A stretch of DNA of 64,000 nt. Source: Candidatus Bathyarchaeota archaeon RBG_16_48_13. Lineage in GTDB: Archaea; Thermoproteota; Bathyarchaeia; RBG-16-48-13. The notes beneath the pieces are model-generated. The model did not search any database. It had not been told where the DNA came from and was given only the letters and a program-made list of their open reading frames with translations. Positions 1 through 64,000 of this stretch are shown here, piece after piece. Made by a program: the position numbers and the translations under genes. How positions within the stretch are numbered: the first letter of the stretch is position 1; the number at the start of each line of letters is the position of its first letter. Where the stretch lies: contig MEZH01000001.1 in NCBI GenBank assembly GCA_001775995.1, positions 25,460-89,459 on the forward strand, given 5' to 3'.

Positions 1-164
1 CTCAGACAATTCCATTACGAATCACCAAATGGACTCTTGCACATTGATTCTCTAATGAAGTTGAAAGACTTCACAATAAGACCGAGAGTTTACAGATTAT
101 ATATAAGCATTTACCAAGAGAAGTAACTCATCAATTAGACATCCTTAGAGAGAAGTGCAATACC

Positions 165-1259
165 TTGAAAGCTTTGATCCTCGCTGGCGGTTTTGCCACA
201 AGGCTCCGTCCCCTGAGCTGTACTAGGCCGAAACAGCTCTTTCCGATAGTCAATAAGCCGTTGCTTGATTGGGTCATAGAAAATCTGGAAAGAAATGGAG
301 TAAAAGAGATAGTGGTCGCTGTCAATTACATGGCGGATGCTCTGAGAAATTACTACGAAAAGAAGCAGACCAAAGCTACCATAATATTCTCTCTAGAGAA
401 TAGGCCACTTGGGACTGCAGGTCCCATAAAGAATGCGGAGCCTAACCTGAAAGGGAAAGAACCGTTCTTTGTCATCAATGGTGACATACTTTCAAACATG
501 AATCTGAGGAAGATGAAGAATGCTCATGATCGAATTCCAGGACCTGCTACAATAGCCTTAAGGAGGGTTGATGACGCCAGCAGGTTTGGGGTTGTAGATT
601 TGGACGAGGAGAAATACATCCGTAGGTTTGTCGAGAAACCAAAGGGTGAAAATAGGAACAGGCTAATAAATGCAGGTGCCTACATCCTCAGCCAAGAGAT
701 CTTCGACCTTATACCTGAAGAGAACAGGAAGATTTCCATAGAAAGAGAGATCTTTCCGATACTAGCCAAGGAAGGGAAACTGCGAGGCTATATCACAGAG
801 GGTCTTTGGATGGATATAGGAACCCACCCCGACTACCTACAAGCCAATTTCGCGCTCCTTAAGATGCCCGGAAAGAAGAACAGCATAGGAAGAAATGTGA
901 AAATCAGTCCAAATGCAAAGATCGTGGAGCCGGTGGCAATCGGGGACGAAGTTGTAGTAAACGAGGGAGCGAAAATAGGTCCGCTTACCGTTGTAGGGGA
1001 TAACTCTGAGATAGATGAAGGCTGCAGTATAGAAAGATCCGTATTATTCCCTAGATGCCTCATTGAAAGCTCCACATCCATCAAAGAAGCCATAATAGGG
1101 GAAGGGACAGTCATAGGGAGACGGGTCAAGATAGGGGAACAAAGTGTCATAGGGGACCATTGTGAGATCCTGGATGATGTCATCCTCAACAAGAACGTCA
1201 AGGTCTGCCCTTCCAAAGAAGTTGGGGAGAACGTTCTGGAATCATGTCACATCATGTGA
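165..1259 (+). CDS. Sugar-1-phosphate nucleotidylyltransferase with C-terminal left-handed beta-helix (GlmU/ST0452-like)
   Basis: 364-aa ORF with a TTG start. N-terminal LILAGGFATRLRPLSCTRPK matches the GxGxRLxPLxxxxPK nucleotidyltransferase signature. C-terminus has hexapeptide-like repeats (IGDEVVV, NEGAKI, GPLTVV, GDNSEI). Adjacent to a phosphohexomutase gene. Confidence 0.8.
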   Translation: MKALILAGGFATRLRPLSCTRPKQLFPIVNKPLLDWVIENLERNGVKEIVVAVNYMADALRNYYEKKQTKATIIFSLENRPLGTAGPIKNAEPNLKGKEPFFVINGDILSNMNLRKMKNAHDRIPGPATIALRRVDDASRFGVVDLDEEKYIRRFVEKPKGENRNRLINAGAYILSQEIFDLIPEENRKISIEREIFPILAKEGKLRGYITEGLWMDIGTHPDYLQANFALLKMPGKKNSIGRNVKISPNAKIVEPVAIGDEVVVNEGAKIGPLTVVGDNSEIDEGCSIERSVLFPRCLIESSTSIKEAIIGEGTVIGRRVKIGEQSVIGDHCEILDDVILNKNVKVCPSKEVGENVLESCHIM

Positions 1260-1317
1260 GAGTTCAAGAACCTGAGCGCGTGAGAGATATTTCCTCAGAA
1301 ATTGAGGGGAAATAGCT

Positions 1318-2703
1318 ATGATAAGAAGGAAGCTCTTCGGCACCAATGGCGTCAGAGGTTTAGCTAATATTGACCTTACACCTAGTTTCGTCTCAAGTCT
1401 AGGTCAAGCCATAGGCACTTTCTTCGGCTCCTCTAAGACAATTTACTTGGGAATGGATGGTCGCACCTCTGGTCCTTTCATAAAATACGCTTTGATGAGC
1501 GGCCTTATGTCGGTGGGATGCAGAGTGGTAGATACCGGGATGGTGCCTACGCCAGCCCTCCAATATGCTGTGACTGCAGAAGAGGCAGATGGCGGTGTGA
1601 TGATAACCGCTAGCCATAATCCCCCAGAATACAACGGAATAAAAGTTGCAGGAAAAGACGGGATTGAGATCTCAGGTGAAGATGAAAAGGCAATAGAAGA
1701 TACCTACTACGCTGGAAGTTGGAAGACCGTCTCATGGGAGCAAGTCCACGAAGCCTCGACCAATTCGGGGATCCTTGACCTGTATAGGAAAGCGATAAAA
1801 AAGCATGTGGACGTTGACTCCATCACTAAGGCTGGACTTAAGGTTGTTGTGGACCCAGGAAACGGGGTAGGTAGCCTTGTTACTCCTTACCTATTGAGAG
1901 AACTTGGATGCGCGGTTACCACCATCAATAGTCATATTGATGGGATCTCTCCCAGCAGAATGCCGGAGCCGACACCCGCATCTCTTCAAGATCTCATGAT
2001 AACCGTCAAAGCCCTGGGTGCTGATTTGGGAATTGCCCATGATGGCGATGCTGATCGGGCAGTCTTCATAGATGATCGGGGAGGGTTTCAATGGGGCGAC
2101 AGGACTTTCGGTCTGATTGAAAAGTTCTTTCTCAAGAGTAATCCGGGGAGCGTAATTGTGACCCCGGTCAGTTCTTCGCAAATGATAGCAGAGATTGCTG
2201 AAAGTTTTCACGGAAAGGTGGAGTTCACTCGAGTAGGAAGCACGGTAGTATCAAGGAGAATGGTCGAGATCGGAGCTATGCTGGGAGGAGAGGAGAATGG
2301 GGGGGTGTTCTACGGTCCTCATCAGTCGGTCCGTGATGGTGCCATGACAGCTGCTCTATTACTTGATATAATAGCAAAGGAGGGGAAAGCTCTGTCAGAG
2401 CTGCTAAATGAACTCCCTCGATACTATTCGGTTAAGGATAAGGTGGTTTGTCCCAATAACATGAAGAACGAGGTCACACGTGAATTCATATCAGCGGTCA
2501 AAGCCGAGAGGTTTGAGACCATTGACGGCATAAAGATATGGCCAGATAAGAAAAGCTGGATACTAATAAGACCCAGCGGAACGGAACCAATTTTCAGAAT
2601 ATTTGTCGAATCAACGACAGAGAAAAAAACTAGAGAACTACTCGACGCAAATAAGAAGTTGCTGATAAATATCGTGAAGAAATTGAAGAGAAGATTAACC
2701 TAA
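1318..2703 (+). CDS. Phosphohexomutase (phosphoglucosamine/phosphomannomutase family)
   Basis: 461 aa with all four family loops: TASHNPPEYNGIK (phosphoserine), GIAHDGDADR (Mg), GGEENGG (sugar) and RPSGTEP (phosphate). Confidence 0.88.
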   Translation: MIRRKLFGTNGVRGLANIDLTPSFVSSLGQAIGTFFGSSKTIYLGMDGRTSGPFIKYALMSGLMSVGCRVVDTGMVPTPALQYAVTAEEADGGVMITASHNPPEYNGIKVAGKDGIEISGEDEKAIEDTYYAGSWKTVSWEQVHEASTNSGILDLYRKAIKKHVDVDSITKAGLKVVVDPGNGVGSLVTPYLLRELGCAVTTINSHIDGISPSRMPEPTPASLQDLMITVKALGADLGIAHDGDADRAVFIDDRGGFQWGDRTFGLIEKFFLKSNPGSVIVTPVSSSQMIAEIAESFHGKVEFTRVGSTVVSRRMVEIGAMLGGEENGGVFYGPHQSVRDGAMTAALLLDIIAKEGKALSELLNELPRYYSVKDKVVCPNNMKNEVTREFISAVKAERFETIDGIKIWPDKKSWILIRPSGTEPIFRIFVESTTEKKTRELLDANKKLLINIVKKLKRRLT

Positions 2704-3186
2704 TGTGTAACCGAGCTTCTTTACCAGCTCCCGTCGCTCTGTTCGCTGCGCTTCATTCTCTATGTTCTCCGCGCTTTTTCCGTCTACAACGCCTATAATG
2801 GATTTGCCCAGCTGCGTCTTGCCCACCAAAACCTCCACGTTGTTGGCTGTTGCAGCCAAGATGGAACAAACCCCGGGCAATTTTTTAATCTCGTTAAGGA
2901 CATTGATTGGATATGCATTTTCGAAAATTATGAGGAAAGCGTGGCCAGCACCTATTCTCATCAGGTTTTCTGCTGCCCTTTGTCCCAGAGATTCATCATT
3001 GCAGGCATAACGAGTGAGCTTGGGAACTGCTTCGTTGAATGCCACGCCGACTTTTATGCCTTGGACTGAGTCGAGACAGGCCCGATAAACGTCGTCAACC
3101 ATCTTTATCGAGAAGTTGCCCATTCCAATTACTACCTGTTGACTCGGTTTCTTGTCAATTTTAACCACTTCTACATCGACCTGCAT
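2695..3186 (-). CDS. Adenosine-specific kinase family protein (PF04008/PAE2307-like)
   Basis: 163 aa. By recollection the overall pattern fits the small archaeal PAE2307-type family (IGMGNF..K.VDD, VAFNEA...L.RY, RIGAGH.F, YPINVLN, ATAN, IGVVDG). Not verified by search. Confidence 0.55.
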   Translation of the reverse strand: MQVDVEVVKIDKKPSQQVVIGMGNFSIKMVDDVYRACLDSVQGIKVGVAFNEAVPKLTRYACNDESLGQRAAENLMRIGAGHAFLIIFENAYPINVLNEIKKLPGVCSILAATANNVEVLVGKTQLGKSIIGVVDGKSAENIENEAQRTERRELVKKLGYTLG

Positions 3187-3272
3187 GCCTCAACCACCGC
3201 TAACCTTCACAACTAAATTGAAATGAGAGGATTTTAAGAATATCACAGATTGTGGGGTAATCAATGTTCTGT

Positions 3273-4454
3273 TCAATTGGCTCCTGGATCAATCTTAATA
3301 TGACCGAAGCGACCTAGATTCAGCTCAATTTTGCCATTCAAGCCTTCCTTCGTGTAAGCGTCCTCGATAAGAATAGCATCTCCTACGTTTAGGCGCGTCG
3401 TCAGTTCTGTATTATGGTCCCAAAGAGTGAGCCTAACTTCGCCGGTCTCGTCCCCAACTATCATGGAAACAACCTTGCCGGCTGAACCATCAGATCGTTC
3501 AAACCCCCTTATGGGACCAATCTCGATGATTCTGGCAGAAACATCTAAGCTACTCATGCTAGATTGAAGAGCAGATATTTTGCATTCAGTCTGTTGTCTT
3601 AAGAGCCCTTTAGGAGGAGCCAATTTTGATACGGTAGAGCTAGCCTCCACATGAATCTCAGTCTTGCCGTTCTGATTTTTCTTGGTTCTTCCTCGTTCTA
3701 TCTGAACGTAGTCGTCTCTCTTCAATTCTCTCATTTCCTCGACTTTTTCGTTCCAGGCGACTGCGGGTATCTTCCCTGTCTCGTCCTCCAAGAGAAATCT
3801 CTGAACCCTGCCGTGACCGTCCTTTTTCTCAAAGAACGAGACTTCCGAGATTCTTGAAATGAATCCCCTGAGGTTTACTACTACATCCTTGTCGTTTATC
3901 TCGGAGACTTTCTTAGAAAAATCCTGAATATTCGGGTAGTTGTGTTCGTCGGCGTCGACTTTACGAACAAGCTTTCCCCGGAGTCCCACATTCAATTCGG
4001 CATTTCCGTCTAGGCCGGCCTTGACATAGCCATGAAGGACCCTAATGATTTGCCCGAGCTCAAGTTTCTTCTCTTCCAAGAGGTTTGCGTTGTCTCCCCA
4101 GAGATTTACCCTTAATGTTCCGCTTTTGTCTGCTATCACAAGGCGCAAAAGTTTTCCTGCTTTACCATCTTTGCTGGTGAAACTTTGGGGTGAATAGATG
4201 TTTATCACACGCCCTGTTACAGAAGCATCGTTTGCACCAGTCATGAGATCTTTGATCAGAAGCTCAGTTTTCAATTGGGTCTTGTCGTTAATTGATATTT
4301 CGAGATCAGATGCCACTAAAATCACAGCACCACGGTCGGTAAGTAAATTACCATAATCTTCCTTTTTTTTGTCGACGAGTTTTTTCACGTCATCCTTGGT
4401 CAGGTCTTTCCGAAATTTCAGAATCCGTTCTGTCATATCGTCCAAAGACAGCAA
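3273..4454 (-). CDS. rpa: Replication protein A-like ssDNA-binding protein with three OB folds
   Basis: 393 aa with three repeated OB-like modules, each ending in an RPA-type motif: LRVNLWGDNA, IPAVAWNEKV, VRLTLWDHNT. Lies directly downstream of the Lhr helicase on the same strand. Confidence 0.65.
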   Translation of the reverse strand: MLSLDDMTERILKFRKDLTKDDVKKLVDKKKEDYGNLLTDRGAVILVASDLEISINDKTQLKTELLIKDLMTGANDASVTGRVINIYSPQSFTSKDGKAGKLLRLVIADKSGTLRVNLWGDNANLLEEKKLELGQIIRVLHGYVKAGLDGNAELNVGLRGKLVRKVDADEHNYPNIQDFSKKVSEINDKDVVVNLRGFISRISEVSFFEKKDGHGRVQRFLLEDETGKIPAVAWNEKVEEMRELKRDDYVQIERGRTKKNQNGKTEIHVEASSTVSKLAPPKGLLRQQTECKISALQSSMSSLDVSARIIEIGPIRGFERSDGSAGKVVSMIVGDETGEVRLTLWDHNTELTTRLNVGDAILIEDAYTKEGLNGKIELNLGRFGHIKIDPGAN

Positions 4455-4515
4455 TCCACACCACCCAAGGAATGTTCGGAAATTCTATCCTTTCCGGTCT
4501 GTAATAGAGTTTTAC

Positions 4516-7131
4516 CTACTTGTCCCAGAACATCCTCGTGGCTAGGTACTGGCGCTCTGCCCTCAATATGTGTTCATAGAAATTCTCTTCAGTTCTATAG
4601 GGTTGTCTTAACACTCTTATGGCAGAGGTAGGACCTACTCCTCTTGCCGCCAATGCTATTACCGCTTTTTTGCCATAGGTTTGGACGAGGGAGGCACTCT
4701 TCCAAGCTTTCAGCCATCTTTCTTCTTCTTCCATGGATATGATCTTCCTTTTGAGCTTCTTCTGAACTATCTTGTAGAGTTCTGTGTCGGTGTTGTAGGT
4801 CACAGCTATCAGAGTTGAGTTGCATGATGGACATTTAACCTTCTCAAGTAGAGATTTCACCGTCCTGATGCCCTCCCAGTCTCCGTGATAAATGCAGAGA
4901 AGTCGTACCTTGGCTGAGTCAAGTCTCTCCTTGACGATTTCTAAAACGTTTCTGGATTCAGCCACTGATCTAAGTAGATCTTGAGGCGCGATCTTGTCGA
5001 CAATGGGGAGAGCGAAGGGTGAGAAGGTAGTATTACCTTCAACAACTTCAATCTCGATTTGGCCTCCGTTTATAGCTGACAAAACTTCTTTGGCTTTAGA
5101 GAGATCGAGCTTCTCAACTTCAAGCTCCCTGAAAGCTTCTTTGTACACTGGGGTTTCCTTCAAGACCATCGAGAGCATGCGAGCCTTGGAAGAAGTGTAG
5201 TCTGCCTCATGGTCCACCACTCCGAATCGTTTGGCAACATGCCATAGCCGCCAAGATAGGAATCTGGAATCCGTAATGCAGACTTGCAGGATATTTCGGA
5301 GATCTGCTTTCCCAAGCTCCGTAAATTCTTTTTTCACATCGTTACCGAACATATGTGTGAAACTTATGAGAGCAATCCTGTACGGATCTGAGATTGCGGA
5401 TATTGGAGATCCAAGCTTTGATGCCATAATGCAGCTCAGAGCCCGAGCAAAAGTTTCATTGACTTTATTCCCGAAAGCACAGTGGATTATGACGAAGTTC
5501 TCAAAGCTCTCAACCAGAATCCTCTTATCTGTGGGAATCGGAAAGCCTTCTTTGACTTGCCTCTCTATAAGTTGAAGAACCTTTCTGCGAGATTCATCAT
5601 CAAGATTCGAAACCGACGAATATGGGTCTCTACTTAGACTCTCTCTTAGGCGGCCCACACCTTGTGCAATTTCAAATTGGACTGGAATTATTTCACCCTC
5701 CCAACTGGGGATGGCTCCAATGCTTTGGGGGACTGGCTCTACAATGATCGCGCTCTTTTCTTCCTCTACTCCTATCACCTTCCATGTCTGACCATGCATT
5801 ATGAATTCGACGCCGGGTTGTCCGTTGCGCGCCACGAACTCTTGATCTAGGCTACCTATCTTTCTACCGCTTGAGAAGTCTTTGACGAGAAAGGTTTTGA
5901 CGTCTGGGATCATGGAGAGGTTTTGATAGTAATACTGGAAAGCCTTCTTGAAGTTGCGGTATAGTCTGCCTTCTTTGAAGCGAAGAATTCTCTCATCCTC
6001 TAGCTGTTGGACCGTTAATAGGAGGTCATCGGTCGCGAGGTTGGCATATGGATACGCCCGGATGACGTTGTGATAGAGCCAGTCCAGTTCTACTGTTCCG
6101 TGATCCATCAAGAACCCGACCAATTGATGAGCAAGGACGTCAAGAGAGTTGAAGTGTATCTCCGGTGGTTCTATGACTTCCTTTGAAGCGCAGTCAGTTA
6201 AGATTGCGGACTCTAAGATGTCGTCTGGCCAAGAGGCGATTAAGCGGCCTTTTGGGACTGAGTCTACCCTATGACCACTTCTACCAACCCTCTGGATTAG
6301 TTTTCCTGCCTGCCTAGGTGAGAAGACCTGAACTACGAGGTCAACATTACCGATGTCTATGCCGAGTTCCAGAGAGGAGGTACAGATGACCGCCTTAAGA
6401 CGGCCTTCTTTGAATCCCTCCTCAGTTTCTATCCTAACATCTCGTGAGAGTGAACCATGATGAATGCCCATTTCGAGGTCTGGATCCATGTAGCGCATCC
6501 TGGAGGCAATGGCCTCAGCATGTTCCCGCGTGTTGGTGAAAACTAAGGTAGATCTGTGGGATCTTATCAGTTCTGACAACCTTCGGATTCGCCTGATGCT
6601 CCCAGCCGGCACCATGAGCTTCTCTGCAAGCTTGGCGTCTTCGGTTGTAGGAGTTGGACTTTCGACAGAGAACTCCATATTCTTTGGAAGGCTGCTTTTA
6701 ACTATGATTGCCTTTTTATCTTTTCCAGTGAGAAAGTTGGATACAGTCTCAAGATTTCCTATGGTAGCAGATAATCCGATCCTCTGAAATTCTCTGCCTG
6801 AGAGTATTCTGAGCCTTTCCAGTGCGAGAGAGAGTTGGACACCCCTTTCGTCTGAAACGAGTTCATGGATCTCGTCTATAATGACCCAGCGAACCGCCCT
6901 CAGATGTTCTCTCATCTTCCTTCCAGGCATGATGGCTTGGAGAGTCTCGGGAGTTGTAATGAGCATGTCAGGTGGCTCAAGAGCCTGGAGCCTGCGAGCG
7001 CTTGGACTGGTATCACCGTGACGAACTTGGATTTTTATGTCTATTGCTTTGCCTAATTCCGTCAATCTCTTCAGTAAGTCTCGGTTCAAAGCTCTAAGGG
7101 GTGTTACGTAGAGGATCGAGATACCGCGCAT
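4516..7131 (-). CDS. lhr: Lhr-type DExH helicase, main body (lacks Walker A because of an upstream frameshift)
   Basis: 871 aa with TTPETL, VIIDEIHEL (DEIH), GLSATIGN, CTSSLELGIDIG and QRVGRSGHR (motif VI), plus a long Lhr-type C-terminal extension. Begins at YVTPLRAL (motif Ia). Confidence 0.85.
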   Translation of the reverse strand: MRGISILYVTPLRALNRDLLKRLTELGKAIDIKIQVRHGDTSPSARRLQALEPPDMLITTPETLQAIMPGRKMREHLRAVRWVIIDEIHELVSDERGVQLSLALERLRILSGREFQRIGLSATIGNLETVSNFLTGKDKKAIIVKSSLPKNMEFSVESPTPTTEDAKLAEKLMVPAGSIRRIRRLSELIRSHRSTLVFTNTREHAEAIASRMRYMDPDLEMGIHHGSLSRDVRIETEEGFKEGRLKAVICTSSLELGIDIGNVDLVVQVFSPRQAGKLIQRVGRSGHRVDSVPKGRLIASWPDDILESAILTDCASKEVIEPPEIHFNSLDVLAHQLVGFLMDHGTVELDWLYHNVIRAYPYANLATDDLLLTVQQLEDERILRFKEGRLYRNFKKAFQYYYQNLSMIPDVKTFLVKDFSSGRKIGSLDQEFVARNGQPGVEFIMHGQTWKVIGVEEEKSAIIVEPVPQSIGAIPSWEGEIIPVQFEIAQGVGRLRESLSRDPYSSVSNLDDESRRKVLQLIERQVKEGFPIPTDKRILVESFENFVIIHCAFGNKVNETFARALSCIMASKLGSPISAISDPYRIALISFTHMFGNDVKKEFTELGKADLRNILQVCITDSRFLSWRLWHVAKRFGVVDHEADYTSSKARMLSMVLKETPVYKEAFRELEVEKLDLSKAKEVLSAINGGQIEIEVVEGNTTFSPFALPIVDKIAPQDLLRSVAESRNVLEIVKERLDSAKVRLLCIYHGDWEGIRTVKSLLEKVKCPSCNSTLIAVTYNTDTELYKIVQKKLKRKIISMEEEERWLKAWKSASLVQTYGKKAVIALAARGVGPTSAIRVLRQPYRTEENFYEHILRAERQYLATRMFWDK

Positions 7132-7147
7132 CTTCTCGAGTGACCTC

Positions 7148-7351
7148 CTATTCAGGAGGAGGTTGAAGACGGAAGATTACGGCCTCGGTCTTACCCGTGC
7201 CAGTGGGGGCCACAAGAAGAGCGTTATCCTCGTTCAAAATGCAAGGGATAGCTAGAGCTTGTATCTCCGTTGGTCTCTCAAAGTCCAGTTGCTCGATTTG
7301 TCTTCTTAAAGTAGGTAAGAGAAGGTTGAATAGATTCTCAGAAGTACTCAT
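7148..7351 (-). CDS. lhr: Lhr helicase N-terminal fragment (Q motif and Walker A), separated by a 1-nt frameshift
   Basis: 67-aa ORF with PTEIQALAIP and LVAPTGTGKTE. Shifting one frame between 7151 and 7176 gives ...VFNLLLNRRSLEKMRGISILYVTPLRAL, contiguous with the 871-aa ORF. Confidence 0.75.
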   Translation of the reverse strand: MSTSENLFNLLLPTLRRQIEQLDFERPTEIQALAIPCILNEDNALLVAPTGTGKTEAVIFRLQPPPE

Positions 7352-7419
7352 TACAGGTCTTTAAGCCTCTCTTGCCGTATTAGTAAAATCAACGGCATAA
7401 AATTCAGATACCTAGGATG

Positions 7420-7554
7420 TCAAGATTTCTGTTCGGCTTCTTTCTTTTTCTCCGATCGGCCATAAGCCACGTAGAGAAAAGCGAAGGTAATCGCTATGAA
7501 AATCATGATGTTAATCCCAAACATTACTAGGGTGAAATACTCGTCAACGGTCAT
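7420..7554 (-). CDS. Possible 44-aa single-pass membrane mini-protein
   Basis: My own translation: MTVDEYFTLVMFGINIMIFIAITFAFLYVAYGRSEKKKEAEQKS. A hydrophobic helix followed by a Lys/Glu tail. Below the ORF-track size cutoff; no homology evidence. Confidence 0.25.
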   Translation of the reverse strand: MTVDEYFTLVMFGINIMIFIAITFAFLYVAYGRSEKKKEAEQKS

Positions 7555-8206
7555 TGTTCATCCCATGAATTCTCTTCTTCAGACAAAGTATTTAACAACG
7601 GTCATGGAAAATCCATCTAGGAATTTATTAATGAAACAAGAGCCAGTTAAAAAGGTTTTCACTTTGAAGTATGATTTCACTCTGGCTCTGAAGAGGATCA
7701 GAGTCGATAAAAGCGCTTCAATGATTATGATTGCAGTGATAGGTCTTAGCGCTGCCTTGACGGAGTTGGCATATGCGAACCTGATATTCTCTCGAGTTTT
7801 CATGGAATCTTATGAGTTGCCTGCAGGAGATGAAGTTCACCTCTACATTGTGGCGGCGGCTTTCTTATTTATGGTTGCCATCATCGGGGTGGCGTCTTAC
7901 CTGAGGATTAGAGAAGGTGAAGCAAATTATGAGGTTATGAAAACATGTGGAGCTTCCCCCGCTCAGATTTTAAAGTTGTGTCTGGCAGAGAATCTTGTTA
8001 TAGGTCTAGCTGGCGGTACATTGGGAGCTTTTGGAAGCTTGCTCACATTCTTGATAATATGTGGTTCACAGTTTGGCTGGCCACTCTGGCTATTATCACC
8101 AACCTTCGAATATTTAGTTTCAGGTGCGATCACGGCAATCATTTCCATCGGCGTCTCTATCTTATTCCCTATTTTGTTCTCCCACATTTCACTGAATAAG
8201 TATTAG
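7496..8206 (+). CDS. Small FtsX-like permease-domain membrane protein (start probably internal, near MKQEP)
   Basis: MKTCGASPAQILKLCLAENLVIGLAGGTLGAFGSLL resembles the FtsX/MacB permease core (L.A.GA....I......E......G...G). About four predicted TM segments. No ABC ATPase nearby. Confidence 0.5.
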   Translation: MKIMMLIPNITRVKYSSTVIVHPMNSLLQTKYLTTVMENPSRNLLMKQEPVKKVFTLKYDFTLALKRIRVDKSASMIMIAVIGLSAALTELAYANLIFSRVFMESYELPAGDEVHLYIVAAAFLFMVAIIGVASYLRIREGEANYEVMKTCGASPAQILKLCLAENLVIGLAGGTLGAFGSLLTFLIICGSQFGWPLWLLSPTFEYLVSGAITAIISIGVSILFPILFSHISLNKY

Positions 8207-8324
8207 AACTGAGGATTTTGACAAAGCTTTGATGTTCTTTGGAATGTATGATTCAAGCCTTTTTACCAAGACAAGCACTTGTATGGATGTTGAACAAACT
8301 TAGACCGCTGCAAAATTTTGGCGA

Positions 8325-9170
8325 CTATTCTGCCAGTTCTTTAACCCTCTTTATGTTCCCTTTTTCATCCCTTCGGTTATCCAGTGGGGTCTCAAGAATG
8401 AAGGGACGGTCTTGGAGTCCTTCATATTCTAAGAAGCTCCGAAAGCCTTTTTCTCCAATGTAACCTAGACCTATGTGTTCGTGTCTATCTTTTCCCGATC
8501 TTAGATCTCCTTTCGAGTCGTTTAGATGGATGACTTTTATCCGTTCTAAGCCCAGAACCCGGTCAAAGTGATCCAAAGTTTTTCTTATCGCTTCTGCAGT
8601 TCTCAAATCGTATCCAGCAGCGAAGGCATGGGCGGTGTCGAAACACAGAGCTACGCGGTTCTTGTTGTACATTCGATCGATGACACTTTTTATGTCTCCA
8701 AAGGTGGAGCCCATACTGTTAAGAGTCCCGGCCGTATTCTCAAGAAGTATAGTGACGGAGGCGTTCTGTGTCTCAAAGAGAGCCCGATCTATCAGATCCG
8801 AGACCCGTTTTATGCCGTTTTCCATTCCTCGTCCCAAATGACTGCCCAAATGGGTTACCAGATAGGGTATTTTGAGCTGAGCACATCTCTCAAGTTCTTT
8901 TTCTAGGGTTTCACAGGATCTTGCATAGAGCTCTTCGGTTGAGGTGGCTAGGTTTGGGAGATATGGCATGTGGGCTACAGCAGGAGAAATATTATATTGG
9001 TTCACTTTCTCTACGAAATTCTTGATCTCTTCCGGCTTTAGGGCGGAGAATTCCCATCTACGGGGGTTTCTTGTGAATATCTGGAAGGTTGAGCAGCCCC
9101 TCTCTACAACACGGTCAACGGCTTTGTCGACCCCGCCCGCGATGGATGCATGAAACCCCACATTTATCAT
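8325..9170 (-). CDS. nfo: Endonuclease IV (AP endonuclease family 2)
   Basis: 281 aa with FHASIAGG, VTHLGS and HLNDSKGDLRSGKDRHEHIGLGYIG, typical of Nfo. Confidence 0.9.
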   Translation of the reverse strand: MINVGFHASIAGGVDKAVDRVVERGCSTFQIFTRNPRRWEFSALKPEEIKNFVEKVNQYNISPAVAHMPYLPNLATSTEELYARSCETLEKELERCAQLKIPYLVTHLGSHLGRGMENGIKRVSDLIDRALFETQNASVTILLENTAGTLNSMGSTFGDIKSVIDRMYNKNRVALCFDTAHAFAAGYDLRTAEAIRKTLDHFDRVLGLERIKVIHLNDSKGDLRSGKDRHEHIGLGYIGEKGFRSFLEYEGLQDRPFILETPLDNRRDEKGNIKRVKELAE

Positions 9171-9222
9171 GATCGATCAGCATCTATTACGACTCATTCG
9201 ATGGACAAATAAACAAATCGAG

Positions 9223-9657
9223 TTACGAAGATTCTTTGAATTCCCGCCATTCTCCCATAAGTAGGTCATAAAGGTCATCTTCTTCTTCGATCTTTTCGTA
9301 GAAATCTAGGGCTTCAGCCAGTCTTTGGGCTATTAAGTGGTAGCACAGGTGAGTTAAGCCGTCGATAACCCTGAAATAGAAATCGTCGCAAGTACAGTAA
9401 TTGACTATCGGTAGAATCTGGTAGTCCCTTTCCCTCCCGACAACTATCCAGGCTACCCTGTGGCTTGGAGAGAAGACATATTTCTTGATCCGACCCTCGT
9501 TGATAGCTTTCCAGGCGTTCTCAAACCTCTTTCCGAAGAGAACACCCAAGTGGGTCATCTGAGGGCCAGTTATGGTTCCGGTCCTAACCATGTCTATGCA
9601 TATCTTTTCCAGATCTTGGATTTCTCGATCTTTTCTCTCCATCGCCTTCTCGTCCAT
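9223..9657 (-). CDS. SWIM zinc-finger protein
   Basis: 144 aa. CTCDDFYFRVIDGLTHLCYHLIA matches the SWIM pattern CxCxnCxH. Confidence 0.6.
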   Translation of the reverse strand: MDEKAMERKDREIQDLEKICIDMVRTGTITGPQMTHLGVLFGKRFENAWKAINEGRIKKYVFSPSHRVAWIVVGRERDYQILPIVNYCTCDDFYFRVIDGLTHLCYHLIAQRLAEALDFYEKIEEEDDLYDLLMGEWREFKESS

Positions 9658-9749
9658 GAATACTGATCATTGTCACTGATCTTCGTTTGATTATCTCTTA
9701 ATTTTAATATTATTGCAGACATTTTTTCAATATACGAGTTGCGAAAGTC

Positions 9750-10586
9750 TTGTTGAGACCATTTGTTCCATGGCCCGCCCTTCTATATGAGGAGAGAGGT
9801 GAGAAGACCCTGATCATAGGAGACCTTCACTTGGGTTATGAGATGGCTTTGGCCAAGGAGGGAATAAACATACCATCTCAGACGTTTAGACTTGAAAAAA
9901 GGTTGTTGGAGATTATCCGCGAGATAAAACCAGAGAGATTGATTATGATCGGTGACGTGAAGCATAGTATTCCTAACATCTCTCTTCAAGAATGGACTGA
10001 TATTCCCAAGTTCTTTGAAGATGTCAAAGCTGAGGTGGATGTGGTGGACGTGGTCCCAGGAAATCACGACGGCGACTTAGAGCCCCTCTTGCCTCGTGGG
10101 ATCAATCTGAGGGATGCAAGGGGAGTACTATTAGGGGAAGAGAATAAGGTGGGCGTGTTTCATGGACATACTTGGCCTTCCCATGAGCTGTTAGCAGCGA
10201 GGTATCTTGTAACAGCCCATAACCATCCTATGGTTCAGTTTAGGGATCCGTCGGGGTTCAGAATTGTCAAGCAGACTTGGGTGAAAGCACCATGCGATGA
10301 GAAGGCCCTAGCCAGAAAGATTTTGGAGAAACTCCATATAAGGGACGAAGGGAACGAACTGAGAGTACTCCATGAAAGGTTCGGGATCAAGCTGGAAAAG
10401 ATGACTCTGATCATAATGCCTGCGTTCAACGATATTTTGGGAGGAGTGATCGTGAATCGGATAGGCATTATGAGACATATTGGCCCTCTCGGAAGGTCAG
10501 ACGTGACGGATATGAATGAGGCAGAAATCTATCTTCTGGATGGTACGTATATCGGCCTAGTGAAAAATCTAAGGGGTCATCCTTAG
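9750..10586 (+). CDS. Calcineurin-like metallophosphoesterase
   Basis: 278 aa with the ordered motifs GDLHLG, GDVKH, GNHD and GH. Confidence 0.7.
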   Translation: MLRPFVPWPALLYEERGEKTLIIGDLHLGYEMALAKEGINIPSQTFRLEKRLLEIIREIKPERLIMIGDVKHSIPNISLQEWTDIPKFFEDVKAEVDVVDVVPGNHDGDLEPLLPRGINLRDARGVLLGEENKVGVFHGHTWPSHELLAARYLVTAHNHPMVQFRDPSGFRIVKQTWVKAPCDEKALARKILEKLHIRDEGNELRVLHERFGIKLEKMTLIIMPAFNDILGGVIVNRIGIMRHIGPLGRSDVTDMNEAEIYLLDGTYIGLVKNLRGHP

Positions 10587-10789
10587 GGTTTGACAGTTGA
10601 CCGTTTCAGTAGCTCTCTAGACACTATCAAGCCTGAGGCTTGGATTAGTCCTCTTGTGATGCTTGCACCATCACCTATTGTGAAGAGGTTATGTATCTTC
10701 GTTTTCCAAGGGGCGTTTGAGTTCCAAGCGAGAGGATAGGACTTTACCTAAATGCCATAGATAAGAATGTGTTGTCAAGATTTGTATCG

Positions 10790-10879
10790 TGGTGGGGCCG
10801 CCCGGATTTGGACCGGAGTCACGTGGGCTCTCGCCAAGTCCCGAGCCACGTAGCCTAGACCAAGCTAGCCGACGGCCCC
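10790..10879 (-). tRNA. tRNA-Pro(CGG), one ~12-nt canonical intron, CCA encoded
   Basis: Reverse complement folds as GGGGCCG TC GGCT AGCTTGGTCTA GGCT A CGTGG CTCGGG[12-nt intron] CCACG TGAC TCCGG TCCAAAT CCGGG CGGCCCC A CCA. Confidence 0.85.
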
Positions 10880-11036
10880 TCAACTTCTCTCTTGAGACCT
10901 TGCTGGAGAGATTCTCCTTCTAGGCTAAAAACCTTGATTCAGTTTTGGCACACACTCAATTGAAAACAGACAACAAACCGTCAACGAGGAATCAAGAAGT
11001 AAGAAAAAGGAAGAGGCCAGATTAGTCTCGCGCGGT

Positions 11037-12263
11037 TTATTTTTCCGGCGCTATTTCGTTGAAAGTCAGGAACCTCATATTCACTGGCCGTTTTGTGACA
11101 TCGGAAATCCTATCCGCAACCAGAGTCTTAACACCTTTTTCGCCTGCTATGTCTACTAACCTTTGGGTTATAACCCCATCAAATACTACTGTGTCGGCAC
11201 CTTCTATTTGTTGTAGTTTTTCCGCAAGTTCGTTCACCGGGAGTCTCAAAATAGTTGCCATGCTGCTGCTCAGGATAACAGCTTCTAGGGTGTTTCTAAG
11301 TTCGTTGACAACTTCTAGGATTTGCGATTGGACAGGGACTTTGGGGATCTCTTTTAGCTCGATGGATTCTTTGCGCTCTTTCGGTGCTGGTATTTCCCGA
11401 AACTCTCTTGGTTCTCTAGGCTCTCTGTGGTGGTGTTTCATGCTCTCCTTGATTTGATCGATTGGGATCTTTTCTTTCAGCGCTTTCAATATTTCCTTTG
11501 GTGTAAGTTCCTCTACTTCTTTGCCTTGTGGCGCTCTTGCCACGTAGTCAATATTTGCCACTTGAAGAAGTTCTTTTAGGATCAAGTCGCCACCTCTGTC
11601 CCCGTCCAAGAAGGCTGTGACCTCTTTCTCTCTGGATAGCTTACCGATGGTCTCAGGCATCTTGGCGCCCTCAACAGCTACGGTGTTCTTGATACCGCAT
11701 CTAAGGAGATTTATGATGTCTGCTCTACCTTCGACTATTATTATGGACGGGGAGGAAATCATTTCGGGTCCCGCAGGCAATTCGTCAGGACCATAACTCA
11801 CCACGTCTTGAATTTTCATGGTGTCAGAGACTTCTTTTATGACTTCGTCGATGCTAGGAATCGACTCAATGGTCCATTTTTGGAGTATTTGCTTAGCCCG
11901 ATCTATGATGACTTTTCTCTTTTCTTCCCTAGCATCGTCTATCTTCTCGATGCTCAACTTCGCGGCGCATGGACCTATCCTATCCACGCTTTCTATTGCA
12001 GCAACGATAATTGAAGTAGAAACTCGATCCAAGCTTGATGTTATTGTGATGGTACCATAAGTCCTGTCTTTCTTGGACTCTAAATCTATTTCTATTCTTC
12101 CGACCCTACCAGTTTTTTGGAGTTCTCTCAGGTCAAGCTCTGAACCGAATAGCCCTTCAGTTTGGCCGAATATTGCGCCTATTACGTCGGGTTTTTCGAC
12201 AACCCCATCAACTTCAAATTTGCCTTTAATAACATATTTAGTTGTAAATTGTGATGCAACCAT
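11037..12263 (-). CDS. dnaG: Archaeal DnaG (TOPRIM primase-like, exosome-associated)
   Basis: 408 aa. N-terminal KYVIKGKFEVDGVVEKPDVIGAIFGQTEGLFG, then TOPRIM motifs IIVEGRADIINL and FLDGDRGGDLI. Confidence 0.85.
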   Translation of the reverse strand: MVASQFTTKYVIKGKFEVDGVVEKPDVIGAIFGQTEGLFGSELDLRELQKTGRVGRIEIDLESKKDRTYGTITITSSLDRVSTSIIVAAIESVDRIGPCAAKLSIEKIDDAREEKRKVIIDRAKQILQKWTIESIPSIDEVIKEVSDTMKIQDVVSYGPDELPAGPEMISSPSIIIVEGRADIINLLRCGIKNTVAVEGAKMPETIGKLSREKEVTAFLDGDRGGDLILKELLQVANIDYVARAPQGKEVEELTPKEILKALKEKIPIDQIKESMKHHHREPREPREFREIPAPKERKESIELKEIPKVPVQSQILEVVNELRNTLEAVILSSSMATILRLPVNELAEKLQQIEGADTVVFDGVITQRLVDIAGEKGVKTLVADRISDVTKRPVNMRFLTFNEIAPEK

Positions 12264-12376
12264 ATTTTGTCGCCTTTTCCTTTTTTCTTCAATTTCAAAT
12301 TCCTCTTTACATTATGACCGTAATCGTGTGAGACAACTATTAGATCATTGTAAGAGGTATGTATCCCAAGTCGCTA

Positions 12377-12799
12377 TCATAGCTTAAGTGTACTTTTTAA
12401 TCTTTCCATATATCTGGATAGACTTTCGATATCCTTTATTTCATGTCGCACTAGGCTCTTGATCCTTCTCCAGAATACCAGATTCGCCTTGACCCTATTT
12501 CCCTCCAATGAACCACGGAGGCGCCCCGCCAACTCGCGCCCATAACGATCAAAGTCGGTCAATATTATGACGGAATTCTGCGTATCACTTATCTCCTCAA
12601 CAAGATTAGTAAGAGCTTTGCCACTATTATGCAAACATATGATTTTGCCTGTGACGCCTAATTCACGAAGGGCGACAACGTCTTTTCTTCCTTCAACTAT
12701 GATAGCCGTCTCTTTGGATTCTTCAGCAAGTTTCTCCACGAGCTTTATTAACGTTTCTGCCCTTTGCTCAATGTTCAATTGCACACCTGTTCGGATCAC
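12377..12799 (-). CDS. Small stand-alone TOPRIM-domain protein
   Basis: 140 aa. IIVEGRKDVVAL (Glu motif) and ILTDFDRYGRELA (DxD motif). Overlaps the tyrS stop by 4 nt. Confidence 0.6.
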   Translation of the reverse strand: MIRTGVQLNIEQRAETLIKLVEKLAEESKETAIIVEGRKDVVALRELGVTGKIICLHNSGKALTNLVEEISDTQNSVIILTDFDRYGRELAGRLRGSLEGNRVKANLVFWRRIKSLVRHEIKDIESLSRYMERLKSTLKL

Positions 12800-13878
12800 C
12801 GAGTTATGCTTCTCTTATTTAGAAAATCGTATAGGTTCCTTGCTTCTTCATTCTCGGCAAAATACCTCCTGACGGGTTTCAATCGTTCATTAAGGACTTT
12901 TATGGTGCTGTTCTTCAGGTCCAAGGGATGTAACTTTCCTTCAGAATAGAAGGATGTCAATCGTTCGATCGATTCTATTGAGATATCTCCGCCGTATTTC
13001 CTAGGTCTGTCTATTGGCAGACTGAAGCTAGAGTCTGTGAAAAACAGATAGCGATTTAGATCGATTACTGGATTACCCTCAACAATTCTTGGTGGACAAT
13101 AAGCAGCACTGATTTTTTTTTCTATTACTTCTTCCGAATCGTGGATGAAAATGGCGGTTTCGGGTTTGGATTTGCTCATCTTAATCTCCATAAGTTCCGT
13201 TTCAGATTTGGAGATATCCATTCTACCCGCCCCTGTAAGCGATGACATAAGCGGTGTGTGGATTGCGATAACCCTCTTCTTGCCGAGTTTCTCTGCTGCA
13301 TCCCGAGCTAACATATGAGCTTTCCTTTGGTCAGTTCCACCCAGACATATGTCGAGATTCAAATAGAAAATGTCAGCCACTTGCATGCACGGATAGACTA
13401 GTTTGGAGAAATCCATTGTTCCTTCCTTACCCTTTCTTCCCAGAATAGTCATAGTTCGTTTCATTCTGAGAAGAGATGAACTCTTGGCCACTTTCAGAAC
13501 AAGCGCCCAATAATCCGGATCTTCTACCAGGTCATCTGCCGTTATGACCTTAAATCTATTCACGTTAATACCCAAGGCTCTGATGCAATGGATGATATAG
13601 TCACCACACTTCTGGATCGCTTTCATATCTCCACCGAGTTTGTCATTTATCCAAGCATGCCAAGTAGCTTGGAGGAAAACCATCTCAATATCGGCTTCGA
13701 TCAGCTCCTTGAGTTTTGATGCCCAAATCATCCAACCCACGTGGAAAAAGCCACTAGGCTCAACCCCAATATATCCTCTTAACGGTTTCTTCTCTTGGAG
13801 CAGTTTCTTCAGATCTATTAGTGTGACCACTTCAGTAGCATTCTTAGTGATCAGGGACAACTTTTCTGAGAAATCCAT
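12796..13878 (-). CDS. tyrS: Tyrosyl-tRNA synthetase (archaeal type)
   Basis: 360 aa, collinear from memory with M. jannaschii TyrRS: YIGVEPSG, YPCMQVADI, GGTDQRKAHMLARD, KMSKSK, AAYCP..VEGNPV, RP.KYGGD, LHPLDLKN. Confidence 0.85.
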   Translation of the reverse strand: MDFSEKLSLITKNATEVVTLIDLKKLLQEKKPLRGYIGVEPSGFFHVGWMIWASKLKELIEADIEMVFLQATWHAWINDKLGGDMKAIQKCGDYIIHCIRALGINVNRFKVITADDLVEDPDYWALVLKVAKSSSLLRMKRTMTILGRKGKEGTMDFSKLVYPCMQVADIFYLNLDICLGGTDQRKAHMLARDAAEKLGKKRVIAIHTPLMSSLTGAGRMDISKSETELMEIKMSKSKPETAIFIHDSEEVIEKKISAAYCPPRIVEGNPVIDLNRYLFFTDSSFSLPIDRPRKYGGDISIESIERLTSFYSEGKLHPLDLKNSTIKVLNERLKPVRRYFAENEEARNLYDFLNKRSITR

Positions 13879-13904
13879 AGTAATCTCGCTCAGTTGCTAG
13901 AACT

Positions 13905-14205
13905 TTCATCGCAAGGTCCCTAATATGGGTTCTTAGCTTCCGGGAGGCGCAGCCTGTCTCCCAAGTAACTAACACTCAGTCTCACTGTAGGGCATTATGC
14001 CCACCTAAACTGAGCTCTCAGGTCATGGGATGTTGGCGTCTCCCGCCCCCGTCTGTCCCATATCTGGATAAACCTTTCTTCATTGAGGGGCTCTCGCCTA
14101 TCTTTGTCAGGACCGTCTATATGGGGCGTAAAGCAATCTACGGAGGTTCGCGGTCCTTCTGGGACCGCTAGATAGAGTTTATCTCACTATGGGATTAATC
14201 TTGCT
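13905..14205. ncRNA. Candidate structured RNA or long leader of unknown class
   Basis: About 300 nt between pheT and tyrS with no ORF of 60 aa or more. Richer in G+C than its flanks. Many nested complementary segments: GGUCCC/GGGACC at the ends, AUAUGGG/CCCAUAU, CUCAGU/ACUGAG, GGGCA/UGCCC, and the GCGGUCC..GGACCGC hairpin. Confidence 0.4.
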
Positions 14206-14211
14206 ACGCAT

Positions 14212-15825
14212 TCATTCTTCAGACTGAGTCAGAAGTTCAGTCATGTTGATCTCTAGGGCTACAACGGGATTTTCAAGCTCGAAGTTTTTGAGAACCTCAG
14301 GATGGATTTCGCCTAGAATAGCTATCTCGGCATCCTCTGTCCTAATTTGCGCAGATCTTCCGTCAATGAAACTGGGGTGGTGAGAACCCTCGATGCTCCA
14401 ATGCTTTAGGTTGAGAGTCTTAAAAGTTGTATATGCTATGGACTGAACCTCCTCGAAGCTAGCCTTGTAGTTGCATATAACGGCGGCCAGCTTCCTCAGG
14501 GTTCTTGGAGAGGATTTTGGGGCGTAGCCTATCACGTCGCCGCATTCAAAAATCTTTTGCGGATACTGAACATGTCGATTGAAGCTGAGATAGTTCAGAA
14601 GGCCAGGAATGAGGGAGTCACGTAACATATGATATTCCATTGACATGGGATTTGAGATCTCTATTAGATTGTCTGCCTCTCTTTTCATCTTCGTGCAGAG
14701 TATATTCTTGTTGCTTAGGATGTAGTTTAGAACCTCTTGGAAGGCGAAGCCTACCATTATCTCTCTGGCCGTCCGAGTCAATGTTGAAATTGCAAGTTCT
14801 TTTCCAACCGTGGCCGTGGAGGGAAGCTCTGGGGTTAGGTTGTTGAAGCCATAAGACATCACCACATCCTCCACTAGATCAATCTGGTGAAGAATATCAC
14901 ATCTGTATGGTGGAATCAAAACTCGTATTTTGCGCCCATCTATAGGTTTAGCACTATGTCCAGCTCTTCGGAGTAATCTCGTCATACTCCCCGCGCCCAT
15001 GGAGAGGCCGAGGGTTTGATTCGCATAATCTATGTTCATAGTCATCTCAGTTGGCTTGAGGAGTGGAGTAGCTATTTTCCGACCAGTTGAATATTTGATC
15101 GAGACGATTTCCGGATTGCCGCCTCTAAGAGCTAGATTATATATGAGTATGTTGTTGACAGAATTTACCAGGCGCTCATCGAGTCCTGTGACGTCGATGA
15201 AAAGGTCTTCTGTAAGGGATGTGACACGCGTGTCCTCGCTGTTCAAGATAGGCGGCATCGAAAGGACAATTCCGTTTTCGTCTCTGAGAAGAGGGTAGAC
15301 GCGCAGTTGCTTTATTATTGGGGCATATCTAATGCCTTTATCCGTCCTCTCTAGGATTTCCGTTCCACTCATCTTCTCATTTGCATCCAAGGGAACGAAA
15401 GAGATCTTACCAGGCGAAACTGCCTCATATATTATGTTGGGGCTGACTCTATCCAAGTCATATATGCCAATGGAGGCTTTCCTCCTATTTCGGCAATAAG
15501 TTTCGTGAAGTTTCTCTTGAAGTTGCATCATCTGCCTTACTATCTCGTCTGATAGTTTTATTCCTCTCAGAATCGAGCAGGCTATGAATGGCCTGACCTT
15601 TTCGGTAGAAGCTAGGACTTTAACGTTTACCGGCCCCTTTTTTGCCATAATCTTTTGGGGACCAGTTTTCATTTCCATAAAACTTCTCAGTGCCCTTACA
15701 ACTCCCTCAACGCTCAACATGTCGGGGCGATCCGAGTTCAGTTCGAGCGTTATTTCGTCGCCAATGGTCGCTTTTACCTCGCATTTTATGGAAGGGAGAT
15801 AAACTTCGAGCTCACCTAGAGTCAT
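14212..15825 (-). CDS. pheT: Phenylalanyl-tRNA synthetase beta subunit
   Basis: 537 aa, the typical archaeal PheT size. ELNSDRPDMLSVEGVVRAL matches the conserved NRPD..S..G.AR motif. Immediately downstream of pheS. Confidence 0.85.
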   Translation of the reverse strand: MTLGELEVYLPSIKCEVKATIGDEITLELNSDRPDMLSVEGVVRALRSFMEMKTGPQKIMAKKGPVNVKVLASTEKVRPFIACSILRGIKLSDEIVRQMMQLQEKLHETYCRNRRKASIGIYDLDRVSPNIIYEAVSPGKISFVPLDANEKMSGTEILERTDKGIRYAPIIKQLRVYPLLRDENGIVLSMPPILNSEDTRVTSLTEDLFIDVTGLDERLVNSVNNILIYNLALRGGNPEIVSIKYSTGRKIATPLLKPTEMTMNIDYANQTLGLSMGAGSMTRLLRRAGHSAKPIDGRKIRVLIPPYRCDILHQIDLVEDVVMSYGFNNLTPELPSTATVGKELAISTLTRTAREIMVGFAFQEVLNYILSNKNILCTKMKREADNLIEISNPMSMEYHMLRDSLIPGLLNYLSFNRHVQYPQKIFECGDVIGYAPKSSPRTLRKLAAVICNYKASFEEVQSIAYTTFKTLNLKHWSIEGSHHPSFIDGRSAQIRTEDAEIAILGEIHPEVLKNFELENPVVALEINMTELLTQSEE

Positions 15826-15883
15826 CTCTTTCTTAAGGAGTTCGCACAGGTCGCTATGGCTTACTGTAATCGTTGGCGTATGC

Positions 15884-17392
15884 TCACCTCAAGGGTTTCG
15901 CGCGAAGCCAATCCAGTTTTTTTGTAAAAAGCTCTCTAATGTCATCTATTCCGAGAGATGCCATGGCGATCCTATCTATGCCTATTCCCCACGCTAGGAC
16001 TGGGCAATCTAGCCCCAACGGCTTGATAACTTCAGGTCGGAAAATTCCTCCTGGCAGGCATTCGATCCAGCCGAGCCTTGGGTGCTGCACAAACCCCTCC
16101 ACGCTGGGTTCTGTGAAAGGAAAGTATCCCGGCTTGAACTTGACCTTGTCTATCCCAAAAGCCCTTGAGAACTCTTTGAGGAATCCCAGAAGGTGTCTGA
16201 AGTTCGCGTCTTTGCCCATCACTATTCCTTCGCATTGATAGAACTCCATTGAGTGAGTTGCATCCAAGAAGTCAGGTCGGAAATTGCGGGAAATGCAAAA
16301 CATCTTCACTGGAGGCCTCTTGTGAGTTGAGAGATAATGTATAGAGGTGGCAGTAGTCTGAGTTCTTAGGATGAGGCGGCGGGCGATCTCAGGGTTCCAT
16401 TTATATCTCCAGCCTGTTGATCCGGTTATCCAGCCATTCTCATGGGTCCACATGACTCTTCTCATGAGCCCTCTGTCTGAGATTCTCCCCTTTGTAGGGT
16501 TCTTGAGGGCATAGCTATCATGAACCTCACGCGCAGGGTGATCTTGGGCTTGAAATAGCACATCGAAATTCCAGAACTCAGTCTCAATATATGAGCTCTC
16601 AGCTTCTGCAAATCCCATACTTATTAAGAAACGCCGCACATCCTCGAGGAATTCCAGATAGACATGCTTCTTTCCTGGATATACGACCGGCGGCTCGGCC
16701 TTCACGTCATAGGGAACGAACTTTGCCTCCTTCCAGAGGTCATATTTCAATACGTCGGCGGTCAGCGCGCTTATCTCTCGAATTCCCTTCAAATCTTTCT
16801 CAGATAGGGAGCGCCCCTTCTCTGTAAGATAAGCCTCTCGCAGAGTTCTCTCCACAACTTCCAAGAGGTTCCTCTTGCGAAGGACGTTCAATGCCTCTCT
16901 ACACTCCGAGGTCAGGTCGTCTATTGGGAGCTCGTTTTTCTTCTCAAACAGAATTAGGAGCTGTTCATCTAGCCCTTGTTCCTGGTCTCTCTTGGCAGAT
17001 ATGAGAATTCCGCCATCTCTTCTCGTTAATGTGGCCCATCCTTTCTTCTTAAGCCAGCCAAGAGCCATGTTAATGACACTTTCATCTAGGCCAGTATGTT
17101 TGCCGACGTCATACGTAGTCAGTTCTCCACCCTTGTCCAATACAGCTTCAAGTATCTGTCTTTCGGGCAGACCTTTCGACAAGTATGAAGAGCCTTCCTC
17201 TAAAAGATATGCGAAGCTCTGGTTTCTTTCTCTCAGTTCGACCAGTCTCTTTTCTGAAAGCGCGAATATTGCTTGCATTAGAGCAGGGCCTTTGAGCTCG
17301 CTTATTTGGGTCAACCTTTCTACGTCTGTATGATCATCGACCTTTTTCAAGGCGAGAATCGCAAGACGCTCGTTTTCCCTTAGGTCAGTCAA
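15884..17392 (-). CDS. pheS: Phenylalanyl-tRNA synthetase alpha subunit
   Basis: 502 aa. Class II motif 2 (FRPDFLDATHSMEFYQCEG) and motif 3 (GIGIDRIAM). Confidence 0.9.
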   Translation of the reverse strand: MTDLRENERLAILALKKVDDHTDVERLTQISELKGPALMQAIFALSEKRLVELRERNQSFAYLLEEGSSYLSKGLPERQILEAVLDKGGELTTYDVGKHTGLDESVINMALGWLKKKGWATLTRRDGGILISAKRDQEQGLDEQLLILFEKKNELPIDDLTSECREALNVLRKRNLLEVVERTLREAYLTEKGRSLSEKDLKGIREISALTADVLKYDLWKEAKFVPYDVKAEPPVVYPGKKHVYLEFLEDVRRFLISMGFAEAESSYIETEFWNFDVLFQAQDHPAREVHDSYALKNPTKGRISDRGLMRRVMWTHENGWITGSTGWRYKWNPEIARRLILRTQTTATSIHYLSTHKRPPVKMFCISRNFRPDFLDATHSMEFYQCEGIVMGKDANFRHLLGFLKEFSRAFGIDKVKFKPGYFPFTEPSVEGFVQHPRLGWIECLPGGIFRPEVIKPLGLDCPVLAWGIGIDRIAMASLGIDDIRELFTKKLDWLRAKPLR

Positions 17393-17443
17393 TTGAGAGA
17401 ATCACCATTAGAGTCATTTTCCCATGGATGAAATTTCAACTAT

Positions 17444-18595
17444 CTATTTTAGAGATAATATTAGTTGCTCCCTACTCCTAGCCAATAGCTCACGGGATTT
17501 GTCGATGAGCTTGGCTTTTCTTCTCTGATGCTCATTCAAGAAGTTCGTAACGAGCTCCGCCGCCTCCTTCTTGCAGTCGCCACATATTCTCTTGCCTTGC
17601 ACGCATTCATTGTAGATCTTCTTGACCAATGCGTCGTCTTCAGCGAAGTGTATGACACACAGCTCATAATTAACACATTTCTCGGGTTCGCCGCCGTACT
17701 TCTTCTGGTTCTCAGTGGTCTCTCTGCCGCCTGTGAAGCAACTCATTACTTTCTTTTTAGCCAACGTTGGGTTGTCGTCAAGAGTCAGGAGGCTAAGAGG
17801 ATCCCTCTTAGACATCTTATACTCCCCTGAAAGCGAACGGGTCAGCTTATGGTATATGGCGCTGGGCAAGACAAATTTAAAATCCGGATAATATTTTTTT
17901 GCTAAGTCACGGGCAAGCCGGATATGAGGATCTTGATCCGCACCAACCGGAACTAGCACTGGCTTAGGTCCTCCAAAACCTTCAGTCTGGGGCAGGAGAA
18001 TGTCGCCTGCTTGAATCAAAGCAGACACATAAAGCCCGAAGGGTTTCTTGCCATAGATTGCTTCCATCATATTATTGGTGACGCCCCGTGAAAAGATGAA
18101 TGCCATGTTCATGACTGTCAGTGCCTCTGACTGTTTGTAGACGTAGGCTCTATCTGGATCAAGCCCCAGAGCAAGTATATCTGCGACGTTATTCGTGGCT
18201 ATTTCGGATGTCTCGGCAAAAGTAAGCCCATTGTCGCAGTAGGCTTCCACATCGGCTATGGCATAGAAAGCGCGAGCATTTCGCGAGATCTTTTGGAAGT
18301 ATATAATATCATCAGCGGTCATCTTGCTTCCCAAATGAAAGGGCCCCGTGGGTTTGATGCCTGACATTACTGCGTAGAGTTCATTGTTCTCTATGGCCTT
18401 AAGAATACGCTCGAGATTCCTGTGGCCGAAATCAATATTCCTCCTTATGTAACGATTCGATTCGAAAGCTCTGAATTTCGATTTATCCAGAGGTTCTATA
18501 CCAAATAGGTCAAAAAGCTTTGAGTAATCCCTTATGTCAGTAGTGCCCCAAGGATCGAGCTTTATAGTGTCTTTCAATGCCTCTCTAACCTCCAT
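17444..18595 (-). CDS. trpS: Tryptophanyl-tRNA synthetase (archaeal/eukaryotic type)
   Basis: 383 aa. GIKPTGPFHLGS (HIGH-like), GADQDPHIRLARD, KMSKR. Confidence 0.85.
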   Translation of the reverse strand: MEVREALKDTIKLDPWGTTDIRDYSKLFDLFGIEPLDKSKFRAFESNRYIRRNIDFGHRNLERILKAIENNELYAVMSGIKPTGPFHLGSKMTADDIIYFQKISRNARAFYAIADVEAYCDNGLTFAETSEIATNNVADILALGLDPDRAYVYKQSEALTVMNMAFIFSRGVTNNMMEAIYGKKPFGLYVSALIQAGDILLPQTEGFGGPKPVLVPVGADQDPHIRLARDLAKKYYPDFKFVLPSAIYHKLTRSLSGEYKMSKRDPLSLLTLDDNPTLAKKKVMSCFTGGRETTENQKKYGGEPEKCVNYELCVIHFAEDDALVKKIYNECVQGKRICGDCKKEAAELVTNFLNEHQRRKAKLIDKSRELLARSREQLILSLK

Positions 18596-19071
18596 TCTCT
18601 CATCAATGCACCGTTTCGGTCAATTATCTTTTTCAATATTCTGTCGGAGGAGATTGGTTTCCCATCTTCGGCCAATACCTGTCTTATGGCTATTATTTTC
18701 AGAGGTTTTAGTCCTTTCTTGCGCCTTTTCACATTAATCTCTTTTGCTCTAACTTTGGTTTCTTCGCTTACAACGATCACATCTATGTCTTTAAGGGTAA
18801 TTGCTGGACCATATGGATCAGTGATCGGAAATATGGAAAACCGTTTGACCGCTTGTTCCTTGAGATATGTTGCCAAATTCCTCTCCCTCTCCTCATAGGT
18901 TGAGATGAGATGTTCTTTGGATCTTCGACCCATTTCATCCGTCGTCAAACCAATGAGTAGGTATTCGGCTGTTTGAGCCGCTTTTTTCAGTAGTGCCTCA
19001 TGGCCTTTGTGAAAATGATCGAAAGTGCCACCAAGTATGGCTATCTTGTAGACTCGTGAGTCAGAATGCAT
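18574..19071 (-). CDS. Phosphopantetheine adenylyltransferase (archaeal cytidylyltransferase-fold PPAT)
   Basis: 165 aa. ILGGTFDHFHKGHEALL matches the GxFxxxHxGH nucleotidyltransferase motif, and the size fits archaeal PPAT. Overlaps the trpS start by 22 nt. Confidence 0.65.
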   Translation of the reverse strand: MHSDSRVYKIAILGGTFDHFHKGHEALLKKAAQTAEYLLIGLTTDEMGRRSKEHLISTYEERERNLATYLKEQAVKRFSIFPITDPYGPAITLKDIDVIVVSEETKVRAKEINVKRRKKGLKPLKIIAIRQVLAEDGKPISSDRILKKIIDRNGALMREWRLERH

Positions 19072-19095
19072 GAATAATCACTGATCATGAGTCTG

Positions 19096-19278
19096 TCATA
19101 ATTCAAGAGTCTCTCCAGGTTCAAGTATATGTATTTCAACTTCCGTCGCCTCTCTTTCAGCCATTGAGGCGAAGACCTCAACTTCTTGATGTATCCGCGT
19201 AAAAGTGTTGTAGTGACTGGGTATGACGATTTTGGGCTTCACTAGCTTTATCGCCTCAATTGCTTCTATTGGACCCAT
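19096..19278 (-). CDS. MBL-fold hydrolase (UPF0173-like), C-terminal part after the frameshift
   Basis: 60 aa: MGPIEAIEAIKLVKPKIVIPSHYNTF, the typical C-terminus of the same family. The upstream same-frame codons read IGGHYT. Confidence 0.7.
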   Translation of the reverse strand: MGPIEAIEAIKLVKPKIVIPSHYNTFTRIHQEVEVFASMAEREATEVEIHILEPGETLEL

Positions 19279-19817
19279 GGTGTAGTGACCACCAATGGTA
19301 CGATGAAGACCCGAGGGTGATACAATCTACCTATAATACTCATGTCACCAAAGAGCGCATTATTACCTGGATGATATACAGAAGACCTAGCAGATTTTAT
19401 TACGAAGCCAACAGGATTCCCTAATCTAGATGAGTGAACAGCATAAGTCATGATGAAGTTTAGTCCGTCCGCTTCCATGACGCCACCAATATTCATTCCA
19501 ACAGTGTTCTTGACGCCTTTCGATGAAGCGTACTTGCTCAGTTCAGAGATGCTTACAAATGTGGCGTTAGTTCTTTTCGCTATTTTTAGTGCATCATTCA
19601 ATCCGTGATCTGCATGGTCATGAGTCACCAAGATGTAATCCACATCGGACATGTCTGCACTCTTTAGTGGCGCCTTTGGATTTCCCGTGAGCCGTGGATC
19701 AATCAGAGTCTTCTTGTTGTTTAAGGTCATCTCAAAGGCAGCGTGTCCGAGCCAGATTGTTTTTTCCAACTTCCCGCCTTCCTGAAGATTAAACTCCCAT
19801 GAAAAATCATGGATCAT
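19266..19817 (-). CDS. MBL-fold metal-dependent hydrolase (UPF0173-like), N-terminal part before a frameshift
   Basis: 183 aa with LVTHDHADHG. Ends in out-of-frame residues (VFIVPLVVTTPWVQ). The family continuation IGGHYTMGP lies in the adjacent frame. Confidence 0.75.
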   Translation of the reverse strand: MIHDFSWEFNLQEGGKLEKTIWLGHAAFEMTLNNKKTLIDPRLTGNPKAPLKSADMSDVDYILVTHDHADHGLNDALKIAKRTNATFVSISELSKYASSKGVKNTVGMNIGGVMEADGLNFIMTYAVHSSRLGNPVGFVIKSARSSVYHPGNNALFGDMSIIGRLYHPRVFIVPLVVTTPWVQ

Positions 19818-19878
19818 TAATAACTATTTATCTAGGTCAATTATATACGACCAATTGTACAGAGCAAGGTGGTTTTAA

Positions 19879-20778
19879 TTGCTTTCTGAGGATATCGTTA
19901 AAAAATACATGCAGGCCGGCCATATTGCCTCAGAGGTAAGAAACTCAGCAAAGCAGTTGGTAAAAGCTGGAGCCCAGATCATAGATATTTGTGAAGGGAT
20001 CGAGAGACTCATAAGAGCAAAGGGAGGAAACTCTGCTTTCCCCTGCAACGTCTGCATCAACGATATAGCAGCTCACTACACATCGCCTCCCAAAGATAAC
20101 CACGTCGTTCCGCCTGACTCCATAGTCAAGGTCGATTTGGGGGTGCATATCGATGGTTATATCGCGGATACGGCAACCACCATATGTTTGGATAGGAGGT
20201 ACGAAGACCTTTTTGCGACAGCTCAAAGAGCTTTGCAGGCTGCCATAGTCGAGATTCAGCCTGGAACAAAGGTCTCCAAGATTGGGTCAGTGATCCAGAA
20301 GACCATAGAATCCAATGGTTTCAAGCCTATATCGAATCTCTCAGGCCACAAAATGGATCAGTATATTATTCATAGCGGAAAGTCGATACCTAACGTTGGT
20401 CAGATGAATGGTACCAAGACCGAAGAATGGGAGGTTTATGCAATAGAACCTTTCGTAACTATGAATGACGCAGCTGGTCAGGTCAAAAATGGAAGGGATT
20501 CTTACATCTACAGATTCTTGAGAGATCGAAAACCAAAAGGGATAGAAGCAAAAATCCTGCTTCAGAAGATACGATCATCCCAAAGAACATTGCCATTCCC
20601 AGAGAGATGGCTTTATTCCGGAACATCCGACGGTCAGAGGAGGGCCTTTTTGGAGATTCTAGCCTCCAAGAGCATTATGGCCTATCCAGTTCTGATCGAG
20701 GCGAGTGGAAGTCTTGTGGCCCAAGCTGAGCACACAGTTCTCATAAAGAAAGATGAGAGCGTGGTCATAACACTCTAG
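19879..20778 (+). CDS. map: Methionine aminopeptidase, type 2
   Basis: 299 aa with a TTG start. Pita-bread metal ligand context: VKVDLGVHIDGYIADTA, NLSGHKMD, YAIEPF, AQAEHTV. Confidence 0.9.
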   Translation: MLSEDIVKKYMQAGHIASEVRNSAKQLVKAGAQIIDICEGIERLIRAKGGNSAFPCNVCINDIAAHYTSPPKDNHVVPPDSIVKVDLGVHIDGYIADTATTICLDRRYEDLFATAQRALQAAIVEIQPGTKVSKIGSVIQKTIESNGFKPISNLSGHKMDQYIIHSGKSIPNVGQMNGTKTEEWEVYAIEPFVTMNDAAGQVKNGRDSYIYRFLRDRKPKGIEAKILLQKIRSSQRTLPFPERWLYSGTSDGQRRAFLEILASKSIMAYPVLIEASGSLVAQAEHTVLIKKDESVVITL

Positions 20779-21212
20779 GCCTGTGATTTGGCCTTTTCGT
20801 CTTCCTGTTGATATATTGCAGTAATCATCAAGCTGTCTGCAGAGCATCGTGGACACAATTCAACGACCTTGAAGACGTGATCACCCTTCAAGAACTTGCG
20901 TAAGTTCTTAAATCCGCACTTGGCACATTCCAAGACTGAAACGACTTCAGATTTCTGAACCATGGCGGTTATGGCCTCAGTTCTTCGCCTCATCTGAAAT
21001 AGCATATATCCTGAGGTGGCTAAACCCATGGCTGCAATCAATGTACTAGTCATAAACTCGTCCATTAGACCCTCTTGATAGAATATTATTGCCCTGAAGA
21101 GGAACCACATTGAGACCACGAAAATCAGTAGAATTATCAAATAGAATGTGGAGAAGGTGTTGATGCCTTTCTTCTTTTGTGGTTGTTGTTCGGTCATGTT
21201 CAGCCTCCTCAT
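20775..21212 (-). CDS. Membrane protein with C-terminal zinc ribbon (hypothetical)
   Basis: 145 aa, two hydrophobic helices followed by CAKCGF...CPRCS. 4-nt overlap with the upstream DUF1512-like ORF. Confidence 0.5.
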   Translation of the reverse strand: MRRLNMTEQQPQKKKGINTFSTFYLIILLIFVVSMWFLFRAIIFYQEGLMDEFMTSTLIAAMGLATSGYMLFQMRRRTEAITAMVQKSEVVSVLECAKCGFKNLRKFLKGDHVFKVVELCPRCSADSLMITAIYQQEDEKAKSQA

Positions 21213-22351
21213 TGTGCCACACCGAGTGTGTTGCCAATCCCCGCAACAATAATAGTATCACCCTCTTTAGTCTTCTCGGCAATCAGTCTTCTCACGCGTT
21301 TGATGGAATCATCAACGCCGTCTATTAGACTCTTCTTCATAGCAGATATGGATTCTACCATGGATTCTTTTATGACAACAGCATTCACAGGGATTTTATA
21401 CTTCGTTAGAACCTCTTCTATCTTGAATTTATCTACTCCTGGTCCGCCTATAGCTGCACCAATGCCTTCAAAGGCTTCTCCGGACTTTTCACCTTCGAGT
21501 TTCAATCCTGCATCTATCATTATGAGCATTGCTATTTTTCCGTTCCGCTCTTCTATCAGGTTGACTATACCGTCTCCAGGCTTGCCAACTGTCCCCCCCG
21601 GTCCTTCGGCCTTCAATACAAGGAGAGCCCTGCCGTCCATAGGCACCTCAGCCATGACCGTGTCTTTTGCAACTTTTCTGGTAGGCATACCATGCATTAG
21701 TTTTCCAGCTACCATGGCTCCCGCAGCGTCACCTATGGGTTGTCCCGCTGCGATGGCTTCTGCGGCTTTGGAATAGCTCTCAGCCATCTCCATGATTAGG
21801 GGCATTGACATTTGGAGTTGCATGATTGAATAAATACTCTTTGTCCTCTTACCTTGCACATAATAGTGTCTTACTACCCTGTAGAACGTGTTTAGGGCCG
21901 CAGCAACTTCTACAGAGAGACTATAATTGTTGATCTGGATATCGTTAGCAGAAGGTGTAATCAGCCGAATATCCTCTTTGAACCTTTCTTCCTCCAAAGT
22001 TATCAAGTGGTCAAGTTTTCCGACTATACCCGCTGGGTCGAGTGAGACAGGTTCTATTAGGAAGAATTCCATCATGCGATCAAGTCTAGCCATCATGTCG
22101 TCGCTGGTCTTACCGGTGTCCTTCAAGGTATCTATGGTGATCTGTTTTGTCTTGTCTCTCATGATTTTCAGCTTATTGAGAGATTTCTCAATATCCCAGA
22201 GCCATGTTCGAACCTGAAGCTTGTTACCGTATAGAAGGAATATTATGAAAAATAGTGGGTAGGCGACCTGGAAGAGGAGATTAATAAGCTGGGAGACCTG
22301 GTCTGTGGGGGCAATTTGACTGATGAATGACATTCTTTCTACATTCTCCAT
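21209..22351 (-). CDS. Conserved archaeal membrane-anchored protein (DUF1512-like by recollection)
   Basis: 380 aa with an N-terminal TM helix and a long soluble domain. Size and architecture fit the archaeal DUF1512 family. Not verified. Confidence 0.45.
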   Translation of the reverse strand: MENVERMSFISQIAPTDQVSQLINLLFQVAYPLFFIIFLLYGNKLQVRTWLWDIEKSLNKLKIMRDKTKQITIDTLKDTGKTSDDMMARLDRMMEFFLIEPVSLDPAGIVGKLDHLITLEEERFKEDIRLITPSANDIQINNYSLSVEVAAALNTFYRVVRHYYVQGKRTKSIYSIMQLQMSMPLIMEMAESYSKAAEAIAAGQPIGDAAGAMVAGKLMHGMPTRKVAKDTVMAEVPMDGRALLVLKAEGPGGTVGKPGDGIVNLIEERNGKIAMLIMIDAGLKLEGEKSGEAFEGIGAAIGGPGVDKFKIEEVLTKYKIPVNAVVIKESMVESISAMKKSLIDGVDDSIKRVRRLIAEKTKEGDTIIVAGIGNTLGVAQ

Positions 22352-22444
22352 TGACGGACAGAAAAGAGAAGTAACCGTTTGATTTTATGATTTTCCATTC
22401 ATAGGGTAGGGCTCAGAAAGATAAGTCTTTTGGATTATGTTGAA

Positions 22445-22570
22445 GTCGCTCGCCAGAATCCCGGGCCCTCGTAGGCTCTCGCACCACAGGGAAACGGGAC
22501 GTGGTCCTGCTTAGCTTCCGAGTTCGGAATGGGATCGGGCGTTTCCAAGACCCTATGACCGGCGAACGAC
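22445..22570 (-). rRNA. rrf: 5S rRNA, not linked to 16S/23S
   Basis: Reverse complement begins GTCGTTCGCCGG and ends CTGGCGAGCGAC (terminal helix). It contains the universal GATCCCATTCCGAACTCGGAAGCTAAGC block. Confidence 0.9.
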
Positions 22571-22723
22571 AAGAAAGAAACAATACGCTCCTACTTAAAT
22601 ATTTCAGTGTTAACATCTGGATACACCATGGAAGAGTGTTCTTGGACAGGTTTATTGATTCAAGTTCAGCGTGAGGAGGGAAAAAATGTCTATAAAGAAG
22701 AAAAAAAATGCCGGCGTCGGCTA

Positions 22724-23020
22724 TCACTTCTTCTTGGACTCTTTTTCAATTCTTTCGTATATAGGATAGACTTTTTCACTGGTAATGAGCGGATATGTTT
22801 CTCGTTCGGTATAGTTGAATAGTGGATCTCCGTTTATGGCTTCGAAAAGATCAATGTCGCTCTTGACGTCAAATATGATCACTCTTGCTCGTTTCCCTAG
22901 ATATGCGGCAGTGAACTTTATTGTGCCCTGTTTCTCAAGTTTCTTTATATATTCTGCGTGTTCATTCGCCGCTTTGGCAAATTGCTGCAATGGGATCGGT
23001 AATGGCGCATAAGCTCTCAT
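22724..23020 (-). CDS. Small ferredoxin-fold protein, muconolactone isomerase-like
   Basis: 98 aa. FDVKSDIDLFEAINGDPLFNYTERETYPL resembles the MIase pattern FDV.S...L......LP.F......V..L. Weak, from memory. Confidence 0.4.
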   Translation of the reverse strand: MRAYAPLPIPLQQFAKAANEHAEYIKKLEKQGTIKFTAAYLGKRARVIIFDVKSDIDLFEAINGDPLFNYTERETYPLITSEKVYPIYERIEKESKKK

Positions 23021-23116
23021 TAGGTGTAAGAAGAGAATTTTTTATCACCTCCAGCAATCTGCAATTGATGCAAATATGGACTCTACACATATATAAAAAC
23101 CCTGAAGCAGCGGGAA

Positions 23117-23276
23117 TGGTGGGGCCGGTGCGATTTGAACACACGATCTACGGGTTTCCCCGAACGCTCCAGAGTTTCTTCATCCCTGGAGTACAGGTCA
23201 ATCCATTTTATGTACTCTGGAGCCCTTAACGTCAGGTTATGCCTGATGTCGTCATCCCTAGCTAGACTACGGCCCC
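23117..23276 (-). tRNA. Type II tRNA (long variable arm, A73, probably Leu; UAA anticodon tentative) with large intron(s), CCA encoded
   Basis: Acceptor GGGGCCG/CGGCCCC, 3-bp D stem GTC..GAC, variable hairpin GGG-AAA-CCC, T arm GTGTG TTCAAAT CGCAC. About 72 extra nt, including a perfect 10-bp inverted repeat GCTCCAGAGT..ACTCTGGAGC. Confidence 0.6.
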
Positions 23277-23396
23277 CCGCCATCATCTCCGTAGTCATAC
23301 AACTGTGAAATATATAACTTTACCACTTGATCTTGAAGAAAATGAGAATCATGAAAGACATAAATATGATTATGGATTGGTTCTTTGTTTGGGAGG

Positions 23397-23506
23397 GGGG
23401 CTGTCTGCTAGTCTGGTCTAGACATTATGGGATTAGCTTCGTGGCTTGGGTGCATATAGGCAAAGAAACCACGAGATCGCCGGTTCAAATCCGGCCGGCC
23501 CCACCA
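23397..23506 (+). tRNA. tRNA-Pro(UGG), two introns (D arm ~14 nt; canonical ~17 nt), CCA encoded
   Basis: GGGGCTG TC TGCT AGTCTGGTCTA G[intron]GCT T CGTGG CTTGGG[intron]A CCACG AGATC GCCGG TTCAAAT CCGGC CGGCCCC A CCA. Confidence 0.8.
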
Positions 23507-23517
23507 CATCAGTATAG

Positions 23518-23606
23518 AGCCTCGGGTGGGATTTGAACCCACGATCAATGGCTTTCCTTAAGATATCGTACAAGGCCATCGCTCTGCTGGGCTAAGCTAC
23601 CGAGGC
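23518..23606 (-). tRNA. tRNA-Thr(UGU), one canonical ~15-nt intron, no encoded CCA
   Basis: GCCTCGG TA GCTT AGCCCAGCA GAGC G ATGGC CTTGTA[intron]A GCCAT TGATC GTGGG TTCAAAT CCCAC CCGAGGC T. Confidence 0.85.
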
Positions 23607-23709
23607 ACATGAGAGAACAGATTCAGCAAACCTTTTAAATTGTTCGCATCCATCACACAACTTACTCTGGACCAGAAAGCGTAGAAACGTTTTCTGGCAA
23701 ATAGTGTGT

Positions 23710-23860
23710 GCCGAGGGGCCTTATAGGCCGGGGTTGGTCTCCGACTACCGAAAGCTCAGCCTGGTTAGATGAGTGACCTCAAACCAAAGCGCCAGACCTC
23801 TCTATGAGAGGAGCGTTACTCATAATCTGGAGATCGTGGGTTCGAAACCCACCCTCGGCT
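23710..23860 (+). tRNA. Elongator tRNA-Met(CAU), three introns; 5' end ambiguous (23710 or 23727); no encoded CCA
   Basis: GCCGGGG TT [18] GCTC AGCCTGGTTA GA[19]GC G CCAGA [22] CTCATAA TCTGG AGATC GTGGG TTCGAAA CCCAC CCTCGGC T. A perfectly complementary second acceptor strand, GCCGAGG, lies 17 nt upstream. Confidence 0.75.
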
Positions 23861-23865
23861 TTACT

Positions 23866-24570
23866 TCAAATGATGCTCTTCCTAAGAACATGTACAGTGG
23901 TTTTGTTACCAACGTAGACCTCTGTGGCCATATCTAGGAAAAGCCCTGTTTCAACAATTCCGGGGATCGTCTTGAGTTTGTTTTCGAGGTTTCCCGGTTC
24001 TTTTATGACGCCAAAATCCACGTCAATTATGAAATTGTTATTATCAGTAATGACGGGCCCAACTTTGCCCAAGGACTGCCTTAAGATAGGTTTTCCGCCC
24101 AGTTGTTGGATTCTTTTCGACGATGTCTGTAGGGCGATAGGGAATATCTCAAGGGGAACTGGATGATCTAGAATCGCGGCAATTTTGGTTTCATCTACGA
24201 CTATCAAGAGGTCTTTAGCGGCACTGTCAATAATCTTCTCGCGGGTTAGCGCCGCGCCTCCGCCCTTTATAAGGTTCAGATCTCTAGAGACCTGGTCAGC
24301 ACCATCAATCGCGATGTCTATCTCAGGGTTTTCGTTGAGGGTAGTCAGTCTTATTCCAGATTCAATGGCCAAAAACATCGATTGATAGGAAGTGGGAATC
24401 CCTAAAACATTCAGACCTTCCGTCGCGATTCTTTTTCCGAGTTCTCTTATGGCATAAGCTGCTGTGCTTCCACTCCCCAAACCAACGATTTGGCCATCTC
24501 TAATTCTCTTAAGAGCTTGTTCAACGGCCGCTCTCTTTGCATCCTCTCTCCAGTCCTTCTCAAAGGACAT
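23866..24570 (-). CDS. rpiA: Ribose-5-phosphate isomerase A
   Basis: 234 aa. GLGSGSTAAYAI, DGADQV, KGGGAALTREK. Confidence 0.9.
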   Translation of the reverse strand: MSFEKDWREDAKRAAVEQALKRIRDGQIVGLGSGSTAAYAIRELGKRIATEGLNVLGIPTSYQSMFLAIESGIRLTTLNENPEIDIAIDGADQVSRDLNLIKGGGAALTREKIIDSAAKDLLIVVDETKIAAILDHPVPLEIFPIALQTSSKRIQQLGGKPILRQSLGKVGPVITDNNNFIIDVDFGVIKEPGNLENKLKTIPGIVETGLFLDMATEVYVGNKTTVHVLRKSII

Positions 24571-24572
24571 TC

Positions 24573-25193
24573 TTAGATTCCAGCCTCGGTCTTGTCGAGT
24601 TTTTCGATGAGCTTCAGTACCTCTTCCCTGATATTCTCGATCTTCTGTTCTGTTGGACTCTTAGGAGTTGGTGGCTTAGGCTTTGTCTCCTTTGGCCTAG
24701 TCTTTTCCGACGGAGTCTTGGCAGCCTCATCCTTGGGTTTCTCTTCAGCCACTTCGCTACGCTTTTGCCCCAAGAGGCCACGGACATCGTCGATCTTACG
24801 ATTCAATTCATCTATCTTTTCGTAGAACATCCCGATTAGTTCAGATTGAGTCTCTTCCAGTTTGTATAAGTCTATGACGGACTGACTATAATCTAGTTTC
24901 TCTTCTATCTGACTAAGTTCTTCTTTATACTTCTTGGTGAGGTGGTCCCGTTCACCCTCGCTTATCTTTCCTTCAGCCTCTGCCTCATAGAGTCGCGTCA
25001 AGGCGTAGCTAGTGATCTCCTTCAAGAGGCTGGAGATCTTCAACTCCTCTTTCGCTTGAGTTGCCTCTTCATCTTTGATCGTCTTACTGGAGGTGAATGG
25101 CAATTTCATTCTTGGTTCTTCTGTAATGGGAAGAGTCGTCGACTTTTCAGGCTCTTTCTTTTCTTTTCCGAAATATTTCATTATACGGCTCAA
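24573..25193 (-). CDS. Coiled-coil, Lys/Glu/Pro-rich hypothetical protein
   Basis: 206 aa. Heptad-like central region and a KP/TP-rich tail. Abuts the rpiA start. Confidence 0.55.
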   Translation of the reverse strand: MSRIMKYFGKEKKEPEKSTTLPITEEPRMKLPFTSSKTIKDEEATQAKEELKISSLLKEITSYALTRLYEAEAEGKISEGERDHLTKKYKEELSQIEEKLDYSQSVIDLYKLEETQSELIGMFYEKIDELNRKIDDVRGLLGQKRSEVAEEKPKDEAAKTPSEKTRPKETKPKPPTPKSPTEQKIENIREEVLKLIEKLDKTEAGI

Positions 25194-25410
25194 AGAATCT
25201 GAAACCTCGGCTACAGTTAGGAGTATCCTATCCCGGATTATGTAATTTCTGGAGTAGTTCTTATAAGCGTAATTTCTTCAAATAAAACATTTCTTGTCAA
25301 TGGATTCGTTGGGAGAAAATTGGAAAAACATGGGCAATCCAGTAGGATTGCCGATTTTCGGGGAGGGAAAACATAAAAGCTAATCTATAACCTTCTTGAA
25401 TGTCAAATGT

Positions 25411-25560
25411 GCCCCGGCATCGAGCCTCGGTACCCAAACCTTGGGCGAGAGAGCTCAGCATGGTCAGATGCCTTGAGTGCGAAGGCGGGCTAAAGCGCCA
25501 GCTTGGTATCCATCAACAAAGAGCTGTAGGTCGCGGGTCCGAATCCCGCCCGGGGCTCCA
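25411..25560 (+). tRNA. tRNA-Thr(GGU), three introns; 5' end ambiguous (25411 or 25424); CCA encoded
   Basis: GCCTCGG TA [20] GCTC AGCATGGTCA GA[26]GC G CCAGC TTGGTA[13]A GCTGT AGGTC GCGGG TCCGAAT CCCGC CCGGGGC T CCA. An upstream GCCCCGG is a perfect complement of the 3' acceptor strand. Confidence 0.75.
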
Positions 25561-25930
25561 AGATTTTCCACTTTAATTATGAAGGAAAAAAAGGAAGAAT
25601 AATGATCACATGCCCGTGGAAGGGCACAATACCCGAAAAAGGCTATTCGTAACTACTTTTTCTTTGGTTTTGCTTTTGCTTTCTTCTTGGACATTATAGA
25701 GTTCTCCGACTCGATAATTTTGTAGCTTTTAGAATAAAAAACTTTACATCGAGAAACTGGCCCTAAACCAATTCGAAGAAGAGTTTGGAACCAAACCGCA
25801 CCTTAGACGCATTCTGGAGCGGTATTTGGAAGCTGTTATTTCATAGAAAAAATTTAAAGACTCGTTTTGAGTCAATTAAGCGCCTTTATAGAGGAAACTC
25901 GTCTTTAAGACTTCACAATGAGGAACCTAA

Positions 25931-26764
25931 ATGTACCAGATAGTAGCCGAAATAGAACTGGCGCCTAACATAAAGCAATTCAGAATCAATGCCCCGCTGA
26001 TAGCAAAGAAATGTATGCCAGGTCAGTTCATAGTTCTCCGAACGAACGAGAAAGGAGAAAGAATTCCTCTAACTGTCTTCGAAAAAGATCCCGGGGAAGG
26101 GACGATTACAATAATATTCCAAGAAGTGGGGAAAACTACCAAGGAGCTCGGTAGATTGAGAACCGGGGAGGCCATTCAAGACGTCGTTGGACCGCTCGGC
26201 ACTCCTTCCGAAATTAGAAATTATGGTCAAGTCGTGGCGATAGCTGGCGGAACGGCTGCTGCTGTGGCTTATCCGGAGATTAAGGCTTTGAAACTAGTTG
26301 GAAACAAACTGATAACCATTTTGGGTGCTCGCAGTAAGGATCTCTTAATTCTTGAGGAAGAAATGAGAAAATACAGTGATGAATTATACATAACGACCGA
26401 TGATGGCTCAAAGGGTCACCATGGTTTTGTGACAGATGTTCTCAAGAAGCTTGTTGCTGATGGTAAGAAAATCGACATGGTTCTAGCTATAGGGCCAGCT
26501 ATAATGATGAAGGTCGCTTCAGAGATTACTCGACCTTTCAACATACGGACGATTGTTAGCGTCAACCCTATTATGTTGGACGCTACAGGGATGTGTGGCG
26601 TCTGTAGAGTAAGGGTGAACAACGAGATGAAGTTGGGCTGCGTTGACGGACCGGAATTTGATGGGCACCTAGTGGATTTTGATCAACTTATGGCCCGCCA
26701 AAATATGTATACAGAAAAGGAAAAGGAATCCCTTCACGCATACGAAGCCAAAATGAAAAAATGA
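25931..26764 (+). CDS. FAD/NAD(P)-binding 2Fe-2S oxidoreductase subunit (NfnA/SudB/PyrK-like)
   Basis: 277 aa. Ferredoxin-reductase-type fold with a C-terminal Cys cluster (ATGMCGVCRV..LGCVDGPEF). Followed 14 nt later by a GltD-like subunit. Confidence 0.75.
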   Translation: MYQIVAEIELAPNIKQFRINAPLIAKKCMPGQFIVLRTNEKGERIPLTVFEKDPGEGTITIIFQEVGKTTKELGRLRTGEAIQDVVGPLGTPSEIRNYGQVVAIAGGTAAAVAYPEIKALKLVGNKLITILGARSKDLLILEEEMRKYSDELYITTDDGSKGHHGFVTDVLKKLVADGKKIDMVLAIGPAIMMKVASEITRPFNIRTIVSVNPIMLDATGMCGVCRVRVNNEMKLGCVDGPEFDGHLVDFDQLMARQNMYTEKEKESLHAYEAKMKK

Positions 26765-26777
26765 AAGGTGCAGGATA

Positions 26778-28265
26778 TTGGAGCTAAATAAAATAGACAC
26801 AGGAATTTCAACCAAAGAGATGATATTGAACATAGTACTTTACAAGGAAGACCCAAACTATCCAACAGTCTACAGATATTTTAGAAGACAGGAAATGCCA
26901 AAGCAACCCATAGTAGAGAGGATCAAGAACTTCAACGAAGTTGCTTTAGGTTTTGAGCCGGACCAAGCTATAATGGAAGCGAGCAGATGTCTGCAATGCC
27001 AAGATCCTCAATGTCGAAGGGGCTGTCCTGTTGGCATCAATATCACATCTTTCTGCGGGTATGTTAGAGAAGGAAATTTTGACAAGGCCATCTCAGTGAT
27101 TAGAGAAAGCAACAGTCTTCCAGCAATATGTGGCAGAGTCTGCCCTCAGGAGAGTCAATGTGAAGCTTACTGCGCGATGGGTCAAACAGGGTCGCCTCTA
27201 GCTATCGGAGCTTTGGAGAGATTCTTAGCTGATTACGAATTGAAGAAGGGAATTACGATGCCTAGTATCGCTCCAATTACTGGAAAAAAGGTTGCTGTAA
27301 TTGGATCTGGACCAGCAGGATTGACTGTAGCTGGGGACCTAGCCAAGTTAGGTCACATTGTCTCTATCTTTGAAGCTCTCCACACACCAGGTGGCGTACT
27401 AGCTTACGGTATACCTGAATTCAGATTGCCTAAGTCGATTGTGGCTGCCGAGGTTGACTATGTCAAAAGACTTGGTGCAAAGCTGGAGACTAACATGGTA
27501 ATTGGAAAGATTTTCACAATCGATGAACTCGTTGAAATGGGGTACCAAGCGATTTTTCTAGGGACTGGAGCTGGATCGCCTTATTTTCTTAGTATATCTG
27601 GAGAAAATCTGAATGGAGTCTACTCGGCAAATGAGTTCTTGACCAGATGCAATTTAATGAAGTCATATCTCTTTCCAGAATACGATACGCCTCTGATTGT
27701 GGGAAAGGAAGTTGTAGTGATCGGAGGAGGAAATGTGACAATGGATTCTGCCCGAACCGCTTTGAGGCTCGGGGTGGAGAAGGTACATGTGGTATATAGG
27801 CGATCTGAACAGGAGATGCCAGCTCGAAGAGAAGAGGTTCTGAATGCTAAAGATGAGGGGATACTGTTTAATTTCTTGACATACCCTCTGCGACTCATAG
27901 GCAACTCTAGGGGTTGGGTTGAGAAGGTAGAATGCGGAATGATGGAACTTTGTGAGCCTGATGAAACGGGTAGGAGAAGACCAGTACCGATCCCCAATCA
28001 TAGTTTCACGATAGATGCTCAGACAGTGATCATAGCTATAGGTCAGGGACCAAATCCGCTCCTGTCAAAAGTGACAAAAGATCTTGAAACGGACAGAGAT
28101 GGCCGTTTCATAGCTGACGAATGGGGAAGGACATCAAAGAGGGGCATTTGGTCAGGGGGAGATGTTGCAACCGGGTGGGCGGATGCAACGGTCATCAACG
28201 CCATGGGTACGGGAAAGAGGGCGGCATCTTCAATTCATCAATTCCTGACAACTGGCCAATGGTAA
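26778..28265 (+). CDS. GltD-family NADPH-dependent oxidoreductase subunit (NfnB/SudA-like)
   Basis: 495 aa. The true start is possibly the internal MPKQP. CLQCQDPQCRRGCP and CGRVCPQESQCEAYC Fe-S motifs; VAVIGSGPAGLTVAGDLA and VVVIGGGNVTMD dinucleotide folds. Confidence 0.85.
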   Translation: MELNKIDTGISTKEMILNIVLYKEDPNYPTVYRYFRRQEMPKQPIVERIKNFNEVALGFEPDQAIMEASRCLQCQDPQCRRGCPVGINITSFCGYVREGNFDKAISVIRESNSLPAICGRVCPQESQCEAYCAMGQTGSPLAIGALERFLADYELKKGITMPSIAPITGKKVAVIGSGPAGLTVAGDLAKLGHIVSIFEALHTPGGVLAYGIPEFRLPKSIVAAEVDYVKRLGAKLETNMVIGKIFTIDELVEMGYQAIFLGTGAGSPYFLSISGENLNGVYSANEFLTRCNLMKSYLFPEYDTPLIVGKEVVVIGGGNVTMDSARTALRLGVEKVHVVYRRSEQEMPARREEVLNAKDEGILFNFLTYPLRLIGNSRGWVEKVECGMMELCEPDETGRRRPVPIPNHSFTIDAQTVIIAIGQGPNPLLSKVTKDLETDRDGRFIADEWGRTSKRGIWSGGDVATGWADATVINAMGTGKRAASSIHQFLTTGQW

Positions 28266-28289
28266 ACCGCCGTCATTTCTTATCGCAGT

Positions 28290-28511
28290 TTGAGATTGCT
28301 TCTTGGGTGGAACGATGATTTGAACTGGAACACTCTCATATTAGAGGCAGCCACAGAAGTAAAGCGAAGAGTCACACATCTAGTTGGGACAAATGAGGGC
28401 AGAAGATCTTTTGGAATTGGAGCTGGCGGGGACACCACAAGAAAAATAGACAAGGCTGCGGAAGAAGCGATCGTTGATACCTTGAATTATCAGTGTGCTG
28501 CACCTTTGTGA
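28290..28511 (+). CDS. Inositol monophosphatase/FBPase-family protein, N-terminal part before a frameshift
   Basis: 73 aa ending ...GAGGDTTRKIDKAAEEAIVDTLN, followed by out-of-frame residues. Confidence 0.65.
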   Translation: MRLLLGWNDDLNWNTLILEAATEVKRRVTHLVGTNEGRRSFGIGAGGDTTRKIDKAAEEAIVDTLNYQCAAPL

Positions 28512-29131
28512 GCGAGGAAATGGGCACTAAGATCATAGGTGGAGAATCAGATTTATTCGTGGTGGCGGACCCTGTTGATGGGACAACTAACGCACTTCAT
28601 AGCATAGATTTCTATGCTACATCCATAGCAATCTCTGACAAACCATTTTTGGACGGGGTGTTCTACGGATTAGTAATGAATCTGGTGAATGGTGAAGTAT
28701 TTGAGGCTGGAAGAGGAAGAGGAGCTCTCCACAACGGACAGCCATTAGAGGTATCAAGCGAGACGGACGTCGCTTCGAGCATTGTAGGTATAGACTTAAG
28801 TGGAATCGATAAAATCATGCTGAAAAGAGTTGAACCAATTATTTTGAGTTGCCGTCATCTAAGGCATTTTGGCGCCAACGCATTAGAGTTATGTCAAGTG
28901 GCTTCTGGACTGATAGAAGTATTTATCGATATTAGAGATAGGATTCGAGCTACTGACATAGCAGCAGCTTACTTACTACTAAGAGAGGCGGGTGGAGTGG
29001 TGCTGGATCCTACTGGGGTTGAACTAAATGTACCCTTGACCCCCAAATCCAGAGCATCTTTGATAGCCGGAAACCCAAAGATATGCAATAGGATTCTGGA
29101 CAAATTCAGAATAGCCTCAAAGATTTACTGA
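28493..29131 (+). CDS. Inositol monophosphatase/FBPase-family protein, main part after the frameshift
   Basis: 212 aa. VSEEMG, ADPVDGTTN (DPxDGT) and ATDIAAAYLLLREAGG (WD-like motif). The frame is open from 28478 as YLELSVCCTFVSEEMG. Confidence 0.8.
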   Translation: MCCTFVSEEMGTKIIGGESDLFVVADPVDGTTNALHSIDFYATSIAISDKPFLDGVFYGLVMNLVNGEVFEAGRGRGALHNGQPLEVSSETDVASSIVGIDLSGIDKIMLKRVEPIILSCRHLRHFGANALELCQVASGLIEVFIDIRDRIRATDIAAAYLLLREAGGVVLDPTGVELNVPLTPKSRASLIAGNPKICNRILDKFRIASKIY

Positions 29132-29213
29132 TCGTGGCAGCAGATGATTCTTACTCCTTAACGGATCGAAGCTAAGTCAGGATTGATGTGGGTAGGTGTT
29201 TTTAGGATTTCAA

Positions 29214-29301
29214 TGGTGCGGAGGAAGGGATTTGAACCCTTGGACTCCTGCGAGACAAGGTCCTGAGCCTTGCGCCTTTGACCAAACTTGGCTACCTCCG
29301 C
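29214..29301 (-). tRNA. tRNA-Leu(CAG), intronless, CCA encoded
   Basis: GCGGAGG TA GCC AAGTTTGGTCAAA GGC G CAAGG CTCAGGA CCTTG TCTCGCAGGAGTCC AAGGG TTCAAAT CCCTT CCTCCGC A CCA. Confidence 0.9.
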
Positions 29302-29424
29302 TGCAAACTAACCATAAGGGATATGCTCTCTCCCTTAAATATCATTACTTAGAAAGAACAGAAACATTTCCAATTGAGAATCTTTTGAGTAAAGTGGACG
29401 AAATTGAGTTTAGCTTTAGAAAGA

Positions 29425-29512
29425 TGGTGCGGGGAGTGGGACTTGAACCCACGAAGGCCTGCGCCATAGGAGCCTCAGTCCTACTCCTTAGACCTAGCTC
29501 GGAAATCCCCGC
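29425..29512 (-). tRNA. tRNA-Leu(GAG), intronless, CCA encoded
   Basis: GCGGGGA TT TCC GAGCTAGGTCTAA GGA G TAGGA CTGAGGC TCCTA TGGCGCAGGCCTTC GTGGG TTCAAGT CCCAC TCCCCGC A CCA. Confidence 0.9.
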
Positions 29513-29577
29513 CTTGCCGACCAGAATCTAGATGGAATATTTCTTAGCTATTAAGGTATTCCAATTCCAAATGAATG

Positions 29578-29651
29578 AAGCCTCGGCCGGGCTTCGATCC
29601 CGGGACTTACGGCTTACGAGGTCGTCGCTCTACCAGACTGAGCCACCGAGG
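29578..29651 (-). tRNA. tRNA-Thr(CGU), intronless, no encoded CCA
   Basis: GCCTCGG TG GCTC AGTCTGGTA GAGC G ACGAC CTCGTAA GCCGT AAGTC CCGGG ATCGAAG CCCGG CCGAGGC T. Note the A30-C40 mismatch and A at position 54. Confidence 0.8.
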
Positions 29652-29743
29652 CACACTAACTATTGGAGAGGTAGAGGTTTTTAAAGAAATTTTTCATAAT
29701 CTAAGGATATTATGTATAGACTCCTAATTGTGGGGCGTGATAA

Positions 29744-30778
29744 GTGTTGTTGAGAGCTAAGGATCTTGGGGAATGGAAGATAATAGATATCTTCCATAAG
29801 AATTTCGAGGAAGCTCCTGATCTTCTAGTGCCCTTTGGCGATGATGTCTCTGTGGTTGACCTTGGAAAAGATGCTTTGGCAGCAATTAAGACGGATATGT
29901 TGGTAGCTTCGACCGATGTGCCACCTGGGATGACGGACTGGCAAGTGGGTAGAAAAGCAGTGGTCGGAACGATAAGCGATTTTGCAGCAAAAGGGGTCGA
30001 ACCCAAGGCCGTACTGGTCTCTTTGGGTATTCCTGCTGAATATTCGAAAATCAGCTTGGAAGCTTTAGCCAAAGGAGTCAATGCCGGGGCCAGAGAATAC
30101 GGTGCCTTTGTCCTCGGAGGTGACACAAATGAGTCCAGAGATCTGGTAATTGCAGTTATGCTCTTGGGGGCGACAAGAAAAGGCCAAATAACTCTCCGAA
30201 GCACAGCGAAACCCAATGATATTGTAGCTGTCACTGGCCCATTTGGGAAGACTGCGGCAGGGCTACAATGCCTTGTTGATAAAACGGTAAGAATTCGCAG
30301 GAAGCTGGAAGCGGAACTATTGGAAGCCTTGTACATGCCGAAAGCAAGACTAAATGAGGGACTGACCCTGAGCAAGCGTGGTCTAACAACTTCCATAATT
30401 GATTCTAGCGATGGGCTAGCTTGGAGTCTTCACGAATTATCCAAATCAAGTAGAAAGGGGTTCATTGTAGACAAGTTGCCAACAACTGAGTCTGTGAAGG
30501 AATATGCAAAAATGAGCAACATTAAGCTTGAGGATCTTATCCTCTACGGTGGCGAGGAATATGAATTGGTCATGACTGTAAACCAAGAGAAATGGGAAGA
30601 AGCCAAAGAGGCTATTGAACAAGTCGGTGGAAAACTCATTAGAATTGGTCGCACAACACGTGAGCGAGGTGTTAGATACAAAAGAGGTCATGATACGATA
30701 CTTATTGAATCTCGTGGATGGGAACACTTCAAATCAGGTGATCAAAACAAGGAGACTCTAGCAAGGAGATTCAGGTAA
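29744..30778 (+). CDS. thiL: Thiamine-monophosphate kinase-like (AIR synthase-related family)
   Basis: 344 aa. FGDDVSVVDL, IKTDMLVASTDVP and GRKAVVGTISDFAAKGVEPKAVLVSLGIP fit the ThiL/PurM-like N-domain. Confidence 0.7.
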   Translation: MLLRAKDLGEWKIIDIFHKNFEEAPDLLVPFGDDVSVVDLGKDALAAIKTDMLVASTDVPPGMTDWQVGRKAVVGTISDFAAKGVEPKAVLVSLGIPAEYSKISLEALAKGVNAGAREYGAFVLGGDTNESRDLVIAVMLLGATRKGQITLRSTAKPNDIVAVTGPFGKTAAGLQCLVDKTVRIRRKLEAELLEALYMPKARLNEGLTLSKRGLTTSIIDSSDGLAWSLHELSKSSRKGFIVDKLPTTESVKEYAKMSNIKLEDLILYGGEEYELVMTVNQEKWEEAKEAIEQVGGKLIRIGRTTRERGVRYKRGHDTILIESRGWEHFKSGDQNKETLARRFR

Positions 30779-30841
30779 AGATGACTAATTTGTGAAAGAT
30801 CATCACGCATGCGATGCAAGCTTTCTCGCATGTAATTGTAG

Positions 30842-30986
30842 CGGGCCCGACGGGAATTGAACCCGTGACCCCCGGATTTCTTCTTTTCTCATTAAAAGTT
30901 TCACCGAAGCGCCATTTTCAGGCGACCTCTCCGATGCTCTTCCTAGCTGAGCCTCCCGGCCGAAACAAAGATCGGCTTACGGGCCC
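30842..30986 (-). tRNA. tRNA-Lys(UUU), three introns (positions about 9/10, 31/32, 37/38), no encoded CCA
   Basis: GGGCCCG TA [25] GCTC AGCTAGGAA GAGC A TCGGA [31] CTTTTA[15]A TCCGG GGGTC ACGGG TTCAATT CCCGT CGGGCCC G. Exons sum to 74 nt and introns to 71 nt. Confidence 0.75.
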
Positions 30987-31094
30987 ATGGACCCGCTAAG
31001 AAGCTTTCTCAAACGGAATCTTCCTAATAACTTTTCCTCTTCCATTTGTTATAGTAAAAATTTAAATAAAAACTGCTCATTCAATGTGATGGAA

Positions 31095-31245
31095 GCCCTG
31101 GTAGTATAGCCCGGCCTAGTATGTGCGGCTGAACCCGAAAAAAGGGTAGCCGAATCACCCGCACGACCCGGGTTCAAATCCCGGCCAAAGGAAAGAAAAG
31201 AATCTTTCCTACCGAAGGGCGCCACACTTTGATAGTGCCGGGGCT
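31095..31245 (+). tRNA. tRNA-Phe(GAA), two introns, one between the T stem and the 3' acceptor strand; no encoded CCA
   Basis: GCCCTGG TA GTAT AGCCCGGCCTA GTAT G TGCGG CTGAA[23]AC CCGCA CGAC CCGGG TTCAAAT CCCGG [52] CCGGGGC T. Only the distal CCGGGGC (31238-31244) can pair with the 5' strand GCCCTGG. Confidence 0.7.
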
Positions 31246-31310
31246 TCGCCATTCCATCAATTGACCGGTTGTCATTTTTATAAGCTCCAAGAGCGATAGA
31301 TCATTTCCAG

Positions 31311-32315
31311 ATGACGAAAATGGCAACTTTGGGAATAGCGATAACTCCCAGTAAGAGTCCATTGGAATATGTTAAGATTGCCCAGTTGTGCGAAACGATG
31401 GGTGTAGAATATATCTGGGTGGCTGACGAAATACCTTCTTCTCCGTATCGAGACCCATTTGTAACTATGACAATCTTAGCCCTGAACACAAAGAAAGTGA
31501 AACTTGGCACAGACATCACAAACCCTTACACACGACATCTAGCACATATTGCCGCGGCGATGTTATCTATAGATGAGATTTCTAATGGAAGAGCCGTAAT
31601 TGGTCTTGGGCCAGGTGGCTCCCTGACTCTTCAGCCTTTGGGAATAAGGTTATGGGACAAACCTTTACTAACTGTCAGAGAAGCAGTCAATCTTCTTGGA
31701 CGACTCGTAAACGGGGAAATCGTAAACCACGATAGCTCCCCCATGAAAATGGTCAGAGTCCAAATGTTCCGCAAAAGTAAGATTCCTATCTATTTAGCTG
31801 CCCGAGGAGAAGGAATGCTGTCTCTTGCGGGCGAGATAGCCGATGGAGTCCTTCCCACATCTCCAATAAAACTATTGAGGAATCAGGTGAATTTAATAAA
31901 GGAAAGTGCTAGGAAAGCAGGTCGCGACATCTCGAAGATTGACATAGCAAACACTATACCCCTTTCAGTTTCCATGAATGAAAACCAAGCGCGAGAAGCA
32001 ATAAAGCCCGAGATAACCTACATGATCACCAATCTTCCAAAATCATGGCTTGTACAACTAGACATGAGCGAAAACGAGCAAGAGATTGTTAGAAAAGCCC
32101 TCTTCAAGGGAGGAATAATAGAAGCACAAAAGAAGATTAAAGACAAAATGGTAGACGCTCTCGGAATAGTTGGTACTCCTAAAACTTGCGCACAAAAATT
32201 CAGGGAAATGATGAATGCTGGGGCGACCCAAGTAGTCTTGTCATCACCCTTTGGCCCGGATCTGAAGGAGGCTTTCAATCTCATAAAGGACGACGTTATA
32301 CCGAGACTTAAATAG
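31311..32315 (+). CDS. Luciferase-like (LLM) F420-dependent oxidoreductase, Mer-like
   Basis: 334 aa LLM TIM-barrel pattern (NPYTRH, GR..IGLGPG, IPIYLAARG). Paralogous to the convergent neighbour. Confidence 0.7.
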   Translation: MTKMATLGIAITPSKSPLEYVKIAQLCETMGVEYIWVADEIPSSPYRDPFVTMTILALNTKKVKLGTDITNPYTRHLAHIAAAMLSIDEISNGRAVIGLGPGGSLTLQPLGIRLWDKPLLTVREAVNLLGRLVNGEIVNHDSSPMKMVRVQMFRKSKIPIYLAARGEGMLSLAGEIADGVLPTSPIKLLRNQVNLIKESARKAGRDISKIDIANTIPLSVSMNENQAREAIKPEITYMITNLPKSWLVQLDMSENEQEIVRKALFKGGIIEAQKKIKDKMVDALGIVGTPKTCAQKFREMMNAGATQVVLSSPFGPDLKEAFNLIKDDVIPRLK

Positions 32316-32338
32316 TCTTGGAAACAAATTCTTTATTT

Positions 32339-33346
32339 TCAAGCGTTCTCTTCAATTCTTGGGATTATATCTTCGTCAAGAAACCTAATCATCTTTTTCA
32401 TATCTGCTCCAAGCGGAAATACTAGGTTGAACTCATCTATTCCTTTCTCTATGTATGCTCTAAAACGCCTCAGGCATTCTTGGGGAGTTCCCGTGATGGA
32501 GAGTTTCTCAACTACCTCATCTGATATTAGCTCGGAAGCCTTGTCCCAGTTGGGTACAGCATTCTGTATCGCTGCAACCTCTTCTAGGCCTATCTTGGCC
32601 ATCTCCAACATCTGGTGTGGAGCCATTATCAGAAACTGAGGAAATGGAAAACGCTTGACTATGTTCCTCGCTGCATCACCATCCTCCGAGATCATGCACA
32701 TTATGCAGTTTGCGTACCGAAAATTCTTCCTCCTGCCAGCAGTCTTTAGACCTTCTCCAACCTTGTTGATAGCATATCCAACGTACTCAACAGGCACCCC
32801 GTCTAAGAGAACTCCGTCAGCAACGCTCCCTGCTATCGTCATCATCCTTGGCCTGCGGCAAGCTAGATAAATAGGCACTTCAGCTGGTCTTCGGTCAAGA
32901 AGGTGAGCCTCATGAGTCTCAAAAATCTCACCATCGTATGTGAGTTTCTCACCAGTCAGAATTCTCCTAACGATCTCTATGGTTTCTCTGCAACGTTTAA
33001 CAGGCTGGTCCCATTTCATGTTGATGGCAGCAAGCATTTCTCTACTTCCAGCTCCAAGAGCTAAGAGAGCTCGTCCTCCGGAAATTTCGTTCAGATAGCC
33101 TATGGAAAAAGCTGTAACAAATGGATCGCGGGTGTATGGGTTGGTGGCTCCCAAGGCTAGTTCAACTCTCTTTGTTTCCCAGGCCATAATGTTTAGTATG
33201 GCGTATGGATCAGCATGAACCGCTCCGTCACCTGTCCAGACAGTATCAATTCTTGATTCATCAGCGATCTTGCAGAACTCCTTTATCTCTTTCAAGCCGC
33301 CTCTGCTTATTGTAAAGGGTATTCCAGCTACTCCGAATTTGACCAT
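32339..33346 (-). CDS. Luciferase-like (LLM) F420-dependent oxidoreductase, Mer-like (paralog)
   Basis: 335 aa. NPYTRDP, GRALLALGAGS, VPIYLACRR. Same architecture as 31311-32315. Confidence 0.7.
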   Translation of the reverse strand: MVKFGVAGIPFTISRGGLKEIKEFCKIADESRIDTVWTGDGAVHADPYAILNIMAWETKRVELALGATNPYTRDPFVTAFSIGYLNEISGGRALLALGAGSREMLAAINMKWDQPVKRCRETIEIVRRILTGEKLTYDGEIFETHEAHLLDRRPAEVPIYLACRRPRMMTIAGSVADGVLLDGVPVEYVGYAINKVGEGLKTAGRRKNFRYANCIMCMISEDGDAARNIVKRFPFPQFLIMAPHQMLEMAKIGLEEVAAIQNAVPNWDKASELISDEVVEKLSITGTPQECLRRFRAYIEKGIDEFNLVFPLGADMKKMIRFLDEDIIPRIEENA

Positions 33347-33718
33347 ATACTAGACCTTAATGTTCAAGTTAAAGATCATTTTCGTTGACATGTAATTTTT
33401 CTTGAGATGAAGTCGCCAGAATTCTGCAACACACAGAATTCTTCTTCCAATTTATGTCATAGAATTCAAAATGGAAAGATAGAGTATGAAAAAACTCTGA
33501 CGGAAATATTGACAATGGTAATTGTCGAGTGAAAAGAATCATTTTGAAAAATAATAACATGTACTGTTTTCGCGGAATGTAGCACGGAAAATTTAAAGTT
33601 GGAAGGGCTTGCGGCCGGATTTGCCAAATGACGATATGAAGGAGTTATGAACCTGCAGATTTGTAGCATGGCGGCACGCGCGCTCATGATAATTAATACT
33701 TTTGTTCTTTTCAAAGAG

Positions 33719-34193
33719 GGTACCAGTATGATACCAAGCGATGACAGGGTCTCCAGTGGTACTACCACCACCCATCGGGGGTGTGTGGGTTTGTCCAGTA
33801 CCCGGATGTGGTAAATCATACCCACTTGCGAATTAGGGGTGAGTGGAATGGCAGGGGGTGGCATATCTCAAAAGGAAGACTGGACCACCCGGGTACCAGT
33901 GGGTAGTATACCAGTGGTTTACCAGTGGTACCGGTAGGTACCTGTAGTATACCGGGGAGGATCCCGGAAGTACTGGTGGTACCGGGGGTGGTACCCAAAA
34001 ATACCAGTGAAGTACCAGGGGCCCCAGCGAGTACCGATTAAGAGCTAAACGACACACTCAGCGATCCTATAGGTGGTTCTGGGGACTCTGAAGACCCCAA
34101 TAGTGGTTCAACTGACGGTGAAGTGGGGTAAGGTACCAGGGTGGGACCACCCACCAGGTCAAACCAAGGGGCTGGGTACCGACCAGGCCTACC
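33719..34193. repeat. Degenerate short-repeat array, TACC(AGTGG) core, with eight GGTACC palindromes
   Basis: GGTACC starts at 33719, 33892, 33927, 33937, 33978, 33990, 34132 and 34175. TACCAGTGG is exact at 33894, 33909 and 33920, with at least six near copies. In the core (33894-34021) TACC/TACT recurs every 9-15 nt. No credible ORF. Confidence 0.8.
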
Positions 34194-34411
34194 ACCCAGG
34201 TTCGCCTTTGACCCTGCCTCCATTCTAACATATATCGACAAATACATTGACGAGAAACTCAAGAATGCGTTGAAGACAAGGGGTGCTGGGAGTTCCAAGT
34301 TCGAGGGGAGCGGACCGATGTACTACGAGGAGGATGGGATACGGGTCTGGGAAACAAAAGACAACAACGCGCGCGCTCGGCTGCTTATTAATGTATTGAC
34401 CCCACGGATTA

Positions 34412-34528
34412 TGGCGGGCCCGGCAGGATTCGAACCCGCGACTTCAGGCTCTCTCCACCTACAGAGGTGCCGAAGGCTTGCGCAATCTCTCCAGATTCTG
34501 CGCCCTATCCTGACTAGGCAACGGGCCC
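34412..34528 (-). tRNA. tRNA-Arg (UCG anticodon tentative), two ~20-nt introns, CCA encoded
   Basis: GGGCCCG TT GCCT AGTCAGGATA GG[20]GC G CAAGC CTTCGG[19]A GCCTG AAGTC GCGGG TTCGAAT CCTGC CGGGCCC G CCA. One A-C mismatch in the anticodon stem. Confidence 0.65.
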
Positions 34529-34633
34529 TAGAAATCTCTTTCATCAAGTGTTATGGCTATTTCAGACTTGAATCTATCGGTCTCATAGGATATCAATGTT
34601 TATTAACCAATTCTGCTCCATTCAGATTTTGGT

Positions 34634-34820
34634 CCCGAGGTAGCTCAGAGCTCACGGGAACAAAACCCTTGAACGGGTAACCTGGTAGAAAAGTGCCCAA
34701 GGTTGGGCCACGCCAAAAGCTTCCGGCTGTAGGCATTTGCCATGAAGTGCAAGTACTACTCAGCCTATCAGGCTAACAGATACCGGAGTGTCAGGTGTTC
34801 AATTCACCTCCTCGGGACCA
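34634..34820 (+). tRNA. tRNA-Tyr(GUA), three introns (32, 29 and 49 nt), CCA encoded
   Basis: CCCGAGG TA GCTC AG[32]CCTGGTA GA[29]GC T TCCGG CTGTAG[49]A CCGGA GTGTC AGGTG TTCAATT CACCT CCTCGGG A CCA. Exons sum to exactly 77 nt and give a perfect cloverleaf. Confidence 0.85.
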
Positions 34821-34986
34821 CATGTCAATATAAAAAAGATGAGTCCATAGATTTTCTTCGCTAATAGACAATAACCCAACGAAATAGGCATTATGTACCA
34901 CCCCCAGCCTAGTCTAATAGAAAGTTTAAATATCTCATAGAGATTGCAGAAAAGGGATGTCGCTCTCCTATGGATAGGCTGAAAAC

Positions 34987-35499
34987 ATGAGGGGAAAATG
35001 TTACAGATTTTCAAAAGGGATGGCATATACTAGAAAGAAGTACATCCACGGTTCGCCCCAGAACAAAATCTCCAAATTCACTATGGGAGACCCAGCGGGT
35101 AGCTTTGACCTTCGGGCATCTTTGATAGTCTTGGATGGGGGCCAAATCCGCCATAACGCCTTGGAGGCAGCTAGAATCGCATCCAACAAGGTCTTATTTG
35201 ATAAACTTGGAGAGAAGGGATATTGTTTAAGAATCATGGTTTACCCGCACATGATCCTCCGAGAGAATAAAATGATGGCATTCGCTGGAGCTGATCGACT
35301 TCAAGAGGGAATGAGAAAAGCATTTGGCAAACCTATAGGCAGCGCTGCGAGAGTTAAACCGGACCAGGTAATAATAATCTCAGAGGTACCCTCCGCGGCC
35401 TTGGATTTAGTTAAAGTATCAATGAGAGTTGGATCTTCCAAGATCCCTCTTCCATGCAGAGTTGAGATAGTCAAACTCGAGAAAGCCATCGCACCATGA
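34987..35499 (+). CDS. rpl10e: Ribosomal protein uL16 (L10e)
   Basis: 170 aa. RGKCYRFSKGMAYTRKKYIHGSPQNKISKFTMGD and MRKAFGKPIGSAARV are typical of L10e. Confidence 0.9.
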   Translation: MRGKCYRFSKGMAYTRKKYIHGSPQNKISKFTMGDPAGSFDLRASLIVLDGGQIRHNALEAARIASNKVLFDKLGEKGYCLRIMVYPHMILRENKMMAFAGADRLQEGMRKAFGKPIGSAARVKPDQVIIISEVPSAALDLVKVSMRVGSSKIPLPCRVEIVKLEKAIAP

Positions 35500-35560
35500 T
35501 GCGACGCCGTCTTAAAAGGCTTCTTTATACATATATCTCTAGTCGGTGCATAACATATAG

Positions 35561-36550
35561 ATGTTTGAGTTGGAAGAAGAGAAGCTTCTTAGGAAACTGA
35601 CAAAAATCGGCCCTAGACTCATTCTGATTCAGCTTCCTGAAGGCTTAAAGAAGGAAGGATTCACCCTAGCCCAGCTTATTGAGGGTAGAACCAATATCGA
35701 TGTGGCGGTCTCTGCAGATCCCTGTTACGGCGGCTGTGATGTGGCGATAGATGAAGCCTTGCTTCTGGGAGCAGAGTTGGTAGTCCATTATGGTCACACG
35801 CCATTTCTGAGCAAGACAGAGATCCCCGTAATATATATGCGAGCAAAATCAAGAGTGAATGTTGCCAAAATCGTGAGAAAATCCATCCCCACCCTATCAC
35901 CATACAACGTGATAGGTTTGGTTGCAACTGCACAAAACGCAAGCAAATTGAAGGAAGTTAAGAGGATCCTCGAAGACGCTGGAAAAATAGTACGCATAGG
36001 CAAGAAGAGCGGCTTGGCAAAGATGGATGGCCAAATATTAGGTTGTGATTATTCGACAGCAAGATCCATCGTGAAATCCGTGGACGCCTTTCTTTTTGTA
36101 GGTGGTGGCGATTTTCATCCATTAGGATTGGCCATGAGAACGAGAAAAAAAGTCGTAGTAGCTGACCCTTATAGAAATCGAATAATAGATATGGAGAGTC
36201 TGGCAAGAATTGCGCTAAATCAAAGATGGATGGCCATAGAAGAAGCCCGTAAAGCAAAGAGGTTTGGCATAATAATCGCGCTAAAGCTGGGTCAAAAGAA
36301 AATCTCTGACGCTAACAAGATTCGGGAGAAGTTGAAAAGGAGTGGAAGGAACTCCGTGCTATTGGCGGCCAGAGAAGTGATCCCTGAAAGTCTGCTGAAC
36401 TTTCAAGACATCGAAGCGTTTGTGATAACCGCTTGTCCACGTATAGCTATTGATGACTCGCAAAGATTTTTGAAGCCCGTTCTAAACCAAGAGGAATTCT
36501 CCATAATGATTGGAGAAAGACCATGGGAAGACTACACAGAGAAATGGTAA
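35561..36550 (+). CDS. dph2: Diphthamide synthesis protein Dph2 (2-(3-amino-3-carboxypropyl)histidine synthase)
   Basis: 329 aa, the archaeal Dph2 size, with pattern LQLPEGLK, DPCYGGCD and ITACPRIAIDD. Confidence 0.8.
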   Translation: MFELEEEKLLRKLTKIGPRLILIQLPEGLKKEGFTLAQLIEGRTNIDVAVSADPCYGGCDVAIDEALLLGAELVVHYGHTPFLSKTEIPVIYMRAKSRVNVAKIVRKSIPTLSPYNVIGLVATAQNASKLKEVKRILEDAGKIVRIGKKSGLAKMDGQILGCDYSTARSIVKSVDAFLFVGGGDFHPLGLAMRTRKKVVVADPYRNRIIDMESLARIALNQRWMAIEEARKAKRFGIIIALKLGQKKISDANKIREKLKRSGRNSVLLAAREVIPESLLNFQDIEAFVITACPRIAIDDSQRFLKPVLNQEEFSIMIGERPWEDYTEKW

Positions 36551-37188
36551 AAACCAATAAAAGTGGGCTCTCTAATATGCAGACCTTTAAAAAACGGAAC
36601 CTGGAAATGCTTCTAAGCACTCTAACGTCCTTCGAATGCCCAAGAATCATGCTGGAACAATATACAACACCTCCCAGAGTCGCATCTGAGATGCTCTTCC
36701 TGGCCGCTTTCATAAATGATGACATACGCGACAGGCGAGTTCTAGATTTAGGTAGCGGGAATGGATGTCTGGCAATAGGTGCAAAATTGACGGGAGCGAA
36801 GGAGGCCGTGGGGGTGGAAATTGACCCAAATATTATTAGATTAGCCATAGAAAATGCTAGAAAGATCGGCGTCAACATCGAATGGATTAATGCACCGATT
36901 GACGTTGTTCTTCCACCATTTGACACTATAATAATGAACCCCCCCTTTGGCACAAGAAGGGAACATACGGATAGAGAATTCCTTGAAAAGGCTATGGAAA
37001 TAGGTGAAGTAATCTATTCTATCCACAAGACAAGTACAAGGGACTACCTAATCAAATATATTCATTCCATGAAGAGAAGAGTGGATACGTTACTTCAAAT
37101 GAAACTAGAAATTCCTTACTTATATAAATTCCACACCAAGAGGAAGGGGTTGATTGAAGTTGATCTATTCAGAATAACGAGATCATAG
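36523..37188 (+). CDS. SAM-dependent methyltransferase, METTL5-like (COG2263 type)
   Basis: 221 aa. LEQYTTPP, LDLGSGNGCLAIGA (motif I), IMNPPFG (motif IV). The start may be an internal Met, because the 5' end overlaps dph2. Confidence 0.7.
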   Translation: MGRLHREMVKTNKSGLSNMQTFKKRNLEMLLSTLTSFECPRIMLEQYTTPPRVASEMLFLAAFINDDIRDRRVLDLGSGNGCLAIGAKLTGAKEAVGVEIDPNIIRLAIENARKIGVNIEWINAPIDVVLPPFDTIIMNPPFGTRREHTDREFLEKAMEIGEVIYSIHKTSTRDYLIKYIHSMKRRVDTLLQMKLEIPYLYKFHTKRKGLIEVDLFRITRS

Positions 37189-37310
37189 AGGAAAGGAAAG
37201 ATCGGCGTAGATAAAGGTTAAAAGAGGCGACGCACCCTAAAAGACCGCTACTAACCTGATAAGTCTCTAATGAATTCTCATGGTAATGACCCTTTGTCTG
37301 AGGCAAGAAA

Positions 37311-37922
37311 TTGGACGACAATGGCATGCGTAAAAAGAAGCAAGGCACTCATAATGATAGAGAAAATGAAAAAACTCAGATAATTATCCCAGGAGACAAA
37401 CTCGGCGTAATAGAAGAGTATGTGCCTGGTCAGGGCACATTCACGAATGATGGCAATATTATTTCCTCTGTGATAGGAAAGAAAGAGATATCTCCCAAGA
37501 CTCGAAGTATTTCCATCGGCCCAGCAAGGCCTCTAACAATGCCTACTCTTGGAAGCCTTGTTGAAGGCCAAGTTACCAGCGTTCAGGATAAGATGGCGAA
37601 TATCCGTATCCTAAAAGTTGGCGAAAAAATCCCATCAGGTTTCTTCACAGGTGTGATCCACATTTCCACAGCAAGTGACGACTACGTGAAAGTGATGCCT
37701 TTTGTGTGTAAACCAGGTGATATAGTGAGAGCGAAGGTCATAAGCGACAAGAATCGAACATATCAACTTTCCACAGCAGAGAAGAACCTGGGAGTGATAC
37801 ACGGTTTTTGTTCAAGATGTGGAGGTAGCCTATTCAAAAGAGGAAGAATCCTCCAATGTAACACCTGCCAGAATACCGAAGAAAGAAAGACCGCGAATGA
37901 CTACGGAAACGGTGCGCAGTAA
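37311..37922 (+). CDS. csl4: Exosome RNA-binding subunit Csl4
   Basis: 203 aa. IIPGDKLGVIEEYVPGQGTF N-domain, S1-like centre, C-terminal zinc ribbon CSRCGG..CNTCQN. Confidence 0.8.
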   Translation: MDDNGMRKKKQGTHNDRENEKTQIIIPGDKLGVIEEYVPGQGTFTNDGNIISSVIGKKEISPKTRSISIGPARPLTMPTLGSLVEGQVTSVQDKMANIRILKVGEKIPSGFFTGVIHISTASDDYVKVMPFVCKPGDIVRAKVISDKNRTYQLSTAEKNLGVIHGFCSRCGGSLFKRGRILQCNTCQNTEERKTANDYGNGAQ

Positions 37923-37935
37923 GTGGAGGCAGAGG

Positions 37936-38235
37936 ATGAACATAAGAATCATAAGCAAAACTAAGAACAACGTGAAGATCGAGATTGAAGGTGAAGGTCA
38001 TACCTTTTGTAATATTCTACAAAAAACTCTGCTTCTAGATCGGGACGTTGAATATGCGGGATACAATGTTCCTCATCCTCTTACAAATAACTCATTTGTA
38101 GAGTTGAAGGTCAAAGGTAGCAGGAAAGCAGAGAAAATACTGATCACTTCTGCCAAGAAGATTGGAGACGAGGCCAAGGAGTTCGAAGAGAAAATTGGAA
38201 AAGCTCTAGTTAAGTACTCGCCCAAAAACGAGTAA
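37936..38235 (+). CDS. rpoL: RNA polymerase subunit L (Rpo11)
   Basis: 99 aa from the internal ATG of track ORF 37819-38235. VKIEIEGEGHTFCNILQKTLL and YAGYNVPHPL are typical RpoL/RBP11 features. Follows csl4 by 14 nt. Confidence 0.8.
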   Translation: MNIRIISKTKNNVKIEIEGEGHTFCNILQKTLLLDRDVEYAGYNVPHPLTNNSFVELKVKGSRKAEKILITSAKKIGDEAKEFEEKIGKALVKYSPKNE

Positions 38236-38679
38236 GTGTCAATGCCCATCTTTCTGGAAGAGTACCTTCAAAAGAACTTGTTGAGATGTTCCATTCGAGA
38301 GATTCTTCTGGATAAAGAGTTAGCCCAGCTGGGCGACGCATACGTGAATTTCATTTACTCTCTCGCTCTATCTATTTCTGAAAGAAGACCGCTCGGAAAG
38401 AAGGTTTCCAGCGAGATCTTGGCAAACGCTATCAAGGAGAGCGATATCCGGCGGCTTCTACCCAGCGGATCTGATAGACATACTCAAGGAGATGCTGCTG
38501 AAGCATTAATATTATGCTCATGGATAACTGACAGGGTGACTATTGAAGAAGCTGTCAGAATCTTGAGAAAAGAAGCTGACCCGGTAAAGGCGTTCAAAGG
38601 ACTCCTACTGCAAGTAATGAAAGAGTTCTCCGAGAAAGGTTTAAAAGAAAGAGTAAGCGAACCACTTCGCGAGTTGTAG
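38236..38679 (+). CDS. Mini RNase III-domain protein (no dsRBD)
   Basis: 147 aa. KELAQLGDAYVNFIYSLAL resembles the RNase III signature E..LGDA, and GDAAEALILCSWI resembles the second catalytic block DA.EALIGA. Confidence 0.5.
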   Translation: MSMPIFLEEYLQKNLLRCSIREILLDKELAQLGDAYVNFIYSLALSISERRPLGKKVSSEILANAIKESDIRRLLPSGSDRHTQGDAAEALILCSWITDRVTIEEAVRILRKEADPVKAFKGLLLQVMKEFSEKGLKERVSEPLREL

Positions 38680-38681
38680 CA

Positions 38682-39029
38682 ATGGATTTCTGTCCTAAGT
38701 GCGGGAGCAGACTTGTTCCGACGCCGAAGTCCGGGAAGAAGAAAGCTGCAGTAATATACGCGTGCCCGAAATGTGGATATGAAAAAGGGATTAGGGGCAG
38801 AGACGCTGAAGCTCTGCCAAAAGTAATAGAACATAGACCTCAAGAGCAGATAGCGGTCATAAGCCCTCAAGAGAATCCGCAGACCATGCCAACTATAAAA
38901 ATAACGTGCCCTAAATGTCGCCATAATGAGGCTTCTTGGTGGCTTGTACAAACCCGCGGAGCTGACGAAAGCCCCACTCAATTCTATAGATGTATAAAAT
39001 GTGGCTACACTTGGAGAGAGTATAGCTAG
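38682..39029 (+). CDS. tfs: Transcription factor S (TFS)
   Basis: 115 aa. N-terminal ribbon CPKCGS..CPKCGY and C-terminal TFIIS-type ribbon CPKCRHNEASWWLVQTRGADESPTQFYRCIKCGYTW with the acidic DE loop. Confidence 0.85.
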   Translation: MDFCPKCGSRLVPTPKSGKKKAAVIYACPKCGYEKGIRGRDAEALPKVIEHRPQEQIAVISPQENPQTMPTIKITCPKCRHNEASWWLVQTRGADESPTQFYRCIKCGYTWREYS

Positions 39030-39128
39030 AGCCAAGATGCGACCGAAAGAATTTAATCCTTTTTATGCTACTCTAGTTCCAGACTCAATCTGAATTGTAG
39101 ACAAGCAGACCTTTGGAGTGGAAAAGCT

Positions 39129-39884
39129 TTGTTCAGGATAAAGATGGAAGACGCCAAACTGTGGAAGAATCTCGTCTCGGCAATATCAACTCTCATAGAC
39201 GAAGTCGGCTTCAACGCTACCCCTGATGGGATAGAATTGAGGGCTATGGATCCCAGCCACGTTGCCATGGTCGATTTCTATTGGCCTAAGATAGCCTTTG
39301 ATGAGTACGAATGTGACAGGACCACTAAAGTTGCTTTCAATGTAAAAGAGATGCTGAAATTACTCAGGAGAGTAAAAGGCGACGAAGACCTTGAGTTGAC
39401 TCTAGATGAAAAGAGTGGAAAGATAGTAATCAAAATCAAAGGAAAATACCTTCGAATTTTCAACATAGCGATACTTGACATAACTTCAGAAGAAGTTCCT
39501 ACTCCGAAAATATCATTCAATACTAAAGTCAAACTCACCACTGAAAATTTGCGAGAAGCATTTGACGATGCATCACTTGTCAGCGATAACATAAAACTGG
39601 AGAGCTCCCCTGGAAAACTGACCCTCAGGGCTTCAGGAGATACGGGTAGTGCAGTGATAGAGATGGACAAAGAAAGCGCCGCCTTGTTAGATATTGAGGT
39701 CAAAGAGAATTCCAAGTCAACATTTAGCCTGAATTATCTATTCAATATAGTAAGGGAAGCGTCAAGTATCTCGGAGATAGTCACAATGGAATTCTCTAAC
39801 AATATGCCAGTAAGATTAGATTTTGAGTTGCTTCAACAGGGAAAGCTATCCTACTATGTAGCCCCACGCATAGAGACAGAATGA
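39129..39884 (+). CDS. pcn: DNA polymerase sliding clamp PCNA
   Basis: 251 aa. AISTLIDEVGFNATPDGIELRAMDPSHVAMVDF and the two-domain length are typical of PCNA. Confidence 0.9.
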   Translation: MFRIKMEDAKLWKNLVSAISTLIDEVGFNATPDGIELRAMDPSHVAMVDFYWPKIAFDEYECDRTTKVAFNVKEMLKLLRRVKGDEDLELTLDEKSGKIVIKIKGKYLRIFNIAILDITSEEVPTPKISFNTKVKLTTENLREAFDDASLVSDNIKLESSPGKLTLRASGDTGSAVIEMDKESAALLDIEVKENSKSTFSLNYLFNIVREASSISEIVTMEFSNNMPVRLDFELLQQGKLSYYVAPRIETE

Positions 39885-39909
39885 TGCAACATTAATAATA
39901 AAGTTGAGG

Positions 39910-41244
39910 TCACTTGGTCTGTTGGAAACCCTTGAAAAAGGGCATCTTTCGCCTTTTTAGAGACTTCATCATCTTCTTCATGGCGAAGTATTGCTGAATC
40001 ATGTCTTTAACATCTTTCTCTGAGGTCCCCGATCCTCGGGAAACCCTCTTTACTCTTGGGGAGTTGAGGATCTTTGGCTCTTCTTTTTCTTCCCTGGTCA
40101 TTGATTGGATTATGAATCGCCATTTCTTGAGTCTCTCCTCTGCTACGTCCACGGCTTCATCTGGAACCTTGTACCCCAGTCCTGGAACCATCTTTAGAAT
40201 CTGTTTGAATGGCCCAACCTTCTGCATGGCTTCGAGCTGCTCATACATGTCCTCTAGGGTAAGCCTACCGCTAATGATGGCCTTAACCTTCTTCTCGGAT
40301 GTCTCAAGTTTGGCTGTCTTGACCTTCTCCACTAAGCCTTCTATGTCACCCATTCCTAAGAGTCGCCCAACGAACTGAGAGGGAACAAATGCCTCTAAAT
40401 TCTCTAACCTTTCTCCTGTGCCAATGAACTTGATCGGTGCTCCTGTTACAGCTACGGCCGAAAGAGCGCCGCCACCTCTGGCTGAACCGTCAAGCTTAGA
40501 AACTATTATCGATCCTATGGGTGTCGCTTCGTGAAAGGCTTTGGCTTGGGCCTCAGCTTGCTGGCCGATAGTACCGTCTATAACGAGAATAATCTCATCA
40601 GGCTTAACAGCTTGAGACGTCATTTTCATGTCTTCTATCAGACTCTTTTCATCCTTATGCCTGCCCATTGTATCAATGAATACTATGTCCAACCCTTCTT
40701 GTCGAAACTTTTCCAAACCCTGTTTTACTACCTTGACAGAGTCTTTCTCGGTTGAATCACCAAAGAGAGGTATGTTCACTTGGGATGCCAATTGCTTTAA
40801 TTGTTGATATGCTCCCGGCCTGAATGTGTCTGCGCAGATAAGCCCTGTTTTGAACCCTCGTTTCTGATAGTACCGAGCTAACTTCGCTGTTGTGGTGGTC
40901 TTGCCCGAGCCCTGAACCCCAACCATCATAAATATATTCGTTCTACCTTGAGTGACGTCCAGTTTGGTAGTCTTTTCACCTAGAAAGTTTGTAAGCTCGT
41001 CGTAGACGACTTTGACTACATGCTCTCGTCGCGCCACGCCTGGAGGTAAATCCTCTTTTAAGGCTTTTTCTTCTATCCTTCTTGATATCTGAAGAACCAA
41101 TTCGACTTTTACATCTGCCTGAAGCAGGGCCCTTTGAAGATCTTTGACTAGTTCTTTTACTTGAGCCTCGTCGACTATCGTGGTCCTTAGAATTTTTCTC
41201 ATGGCTTCATATAGGGATGATCCCAATCTTTCTAGAGCAGCCAA
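39910..41244 (-). CDS. srp54: Signal recognition particle protein SRP54
   Basis: 444 aa. N domain, G domain ([21 protein letters not shown]) and Met-rich M domain with GMGD. Confidence 0.95.
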
Positions 41245-41289
41245 ACTTGATCCTTCGTTCTGTAAGAATATGTAATGTTCTTAAGTGCG

Positions 41290-42024
41290 TTATGGTGGCA
41301 ATCGTTTGGGAATTGCTACTGCCTTCTTTATGACAAAATATCCTGAATCATTGTGCCACAAGGTTTCAGACTCAAGAATTTTGATCCTATCCTTGAAAAG
41401 TGGACCATCTAAGACAAAGGTTTCACCTTCCCCACCCTCAAAGCTAAGGTGTACCCCATATCTTTCTCGGATCTTCTTCAAATCTCGCAGACAATCATAA
41501 TCGATCTTTCTTCCAAGCCATTCTCTTGTCAAGCCCCTTGCCATACATGCAGTTATAATTGTATCAAAGCCCATCGATATTTCCTCCATGATGAGTTGTT
41601 CAGGATCACGTTGCCAAAGAGGGGCTATAGAAAAAAGACCTACTGTAGAACATATCTTATCTATTCTGGACTTCTGATAGTCACTCTCTATCGCCCCGCT
41701 TACAATGGAGTCTATTTTGAAGCGCCCCTTTACCTCTTCAATAGCAGCCTGTAGGTCTTTGAGTTCATTTTCTTTGTGACCTGTTGTCAATCTAGCCACT
41801 AGGGGTATTTCTAATGCCTCAGCCTGCAACTGCGTATGTTGAACGTTAGGATAGTGAAACATCCACGATTCATTATTCTCAGGAATCAAAGTGATAAGAG
41901 CCCGGATTTCATTACCATTCTCTTTGGCGAGACATAGAGCATGATTTGAATCTTTTCCTCCAGAATAGAGAACAGCGGATTTCAAGTTATAATACCCTTT
42001 ATGAGAATTGAAGAACTCAGCCAT
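41290..42024 (-). CDS. dph6: PP-loop ATPase, diphthine-ammonia ligase-like (Dph6/MJ0570 family)
   Basis: 244 aa. AVLYSGGKDSNHAL (SGGKDS PP-loop) and the size fit the MJ0570 family. 8-nt overlap with the upstream dhs. Confidence 0.7.
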   Translation of the reverse strand: MAEFFNSHKGYYNLKSAVLYSGGKDSNHALCLAKENGNEIRALITLIPENNESWMFHYPNVQHTQLQAEALEIPLVARLTTGHKENELKDLQAAIEEVKGRFKIDSIVSGAIESDYQKSRIDKICSTVGLFSIAPLWQRDPEQLIMEEISMGFDTIITACMARGLTREWLGRKIDYDCLRDLKKIRERYGVHLSFEGGEGETFVLDGPLFKDRIKILESETLWHNDSGYFVIKKAVAIPKRLPP

Positions 42025-42964
42025 TCATTAATTGGGCCAATTGTAGAGCAGAGAGAACCATCAAAGGGAAAACGAATGTTGCGTCGCCTATGACAGTCAC
42101 AAAGTTCCCTTTTCCTTTTATCTTTTTCCAAGATATCGCTTCTTCCAAGGGGGCACCGCTCAGACCGCCCCCCTCGGGTCTATCAAGAGTTATTTGAATA
42201 GCAGAGTCAACTCCATCTCTAAGGGTATTTATGTAAAGGGTATGGTGCTTTGGAAGACCTCCACCGATGATTATAACTCCCACTTTCTTAGCCGTAAATA
42301 CGATATCAGACAATTTACGAAAGTCAGCCAAGGGATCGATTTTGATCATATTCAGCTGACTGTAGGTCCATATATGAAGACCTAACATGGAATCTAGAAA
42401 ACCTGGTGCAAAGACCGAAACATTATGCTTCAGAGACTGGACTAGAATCGAATGTTGATCACTCAATCTCGAAGCCAATTCAGTAATAAGTTCAGATATG
42501 CCAATGCATTCCTTCTTCTTTTTAGGAATCAAGTTAAGTATTCGGTAAAGTTCCTTTTCTAAACCAATGAAAGCACGCTGCTCCACGAATATGTCTCCAA
42601 TCCTCCCAAGCTTCTTTTTCTTGAGCTCAACGTCGTCAGCAGAAAACGTTCCTATGTAGTGCCTATAACCCAAGGCCTCAATTATGTCGTGAACCAGATT
42701 GGCGCCAGTGCTTAATATTACGTTCACATACTCGTGTTCAACTAGATAGGATAAGACATTTCGCAAGCCACCAGGAACCATCGGACCAGCTAAAGAGAGG
42801 AAGACTGTGTAATCAGGATCGTTGAACATTTCAGCCATGATTTTGACCCCCTTAGCAAACCGTCCAGAACCCAATACGCTGCATTTTTCCATCTCTCCCA
42901 CCAATTCCCTGAGGGTCATGTCCTCTTTGAAATGGAGCTGCTCTAGCGGTTTCATGAAATACAA
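42017..42964 (-). CDS. dys: Deoxyhypusine synthase
   Basis: 315 aa. FLSLAGPMVPGGLR, STGANLVHD, IIGGGLPKHH and the WKK active-site Lys region are typical of DHS. Confidence 0.9.
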   Translation of the reverse strand: MYFMKPLEQLHFKEDMTLRELVGEMEKCSVLGSGRFAKGVKIMAEMFNDPDYTVFLSLAGPMVPGGLRNVLSYLVEHEYVNVILSTGANLVHDIIEALGYRHYIGTFSADDVELKKKKLGRIGDIFVEQRAFIGLEKELYRILNLIPKKKKECIGISELITELASRLSDQHSILVQSLKHNVSVFAPGFLDSMLGLHIWTYSQLNMIKIDPLADFRKLSDIVFTAKKVGVIIIGGGLPKHHTLYINTLRDGVDSAIQITLDRPEGGGLSGAPLEEAISWKKIKGKGNFVTVIGDATFVFPLMVLSALQLAQLMNG

Positions 42965-42992
42965 CCTAATGTGATTCGCTTGATATGCCGGA

Positions 42993-43388
42993 TCACTGGC
43001 CTTTGATTCTCACTATTTTTATCCTATCTAGGACTTTCCAATATTCAACTTCTATGCCTGAAGCAAGTTTTGTTCTTATCTCCTCTTCGGGCATCTTGGA
43101 ATCGAAGATCCCATAGTTCTCAAGGTCCATTATTTGAATCTCGTTCTCACCAATGGATATGATTTGACCCGTCCTCTTCTCAATAAGTGGAACATCAACT
43201 CTGGCGTCGACAGGGCTGACGACGCTCTTCTTGGTTCCATCAAAGACCCCTATGGCTACCACCCGAGCTTTGGCTGCACCGTGCTTTCCCGGTTTGGATT
43301 TTTCGTACTCAACGACGCGACATGGCTCACCATCTATTATTATGTAGCTACCGATCTTTACACTCCCTAGATCTACAGGTTTACTCAA
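42993..43388 (-). CDS. eif5a: Translation initiation factor 5A (aIF5A)
   Basis: 131 aa. Hypusine loop SKPGKHGAAKARV. Confidence 0.9.
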   Translation of the reverse strand: MSKPVDLGSVKIGSYIIIDGEPCRVVEYEKSKPGKHGAAKARVVAIGVFDGTKKSVVSPVDARVDVPLIEKRTGQIISIGENEIQIMDLENYGIFDSKMPEEEIRTKLASGIEVEYWKVLDRIKIVRIKGQ

Positions 43389-43480
43389 TCGCTTAGCCTC
43401 TCAAAGGGTTGTCAGTCAATCCATTTGTAAGGTTTAGTGTTTAAATGTTAGCCACGCAAATAAATTGAAGAGGTGCCGAC

Positions 43481-44326
43481 TTGTTTAGAAGCGTTGGTAT
43501 ATACGCTAGACCAGATAAGAAAGAAGCGCTTGGACTCGCCTCGGACCTTTGTAAGTATCTTGAAAATAAGGGCTTGGATGTTAAGATTTCCCCGCAGCTT
43601 GCTAGATTTATGAAAAAACCGAAGTCGGCCGTAGAATTGAAGGATTTGACATCTGACTTCATAATAGCGGTGGGTGGAGATGGCACAATTCTAAGAATAT
43701 GCATGGAAATCCCAAAATCAGATATACCATTGTTGAGCGTTAACATGGGGACAAAGGGATTCTTGACCGAAGTCACTCCGGAAGGAGCAAGAGAGGCAAT
43801 TGACAGGTGTCTGAGAGGGAGATTTAATATAGAAAAATGCGTTAAGATTTCTACCTCTATAAGAGGTAGATCTATACCAGACGCTTTGAACGATGTTTTG
43901 ATAACTGCTAGCACGCCTTCAAAAATGCTTCACATTGAGATTCTTAAAGATGGCATTAGCGCACTAAAAATTCATGCTGATGGAGTTCTTCTGGCAACTC
44001 CTGTTGGATCTACAGGCTATTCTCTATCTGCTGGAGGTTCTGCTCTAGACTCAACATTAGAGGCATTTATTTTGACTCCTTTGTTTCCACTAGAGCCCAC
44101 GAAACCAATCGTTTTTTCTGATGCCAGTACTTTTCAAATCCGGTTATTGGAGGATAAACCGAAGGCTTTGATAATAGTTGATGGAACATACCAACAGAAG
44201 ATCTCTCCTGATGACAATATTATGCTCAAGAAGTCGGATAAGATTGCGGCGTTCATTCGTTTTAAGGAGCATTTCCCTAAGAGACTGAGAAGTAGGCTCG
44301 CCTTCGCTGGGGAAGACTTTGGGTAA
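43481..44326 (+). CDS. nadK: NAD kinase
   Basis: 281 aa. GGDGTILR, NMGTKGFL, ATPVGSTGYSLSAGG. Confidence 0.88.
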   Translation: MFRSVGIYARPDKKEALGLASDLCKYLENKGLDVKISPQLARFMKKPKSAVELKDLTSDFIIAVGGDGTILRICMEIPKSDIPLLSVNMGTKGFLTEVTPEGAREAIDRCLRGRFNIEKCVKISTSIRGRSIPDALNDVLITASTPSKMLHIEILKDGISALKIHADGVLLATPVGSTGYSLSAGGSALDSTLEAFILTPLFPLEPTKPIVFSDASTFQIRLLEDKPKALIIVDGTYQQKISPDDNIMLKKSDKIAAFIRFKEHFPKRLRSRLAFAGEDFG

Positions 44327-44873
44327 TTCCCCCCACTGGCAGTTGCTAATACTGGATGCTTCGGCCTTTATAATGGGCTATGAACCATCAAATATCAAGA
44401 CAAAACAATTTTCAGTTCCAAGCGTCCTTAGAGAACTGATACCTGAAAGCACCCCGTGGATACGTTTTATGATAGCGCTAGAAGGATGCCTCTTACAGGT
44501 CCAAGCACCTACTGAGAGTTATTTAAAGGAAGTTGAAAAAGCCTCTGTAAAAGTCGGCGAAGGGAAGAAGCTCTCGGACACTGATCGTGATATCTTGGCA
44601 TTAGCTTTGGAGCTCAAAGATAGGGGTAAGGAACCGGTCATAGTCAGTGATGATTATTCCATTCAAAATATTGCTGAGAGCAAAGGAATTCGGTATATCT
44701 CTCTGTCGACATTGGGGATAAGATATCTTTTGAAACGGACTCTATACTGTCCAGCATGTTACAGACGATATCCGTCAAGCTATATCTCGGAAACTTGCAG
44801 AGTATGCGGTACCAAACTTAGGAGAAGGACCACAAGAAAGACCCTTGCAACGAGAGGGGAAAAAGGGGAGTAA
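44319..44873 (+). CDS. nob1: Nob1-like endonuclease (PIN domain plus zinc ribbon)
   Basis: 184 aa. PIN N-terminus LILDASAFI, SDTDRDILALA, VVSDDYSIQN, and ribbon CPACY..CRVCG. Confidence 0.7.
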   Translation: MGNSPHWQLLILDASAFIMGYEPSNIKTKQFSVPSVLRELIPESTPWIRFMIALEGCLLQVQAPTESYLKEVEKASVKVGEGKKLSDTDRDILALALELKDRGKEPVIVSDDYSIQNIAESKGIRYISLSTLGIRYLLKRTLYCPACYRRYPSSYISETCRVCGTKLRRRTTRKTLATRGEKGE

Positions 44874-44876
44874 AGC

Positions 44877-45575
44877 ATCAAGAGAATCCTTCTCATATCA
44901 GATATCCACGCCAATCCTGTGGCTCTAGAGGCCGTTCTAAAGGATGCTGGAAGTGTGGATATGATAATCCATGCAGGGGACATTGTTGATTACAATCCAT
45001 GGCCGATGGAAGCTCTTGACAAAATCAGAGACTTGAGCGTCATAAGCGTCAAGGGAAATCATGACAGAGATTCAGCAAGTGGAAAACCCGAGGGCTACAA
45101 TGTCTATGCTAAAGCCAGCTGTTTATGGACGCATGAACAGTTAACATATGAAGCAAGAGATTATCTGTCTAGTCTACCTGAGAAAATAAAGCTGAATATA
45201 GATGGGTTGAACTTTTTCGTATGCCATGGCAGCCCGCGCTCTCTAATTGACGAATACATATACCCACCTCCAATCACCCCCAGAAATGTACTGTTGACAT
45301 TTCTTGACGAGACAGCAAGCGACATCATAATAATGGGTCATACTCACATTCCGTTTGTTGAAACATTTGCGGGAAGACGTGTCATAAATCCAGGGGGGCT
45401 TGGGCAGCCGCGAGATAATGTTCCTTTGGCAAGCTATACTATTCTAGAGATAGAGGACGAGAAAGTGAATGTCAAGCATCGGAGAATTGTTTATGATATC
45501 GACAAAGTTGCGCGGGAAATAAGAAGGAGAGGACTTCCGACTTTCTTGGCTCAACGGCTCTTTTGTGGAGTATAG
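44877..45575 (+). CDS. YfcE/MJ0936-type metallophosphoesterase. The conserved N-terminus starts at an ATC codon (track ORF starts at GTG 44919)
   Basis: Codons 44877-44918 read (I)KRILLISDIHANPV, the family N-terminus carrying the first metal motif DxH. Then HAGDIVDY, GNHD, CHGSP, GHTH. There is no ATG/GTG/TTG between the in-frame TAA at 44871 and DIH. GGGGAG sits 6 nt upstream of the ATC. Confidence 0.65.
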   Translation: MKRILLISDIHANPVALEAVLKDAGSVDMIIHAGDIVDYNPWPMEALDKIRDLSVISVKGNHDRDSASGKPEGYNVYAKASCLWTHEQLTYEARDYLSSLPEKIKLNIDGLNFFVCHGSPRSLIDEYIYPPPITPRNVLLTFLDETASDIIIMGHTHIPFVETFAGRRVINPGGLGQPRDNVPLASYTILEIEDEKVNVKHRRIVYDIDKVAREIRRRGLPTFLAQRLFCGV

Positions 45576-45576
45576 T

Positions 45577-45844
45577 TCATTTTTTCGGTATACGCTTTAC
45601 CTCAAATACTACCCCGTTAGGATCAGGGGCAATGGGTATAGACTATGGATTTATCGCTTCCTTTTGCCCAAGGAAGATTGGCACCGCCAGTTAAGGCGGC
45701 AGCTTGCCAATACAAGTTGGTCGCTGCCTCCAAACAGGGCTTGCCATTAGTTGTTGTTCCATCGATCTCAAAATTCTCGCCAACTTTGTGACCATGCCCG
45801 CATTTGCCGACCTCTTTAACCGTTACCAATGATTTGTAGATCAT
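45577..45844 (-). CDS. TIGR04076-like small Cys-rich protein, C-terminus displaced by a 1-nt frameshift in a C4 run
   Basis: From MIYKSLVTVKEVGKCGHGHKVGENFEIDG..C..A...GGANLPW..THCP. The track ORF stops at 45623. Removing one C of CCCC (45626-45629) restores PDPNGVVFEVKRIPKK, with a stop at 45577. Confidence 0.5.
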
Positions 45845-45937
45845 ATTGCGTCGCCTGCTATGGAAGAAAAAGACGAGAAATTTAAGACTTGTCCTCGCGA
45901 ATTGAAGACAGCGGTAGCTCATTGATAATGAGCAAAT

Positions 45938-47242
45938 CTAGAAAGAGACCCTGATGGAACTAGGTTTCTTGCCAAAGATCTTCTCTGAGGCGTTCTGAAC
46001 CTTTGCCCTATGCTGTGGAATGGTATAGACTCTAACAATGTTCACGTATCCTGCTAGAGCGTCAACAAGTTGAGATACTTCTGAGAGCCGTCTCAGGGTC
46101 TTGCTCCCATCAGAATTCCGTTGGAATACTGGAATATCGCTGTTGAAGGTTTGAAGCGGGTTATAGGGAACGGATGGAACTGTTGGTACATCTATCATAA
46201 TGTAATCTGGGTCCACCTCACTCTCGGTGCTTATGTCATCCACTATTTTTTCTCGTACCTCATCTCTACTAATGATGTTTGTGAAGAACTGATCCTTATG
46301 ATGGAACATGACCTCATACGTACATTTCAACAGATTCCTGTTGTTGAACCGCTTGGCAAAGTCATAGGATATTCTCAGTCGTTTGTCTCTTTCGCCTTTA
46401 AGGCTAAGAAGACCTTGCATGACGCTTGAGTCGTCAAGTTCTAGATACTCCTCGGGACTTCTAAAATCAGTCAAGTGGATCTCGTCACGCGCATATTCCA
46501 TCGCTTTGATGAGTAGTATTCCTGCAGCTCTGACCGTTCTGTGGAAGTAGACCGCCTTGAACATTTCATAACGCGCAATCAATAACGATTCAAGAGCATA
46601 GAAGGCGGTGAGATCCATAGCCAAAATACCATCGACCAACTCAACGGAGTTTATTAGCCTATTTACATCCACTCGTCCATATTCAACTCCTGTGAAATGA
46701 GAATCCCTTGGTAAATAGTCCAGAATGTCAGCGCTGAATTGACCTGCTATGATTTGATTGACGAAACTATTTTTGGTTTCTTTCAAAGAACCGATCGCTA
46801 ACGTTGCCATTTCCTTAGGTGAAAAGCCGTTACTTGATAAGATATCTTTGACCTCACTTTTCTTGACAAGCCACTCAGTTAGTTCCTCGTGGGTGGTGTC
46901 GCGATATTTTTCTAGAAGTTCTTCATATACATGGGAGAATGGTCCATGCCCTATGTCGTGTAGTAGACCGGCAATTCGAAGTTTTTCAACCAATTCAATG
47001 TCTATGTACCCTTCTTGGACAAGATGGTTCGCAAATAGACCTGAAAGGTACATCACCCCCAGTGAGTGAACAAATCTGCTATGTTCTCCGCCTGCATAAG
47101 TTAGATGCGCACCTGCCAGCTGTTTTATTCTTCGAAGCCTTTGTAGAGGTAGCGCATCTATTATTTTTCGTTCAGCGTCAGTTATGTAGATGTAGCCATG
47201 AACTGGATCTCGAATCTCACTAACCCAGTCTTTCATTGTCAT
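45938..47242 (-). CDS. HD-domain phosphohydrolase, dNTP triphosphohydrolase-like (COG1078/SAMHD1-type architecture)
   Basis: 434 aa. RFVHSLGVM and LLHDIGHGPFSH form the HD motif. Size and layout fit archaeal COG1078 proteins. Confidence 0.7.
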   Translation of the reverse strand: MTMKDWVSEIRDPVHGYIYITDAERKIIDALPLQRLRRIKQLAGAHLTYAGGEHSRFVHSLGVMYLSGLFANHLVQEGYIDIELVEKLRIAGLLHDIGHGPFSHVYEELLEKYRDTTHEELTEWLVKKSEVKDILSSNGFSPKEMATLAIGSLKETKNSFVNQIIAGQFSADILDYLPRDSHFTGVEYGRVDVNRLINSVELVDGILAMDLTAFYALESLLIARYEMFKAVYFHRTVRAAGILLIKAMEYARDEIHLTDFRSPEEYLELDDSSVMQGLLSLKGERDKRLRISYDFAKRFNNRNLLKCTYEVMFHHKDQFFTNIISRDEVREKIVDDISTESEVDPDYIMIDVPTVPSVPYNPLQTFNSDIPVFQRNSDGSKTLRRLSEVSQLVDALAGYVNIVRVYTIPQHRAKVQNASEKIFGKKPSSIRVSF

Positions 47243-47312
47243 TCCTCGTCTGTTCTTCTAATTCAATATCAAGGAATATACATAAATTGATTTAGGAGAT
47301 TTAGTGATTTGA

Positions 47313-47915
47313 GTGAAAGAATTGCGGGACCGAGGTGTCTTAATAGCTATTGAGGGCCTCGACGGCAGCGGAAAGACTACTCACGCACGAATTTTGAACG
47401 AAAACTTGAGAAGATATGGGTATAATTCTGAGTATACCAAGGAACCGTCCATTGGGAAGATAGGCAGCTTCATCCAAAGCATGATCCTCTATGGCAACAT
47501 CATGACAGAACCTACGGTGGAAGCTCTACTCTTCGCTGCCGATCGTGTCGATCATATAAAGAGTTTTGTCGAACCTAGTCTCAGGCAAGGAAGAATTATC
47601 ATATCAGATAGATACGTTTACTCCTCGTTAGCTTACCAAGGAGCGAGAGGAGTCGACCTGAAGTGGCTGAGAAATATTAACGAGTTTGCGCCTAAAGCAG
47701 ATATTAGTTTTTATATAGATGTACCACCAGAGGTCGCCTTAAGTAGAAAGAGAGGGACAAAAAGCGTATTTGAACGATTGGATTTTCAAACTAGAGTTAG
47801 AAACATCTATTTGGAATTTGCAAGAGCGAAAGAACTACATTTGATAAGCGGCAATAATCCTCTAAATCGGGTACAGGAAGAGCTTCTGAGCAGTGTAGAG
47901 AATTTTCTCAGGTAA
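47313..47915 (+). CDS. tmk: Thymidylate kinase
   Basis: 200 aa with a GTG start. IEGLDGSGKTT P-loop, DRY motif, lid region RKRG. Confidence 0.9.
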   Translation: MKELRDRGVLIAIEGLDGSGKTTHARILNENLRRYGYNSEYTKEPSIGKIGSFIQSMILYGNIMTEPTVEALLFAADRVDHIKSFVEPSLRQGRIIISDRYVYSSLAYQGARGVDLKWLRNINEFAPKADISFYIDVPPEVALSRKRGTKSVFERLDFQTRVRNIYLEFARAKELHLISGNNPLNRVQEELLSSVENFLR

Positions 47916-47930
47916 GTTCGAAAATCGAAT

Positions 47931-48461
47931 CTAGACAACGCGCATATTCGAAATAATCAATCCTTTGAAGCCCGCTTTCTCCAACTTTTCGCTTATTTTC
48001 TTTAAGATGTAGATGAGAAGTTCACGAATTTGAATTCTACGAACACCTTGCTCATGGAAAACCAAGATCTCAAAAGTCTTAGAAGAGAAGAGGAAACGCA
48101 ATATGAAGTGATCAAATTTGAGAGGAACCCACTTCTCATTTTTGTTCCGGTGATATTTTACTATTAATAGAAAGTCAAGGATTGGCGAGGGATCGTTCCT
48201 AGTCAGCTGAAGCCAATACTGACTTACCTCATTGGGCTCTAAGTAATGGAAAAATGCGTCCTCAGCAATCCCAACCTCGAAGGAAGTAGCAACAACGAAA
48301 TCTTCACTACTATTGAATTCGAAAGCAGCGGTTTCCCTTATTGAGTTCAATTCACATAGACTCTGAATTATAAAGAATTGGATCTTATTGGAGACAAAGA
48401 CATGAGTAAGTCTGGCTCGTCCATGGTATTTATTTGGGAAATTTACGTATCGCCCAAACAT
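47931..48461 (-). CDS. Hypothetical protein
   Basis: 176-aa ORF filling the gap between tmk and the Hef locus. No motif recognised. Confidence 0.4.
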   Translation of the reverse strand: MFGRYVNFPNKYHGRARLTHVFVSNKIQFFIIQSLCELNSIRETAAFEFNSSEDFVVATSFEVGIAEDAFFHYLEPNEVSQYWLQLTRNDPSPILDFLLIVKYHRNKNEKWVPLKFDHFILRFLFSSKTFEILVFHEQGVRRIQIRELLIYILKKISEKLEKAGFKGLIISNMRVV

Positions 48462-48546
48462 ATCAGCTATTTATCCTTTCCAAAGAGATAAAAAGCATTT
48501 ATCTTCATCACTGGCTCTTACCAAGGATCGAAGATCTATATCTCAA

Positions 48547-48965
48547 ATGGCAGAAGAGTTTGCAGCGCCTTCATTAATTCATGGTGGGATTGCTGAAAGA
48601 AGAGAGTATCAAGAGAGAATTGTTCAGACAAGGCTAAGAGAGAATACCCTAATAATTCTACCAACTGGCTTGGGCAAGACCGTTATTGCCGCCATGGTGG
48701 CAATCGAAAGATTGAGAACCTTTCCTGATGGACGAATTTTGGCCTGGGCACCAACCAAGCCCTTGGTTGAACAGCATTGTATGAGATTCAAAGAATTCCT
48801 AAATCGGAGAAAGTACAATGTTAGTAGCTACTCAAGTTGCTGAGAAAGGATTAGACATAAGCGAGCGCGACTTGGTGATCTTATGATAACGTTCCCAATA
48901 CTATCCGATTTATTCAACGCCGTGGCAGAACAGGGGAAACGAGTCAGGGCGCATCGTGATTCTAT
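48547..48965 (+). pseudogene. hef: Decayed Hef helicase domain (large internal deletion plus several frameshifts)
   Basis: Frame 1 gives YQERIV..LPTGLGKTVIAAMVA..APTKPLVEQH (motifs I/Ia) and stops at 48843. Frame 2 gives LVATQVAEKGLDISERDLVIL (motif V). Frame 3 gives YDNVPNTIRFIQRRGRTG (motif VI). Frame 2 again gives SGRIVIL. Motifs II to IV are absent. Confidence 0.8.
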
Positions 48966-49779
48966 GGCAGAAAAACCAAAGGACGAAGCTTATTATTGGA
49001 TAGCAAGGTCTAGAGAAAGGAAAATGCAGGAGAGTCTATCTAGCATGCACCAGAAAACGAAAAAGGATGCTGAACTACTCAAACTCGATCATTTCATTAG
49101 TCAGAGGAGGGGGGTTTCGATAATATCAAACGAAAAAAAGATTCATATTCATATGGACAATAGAGAGACCTCATCTCTCATTGCCAGAGAGCTTTTGACT
49201 CTAGGTGCTGATGTCAAGCTATCCAATCTGCCAGTTGGAGATTATATCCTTTCCGACAGAATAGCAGTGGAACGCAAGAATTCAAATGACATGATTTCAT
49301 CGATCATCGACAGACGATTGTTTGACCAGTTGAAAGCTCTCAAAGAAGCGTATAGTGTTCCGCTTCTTCTTATAGAAGGAATTGACCTCTTGGGCATCAG
49401 AGGAATGCATCCTGAAGCCATAAGAGGAGCATTAGCTAGTGTGGTTGTCGATTACGGGATATCGATATTATGGACGATGAATCAAATGGAAAGTGCTCAA
49501 ATGCTCTATACTATTGCTAAGAGAGAACAAACGGAAAGAGAGACTCGGGTCACAATACGGGGCGAGAAGAAGCCTCCCTCGATAAAAGAGATGCAGGAAT
49601 TTTTGATAGCAGGTTTGCCAAACGTGGACTCAGTATTGGGTAAGCGACTTCTAGAGCACTTCGGAAGTGTGGAAGGAGTATTTTCTGCAACGAAAGAACG
49701 TTTAATGGAAGTACCAGGAATAGGAAAAAAGATTGCTGAAAAGATAAGGCTTGTTGCCTCTCATATGTACGGCAAGTGA
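48883..49779 (+). CDS. xpf: XPF/Hef-type ERCC4 nuclease with (HhH)2 domain
   Basis: 298-aa intact ORF. KDEAYYW linker, VGDYILSDRIAVERKNSNDMISSI (GDxnERKxxxD), C-terminal GLPNV..LLEHFGS..VPGIGKKIAEKI. Confidence 0.85.
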   Translation: MITFPILSDLFNAVAEQGKRVRAHRDSMAEKPKDEAYYWIARSRERKMQESLSSMHQKTKKDAELLKLDHFISQRRGVSIISNEKKIHIHMDNRETSSLIARELLTLGADVKLSNLPVGDYILSDRIAVERKNSNDMISSIIDRRLFDQLKALKEAYSVPLLLIEGIDLLGIRGMHPEAIRGALASVVVDYGISILWTMNQMESAQMLYTIAKREQTERETRVTIRGEKKPPSIKEMQEFLIAGLPNVDSVLGKRLLEHFGSVEGVFSATKERLMEVPGIGKKIAEKIRLVASHMYGK

Positions 49780-49780
49780 C

Positions 49781-50128
49781 TTATCGACTCCCTCGAATCC
49801 TCTTTATTCTCTCCAGAACCTCAAGAAATATGGAAAGCAGCGTGGCGATCTCCACGAGTTCTTTGGGGTCGTTCTTATCTGAAAGCTGCCTCTGAATTTC
49901 ATCAATTTTCTTAGTAATGGTCAGCTCTATCTGATGCAAAACAAGGCCACCATCGAGAATCTCCGTTTCGCTATTATTTTTTGCGATTATGATCCTTTTG
50001 TTGCATTTTGGACAAATGATGTCGCCCCTAACTTGGAAGAGAATAGTACCACATTCTGGACAAGTTGAAGCGAGCATCTTAGCCCCTCCCTTGAGAAGCT
50101 CGGCCATCCGCTTCACTTGATCATTCAT
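49781..50128 (-). CDS. UPF0148-like zinc-ribbon protein (autoantigen p27 family)
   Basis: 115 aa. MAELLKGGAKMLASTCPECGTILFQVRGDIICPKCN fits the family N-terminus as I recall it. Confidence 0.55.
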   Translation of the reverse strand: MNDQVKRMAELLKGGAKMLASTCPECGTILFQVRGDIICPKCNKRIIIAKNNSETEILDGGLVLHQIELTITKKIDEIQRQLSDKNDPKELVEIATLLSIFLEVLERIKRIRGSR

Positions 50129-50182
50129 AGAATCACCTGGAGGACATGATTTCGAGGGTGTCTTTTCATCTATTCTTATATT

Positions 50183-50527
50183 TTGAACTATAAGTTTTTA
50201 ATTAGTTTATGTTCAAGAAGTGTGGTAGATTTGGGAGAGGTTATTTTGGCAGCCCGAAAAAAGAAATTGCAGGAATACTTGGACCGTATCAGTCAAGCTG
50301 TTCCTATATTGAGCCGCGTATCTGAAGATTCTACAACACCAAGGAACATAAGGCGATCTGCAAAGTCGGCCATGGACGCGCTTCAGAGTTTGGAGTTCAC
50401 TCCTGCTGTGCGGGCCTCAAATGCAATAGCTACACTAGACGAGATTTCTCAAGATCCAAACATGCCGCCTTATACCAGGGTTCAGATATGGAATGTGGTT
50501 AGCATTCTTGAAGCAATAAAGGACTGA
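50183..50527 (+). CDS. UPF0147-like small helical protein
   Basis: TTPRNIRRSAKSAMDAL and ISQDPNMPPYTRVQIWNVVSILE match the UPF0147 pattern (PRNIRR, DPNMP, R..IW). The true start is probably internal. Confidence 0.55.
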   Translation: MNYKFLISLCSRSVVDLGEVILAARKKKLQEYLDRISQAVPILSRVSEDSTTPRNIRRSAKSAMDALQSLEFTPAVRASNAIATLDEISQDPNMPPYTRVQIWNVVSILEAIKD

Positions 50528-50661
50528 CTCTGCTTTACTATACATAATTCTAGAATACCATCAGCAAACGATTATTGCATATTACAATACTCTGCTAATG
50601 GTTTTGAAATATTGTTAAAGATTTTTAGAGAGTTCTGTAAGAATTTGTATTAGGGATTGAG

Positions 50662-51666
50662 ATGTCAGTTGTAAATAGTGTGCTGGAGCTCATAGGGAAT
50701 ACTCCGCTCATGAAGCTGAATAGAATTACCGCAGACGTCCGCGCGAATGTCTTGGTAAAATGCGAATTTATGAACCCCAGCGGAAGCATAAAAGATAGAA
50801 TGGCCCTTTGGATGATAGAAAATGCTGAAAAAGAGGGAAAACTGAAGAAGGAAGGGATGATAGTTGATTCCTCGACAGGAAATACTGGTATAGCTCTCGC
50901 ATTCATTGGAAATGTGAAGGGATACAAAGTACGCATTTTTATACCTGAAAAATGGGGAGCTGAAGGGTACAGTCCTGAAGACAGATTGAAAATTATGCGA
51001 TGTTTCGGTGCTGAAGTTGAGAAAGTTCCAGTTGAATTTGCAGCGACCCTAAAGCTAGCGGGTGGAGCTGCAGGTGGAGTAGTTGAACTTGGAGGAAGAA
51101 AGATTTGTTACGAAATGGAAAAGCAGGATCCAAAGGTTTGGTGGGCACGTCAGCTTTCAAACCCATACAACGTTTTAGCACATAAGAACACAACTGGTAA
51201 GGAGATTCTCGCCCAGACCCATGGGAAGGTTGATGCATGGGTGGCTTCGATAGGAACTGGCGGGACGTTACTCGGAGTCGCAGAGGCAATCAAAGAGGTG
51301 AATCCGCACGTCAAGATAATAGGGGTGGAGCCAGAGGCTACGCCTCTGACTGAATGGTACAAAACGGGGGAAATAGACAGAGTTGTGGAGCAGCTAGGCT
51401 TGCCGAAAACAAAGAACATAATCAACACTATACTTGATAGAAATATTCTTGATCGAGTAATAACCGTAAGCGACAAAGACGCTAGAGACACTGCAAACAA
51501 GCTTTGCGCAAATGAGGGGTTATTCTGTGGTCTATCCTCAGGAGCAAATGTTTATGCGGCATTGAAGATTGCAAAGGAATTAGGAACAGGAAATATAGTT
51601 ACGGTATTGGTTGATAGAAGAGATAGATATCTCGGTGAGTTTCCAGAAGAGCATTACGTGACTTAG
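50662..51666 (+). CDS. PLP-dependent cysteine synthase/cystathionine beta-synthase family enzyme
   Basis: 334 aa. NPSGSIKDRMA (PLP lysine), SSTGNTG, GTGGTL. Confidence 0.85.
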   Translation: MSVVNSVLELIGNTPLMKLNRITADVRANVLVKCEFMNPSGSIKDRMALWMIENAEKEGKLKKEGMIVDSSTGNTGIALAFIGNVKGYKVRIFIPEKWGAEGYSPEDRLKIMRCFGAEVEKVPVEFAATLKLAGGAAGGVVELGGRKICYEMEKQDPKVWWARQLSNPYNVLAHKNTTGKEILAQTHGKVDAWVASIGTGGTLLGVAEAIKEVNPHVKIIGVEPEATPLTEWYKTGEIDRVVEQLGLPKTKNIINTILDRNILDRVITVSDKDARDTANKLCANEGLFCGLSSGANVYAALKIAKELGTGNIVTVLVDRRDRYLGEFPEEHYVT

Positions 51667-51893
51667 TGGCATGTTTACACGAAACCAGTCTTGATGCTCT
51701 TTCAAAAGAAAAAAATCCGATCATAACGTTCGAGTATATTTCTACATGTAATGCCAGCATTTTAACAGCGATTGTCAAAACTGCTTTCTTAGTATGCATG
51801 TGACTTTTGAAAAGTGCTCTCTAATATAGCATAGAAATGCTGGTAAAACTTAAGAGTACATATGCATTCTAACAACAGAGAAGGTTAAGCCTT

Positions 51894-52085
51894 ATGAGTA
51901 AGAAGGACAAGTCGAAAAAGTCCGCACCAATGCCAGCTATGAGTGCAGGGTTGCTTCGTTTCTTTGAGGAGGAAACGACCGGAATAAAGGTGAAACCCGA
52001 GATTGTGATGGCCATCGCGGCTGCTCTAATAATGCTAGCCATATTAGGACAACTGCAAACAAATGGTTTACTGCCCTTTTTCTAG
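51894..52085 (+). CDS. Preprotein translocase subunit Sec61beta
   Basis: 63 aa. Basic N-terminus, SAGLLRFFEEE..GIKVKPE, then a single C-terminal TM helix. Confidence 0.75.
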   Translation: MSKKDKSKKSAPMPAMSAGLLRFFEEETTGIKVKPEIVMAIAAALIMLAILGQLQTNGLLPFF

Positions 52086-53200
52086 CCATGAATAAAATTC
52101 ATCAAGGATGTCTGCTCTATAGTGGGCAGAGGGCGAGCAGCTATCTTGCATTCTTTTCTGATGTTTTGTGCCAGGACTTCAGAAGAGCCAAAGCAAGTGT
52201 AAACTCGAGAGGGATTAACCTCTTTAACATAGTCTATCAAGTGAGGATAGTCCGCATGGCTGCTTAATGGAAATGCGCCGTTCGGGGTCTTAAATCTCAA
52301 TGCCCAGCCTGTAACCACGCTCCTTGCGGCTTTCCTCTCCGTTGGAATCATATTGCTGTTGCCATTAGATATCAAGTAAGCGCAATTACCGTGGCGAAGC
52401 AATTCTTGGCCTTCTTCCTCCGTAGAATCCAGAAAAACCAATTTGTGGTTGTATTTAGAATAGATATGACTTGCTCTGGCAATAGGGGGATCCACTACCA
52501 CCGGAAGATTGGTGAAGTCATTGAGCAAGGCGATAACCTCTTGCGCCTTTCCAATTGTATACAGCTGAAAGATGGGGACTCGGTTTTCCCTGATTTGTCT
52601 AATGACCCAACTAACAATATTGCCATAGGTGTCTTCTCGCTCGGGGAAAGCATAGAAAGGGTTACCGTAAGTGGCTTCCATTATAAGTATGTCACAATTG
52701 ACGATGGAAGCTGACTTTGTCGTCAATGTTTCCAAGAGATTCATATCGCCAGTATAAATGATCGTACCAAAAGGCGTCCTAATTTGAAATTGTGCAGAAC
52801 CTAAAATATGTCCAGAATCATGGGGAACTATCTCAACATCATCAAACCTAATCTTATCTGAATAAGATAAGACCTTCTTGTTATCAGCCTTCGTTCTGGT
52901 TTTTGCTTCATAGAGTTCGCATGTTTCTTGAGTCGCAATCTTTTGATTCTTCGAATCAAAACCCTTTGTGTGATCATTGTGAGCGTGAGAAATAAATATT
53001 GAACCAGAAACCGTTTTCTTGCAATTCTGCGGATCAAATGTGAGGAGGGTGTCCCTAGTCGATATTACTATGCCATTGTTCCAGCCCACTTGGAGGTCTT
53101 TCAAAGATGTAGATTTTCCCTCATTAACAATGGGAAGAGAAGGTGTAATTAAGAGTTGCCGGACTGAAAACTTTCTTAAGTACATCTCTAATAATCTCAC
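52082..53200 (-). CDS. beta-CASP MBL-fold nuclease, SNM1/Artemis-like
   Basis: 372 aa. ISHAHNDH (HxHxDH), SGHILGSAQF, YTGD, MEATYG (motif A), SSHAD (motif B). The motif C position (YTCFG) has no His. Confidence 0.6.
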   Translation of the reverse strand: MRLLEMYLRKFSVRQLLITPSLPIVNEGKSTSLKDLQVGWNNGIVISTRDTLLTFDPQNCKKTVSGSIFISHAHNDHTKGFDSKNQKIATQETCELYEAKTRTKADNKKVLSYSDKIRFDDVEIVPHDSGHILGSAQFQIRTPFGTIIYTGDMNLLETLTTKSASIVNCDILIMEATYGNPFYAFPEREDTYGNIVSWVIRQIRENRVPIFQLYTIGKAQEVIALLNDFTNLPVVVDPPIARASHIYSKYNHKLVFLDSTEEEGQELLRHGNCAYLISNGNSNMIPTERKAARSVVTGWALRFKTPNGAFPLSSHADYPHLIDYVKEVNPSRVYTCFGSSEVLAQNIRKECKIAARPLPTIEQTSLMNFIHG

Positions 53201-53247
53201 TACCCCTAACTAATCGTGTTCCTATAAAATGGAGGACGGTTGGAATA

Positions 53248-55050
53248 ATGGATGACTATCTCAACTCCGCTATAAGTCACTACAAATCATTATTCAATCT
53301 ACCCTCTTACAGAACCTTAGTGACTATTCTTTTCGTCTTGACTTCTGTAAGCGAAGGTGTAGCCTTTTCTTTCATCAAATATCAGTCGATCCTGACAGGT
53401 GTTGCTTTTGGAATTACGGCATTCTTCTTTCCATGTATTATGTCTGATTTCGTTACACAGAGAGCCTTCATGAGGGGTGATTCTCTCTTCACATTACGAA
53501 GACATGCTGGGCTATCATTGTTCTCATGCATTGTATGGGGACTATCTTCGATTATTGGAGCAGCTGCAACTAATTTGTCAACTACTGCATTTGACCTCTT
53601 TAGTAAATCTCTATTACTGAGTTTCGCTTTCGTGACGGCCTTTCGTTTCTTAATCATAAACTCAACTTCTTCATTGGGTACGGGGCGGAAGGTTGCGACA
53701 ATTCTTCTCCAGCCATTATTTTGCTTTGTTGTGGTCATTGCATATTTCCCAATCCTAGGAGCAAAAGATTTCTTCCTTATTCTTTTTGATACGATCACAC
53801 TGTTGGGTGCATCTATCGTCTTCAGTAGGATCATTGATTCATACGGCAAGAGGACAATAGGCATCGGTGCTATTGACCTTTTCAAAGCTTTTGTCAATAG
53901 TTGGGCTGAAGGAATACCAACTGGTCTGGAATACCAATTTGAGAAACTGGGAGAAGAGATTGATGTGGAAATTGATCTCTTGGCATTCGAGGATTGTGAA
54001 AATCCCTTTGCCATAATGGTTGTCCCAGCACTTCATCCAGGTCCATTCAGAAATGTTGGAAGCAGCACGATACCTTATGATATACAAGAAAAGCTATCGA
54101 ACAAGACTGGGGCGGTAGTCTGTGTACCCCATGGAACTGCGGGCCATGAACTGGACTTAACCTCAGCAGGACAACGTGAAAAAGTCATCCAGGCAGTAGT
54201 GGAATCCATTCCTATTAAGGGATCATTCAAAGGCATAACCCGAATGGTTAGAGTTGAGAAGGATTATTTCAAAGCGAGTTGCCAGGTGTTAGGAAGAAGC
54301 GCTTTGGTGACACTCACGTGTTCTCCAAGGAGTACCGAAGATCTGCCGACGTCTTTAGGTAAGGCCTTGACCAAATTCAGTTTGGACTCTGGATTAGACG
54401 GTGCTGTTATTATTGATTCACATAATTGCATAGAACAAGAGGCCTCATTCTTATCAATGGCAGATACTCTAGTTTTGCAGGAATGTGCCAAGGAAGCTAT
54501 AAGAAGGGTAGTAAATGAGAAGCGGAGCCACTTTGAGTGCGGAGTATCGCACATTGTCCCTGAGGAGTTCTCTATGAATGATGGAATGGGACCTGGAGGC
54601 ATAGTGGTTCTTGTCCTCAAAACGAAAAGTGATCATACAGCATATGTAACAATTGACGGCAATAATATGATCAAGGGAGTTCGGGAGAAGATTCTTGAAT
54701 CAATTATTAATTTAGGGATCAATGACTGTGAGATTTTCACGACCGATACTCACGTTGTTAATGCAATAGGCCCTTCGAAAAGAGGATATCATCCGATTGG
54801 TGAAAAAATTGACCAAAAAAAGCTACTCGACCTCATAAGGAAGGCAACACAAGAAGCTCTGAGTAACCTACGCGTGGCTAAGGTTGCTTTCAAGAAGATC
54901 AAGGTCAAAAAAGTAAAAGTATTGGGCGAGAAGAACATATTGGAAATCACGCGGCTAGTGGATGTCATTATGAAAAAAATAAAGACATTAGCTGTTACAA
55001 TATTTCTTCCAGCGATAATTCTAGCCGTTGCCTTAACAGCTTTCTTTTGA
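53248..55050 (+). CDS. Large polytopic membrane protein with C-terminal soluble domain (DUF2070-like by recollection)
   Basis: 600 aa. About six N-terminal TM helices, a soluble domain of about 330 aa and a terminal TM helix. Family assignment unverified. Confidence 0.45.
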   Translation: MDDYLNSAISHYKSLFNLPSYRTLVTILFVLTSVSEGVAFSFIKYQSILTGVAFGITAFFFPCIMSDFVTQRAFMRGDSLFTLRRHAGLSLFSCIVWGLSSIIGAAATNLSTTAFDLFSKSLLLSFAFVTAFRFLIINSTSSLGTGRKVATILLQPLFCFVVVIAYFPILGAKDFFLILFDTITLLGASIVFSRIIDSYGKRTIGIGAIDLFKAFVNSWAEGIPTGLEYQFEKLGEEIDVEIDLLAFEDCENPFAIMVVPALHPGPFRNVGSSTIPYDIQEKLSNKTGAVVCVPHGTAGHELDLTSAGQREKVIQAVVESIPIKGSFKGITRMVRVEKDYFKASCQVLGRSALVTLTCSPRSTEDLPTSLGKALTKFSLDSGLDGAVIIDSHNCIEQEASFLSMADTLVLQECAKEAIRRVVNEKRSHFECGVSHIVPEEFSMNDGMGPGGIVVLVLKTKSDHTAYVTIDGNNMIKGVREKILESIINLGINDCEIFTTDTHVVNAIGPSKRGYHPIGEKIDQKKLLDLIRKATQEALSNLRVAKVAFKKIKVKKVKVLGEKNILEITRLVDVIMKKIKTLAVTIFLPAIILAVALTAFF

Positions 55051-55274
55051 GAAAATTGTTACCAGAATTAAACATTAAAGAATCAATTTCTTACAGAGAT
55101 TTGTGTAAAATTCAGTTGACTTTGAATAAAGTACTTTAATTCATACTGTTTGACTTAATATCCAGGATCTCTAATAAGGAAAAAACGCGAATATGCAACT
55201 TTGTAGATTAATAAGAAATGGTGACAATATTCATTCACTGAATTCAGAATACCATTTCTGCTAGAGTAGGAGGT

Positions 55275-57404
55275 ATGGTCGATATGGTCTATATTTCGAG
55301 GGTCAGGAACATTCGAAAGCGCGATGGAAGGATAGTAGAATTTGATCAGAGCAAGATCGTCAGTGCCATATATAGAGCGGCGGCCTCGGTTGGGATAGAT
55401 AAGAAGAAACTCGCAAGAGAACTTGCAGGTAGAGTCACAGAGGAACTAAACACGAAGTTCGGCGAGCAGAAAATTCCAACTGTTGAGGATGTTCAAGATG
55501 TGGCAGAAAGGATATTGATGGAAGCAGGAGAGACTGAGATAGCTAAGTCTTACATTCTGTACAGACAGAAACGCAGAGAAATTCGGGAAACGAAAAAGGT
55601 TCTATTTGGGGTAGATGACGACCTAAAGCTATCAATCAATGCTGTTAGAGTTCTAGAAAGAAGATACTTACTGAAAGATAGCGATGGAAAGGTCGTTGAA
55701 ACTCCGAGGCAAATGTTTCTCAGAGTCGCTCAAAATGTAGCTCTAGCAGATTTGATATACAATAAAGAAGTTGATCAAAAGAAGATTGAAGATGAATTCT
55801 TCCAGATGATGGCAAATCAAGAATTCATGCCAAATTCCCCGACATTGATGAATGCCGGCACGGATCTAGGCCAACTCTCGGCATGCTTCGTGCTTCCTAT
55901 AGAGGATTCAATGGTGAGCATATTCGATGCATTGAAAGGAGCAGCGTTAATCCATAAATCCGGAGGGGGTACCGGATTCTCTTTCTCCAGACTAAGGCCG
56001 AAAGGCGACTTCGTGAAATCAACCTTCGGTGTGGCCTCAGGCCCGCTATCATTTATGCGGATCTTTGATTCGGCAACAGATGTCATAAAGCAAGGAGGCA
56101 AGAGACGCGGAGCTAACATGGGAATATTGCGAGTTGACCATCCTGACATCCTAGAATTTATTACGGCTAAAGAGCGCAACGACGTCCTGAACAATTTCAA
56201 TATTTCAGTCGCTGTGACGGATAAATTCATGGATGCGTTAAAGAATGACCAAGAGTATGACCTTAGAAATCCACGAATGAATACTATGGTCAAAAGGTTG
56301 TTGGCCAGAAAGATTTTTGACCTCATGGTTACCATGGCATGGAAAAACGGCGAGCCAGGGGTAGTTTTTATAGACCGCATAAATCGAGATAACCCGACAC
56401 CGAAGTTAGGAGAAATAGAGAGCACCAACCCCTGTGGAGAACAACCTCTCCTCCCATATGAGTCATGTAATCTCGGCTCCATAAACTTGTCAAAGGTCGC
56501 AGAAGACGAGGAGATCAATTGGAACAAGTTAAGGAGAATAATCAAGAGTGCAGTGCATTTTTTGGACAATGTAATAGATCAAAACAAGTATCCTTTGGCT
56601 GAAATAGAAAAGATGACAAAAGCGAATCGCAAAATTGGGTTGGGAGTAATGGGATTCGCAGATATGCTTGTTGCTCTTAATATATCATACAACTCTGAAG
56701 AAGCGATTAGTATAGCTGATAAGGTTATGGAGTTTATTCATCTGGAGGCAAGGAAAGCTTCAATGGAATTGGCAAAGGAACGGGGAACCTTTCCGAATTT
56801 CAAGGACAGCATATGTGAGAACTCGGGGATGCCTCTACGGAATGCCACAGTAACTACGATAGCCCCAACAGGCACTATCAGTATAATAGCGGGGTGCTCA
56901 AGTGGCATCGAACCAATATTCGCCATATCGTTCATCAGAAATATTATGGACAACACGGAAATGTTGGAGGTTTATCCACTATTTGAAGAAGTAGCAAGAA
57001 GAGAAAGGATCTACTCGGATGATTTGATGAGACAAATAGCAAAAAAAGGTTCAATTCAGATGATAGAGGAAATTCCAAAAAAGATGCGTGATGTGTTCGT
57101 CACATCACATGATATCGAGCCGGAATGGCACGTCAGAATGCAGTCAACCTTTCAAAAACATGTTGACAATGCGGTATCAAAGACCTTGAACTTACCTACT
57201 GAAGCCACAGTTCAAGATGTGGAGAGGATCTTCCTCCTAGCTTATGAATTAGGATGCAAAGGTATCACTGTTTATAGGTATGGGAGTAGAGAGTCCCAAG
57301 TTTTGAATATAGAAGCAGTCAATAAAAGGCGTTCTCTTCCAGAAGATACTGTATTACAAGCTGAACAGAAAGAATACTCAGGCGGATGTCCCAATTGTTC
57401 ATGA
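55275..57404 (+). CDS. nrdJ: Class II (adenosylcobalamin-dependent) ribonucleotide reductase with N-terminal ATP-cone
   Basis: 709 aa. ATP-cone ([16 protein letters not shown]), NPCGEQPL active site, TIAPTGT, C-terminal GGCPNC pair. GGAGG Shine-Dalgarno sequence 3 nt (one intervening codon) upstream of the start. Confidence 0.9.
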
Positions 57405-57589
57405 TAGATTAGATCATGGCAGGCGAGGAAGTCAAGTTCTGAGTCTATTTCAATGAAGTCACTTTAGTGCAACTTATTGAAGGAATATAGAGCTCCTAAG
57501 AACTTATCAAAAACGATAGACTTAGCATCATAGTTAGACATCATTTGAAATGTGGTTTATGTAGCTAGAATATGAGATTATTGAACCCA

Positions 57590-57770
57590 AAATGGAGGCC
57601 GCCGGGGAGACTTTCCCATAGGGAACGGATCTCTCTATGCTTTGAACTCCCCCTCCCGGCTCCATTGGCCCCTTTACTGGTAAGGACAGGCCGGTACGCT
57701 GCCAGGTTCCGCGAAGACCCAAATAAGCCTTCACTACGTTACGGCGGCCACCAGGTTTTAGTGAAACCCA
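57590..57770. ncRNA. Candidate structured RNA of unknown class (RNase P P4-like motifs on the minus strand, in atypical order)
   Basis: GC-rich block of about 180 nt in an AT-rich spacer. The ends pair (GGCCGCCG/CGGCGGCC). The minus strand contains GGGAAAGUCU (CR-I-like) and GAAGGCUUAU (CR-V-like), which can pair AAGUC/GGCUU. Only junk ORFs overlap it. Confidence 0.45.
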
Positions 57771-57852
57771 GCGCATTTATCAACATTTCCTCGGAAAGGT
57801 ATAAAACATAATTATTATGGTTTAAAGGATTTGCAGCTAGATAGCAATCTGG

Positions 57853-57985
57853 GGGCCGGTAGCTCAGCCTGGTATGAATGCATGACTCAATAAAAGAGTA
57901 AGCAGTATTGGCACTCGGTTTGCAGGAATTCATAACATTCCAAAACACCGAGGGGTCGCGGGTCCAAATCCCGCCCGGTCCACCA
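57853..57985 (+). tRNA. tRNA-Ala(UGC), two introns (D stem ~34 nt; canonical ~22 nt), CCA encoded
   Basis: GGGCCGG TA GCTC AGCCTGGTAT GA[34]GC A CTCGG TTTGCA[22]A CCGAG GGGTC GCGGG TCCAAAT CCCGC CCGGTCC A CCA. The G3-U70 Ala identity pair is present. Confidence 0.85.
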
Positions 57986-58021
57986 TTGAAGAGGATTTGA
58001 ATTATCGGAATTCTACGGAGC

Positions 58022-58070
58022 ATGATGTTACAATTGCAGTTGGATGAATGATGGGTACGCGGTCCATGGA
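58022..58070 (+). ncRNA. Possible C/D-box-like sRNA (weak)
   Basis: ATGATGT-N12-TGGA-TGA-ATGATGG-N12-TGGA. Two box-like units with exact 12-nt spacers, 36 nt downstream of tRNA-Ala. The D-like boxes read UGGA rather than CUGA. Confidence 0.3.
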
Positions 58071-58299
58071 CGATATAAAAATCTGGAAGACCCAAGTTGA
58101 TTGCTTTCGAAAAGGTAGATTTCTAACGCTATCAGCAATTCAATCGTCAATATCTCTCAATTTTCCATAACATAATTTGCAAAGTCAATGGGTAGCCATG
58201 CAGCTGTAGCATACGGTTTTATTGCATCATCTGCAGGTGAATGCAGTAATCGATTTCTTACATATGGAACAGAATGTCTGCAGGATTTCACTCTTCCAT

Positions 58300-61200
58300 T
58301 CATATGAAATCTTGCAGTGTGACGACCTTCTTTTTCTCCTCTTGAAATAAAGATTCGAGATCTTCTCTTATTATGGCGATCCTTTGCTGATAATACTCAT
58401 GTAGCCCATATTTCTTTGCCATTTCTTCGGTTATTTCGATATATTTTGCTACGGCTCCTCTGTAAACAGTGAGAACCAAGTCGCCTCCGCACTTATTGCA
58501 TTTACCATTCAACGGAATTCTCCTAAACTTTGTATTACAATGCTTGCAGCGAAAGGTCTGGGTTGAAAAGGCCCTCATATTTCCAACTATATCACGTATC
58601 AAATGTGAGGTTAAAATTCTCTTTGCGACTTCCTTTACGTCAACTGCCATTATTTTCTCAGAGAGCAGAAGCTGAGCGTTCATTTTATCTTCCATGGTCT
58701 TTAGTTGTTTGTAAATACTTTCGTGGTTTCCTTGATTTATATTTGAAACCGCGTGAGTGAAAAAGTAAGACTGATATTGCGCAGAGGTTCCCAATCTATG
58801 GGACACTAAATCGATTATTTTAGAGGTACTTTTTGCATCTTTCTCTTGGATAGATCTCTGATAGAATTCTAGAGGATAAGATGATCCTACATCCATATTG
58901 TGGACTTGATCATCTACTTCGAGAGGATTAATTGTGGGTGTTATGAGTAGAGGTGCGTCCATAAGGCCGCCTATTTGTGAAGGAAGGAATAATTTGGAAA
59001 AGTTGATTAGAGCGTCCAAAAGTAGCATTATCGCATCTTCATCACCATCACAATCTCGACGCTTGGCAGCATGCCAAAGTGGATGTGCATAGCAGACATT
59101 AGCGTTTGTGAATCCAATTATTCTACCTACGATTCCTACAGAAGTATGTGGCGCGAGACCTAATACTAATTGACCTAATAGGTTTAGATGTTCGGTTGTC
59201 TCATAAAATGGTGGGAGATTGTATACCTTTTGTAGTAGCTCATTTAGGAAAATCGTGCATCTAAACAGATGGTCGAGGGCTTTGGATGGCACTATTATGT
59301 CCTGAATCATCAATTCGCATATTTGACTTGGATCGACCAGCGGTTCACCGTTCATATCATGAGTATAACCAAATTCAACAAGTCTACCTAGCGATACTCC
59401 GATCTCGGAAGGTTTGAAATGTGTCAACGGAACATTTGTCGCATCGAATCTTATCGTTCCGTCTTTGAAGACGTATAAGCCATGTTTTGATCTTAGGATG
59501 CCTTTTTCTATTATTTCGGGAGTCTTTGTCTCGCTCATCAATCCTTTGACGCCCTTCACAAGCTCTGGAGGACTTGTTTTGAGTCTCTTTACTGCATCCT
59601 CAAAGAGAAGTTTCAAATTGGTTGGTCTATTCTCATAGAATTGCCCCGGGACATTGCAGTTTGGGCATAGATCATTTTTGAGTACTCTTCCGCAAATATT
59701 GCATTTCTTTTCTTGTCTAGTCATTTCGTTGCATAAGGGGCAGACAAGTTCATGAGTGACTATTCCACATGGATCGCATTTCCGTGTTATTATGTCAACA
59801 TTTATGATACCTTTTTTTGCAGCTTCTACAACGTTTCTGTGTGGTCCTCCATTCATACCGATAGGGAAGAGAACATGTACCGGAGGGGTTGTTTCCCTTT
59901 GTTTGGCCTTCTCCGGCCGGCCCATACGCGATCCTACAAAAGTCGGTGCATTGTCCTTAACTAACCCGTTTGTGATCTTCTGAACTAGGTTGAGTCCGTT
60001 TTCGACGCCATCTGTGGATATATTTGATCTATTTAGGCCCAAGCAAAACGAAAGAATCGAGAATTCTTCGCCAAAAACTATCGTATCATCCTTTATCGTA
60101 AACTGGAAAAGTAACTTTTCTAGAATATCTGTCACTTCCTTGTTCTTTGGAAGAGTAATACCGGTCTTCAAATGCTGTAGTGTGTCAGTAGAGTCTAGCA
60201 AGTGATTCCGGAGTCTGATAAAATCAGTGAGAGTCAAGTTATTCCACATATAGGTGTAGCGGGGATGCAGAGGAACTGCCAACTCCCTTGAGAACTTCAG
60301 GGCTTCTTCGGGCGATGGATGGTAATGGGTAGGATTAGATAGAATCCTTTCGAGGTCTTGAGCAGTGAAATTCACAGATTCGGCTGCCCTTTCTAAAGAA
60401 TTATCGAATCTACGCGCTATGATATGATTGAAGTCCTTGGCCCACCACTCTTCTACATATGCTGACGGAACAAGTGGCTTATTGTTTTCTAGAAAATCTC
60501 CAAAAGGAATGAGGATATCTCCTAGGAAGAGTATCTTGTCTACGTCGCTTTTGATTTGCTTTGCCATATCTTCTGAATCTATTCTAACAACTGAGCCATC
60601 AAAAAGTTTCACAATTGGTCCTTCAATTGAGTCAACAGGCATCACTACTCCGCCTTTCCCTGGTTTCTCTAGTCTTACTTGCGTGCCAGTTGCAAGGAAG
60701 CCATCTAGAAGTATTATGGTACAAGGATGTATACCAATGGCTGATATCCCGGTATTTCTAGCTCTTCCGTACCTTAGCCGGAATCCACCGGTTCTAGAAG
60801 GAAATGAGAAGATTGGGCGGCCTGCCAGGATATCTTCCATAAACATGAATTCTTTGGATTCCTCAAGTGAAACTTCTTTAAAATCTTGGATGTGTTTGAG
60901 CCATTCCCAACCAGTGATGTTAAGTCTTTCTATTATGCTTAGTACCTTCCTAGATCTTCCAATTATGCCATCGTTTACCACACGTAAGGCTCCAGCTCGA
61001 ATCTGATTTGTCTCAATTCTACTCAGATTACGATATGATACCACTTCTATTGGATCCGTGGATACCCCAGTGACTTCAACGGGAAGGTTTTCCAATACAT
61101 TTCTCAATTCCATATCAGAAATATGATACTGGAATCTCGAAACCTCTCTTTCGTAAATCCGGATCTCTTCTAGAAATCGATTCATTTCTTCTACGCTGGG

Positions 61201-61722
61201 TTTATACTTGTCTAAACCTTGAATCTTTCTGACGTAGTCACCTATGACCAAAGTCAGTGCTTGGTCCGTGCCTCCTGCAGATCTTATTGGTCCAGCGAAA
61301 TATATTGCTAGATACCTAGTTTTGTCGAAGTTTTGTTTCACATCAATTCTAGATATGCCTTGAAGAGGGGCAACGGTTATGCCTTCGGTTAGAATAGCAA
61401 GAGCAGTTCTGATGGCCTGATCCAGTGCCTGTTTTGAGTTTGTCTGAGCAAATTTACCATAAACAATTTCCTCTGCAATTTTGAAAGCCATCTCTTCTCG
61501 TTTCATGGACTTGGACAATTCTCTAATCCGTTCTGCAGCACCCACTGGACCAACCATTTCTTCGACCATTTCAGCCATATCTCTTGCAGTATGAATCTCT
61601 GGTTCTGGAGATGGATCCAAACACTTGGCCCTAGCGCTCTTTGCGACTTCGTACAAGAACCCAAGGTTCCTATTGATATCTGAAAAGTAAGAACGGTATC
61701 TTTCGGAAAGCAATGATGGCAA
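58300..61722 (-). CDS. DNA polymerase II (PolD) large subunit DP2
   Basis: 1140 aa. RRDCDGDEDA catalytic block and several zinc modules (CPLCN..CNICG..CPNC; CKHCNTKF..CNKCGG). No intein-sized insertion. Confidence 0.95.
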   Translation of the reverse strand: MPSLLSERYRSYFSDINRNLGFLYEVAKSARAKCLDPSPEPEIHTARDMAEMVEEMVGPVGAAERIRELSKSMKREEMAFKIAEEIVYGKFAQTNSKQALDQAIRTALAILTEGITVAPLQGISRIDVKQNFDKTRYLAIYFAGPIRSAGGTDQALTLVIGDYVRKIQGLDKYKPSVEEMNRFLEEIRIYEREVSRFQYHISDMELRNVLENLPVEVTGVSTDPIEVVSYRNLSRIETNQIRAGALRVVNDGIIGRSRKVLSIIERLNITGWEWLKHIQDFKEVSLEESKEFMFMEDILAGRPIFSFPSRTGGFRLRYGRARNTGISAIGIHPCTIILLDGFLATGTQVRLEKPGKGGVVMPVDSIEGPIVKLFDGSVVRIDSEDMAKQIKSDVDKILFLGDILIPFGDFLENNKPLVPSAYVEEWWAKDFNHIIARRFDNSLERAAESVNFTAQDLERILSNPTHYHPSPEEALKFSRELAVPLHPRYTYMWNNLTLTDFIRLRNHLLDSTDTLQHLKTGITLPKNKEVTDILEKLLFQFTIKDDTIVFGEEFSILSFCLGLNRSNISTDGVENGLNLVQKITNGLVKDNAPTFVGSRMGRPEKAKQRETTPPVHVLFPIGMNGGPHRNVVEAAKKGIINVDIITRKCDPCGIVTHELVCPLCNEMTRQEKKCNICGRVLKNDLCPNCNVPGQFYENRPTNLKLLFEDAVKRLKTSPPELVKGVKGLMSETKTPEIIEKGILRSKHGLYVFKDGTIRFDATNVPLTHFKPSEIGVSLGRLVEFGYTHDMNGEPLVDPSQICELMIQDIIVPSKALDHLFRCTIFLNELLQKVYNLPPFYETTEHLNLLGQLVLGLAPHTSVGIVGRIIGFTNANVCYAHPLWHAAKRRDCDGDEDAIMLLLDALINFSKLFLPSQIGGLMDAPLLITPTINPLEVDDQVHNMDVGSSYPLEFYQRSIQEKDAKSTSKIIDLVSHRLGTSAQYQSYFFTHAVSNINQGNHESIYKQLKTMEDKMNAQLLLSEKIMAVDVKEVAKRILTSHLIRDIVGNMRAFSTQTFRCKHCNTKFRRIPLNGKCNKCGGDLVLTVYRGAVAKYIEITEEMAKKYGLHEYYQQRIAIIREDLESLFQEEKKKVVTLQDFI

Positions 61723-61757
61723 GGTTTTTTCCTCTTTATTTGGGAAGAAAAAGAAAT

Positions 61758-62069
61758 TTACTCAGAATATATTCTGCAAAAGACTATGATATTCCACTTC
61801 TGTTTTGGTCTGCTGGTAGCCTTTTGGTAAGATTGTGATGCCAGCTCCGTTCTGTGATCTGCGCAATCTCTGCATTTATTGTGTCGAGTGTCAGATGGAC
61901 CGTCGCATGAGCCGCAATTGAGGAGGAGGACTTCACCCAAGCTTCTCAAGGTTGTCCAGGCGTATTCTTGCTCTTCAAAATGCGGTTCAAAATCTGGCCA
62001 AACTTCATAGGCGTTTGGTGTGTCAAGCGATTTTTTGAGAGCCGAAAAAAAACTCTCAAATGATGTCAT
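61758..62069 (-). CDS. Small Cys/His-cluster protein (hypothetical)
   Basis: 103 aa with NCGSCDGPSDTRHNKCRDCADH. Its start overlaps the GGGPS stop by 4 nt, and it lies 36 nt upstream of the DP2 start. Confidence 0.4.
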   Translation of the reverse strand: MTSFESFFSALKKSLDTPNAYEVWPDFEPHFEEQEYAWTTLRSLGEVLLLNCGSCDGPSDTRHNKCRDCADHRTELASQSYQKATSRPKQKWNIIVFCRIYSE

Positions 62070-62848
62070 CCACTTTTTCTCCTTTCGACCGCCGAATGCA
62101 TGCCATCCACGAACTTGGAGATATTCTCTTCTGCATTTATCTCATCTTCTATGGCTGTTCCAGTTACTAGGATATCAGCACCTGCTAATACGCTTTGGAA
62201 TGCATCTTCCTTAGCTCGAATTCCACCTCCAACCACCAATCGTGATCCAGTCGCTTTTTTGACAATCTGAATCATATTTGGGGGTATTGGACTTTTTACC
62301 CCAGAACCGGCTTCTAAATATACGAAACGCATACCTAGAAACTGCGCTGCAAGAGCATACATAGCTGCGATTTCAGGCTTGTCGTAAGGGATTGGATTTG
62401 CTTGACCGATAAAGCCTGCTGCTCCACCTTCTCCTATTATGAGGTAGCCTAAGGGGATTGTCTCAAGCCCAGTCTCTTTTATTGCGGGAGCCCCCAGAGC
62501 CTGCGCCCCTATTATGAAATATGGATTAGTAGAATTTAGAAGAGACATGAACCAAATTGCATCAGCATATGGACTTATACTTGTTATGTTATTTGGAAAT
62601 ATAATCACCGGGAGCTTGACAGACCGTTTTATCGACCTAATCACATTATTCAACAGGTCGATAGAAGACAGGGTTGAGCCACCTATCATGATACCAGCTG
62701 AACCGGCCTTTTCTGCTGCAACAGATATTCGCTCGGATTTTTCCGGTGAAGCCTTCTCAGGATCCAGCAATGTAAAGTGGATGGCTCCTTCCCTAGATAT
62801 GCGCTCAGTGATTAGAGTCTCAATCACACCCATAAAAGGAGTCCTCAA
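62066..62848 (-). CDS. Geranylgeranylglyceryl phosphate synthase (PcrB/GGGPS family)
   Basis: 260 aa. IHFTLLDP, IMIGGS, YLEAGSG, VVGGGIRAKEDA..ADILVTGTAIE. Confidence 0.88.
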   Translation of the reverse strand: MRTPFMGVIETLITERISREGAIHFTLLDPEKASPEKSERISVAAEKAGSAGIMIGGSTLSSIDLLNNVIRSIKRSVKLPVIIFPNNITSISPYADAIWFMSLLNSTNPYFIIGAQALGAPAIKETGLETIPLGYLIIGEGGAAGFIGQANPIPYDKPEIAAMYALAAQFLGMRFVYLEAGSGVKSPIPPNMIQIVKKATGSRLVVGGGIRAKEDAFQSVLAGADILVTGTAIEDEINAEENISKFVDGMHSAVERRKSG

Positions 62849-62854
62849 AGGTTG

Positions 62855-63085
62855 TTACTTTCCATAGAACTTATCGATAAATCTGCAATATATGTCAACT
62901 GGTTGATCTACACGCGTTATTGTCAATTGTTCTTTTAACCCACAGCTTCCACATTGAACCGATGCACTGGTTATATCTGATGATAGCGCAACTTTTACAG
63001 ACTCTTTGCCACATTTCGGGCATAGGAAAATTTGTGGAAGCCTCTTCTTGGGTATCTTAACTACTCTTCTTTTCCGGCGTCCCAT
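62855..63085 (-). CDS. elf1: Transcription elongation factor Elf1 homolog
   Basis: 76 aa. Basic N-terminus MGRRKRRVVKIPKKR, zinc ribbon F.CPKCG..SV.V...C.SCG, then PVDIYCRFID, collinear with eukaryotic Elf1. Confidence 0.7.
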   Translation of the reverse strand: MGRRKRRVVKIPKKRLPQIFLCPKCGKESVKVALSSDITSASVQCGSCGLKEQLTITRVDQPVDIYCRFIDKFYGK

Positions 63086-63142
63086 ACAATGTCACTCATT
63101 CCAGAATGAGGAATTCTCGGGTATATTATTCTTATTGCGCTC

Positions 63143-63736
63143 ATGTTGAATCATACTCAACTCTATGTGAATCCATCCAATTTATTGGATTTCAGGTATA
63201 GTTTATATCTGTTAATACCTACGATTATACCCGCGAATACAAAAATGGCTCCACATGAGGTTATCTTAGTGTATGAAATGGAAGCTGAAATTCGTGAAAA
63301 AATGGATGACCTACTTAAAGATTCTATATTGACATTGCTGTTAAGCAGGAGTCAATTAACCCGAATACAGGCTGAGACTCTGTTTATAGAGGCATTAACG
63401 AACGATTTGGCAGAAAGAACATTAAATAGTGACGTAAAAGCTAAAATAAGGTCCAAAAATAAAGCTTTAACTAGAGGCGCCTTTAATAGGACATTAAGTC
63501 AGGCTAAATCTAATATAAGAAGGTCTATTTTCACAATTCTATTGTTAAATTATGTAGGATTGCTTCCTAGTTTGGGGCTAACCTATTTTGAGGAGGCCAC
63601 AAATAAACTCAAGGAGTACCTCGAGACATACAAAGGATTATCGAATGCCGATGTATCATCAAGTGAATATTACAAAAAGCTTAGAATATTGCGAAGCGAA
63701 CTAGAGGATCTATTTAGTCAACTGATGAAGATGTGA
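63143..63736 (+). CDS. Hypothetical protein with a possible sigma-region-4-like HTH (start probably MAPHEV at about 63245)
   Basis: LTRGAFNRTLSQAKSNIRRSI resembles the recognition helix pattern of sigma70 region 4/LuxR-type HTHs. The rest is helical and uncharacterised. Confidence 0.4.
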   Translation: MLNHTQLYVNPSNLLDFRYSLYLLIPTIIPANTKMAPHEVILVYEMEAEIREKMDDLLKDSILTLLLSRSQLTRIQAETLFIEALTNDLAERTLNSDVKAKIRSKNKALTRGAFNRTLSQAKSNIRRSIFTILLLNYVGLLPSLGLTYFEEATNKLKEYLETYKGLSNADVSSSEYYKKLRILRSELEDLFSQLMKM

Positions 63737-63750
63737 CATATTTGCGACTC

Positions 63751-63857
63751 TGTGATATCACATATTATGTGATACTCGGCCGATTTACAATTATTGTGCC
63801 TCTTTTATGAAAATCACGATAAAATCGGCGATTTCTCAAACTATGTGATATCACATG
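63751..63857. promoter_or_regulatory. Pair of palindromic operator-like sites
   Basis: TGTGATATCACA at 63751-63762 and ATGTGATATCACAT at 63844-63857 are perfect palindromes. A half-site ATGTGATAC lies at 63767-63775. All are in the spacer after the HTH-like ORF. Confidence 0.5.
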
Positions 63858-64000
63858 CTAATATTGTGCGGTATTAGCAGTGCGAGATCAAATATGGTCG
63901 TGAAGTGAAACATTCCATTCCTGACATGCTCGCGAAGTGTTTCTCAGTCTACTCGTGAAGAACATGAGATCACAACTCAATCACGTGTATATCATACGTG

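What the first reader, a model, noticed from the sequence alone, without database searches (positions are those of the whole stretch)
33668..34396. Helically phased TACC(AGTGG)/GGTACC repeat array in a ~0.7 kb non-coding island beside tRNA-Arg
There is no credible ORF between the LLM oxidoreductase gene (ends 33346) and tRNA-Arg (3' end at 34412), yet the sequence is highly ordered.
- Eight GGTACC palindromes fall within 462 bp (starts 33719, 33892, 33927, 33937, 33978, 33990, 34132, 34175).
- TACCAGTGG is exact at 33894, 33909 and 33920, with near copies at 33721, 33752, 33971, 34002, 34013 and 34134.
- In the core, TACC/TACT starts at 33894, 909, 920, 929, 939, 950, 971, 980, 992, 34002 and 34013. 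That is a mean spacing of about 10.8 nt, roughly one helical turn.
- The spacings (9, 10, 11, 12, 15) are not multiples of 3 and the motif falls in different codon phases, so this looks like a DNA- or RNA-level signal rather than a peptide repeat.
- The island is bracketed by an imperfect direct repeat: ACGCGCGCTC-N5-TAATTAAT at 33676-33697 and ACGCGCGCGCTC-N6-TTATTAAT at 34367-34392.
- It also contains stop-riddled ORF fragments in shifting frames, for example ...FDPASILTYIDKYIDEKLKNALK....

Candidate interpretations: a centromere- or iteron-like protein-binding array, or the remnant of an element integrated next to the tRNA.
Basis: partly seen in the sequence, partly recalled or inferred. 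Interest (0 to 1): 0.7.

Follow-up and report, generated by a model that had tools for sequence, protein, structure and literature searches.

The report
Decayed orphan gene inserted beside tRNA-Arg
The striking GGTACC/TACC repeat is real, but it is the low-complexity middle of a broken, strain-variable orphan gene on a 736-bp segment that is present or absent at the 3' end of tRNA-Arg, not a free-standing non-coding signal.

Summary
Eight of the window's 15 GGTACC sites lie in 462 bp. No dinucleotide shuffle reached the observed motif counts. TAC[CT] starts are phased at about 10.4 bp (p about 0.006).

The context changes the reading:
- A relative (L169) has an empty site: its LLM-tRNA spacer runs straight into tRNA-Arg.
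- The window carries 736 extra bp (33675-34410). They are bounded by a 7-bp direct repeat, ATGGCGG, whose right copy is the tRNA's CCA end.
- A second allele (L201/L202) is only about 70% identical, yet sits in flanks that are 96-97% identical. It also has 8 GGTACC sites.
- In L202 one + strand frame runs from an ATG (equivalent to window 33728) through the whole array to the segment's end, with a single TAG.
- The window's copy of that frame is dead: indels plus TAG 33904, TAA 34039 and TAA 34129.
- The product is rich in Gly, Pro, Ser and Thr, has one predicted helix and has no homologues.
- TACC is read in three codon phases (Gly-Thr, Val/Ile-Pro, Tyr). This points to a 9-11-nt DNA unit expanded inside a tolerant coding region.

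The "integrated remnant" idea is supported. The "centromere/iteron" idea is not supported, though it is not excluded. I rate this a new member of a known kind, of modest interest.

The parts
33668..33674 (.). Left copy of the 7-bp direct repeat ATGGCGG. It marks the junction with the ancestral LLM-tRNA spacer.
   Evidence: The L169 spacer aligns with window 33347-33674 and then continues into tRNA-Arg. This copy has decayed in close strains: ATAGCGG in L170 and ATGGCAG in L204.
33675..34410 (+). The 736-bp strain-variable segment (the 'island'). It is absent from L169, and a 70%-identical allele is present in L201/L202.
   Evidence: empty site versus filled site; second allele. Against L170 it diverges by 17.7 differences per kb, compared with 4-4.7 per kb in neighbouring genes.
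33676..33697 (+). Left terminal motif ACGCGCGCTC-ATGA-TAATTAAT. The AT-rich part may serve as a TATA-like box about 30 nt upstream of the ATG (inferred).
   Evidence: Homology with allele B (L202) begins exactly here. The motif is unique to the island within the window. The promoter role is inferred by eye only.
33716..33730 (+). Shine-Dalgarno-like GAGGG (33716-33720) followed by ATG at 33728-33730. This is the putative start of the cassette ORF.
   Evidence: Conserved in all alleles. In L202 this ATG opens the 201-codon frame.
33728..34410 (+). Cassette ORF (orfX), a pseudogene in this allele. It is broken by indels near 33745, 33836 and 33877, and by TAG 33904-33906, TAA 34039-34041 and TAA 34129-34131. 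There is no stop codon before the end of the segment.
   Evidence: Translations and alignments. In L202 the same frame has 1 stop in 201 codons, against 5, 16, 9, 2 and 6 in the other frames; 1.8% of shuffles do as well in any frame. The window's two TAA stops are GAA in L201/L202.
33886..34035 (.). Core of the GGTACC / TACC(AGTGG) array, with spacings of 9-21 nt and phase about 10.4 bp.
34207..34278 (+). Best-conserved coding stretch, FDPASILTYIDKYIDEKLKNALKT. It is the only predicted helix.
   Evidence: 59% amino-acid identity to P0126 over 37 residues that span this stretch. AlphaFold2 on P0126 predicts a helix at residues 67-89 with pLDDT 80-87, and about 50-58 elsewhere.
34367..34392 (+). 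Right sub-terminal copy of the motif (ACGCGCGCGCTC-N6-TTATTAAT), 18 nt inside the right junction.
   Evidence: It is shortened to ACGCGCGGGCTATT, directly abutting ATGGCGG, in allele B.
34411..34417 (.). Right copy of ATGGCGG. It is the complement of tRNA-Arg's 3' end (CC-G73-CCA) plus one base.
   Evidence: It is identical in the window, L170, L201, L202 and the empty site L169.
34412..34528 (-). tRNA-Arg(UCG) with an encoded CCA and two introns (29/30 and 37/38). It is intact in all alleles.
   Evidence: Rfam tRNA, 38 bits. Splitting by hand gives the anticodon arm CAGGC-CUUCGGA-GCCUG. All differences in L169 fall in the two predicted introns. ARAGORN in intron mode instead calls Gln(CTG) with an implausible long variable arm.
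34141..34680 (+). Publicly called 179-aa 'gene' (P0001). It is the tail of orfX read on through the antisense of tRNA-Arg, so it is a spurious gene call.
   Evidence: L170 has a 2-bp insertion at 34157 inside it. In allele B the read-through enters the tRNA in a different frame.

Best explanation
The array is the low-complexity middle of a decaying, strain-variable, single-gene segment that sits at the 3' end of tRNA-Arg(UCG).

Shown:
1. 33675-34410 (736 bp) is an insertion/deletion polymorphism. A relative has the spacer joined directly to the tRNA. The segment is bounded by a 7-bp direct repeat, ATGGCGG, which duplicates the tRNA's CCA end.
2. Two alleles exist. They differ by about 30% plus many indels, yet sit in flanks that are 96-97% identical. 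So the segment has been exchanged or re-acquired horizontally rather than diverging in place.
3. The segment has gene anatomy. After the AT-rich part of its left end motif come GAGGG, then ATG at 33728, then one + strand frame that runs through the array to the last base of the segment without a stop.
4. In allele B (L202) that frame is open except for one TAG. In the window it is broken by several indels and three nonsense codons.
5. The product is rich in Gly, Pro, Ser and Thr, has one predicted helix, and has no detectable family.

Inferred:
- The GGTACC/TACC words are one 9-11-nt DNA unit multiplied by replication slippage inside a disordered-linker coding region. Such a region tolerates it because all three readings (GGT-ACC Gly-Thr, GTA/ATA-CCN Val/Ile-Pro, x-TAC-C Tyr) give linker-like residues.
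- The roughly 10.4-bp phase follows from the unit length. It is not evidence of selection for one face of the helix.
- The segment arrived by site-specific integration at the tRNA's amino-acid-acceptor end, using a recombinase supplied in trans (a 7-bp core matches a tyrosine-recombinase overlap region). Alternatively it was swapped in by homologous recombination through the conserved tRNA and LLM flanks.
- It now does nothing for the cell.
For: Empty and filled sites:
- The L169 spacer aligns along window 33347-33674 and then enters tRNA-Arg. The window and L170 carry the extra 736 bp.
- In a more distant relative the LLM-L10e gap is 722 bp, against 1640 bp here.

Second allele:
- L201: island 69.6% identical with 80 gap columns, flank 96.8% over 6.1 kb.
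- L202: island 71.8%, flank 95.9% over 7.2 kb.
- Flank third-codon positions differ by 72 of 1179, or 6.1%.

Coding frame:
- L202 positions 220-822 have 1 stop in the + frame, against 5, 16, 9, 2 and 6 in the other frames. Only 1.8% of 3000 dinucleotide shuffles have any frame with at most 1 stop.
- The window's TAA 34039 and TAA 34129 align to GAA in allele B. Allele B's TAG aligns to TGG in the window.
- HMMER against 1.84 billion representative proteins found only P0126, which is this same ORF in allele B.

No constraint now:
- Against L170 the island diverges at 17.7 differences per kb. The non-coding spacer diverges at 24 per kb and genes at 4-4.7 per kb. The differences include 1-bp and 2-bp indels.
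- Mismatches between alleles A and B are spread evenly over codon positions.

Composition:
- GC at codon positions 1/2/3 is 0.56/0.54/0.47, against 0.51/0.39/0.46 for host genes. The high GC therefore comes from amino-acid content (31 Gly, 24 Pro, 22 Ser and 14 Thr of 201).
- The phase signal is weaker in allele B: best R = 0.67 at 9.3 bp, p = 0.047.

Known precedent:
- Archaeal and bacterial integrases do use the tRNA 3' end. [quoted passage not shown]
Against: - No recombinase, replication or partition gene lies in the segment, and none was found among the neighbouring genes checked.
- A 7-bp repeat is very short for an att site. By my own estimate, a pair of this length somewhere in the two boundary zones has roughly a 30% probability by chance.
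- The open frame in L202 is only moderately significant (p about 0.02). No purifying selection is visible, so the sequence may never have encoded a functional protein.
- Every sampled copy carries at least one inactivating lesion.
- Both alleles keep exactly 8 GGTACC sites despite 30% divergence. Codon choice is strongly bent towards GTACC: GTA is 9 of 13 Val codons (host 25%), ACC is 9 of 14 Thr (host 27%), GGT is 15 of 31 Gly (host 22%). That is what DNA-level selection on the word would also produce.
- The left flank of allele B in L202 is unrelated to the window's spacer, so the 736 bp may be only the end of something larger.
Confidence: 0.5

Rival explanations
1. The segment is an ancestral host gene, not an arrival. 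The relatives that lack it (L169 and the P0005 genome) lost it by microhomology-mediated deletion between two chance ATGGCGG copies. The nature of the array (a low-complexity coding repeat) is the same as in the best explanation; only the direction of the event differs.
For: - Third-codon-position GC of orfX (0.47) equals the host's (0.46), so there is no foreign composition.
- No mobility gene was found.
- By my own estimate, a 7-bp microhomology pair somewhere in the boundary zones is not rare.
- Deletions do occur at this locus: L204 lost 258 bp of the spacer, and L082 lost 14 bp inside LLM.
- The divergence between alleles A and B (about 30%) is at least as deep as the window-L169 divergence at third positions (64 of 336, or 19%).
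Against: - It needs two independent losses (L169 and the more distant P0005 genome) against one gain.
- It still needs horizontal exchange to put alleles that differ by 30% into flanks that differ by 3-4%.
- The ORF has no stop codon of its own and runs into the antisense of the tRNA in different frames in the two alleles. That is odd for a resident gene.
- The right-hand repeat is exactly the tRNA's terminal CCGCCA.
Confidence: 0.2
2. The phased GTACC array is a functional protein-binding site of a small mobile element, such as a partition centromere, replication iterons or a recombination enhancer. Dimers would bind TACC-N3-GGTA palindromes on one face of the helix. The overlapping ORF would be secondary or accidental.
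For: - Phase of 10.4 bp, p about 0.006.
- The words are palindromic (GGTACC, TACCAGTGGTA, TACCGGTA).
- Both alleles have 8 GGTACC and 17-19 TACC despite 30% divergence and many indels.
- The word falls in all three codon phases and dictates rare codon choices.
- The host genome otherwise under-uses GTAC (1.7 per kb for the whole window, against about 3.8 per kb expected from base composition; and my arithmetic).
Against: - A reading frame passes through the whole array in L202.
- No rep, par or int gene is nearby.
- Only 3 of the 8 GGTACC sites are at aligned positions in both alleles. By my own estimate that fits neutral decay of a once more perfect repeat.
- The phase signal is weak and shifted in allele B (9.3 bp, p = 0.047).
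- Nothing similar was found in the phage or plasmid collections, nor in viral contigs apart from unrelated phages that share an 11-nt unit.
- The core array (33880-34045) is unchanged between the window and L170, but three SNPs occur in it in L083.
Confidence: 0.15
3. The sequence never coded for anything. It is a short satellite-like DNA repeat with unique flanks, carried along as junk, and the open frame in L202 is a chance product of its stop-poor composition.
For: - Mismatches between the alleles are uniform over codon positions.
- All copies are interrupted.
- The L202 frame is significant only at about 2%, and an antisense frame has just 2 stops.
- No homologue exists outside this locus.
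Against: - The start context (AT-rich box, GAGGG, ATG) is conserved in all alleles.
- Nonsense codons in one allele are sense codons in the other, in the same frame, at three places.
- A 24-residue stretch within a 37-aa match that is 59% identical forms the only confident predicted helix.
Confidence: 0.1
4. The ORF is the N-terminal fragment, int(N), of an SSV-type 'suicidal' integrase whose gene was split by integration into the tRNA. The rest of the element has been deleted.
For: - The ORF reads outward across the junction into the tRNA with no stop codon, as int(N) fragments do (principle in PMC8371274 and PMC7253208).
- In L202 different DNA abuts the left end, which might be a longer element.
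Against: - There is no similarity to any integrase or other family in Pfam, PHROGs or the PDB.
- The product is Gly/Pro/Ser/Thr-rich and predicted to be unstructured.
- The repeat is 7 bp. By my recollection the SSV1 att site is about 44 bp; this was not tested here.
- The junction frame differs between the alleles.
Confidence: 0.03

Closest known systems
tRNA-adjacent integrated elements and their remnants in archaea (tyrosine-recombinase att sites at the tRNA 3' end; 'cryptic integrated elements')
   Same: - Sits immediately 3' of an intact tRNA gene.
- Bounded by a direct repeat whose tRNA-side copy is part of the tRNA.
- Present or absent among close relatives.
- A 7-bp core equals the overlap region of tyrosine recombinases. 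Use of the acceptor end as attB is documented (PMC8371274).
   Different: - Only 736 bp with one broken ORF.
- No integrase anywhere in view.
- The repeat is 7 bp, whereas tens of bp are usual.
- Base composition at silent sites is host-like.
Flexible or hypervariable genomic islets next to tRNA genes, with old alleles in young flanks
   Same: - Alleles 30% apart sit in flanks 3-4% apart.
- Assemblies break at this locus in many samples.
- A second variable patch lies nearby at 34823-34986.
   Different: - Such islets usually carry functional surface or defence genes.
- Here the single gene is inactivated in every copy seen.
Plasmid centromeres and iterons (for example the 11-bp repeats of R1 parC, bound by a ribbon-helix-helix protein; recalled from memory, not tested)
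   Same: Short words repeated about every 10-11 bp over roughly 150 bp, some of them palindromic.
   Different: - No adjacent par or rep gene.
- The words are imperfect and irregularly spaced (9-21 nt).
- They lie inside a reading frame.
- The phase is not well kept in the second allele.
Archaeal origin recognition boxes (ORB; core dyad ...CCAGTGG...; recalled from memory)
   Same: The window allele has four CCAGTGG cores, and an AT-rich stretch lies beside them (33350-33600, 33% GC).
   Different: - No orc1/cdc6 among the ORFs checked.
- The AT-rich stretch is the ancestral LLM-tRNA spacer, not part of the segment.
- Allele B keeps only one CCAGTGG.
- The spacing and orientation are unlike ORB pairs around an unwinding element.

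Membership tests
Site-specifically integrated element at a tRNA gene | Empty site in a related genome with the same flanks | tested here: met
   L169: the spacer homologous to 33347-33674 continues directly into tRNA-Arg. In the P0005 genome the gap is 722 bp, against 1640 bp here (gene table only, no DNA).
Site-specifically integrated element at a tRNA gene | Direct repeats (att core) at both ends, one inside the tRNA, with the tRNA left intact | tested here: met
   ATGGCGG lies at 33668-33674 and 34411-34417, and the tRNA is intact. Caveat: the repeat is only 7 bp. No longer partial tRNA copy exists in the window.
Site-specifically integrated element at a tRNA gene | Integrase or recombinase gene in the element | tested here: not met
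   Only one ORF fits in the 736 bp, and it matches no Pfam, PHROGs or PDB entry. The neighbouring genes checked are housekeeping genes.
Site-specifically integrated element at a tRNA gene | Excision or circular form | not testable with these tools
   This needs read-level data from the metagenomes that carry the locus.
Insertion sequence / MITE | Terminal inverted repeats, target-site duplication and multiple copies | tested here: not met
   - No inverted repeat joins the two ends.
- The end motifs are direct repeats.
- No other copy exists in the 64-kb window or in the fetched loci.
- A 7-bp duplication is present.
Plasmid/viral centromere or iteron array | Regular array of near-identical repeats | tested here: inconclusive
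   - Word enrichment and a 10.4-bp phase are significant in the window.
- Tandem Repeats Finder sees only two units of about 2 copies each.
- Spacings are 9-21 nt.
- The phase is weaker in allele B.
Plasmid/viral centromere or iteron array | Adjacent gene for the binding protein (Rep, ParB/ParR-like) | tested here: not met
   No such gene is in the segment or beside it.
Plasmid/viral centromere or iteron array | Specific protein binding | not testable with these tools
   This needs EMSA or DAP-seq.
SSV-type split integrase fragment, int(N) | Sequence homology to SSV-family integrases | tested here: not met
   No integrase family was hit at E up to 5. HMMER against 1.84 billion representatives gave only the same locus plus repeat-driven chance hits.
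Structured non-coding RNA | Match to a known RNA family, or folding energy well below shuffles | tested here: not met
   Rfam at E up to 1 found only the tRNA. Folding z-scores were -0.72 (+ strand), -1.64 (- strand) and -1.75 (core, as DNA).
Archaeal replication origin (ORB + DUE + orc1/cdc6) | orc1/cdc6 nearby and ORB elements conserved in relatives | tested here: not met
   No Orc1/Cdc6 among 27 ORFs scanned. CCAGTGG drops from 4 copies to 1 in allele B. The whole segment is absent from L169.
Protein-coding gene (now a pseudogene) | One frame distinctly open in at least one allele, with lesions in one allele being sense codons in the other | tested here: met
   L202 has 1 stop in 201 codons, with p about 0.018 against shuffles. 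TAA/GAA at two places and TGG/TAG at one.
Protein-coding gene (now a pseudogene) | Excess of third-position change (purifying selection) | tested here: not met
   Mismatches between alleles A and B at codon positions 1, 2 and 3 were 20, 17 and 23 of 58 each, and 11, 14 and 15 of 43 each. For the LLM gene (window versus L169) the counts were 22, 22 and 64 of 336.

The most novel reading that the evidence does not exclude
The 0.74-kb segment is a complete, minimal, non-autonomous integrative cassette of a kind not yet described in archaea.
- It would have a single gene plus end motifs (ACGCGCGCTC...TAATTAAT).
- It would insert at the CCA end of tRNA-Arg through a 7-bp core, using a recombinase supplied in trans.
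- Its ORF would be closed only in the circular form. In allele B, joining the right end to the left end gives ...GYYGGARVHDN-TAA, a stop 7 codons past the junction (my reading).
- The phased GTACC array would be the binding platform for the recombinase or a partner protein.
- The (CG)n end motif also turns up as a 10-bp filler at an independent deletion junction in L204, and at the point where L202's flank changes. That hints the ends are recombinationally active.
Probability: 0.07. Interest if true: 0.75.

Novelty: new member of a known kind. Interest (0 to 1): 0.3.

Why it matters
For annotation:
- The 179-aa 'gene' in public databases (34141-34680) is an artefact that runs antisense through a tRNA.
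- The GC-rich island is a pseudogene, not an RNA or a regulatory array.

For biology:
- The locus is a small, clean example of a tRNA-adjacent hot spot in a poorly sampled TACK archaeon.
- Public metagenomes show at least four structural states: empty, allele A, allele A with a spacer deletion, and allele B with a different left flank.
- It also shows how a 9-11-nt DNA repeat can grow inside a coding region and imitate a helically phased binding array. That is a useful caution for sequence-only scans.

If the minority reading were right, it would be a very small mobile cassette with a 7-bp tRNA-end target, which would be new.

Tried and rejected
- **Structured RNA.** Rfam at E up to 1 found only the tRNA. 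Folding z-scores were unremarkable. Rejected.
- **Replication origin (ORB-like CCAGTGG).** No orc1/cdc6 was found in the scanned ORFs. The skew profile follows gene orientation. The motif is not kept in allele B and the segment is absent from L169. Rejected.
- **A longer att site.** I looked for a second partial copy of the tRNA in the window and found none.
- **Homology of the ORF fragments.** All of these came back empty or with a self-hit only:
  - Pfam and PHROGs.
  - PDB.
  - tblastn against phages.
  - The word-indexed 5.8-billion-protein search (self-hit only).
  - Viral contigs, by peptide and by DNA patterns.
  - blastn against plasmids and phages.
- **TACCAGTGG-NN-TACCAGTGG in viral contigs.** This hit 30 contigs, but they share only an 11-nt unit and nothing else with the island. 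Unrelated.
- **Synteny through the species-representative genomes and the JGI metagenome collection.** No relative closer than 60-62% L10e identity was found, and none had the tRNA or the island. The useful relatives came instead from exact-protein look-ups.
- **P0125 and P0127.** These hits from the representative search are driven by repeats in giant proteins and were set aside.
- **Look-ups that did not help.** L205 did not reach the junction. L204 has only 301 bp upstream of LLM, which reach the island only because 258 bp of the spacer are deleted there.
Full report
**1.

- The gap between the luciferase-like (LLM) oxidoreductase gene (32339-33346, minus strand; Pfam Bac_luciferase) and the tRNA (34412-34528, minus strand; Rfam, 38 bits) is 1065 bp.
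- Eight of the window's 15 GGTACC sites lie at 33719-34180. TACCAGTGG is exact three times, and only here.
- In 2000 dinucleotide-preserving shuffles of 33668-34396, no shuffle reached the observed counts:

| Word | Observed | Shuffle mean | Shuffle maximum |
|---|---|---|---|
| GGTACC | 8 | 0.79 | 5 |
| TACC | 19 | 5.0 | 14 |
| CCAGTGG | 4 | 0.13 | 3 |

- The 12 TAC[CT] starts of the core are phase-concentrated at 10.4 bp (R = 0.77). After scanning periods of 5-20 bp, p is about 0.006.
- One 300-bp stretch holds 25 TACC/GGTA words, against a window mean of 1.76 and a next-best of 6.
- GC is 53% against 44% for the window.
- The bracketing motif ACGCGCGCTC occurs only at the two ends of the island.
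- Tandem Repeats Finder reports only two short arrays, with periods 11 and 10 and about 2 copies each.

**2. What it is not**

- Rfam at E up to 1 finds nothing but the tRNA.
- Folding energies are ordinary, with z-scores of -0.72, -1.64 and -1.75.
- The CCAGTGG core recalls archaeal origin recognition boxes. However, 27 ORFs scanned in the window are housekeeping genes with no Orc1/Cdc6. The later comparisons also remove this idea.
- No second partial copy of the tRNA exists in the window.

**3. The organism and its relatives**

- Ribosomal protein L10e (34987-35499) is at most 60-62% identical to anything in the species-representative genomes or the JGI metagenome collection. The best hits are Bathyarchaeia and Hecatellales. 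None of those loci has this tRNA or the island.
- Exact-protein look-ups were more useful.
- The same locus is in GCA_035256105.1, identical over 7 kb.
- It is also in three ENA assemblies at 99.7-99.9% identity.
- Closer relatives of L10e and of the LLM protein exist in other assemblies.

**4. Empty site**

- L169 (ENA ERZ27247709) has an LLM protein 88% identical to the window's. It carries LLM, a 375-bp spacer, tRNA-Arg and the next tRNA.
- Its spacer aligns along the whole of window 33347-33674, ending ...ATTTATAGTT-ATGGCGG. It then continues GCCCGGCAGG..., which is the tRNA.
- The window has ...ATTTGTAGC-ATGGCGG followed by CACGCGCGCTC... and 736 further bases. It reaches ...CACGGATT-ATGGCGG-GCCCGGCAGG only at 34411.
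- The variable segment is therefore 33675-34410. It is bounded by a 7-bp direct repeat whose right copy is the complement of the tRNA's CC-G73-CCA plus one base.
- The left copy is already mutated in close strains: ATAGCGG in L170 and ATGGCAG in L204.
- In a more distant relative (L10e 81% identical; a 237-kb JGI contig for which only the gene table was available), the LLM-L10e gap is 722 bp against 1640 bp here. That leaves no room for the segment.

**5. Not under constraint now**

L170 is 99.4% identical overall to the window. The differences fall as follows:

| Region | Differences per kb |
|---|---|
| Island | 17.7 |
| AT-rich spacer | 24 |
| Neighbouring genes | 4-4.7 |

- The differences in the island include a 1-bp and a 2-bp indel.
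- The 2-bp indel lies inside the publicly called 179-aa 'gene' P0001 (34141-34680). That gene is simply an open frame running on through the antisense of the tRNA.

**6. A second, much older allele**

- A full HMMER search of 1.84 billion representative proteins, using the + frame of 34132-34410 as query, returned one real relative, P0126.
- P0126 is 59% identical over a 37-aa stretch containing FDPAxxLTxIDKYxDEKLKNAxKT.
- Its C-terminus, GPGRIRTRDFRLSPP..., is the same tRNA-Arg read antisense in another frame.
- P0126 is encoded in L201 (ENA ERZ27256988), in the same synteny.

| Contig | Flank identity to window | Island identity to window | Source |
|---|---|---|---|
| L201 | 96.8% over 6.1 kb | 69.6%, with 80 gap columns | |
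| L202 (JGI 3300048689; holds the whole allele) | 95.9% over 7.2 kb | 71.8% | |

- In L201, third-codon positions of five flanking genes differ by 72 of 1179, or 6.1%.
- The island alleles are therefore about five times more diverged than silent sites beside them. They are at least as diverged as the window and L169 are at third positions of LLM (64 of 336).
- They cannot have diverged in place. The segment has been re-acquired, or swapped by recombination.
- Allele B also has exactly 8 GGTACC and 17-18 TACC, again mostly 9-11 nt apart. Its overall phase is weaker: best R = 0.67 at 9.3 bp, p = 0.047.

**7. It is (or was) a gene**

- In L202 one + strand frame runs from ATG (equivalent to window 33728) through the whole array to the last base before ATGGCGG. 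It spans 201 codons with a single TAG.
- The other five frames have 5, 16, 9, 2 and 6 stops. Only 1.8% of 3000 dinucleotide shuffles have any frame with at most one stop.
- Upstream, all alleles share ATGATAATTAATAC...GAGGG..ATG. I read this as a TATA-like box, a Shine-Dalgarno-like element and a start codon; that is inference.
- The window's TAA at 34039 and at 34129 are GAA in allele B. Allele B's TAG is TGG in the window.
- Allele A additionally has frame-breaking indels near 33745, 33836 and 33877, and TAG at 33904.
- L201 differs from L202 by two 1-nt indels in the array. These may be further lesions or assembly errors.
- The product is rich in Gly (31), Pro (24), Ser (22) and Thr (14) out of 201 residues.
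- AlphaFold2 on P0126 predicts only one helix, residues 67-89 at pLDDT 80-87. This was a single-sequence run, so it is weak evidence.
- The protein matches nothing in Pfam, PHROGs or the PDB.
- GC at codon positions 1/2/3 is 0.56/0.54/0.47, against 0.51/0.39/0.46 in host genes. The island's high GC therefore comes from its amino-acid content, not from foreign base composition.
- Mismatches between the alleles are spread evenly over codon positions. No purifying selection is visible.

**8. The array inside the gene**

- In the L202 frame the words read CAG-GTA-CCA-GGT-ACC-AGT ... AGG-TAC-CAG ... ATA-CCC-GAA-ATA-CCT-GAA-AAT-ACC-AGT.
- TACC is thus Val-Pro or Ile-Pro in one phase, Gly-Thr or Asn-Thr in another, and Tyr in the third.
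- In the window's main frame, 6 of 11 TACC words are (Val/Ile/Leu)-Pro and 5 are x-Thr (my count).
- Codon choice is bent to the word:

| Codon | Use in orfX | Host share |
|---|---|---|
| GTA (Val) | 9 of 13 | 25% |
| ACC (Thr) | 9 of 14 | 27% |
| GGT (Gly) | 15 of 31 | 22% |

- The repeat is therefore a DNA unit of 9-11 nt, not a peptide repeat.
- Even so, it lives inside a reading frame that tolerates it, because all three readings give linker-type residues.
- Only 3 of the 8 GGTACC sites are at aligned positions in both alleles. By my own estimate this is what neutral decay of a once more regular array would give. It is also compatible with turnover under selection for word density.
- I therefore rank 'slippage-generated low-complexity coding repeat' first, and 'functional binding array' as a live minority rival.

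**9. How it got there (inferred)**

- The tRNA 3' end is a documented class of integration site. [quoted passage not shown]
- One gain in the clade of the window, L170, L201, L202 and L204 is more parsimonious than two losses (L169 and the P0005 genome).
- Several points count against a classical element:
  - There is no recombinase gene.
  - The repeat is only 7 bp.
  - Silent-site composition is host-like.
- The ORF lacks a stop codon and leaves the segment in different frames in the two alleles.
- That fits a gene cut by the recombination site, but it has no similarity to SSV-type integrases.

**10. The locus is a structural hot spot**

- L204 has lost 258 bp of the spacer (33346-33603), including the LLM start codon. 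A 10-bp filler, AGCGCGCGCT, at the junction resembles the island's end motif.
- In L202 the DNA to the left of the island is unrelated to the window's spacer. Homology starts exactly at AGCGCGCGTTC-ATGATAATTAAT.
- Many assemblies break at or near this locus.
- These facts keep open a small probability that the segment is an active minimal cassette whose ends recombine.

**11. Verdict**

- The 'centromere/iteron in non-coding DNA' interpretation is not supported, because a reading frame spans the array in a relative.
- It is not excluded, because the word is a DNA-level unit kept at the same density in both alleles.
- I class this as a new member of a known kind: a tRNA-adjacent variable islet or integrated remnant carrying a decaying orphan gene. 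Interest is modest.

Noticed in passing
window 34634-34822 (+): A second tRNA lies between tRNA-Arg and L10e. Default ARAGORN and Rfam at E up to 1 both miss it. ARAGORN in intron mode calls tRNA-Tyr(GTA) at 34696-34820 with a 49-nt canonical intron and an A-C mismatch in the acceptor stem. The conserved 62 nt upstream begin CCCGAGG, which pairs perfectly with the 3' strand CCTCGGG. This suggests a second intron inside the acceptor stem (CCCG | 62 nt | AGG...). The region is 88-96% conserved in relatives whose L10e is 83% identical.
   Followed up: partly
window 34412-34528 (-): tRNA-Arg(UCG) appears to have two introns, at 29/30 (20 nt) and 37/38 (19 nt). All differences in L169 fall within these two stretches. 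ARAGORN in intron mode miscalls it as Gln(CTG) with a long variable arm.
   Followed up: partly
window 34823-34986: The spacer between tRNA-Tyr and L10e is 18% diverged between the window and L201. The adjacent tRNA region is 0-1% diverged and the genes 1.5-5%. This is a second mosaic or hypervariable patch next to the tRNA pair.
   Followed up: no
L204 (positions 242-252); window 33346-33603: One strain has lost 258 bp of the LLM-tRNA spacer together with the LLM start codon. The junction carries a 10-bp filler, AGCGCGCGCT, which resembles the island's terminal motif.
   Followed up: partly
L202 1-165: The DNA to the left of the allele-B island is AT-rich, has stops in all frames, and matches neither the window's spacer nor any fetched locus or viral contig. 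It could be the interior of a larger element or a rearranged flank. The contig ends there.
   Followed up: partly
L082; window 33210-33223: One assembly has a 14-bp deletion inside the LLM gene, which splits it into 292-aa and 56-aa calls.
   Followed up: no
L171-L200 (IMG/VR contigs): Several unrelated phage groups carry 2-4 tandem copies of an 11-nt unit, TTTACCAGTGG or GTTACCAGTGG. One group is a family of roughly 40-kb contigs with about 40% GC. They share nothing else with the island.
   Followed up: partly
whole window: GTAC is under-represented genome-wide, at about 1.5 per kb outside the island. About 3.8 per kb is expected from base composition (plus my arithmetic). The island has 19 per kb.
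   Followed up: no
window 10790-10879, 23517-23606, 29214-29512: Four of the five tRNAs found by ARAGORN (all but tRNA-Thr cgt) are 88-90 nt long. Together with the two multi-intron tRNAs above, this suggests a lineage rich in tRNA introns.
   Followed up: no

Follow-up and report, generated by a model that had tools for sequence, protein, structure and literature searches.

A bathyarchaeal hef gene with a decayed helicase half and a retained XPF-type nuclease

Hef, XPF, Mus81 and FANCM form one family, the members of which differ in which half of the protein, the helicase or the nuclease, is alive. In eukaryotic XPF it is the helicase-like domain that is degenerate. The isolated nuclease domain of Pyrococcus furiosus (Pfu) Hef and the short XPFs both cut 3'-flap and fork DNA, and the short XPFs, such as that of Saccharolobus solfataricus, carry a C-terminal PCNA-binding tail. 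To our knowledge, the origin of such half-dead states is known only from deep comparisons. The same theme, one enzymatic half inactivated, recurs in FANCM with its degenerate nuclease, while the Hef of Thermoplasma acidophilum is helicase-only (PMC4838364). The literature describes Hef as confined to the Euryarchaeota (PMC7776575).

The locus described here lies in a 64,000-nt stretch of the genome of Candidatus Bathyarchaeota archaeon RBG_16_48_13, hereafter the window. It matches the same domains as P. furiosus Hef (1WP9 for the helicase, 1J22-1J25 for the nuclease and 1X2I for (HhH)2), with 'Hef nuclease' as the best NCBIfam model. However, its helicase is destroyed, around 344 codons including the DEAH motif and the thumb being absent and the rest frameshifted, such that only the nuclease half could still be made. 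The predicted product has the architecture of the short XPFs of Aeropyrum pernix (2BGW/2BHN) and S. solfataricus (PCNA-dependent) and, by analogy, would be expected to share their activity, the cutting of 3' flaps and forks. It differs from them in descent, as the window nuclease branches inside Hef, and in the position of its PIP-like motif, which is N-terminal and comes from the Hef linker, in contrast to their C-terminal PCNA-binding tail. The half that was lost is the opposite of that lost in T. acidophilum, where the helicase was kept and the nuclease disappeared. Whereas the dead half of eukaryotic XPF and FANCM persists as a folded, functional scaffold within the protein, here it is untranslatable DNA in the course of being deleted. 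A nuclease-only gene of Hef descent also occurs at the same kind of locus in Bathyarchaeia family f9 (genomes G024 and G031), but there both halves were kept as separate genes, the helicase with its thumb, and no fossil is present. The novelty lies in a loss that is recent, has several stages and apparently happened more than once, and of which the fossil can still be read.

Positions 48547-49779 of the window are very probably all that remains of a full-length hef gene, with 48547-49044 as the remnant of its helicase half; every part of the gene is on the plus strand. The N-terminal remnant (48547..48804) corresponds to Hef codons 1-86 and includes a Q-like RREYQ, motif I (LPTGLGKT, 48658-48681) and motif Ia (APTKPLVEQH, 48748-48777), both motifs in frame mod1. 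In the window strain it is an open frame that continues through junk up to a TGA at 48841-48843, giving a 98-aa ORF (48547-48843) with Hef homology in its first 86 codons and a Pfam DEAD match of 1.1e-12. The motif V remnant (…KYNV/LVATQVAEKGLDISERDLVIL, 48807..48883) has two strain-specific small deletions and can be read in frame mod2 from 48818 as MLVATQVAEKGLDISERDLVIL, the motif V sequence being LVATQVAEKGLD. It is followed by the motif VI remnant (48882..48963), in which YDNVPNTIRFIQRRGRTG is read in frame mod0 from 48882 and is succeeded by [R]NESGRIVIL, the (N)ESGRIVIL block lying in frame mod2; there is a 2-nt deletion before this remnant and a 1-nt deletion inside it. Frame mod1 resumes at 48964 with MAEKPKDEAYYW, which holds the last helicase helix (DEAYYW) and the start of the linker (48964..49044, again in the nuclease frame in the window strain) and runs into the ERCC4 and (HhH)2 ORF that ends at 49779. 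Across the whole of 48547-49779 this frame contains a single stop codon, the TGA at 48841-48843. A sequence-only reading of the locus had placed motifs I and Ia in frame 1 ending at 48843, motif V in frame 2, motif VI in frame 3 and the SGRIVIL block in frame 2 before a return to frame 1, and each of these was found where it had put them.

Searches with the separate pieces agreed with this assignment. A stitched motif V-VI piece gave a significant match to Pfam Helicase_C (1.5e-10), the profile result by which the earlier reading had proposed to judge these two motifs, and the proposed alignment to P. furiosus Hef matched the helicase (1wp9) as well as the nuclease (1j22), with the stitched translation covering residues ~7-90 and 414-494 of 1wp9 and some 330-345 residues absent from between motifs Ia and V. 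In tblastn searches with P0121, the closest full-length Hef, the N-terminal part was 67% identical over 89 aa (E 4e-36), and the motif VI and motif V frames were detected at 1e-6 and 1e-5, respectively. At the protein level, identity to P0121 was 70% in the N-terminal part (residues 1-86), 90% in motif V, 89% in motif VI and 88% in the DEAYYW/linker piece, the last of which is scrambled in the related contig L023. Of a complete SF2 core (motifs I-VI plus thumb), all that is left is motifs I, Ia, V and VI, distributed among three frames.

The largest lesion is a deletion of ~1.03 kb (~1,031 nt), here termed DW, the junction of which was located at 48804..48806 (plus strand) by tblastn with the Hef proteins of P0121, G004 and G005. 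The N-terminal part is collinear with P0121 up to Asn86 (…RFKEFLN, 48804) and homology returns at Glu431/Gly432 (EG[I/K]YKVLVAT). With breakpoints set at the protein level only, ~344 codons are gone, equivalent to P0121 residues 87-430 and comprising motifs Ib, II, III and IV and the thumb insertion domain. The sequence-only reading was right that motifs II to IV and the inserted domain are missing, although the missing block is somewhat smaller than the 350-400 aa that it had given for Pyrococcus Hef. An in-frame origin of the deletion through FKE/ESF microhomology was considered and rejected, as the N-terminal part reads past the repeat to FLN and the junction in a related strain (B-type, below) is out of frame. 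Five small deletions accompany DW in the window strain: one base after 48806, two at 48816-48819, two at ~48884, one after 48935 and one after 48963. The density of frame breaks had been recognised from the sequence, but as three or four frame changes rather than five small deletions.

Given that an assembly error could mimic such lesions, we compared the locus with contigs from independent sequencing runs. Contigs of X1, X3, X4, X5, X10 and X11 (six runs from at least five studies over several years) matched the lesions with no gaps. A single 527-nt contig from X3 crossed 48484-49010 with no differences, and the other five covered parts of the locus; this read evidence consists of low-depth short contigs with a k-mer depth of 2-6. 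As a positive control, the same contig check overturned another 1-nt frameshift of the window, at 45626, which a near-identical X3 contig did not reproduce. The lesions in the hef remnant are therefore real in the population, since contigs from independent runs match them and the check is one that can fail, and they break the reading frame in the manner of a pseudogene. No contig of any run extended from 48804 into motif Ib sequence. The helicase half has thus undergone genuine decay, as had been proposed, and is not the product of sequencing error. In the window strain the remnant shows strain-specific deletions and a few derived replacements, the loss being too recent for much substitution.

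The order of events can be followed in a B-type strain, 93-97% identical to the window, that was recovered from X9 (2019) and X12 (2025). B-type contigs cross the DW junction as …FLN|C|GAG GGA AAG TAC AAA GTG TTA…, out of frame, with EGKYKVLVAT beyond it. The 2-nt loss at ~48884 is common to the window and B-type strains and is absent from the sister contigs L023 and L085. B-type nevertheless keeps the bases that the window strain lost after 48806 (A), 48816 (A), 48818 (G), 48935 (C) and 48963 (A). An X12 contig covering 48400-48926 has the A after 48806, the A after 48816 and the G after 48818; in X9 these bases are also present, as a loose end, and an X9 contig covering 48854-49064 has the C after 48935. 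The losses at 48818, 48935 and 48963 had been predicted from protein alignments before the B-type contigs bore them out, and the B-type motif VI is almost identical to that of P0121. Because B-type shares the junction and the 48884 lesion without the other four small deletions, the DW deletion and the 48884 lesion came first, followed in the window strain by four small events that removed about 5-7 bases. A third state is seen in an X11 contig that jumps from 48730 to about 48915. A mutator phenotype producing small deletions throughout the genome of the window strain was considered as well; at least one isolated frameshift, that at 45626, is not fixed.

Downstream of this debris, the nuclease gene is retained. 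Its minimal conserved ORF (49045..49779, 244 aa) encodes a PIP-like KLDHFI (49075-49098) ten residues in, an ERCC4 domain (about 49153-49512; Pfam ERCC4 2.7e-32) and (HhH)2 (about 49612-49752; Pfam HHH_5 6e-11). The catalytic motif GDY…ERK…D (GDYILSDRIAVERKNSND, 49237-49290) is an intact GDXnERKX3D and both HhH motifs are also intact, so that the C-terminal half of a Hef, an ERCC4 nuclease with this signature followed by (HhH)2, is complete. Against the PDB, the nuclease matched 1j22 at 7.9e-40 and 2bgw at 8e-33 (the latter over residues 201-405 of the stitched protein), and HhH2 was matched at 9e-15. From the ATG at 49045 to the stop codon, dN/dS was 0.119 between the window and L023, 0.124 between the window and L085 and 0.088 between L023 and L085, values that point to strong purifying selection on the nuclease.

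The earlier reading had taken the intact ORF to be 48883-49779, and its statement that GDXnERKX3D and (HhH)2 are present stands, while its start does not. ATG 48883 is not credible, opening as it does on out-of-frame motif VI junk (the first 27 codons), and ATG 48964 was also rejected, being ATT in B-type and GTT/ATT in L023/L085. The ATG at 49045, on the other hand, is present in the window, L023 and L085, with no change reported in B-type contigs, and is preceded by an SD-like GGAGAG (49029-49034); both elements are conserved. In L023 the equivalent ATG is the sole possible start, since two stop codons lie upstream. A Met occupies the same position in the full-length Hefs P0121, G004 and G005. 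KLDHFI likewise has equivalents in QPKLDRFI of G005 and QPKLETFI of G004, a putative PIP-like box situated in the linker directly behind the helicase, and a PCNA-binding box of Hef has been described at roughly the same place (PMC4838364). No PIP-like tail was seen at the C-terminus of the window nuclease. The nuclease could thus have been expressible at once after the helicase deletion, because full-length Hefs carry the conserved in-frame Met and the PIP-like box in the linker.

How the truncated gene may be expressed is suggested by the region upstream of the old Hef start. The 85-nt intergenic region (48462..48546) between that start and a divergent ORF contains two TATA-like boxes back to back, GAGATAAA at 48485-48492 (minus strand, where it reads TTTATCTC) and TTTATCTT at 48498-48505. 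It is 90.6% identical to L023, against 65-69% in the fossil, and is likely to be the Hef promoter, preserved and used also by the divergent gene. The latter is a conserved 176-aa ORF (47931..48461, minus strand) that divergently adjoins Hef in every related genome examined, its synteny being seen in L023, L024, L025, L085 and the P0121 contig; it had no Pfam or NCBIfam match and serves as context only.

We propose that the ~1,031-nt frameshifting deletion took codons 87-430, which would have killed the helicase and uncoupled the nuclease from its original start. The 2-nt deletion would have come next, with four more small deletions following later in the window strain. The 3' part would have stayed a gene, made up of the PIP-like KLDHFI, the ERCC4 nuclease and the (HhH)2 dimerisation and DNA-binding domain. 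Its transcription probably still starts at the old Hef promoter, which would make the fossil a long 5' leader, and translation would begin at the internal Met, ATG 49045. Use of the old promoter and fossil leader could account for the persistence of the two ends of the remnant as internal deletions whittle away its middle. The predicted product is a nuclease that would cut 3'-flap and fork DNA as a homodimer. In the sister lineage L023/L085 the same kind of loss would have occurred independently and earlier, by a different, larger deletion.

The surroundings of the gene and its phylogeny both identify it as an orthologue of full-length Hef. The gene order HD phosphohydrolase, Tmk, 176-aa ORF, [Hef], p27-like zinc ribbon, UPF0147 and PALP is the same around three intact Hefs. 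These are the genes of G005 (756 aa), a genome from the same taxonomic order, of G004 (761 aa) and of the P0121 contig (765 aa), the last being the metagenome-encoded closest full-length relative, with 65-66% identity in the nuclease. These full-length loci, together with the decayed forms in B-type, L023 and L085, are the range of orthologous states for which the sequence-only reading had suggested looking. In a maximum-likelihood tree of nuclease plus HhH2, the window and L023 fell inside the full-length Hef clade, with support of 97/94 for grouping with G005, and the short XPFs of 220-250 aa from the same class formed a separate clade. The product scored 260.4 bits against the NCBIfam Hef model NF010337, over model positions 563-779 only and below the cut-off of 610, which P0121 exceeded at 865.5 bits; against the Xpf model NF040956 it scored 156 bits, below the cut-off of 300. 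The gene is thus a Hef by descent, while in architecture (nuclease plus (HhH)2 without a helicase) 49045-49779 is a short XPF.

A second XPF/Hef match was absent from the assembly (16 contigs, 849 kb, 75% complete), and the same queries did find such genes in relatives, most of which have short XPFs or stand-alone Hef helicases. The Hef thumb domain PF21210 was likewise absent from the whole 75%-complete assembly and present in G004, G005, G024 and G031. The nearest catalogued genome with a Hef, G005, also has no short XPF; full-length Hef and short XPF coexist in some Bathyarchaeia genomes. A scan of genome contigs for relatives returned distant ones only and no close genome. On these comparisons, the nuclease would be the sole XPF-type flap/fork nuclease of the lineage, kept while the fork remodelling activity of the helicase became dispensable. 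The assembly contains an Hjc-like gene, and Haloferax volcanii can do without hef as long as hjc has not been deleted (PMC7776575).

Whether the helicase was lost once or repeatedly can be addressed with L023 and L085, contigs on which the locus is syntenic with the window and the nuclease is 89% identical to that of the window. Both carry a deletion equivalent to window 48649-48857 that took out motifs I, Ia and V. They also share a pair of 1-nt deletions specific to this lineage, located in the N-terminal part and in GAC-GAA; each also has private stop codons and indels, along with many replacements. In alignments of the remnants, none of the small lesions of the window was found in L023 or L085. 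A frameshift at 48963/64 shared by the window and L023, in both of which 20 nt separate CTA from GAAGCTT, was considered as an ancestral lesion and rejected, since a shifted alignment is better (13/20 vs 6/20); L023/L085 keep the 48963/64 base and lost the other, in GAC-GAA. Pairwise dS among the window, L023 and L085 was 0.42-0.49, and as the three lineages are therefore almost equally far apart at synonymous sites, the lesions common to L023 and L085 must have arisen on a short branch. The fossil is 65-69% identical to L023, where a neutral expectation of ~66% follows from a dS of 0.445 (Jukes-Cantor). With P0121 used to polarise the motif VI stretch, a by-eye count over 31 residues found 12 replaced in L023 and 5 in the window, and a 21-aa block around motif I in the window (RENTLIILPTGLGKTVIAAMV) is identical to P0121. 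In simulations of neutral drift, the 22-aa block formed by these 21 residues and the next stayed unchanged with a probability of 5e-5 at the whole branch length (d = 0.21) and of 0.16 at d = 0.04.

These data make it likely that selection maintained the helicase of the window lineage until recently and that two independent losses occurred, of which that in L023/L085 would be the early one and that in window/B-type the late one. The competing account is a single inactivation before the two lineages split, with the deletions as later trimming of an old pseudogene. It could draw on the L023/L085 deletion, which encloses the window junction and could be a secondary deletion of 209 nt, and on the near equidistance of the three lineages, but we regard it as unlikely: no lesion is common to window/B-type and L023/L085, the window and B-type remnants are nearly pristine in protein at the identities to P0121 given above while L023/L085 carry stop codons and many replacements, and the motif I block would have had to survive the whole branch unchanged against the very low simulated probability. 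An assembly or sequencing artefact, or a strain chimera, concealing an intact Hef of ~760 aa, is still less credible, and we give it almost no weight. The genome is a 16-contig MAG and contains the frameshift at 45626 that the near-identical strain failed to reproduce, yet at the hef locus the junction and all the small lesions recur in contigs from at least five studies, nothing leads from 48804 into motif Ib, and the related strains all have deleted forms, none intact.

A functional mini-Hef, made by recoding (frameshifting) across the frame changes or by BHB-intron splicing, might be suggested by the lone TGA in frame mod1, but is extremely improbable. The lesions are deletions relative to the orthologues rather than insertions that could be spliced out, they differ among strains 93-97% identical, and without motifs II-IV and the thumb no ATPase would be possible. 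It would also be conceivable that the whole locus is dead and the nuclease ORF an unexpressed relic that has yet to gain a stop codon. The original start is indeed uncoupled from the nuclease, none of the RNA runs contained the locus, and directly upstream of 49045, where the fossil is 65% identical to L023, there is no clear conserved archaeal promoter. Against this, dN/dS is about 0.09-0.12 over three lineages at a dS of 0.42-0.49 while the adjacent fossil drifts, neither the catalytic motif nor either HhH motif is damaged, conservation extends to the ATG and the SD-like element, and this is the sole XPF-family gene of the 75%-complete assembly, so that we consider a dead locus very unlikely. 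The reading we prefer remains a Hef that lost its helicase and kept a working nuclease gene.

The sequence-only reading had seen in the locus a snapshot of the transition from Hef to crenarchaeal XPF. Loss of the helicase from a Hef is borne out, but the host is a TACK archaeon, the nuclease is of Hef type by the tree and the event is young; what the comparisons describe is a conversion from Hef to an XPF-like form that took place recently and apparently more than once, a replay rather than the historical transition. The process is an ordinary evolutionary one (domain loss and pseudogene decay), and the locus is an evolutionary case rather than a new mechanism. Within one genus-level group it lays out the stages of loss: an intact relative, the founding deletion, extra small deletions, a further deletion and, in sister species, an older, larger deletion, the nuclease being conserved at every stage. 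Full-length Hef is also common in Bathyarchaeia, Asgard and other lineages, and given its occurrence in Bathyarchaeia and Asgard, the statement that Hef is found only in Euryarchaeota needs revision.

The locus provides natural genetic evidence that, at least in the presence of Hjc, a Hef nuclease is of use on its own, without the helicase. It also points to a concrete route from the long to the short form in one step, in which translation starts internally, within the linker and ahead of the PIP-like motif. More tentatively, conversion of Hef to a nuclease-only, PCNA-binding XPF-like enzyme may be a recurrent and selectively favoured path in this bathyarchaeal clade, a possibility that we raise without leaning towards it. 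This reading draws on a clade apparently without a short XPF, on at least two different deletions and on constraint on the nuclease each time. If true, the locus would repeat in nature the way in which a Hef-like ancestor could have given rise to the short crenarchaeal XPF, and intact hef genes may already make a nuclease-only isoform.

Hef has been described in a review as specific to Euryarchaeota (PMC7776575). This restriction is contradicted by the annotations among proteins P0121–P0238, in which full-length Hef, combining helicase, thumb, ERCC4 and HhH2 domains, is assigned to Bathyarchaeia, Hermod-, Odin- and Thorarchaeota, Brockarchaeota, Altiarchaeota and Nanohalococcus.

Within the Bathyarchaeia, two genomes of another family, G024 and G031, carry Hef as two genes at separate loci (C24:24916-26430 and C1:18619-19251 (L010) in G024; C1:453856-455364 and C6:142248-142895 (L011) in G031). 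The stand-alone helicase of 538–552 aa has the thumb domain (PF21210), and the nuclease-only gene, which encodes 252–257 aa and adjoins UPF0147, falls within the Hef clade in the tree. A search for a helicase fossil beside these nuclease-only genes detected none.

The start of the retained nuclease is arranged differently in the window and in L023, a contig from a sister species that has also lost the helicase half of Hef. In L023, the conserved linker ATG (equivalent to window position 49024; region 49024–49047 in the window, ∼2995–3018 in L023) opens a mini-ORF of six codons, the TAG stop of which lies one base 5′ of the nuclease ATG (TAGAATG), an arrangement resembling those of termination-reinitiation. 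In the window, however, ATG 49024 shares the reading frame of the nuclease.

On the other side of the locus, a 176-aa ORF on the reverse strand (47931–48461) had no match in Pfam or NCBIfam. It divergently adjoins Hef in all of the related genomes examined, namely G004 and G005, the metagenome contig encoding P0121 (the closest full-length Hef), and the sister-species contigs L023 and L085, and it is still intact where the helicase is gone. It may be a functional partner, or its conservation may reflect no more than a shared promoter region.

Downstream, the contig encoding P0121 carries an SHMT gene of 439 aa, flanked by PALP on one side and Sec61-beta on the other. In L023, PALP is followed directly by Sec61-beta with no SHMT at that place, and the ∼415-nt gap between PALP and MBL in the window (51667–52081) is also too short for such a gene. 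The absence of SHMT may represent another gene loss, or a relocation, within this clade.

Not every lesion in the window is fixed. The homopolymer frameshift at 45626 (region 45623–45629), in a TIGR04076-like gene, is an assembly error or strain polymorphism, because in a near-identical contig from short-read run X3 (499 nt, one mismatch) the GGGG run is shorter by one base. The succession of small deletions in the fossil helicase part of Hef is part of what suggests that genome reduction is under way, or that the lineage is prone to deletion.
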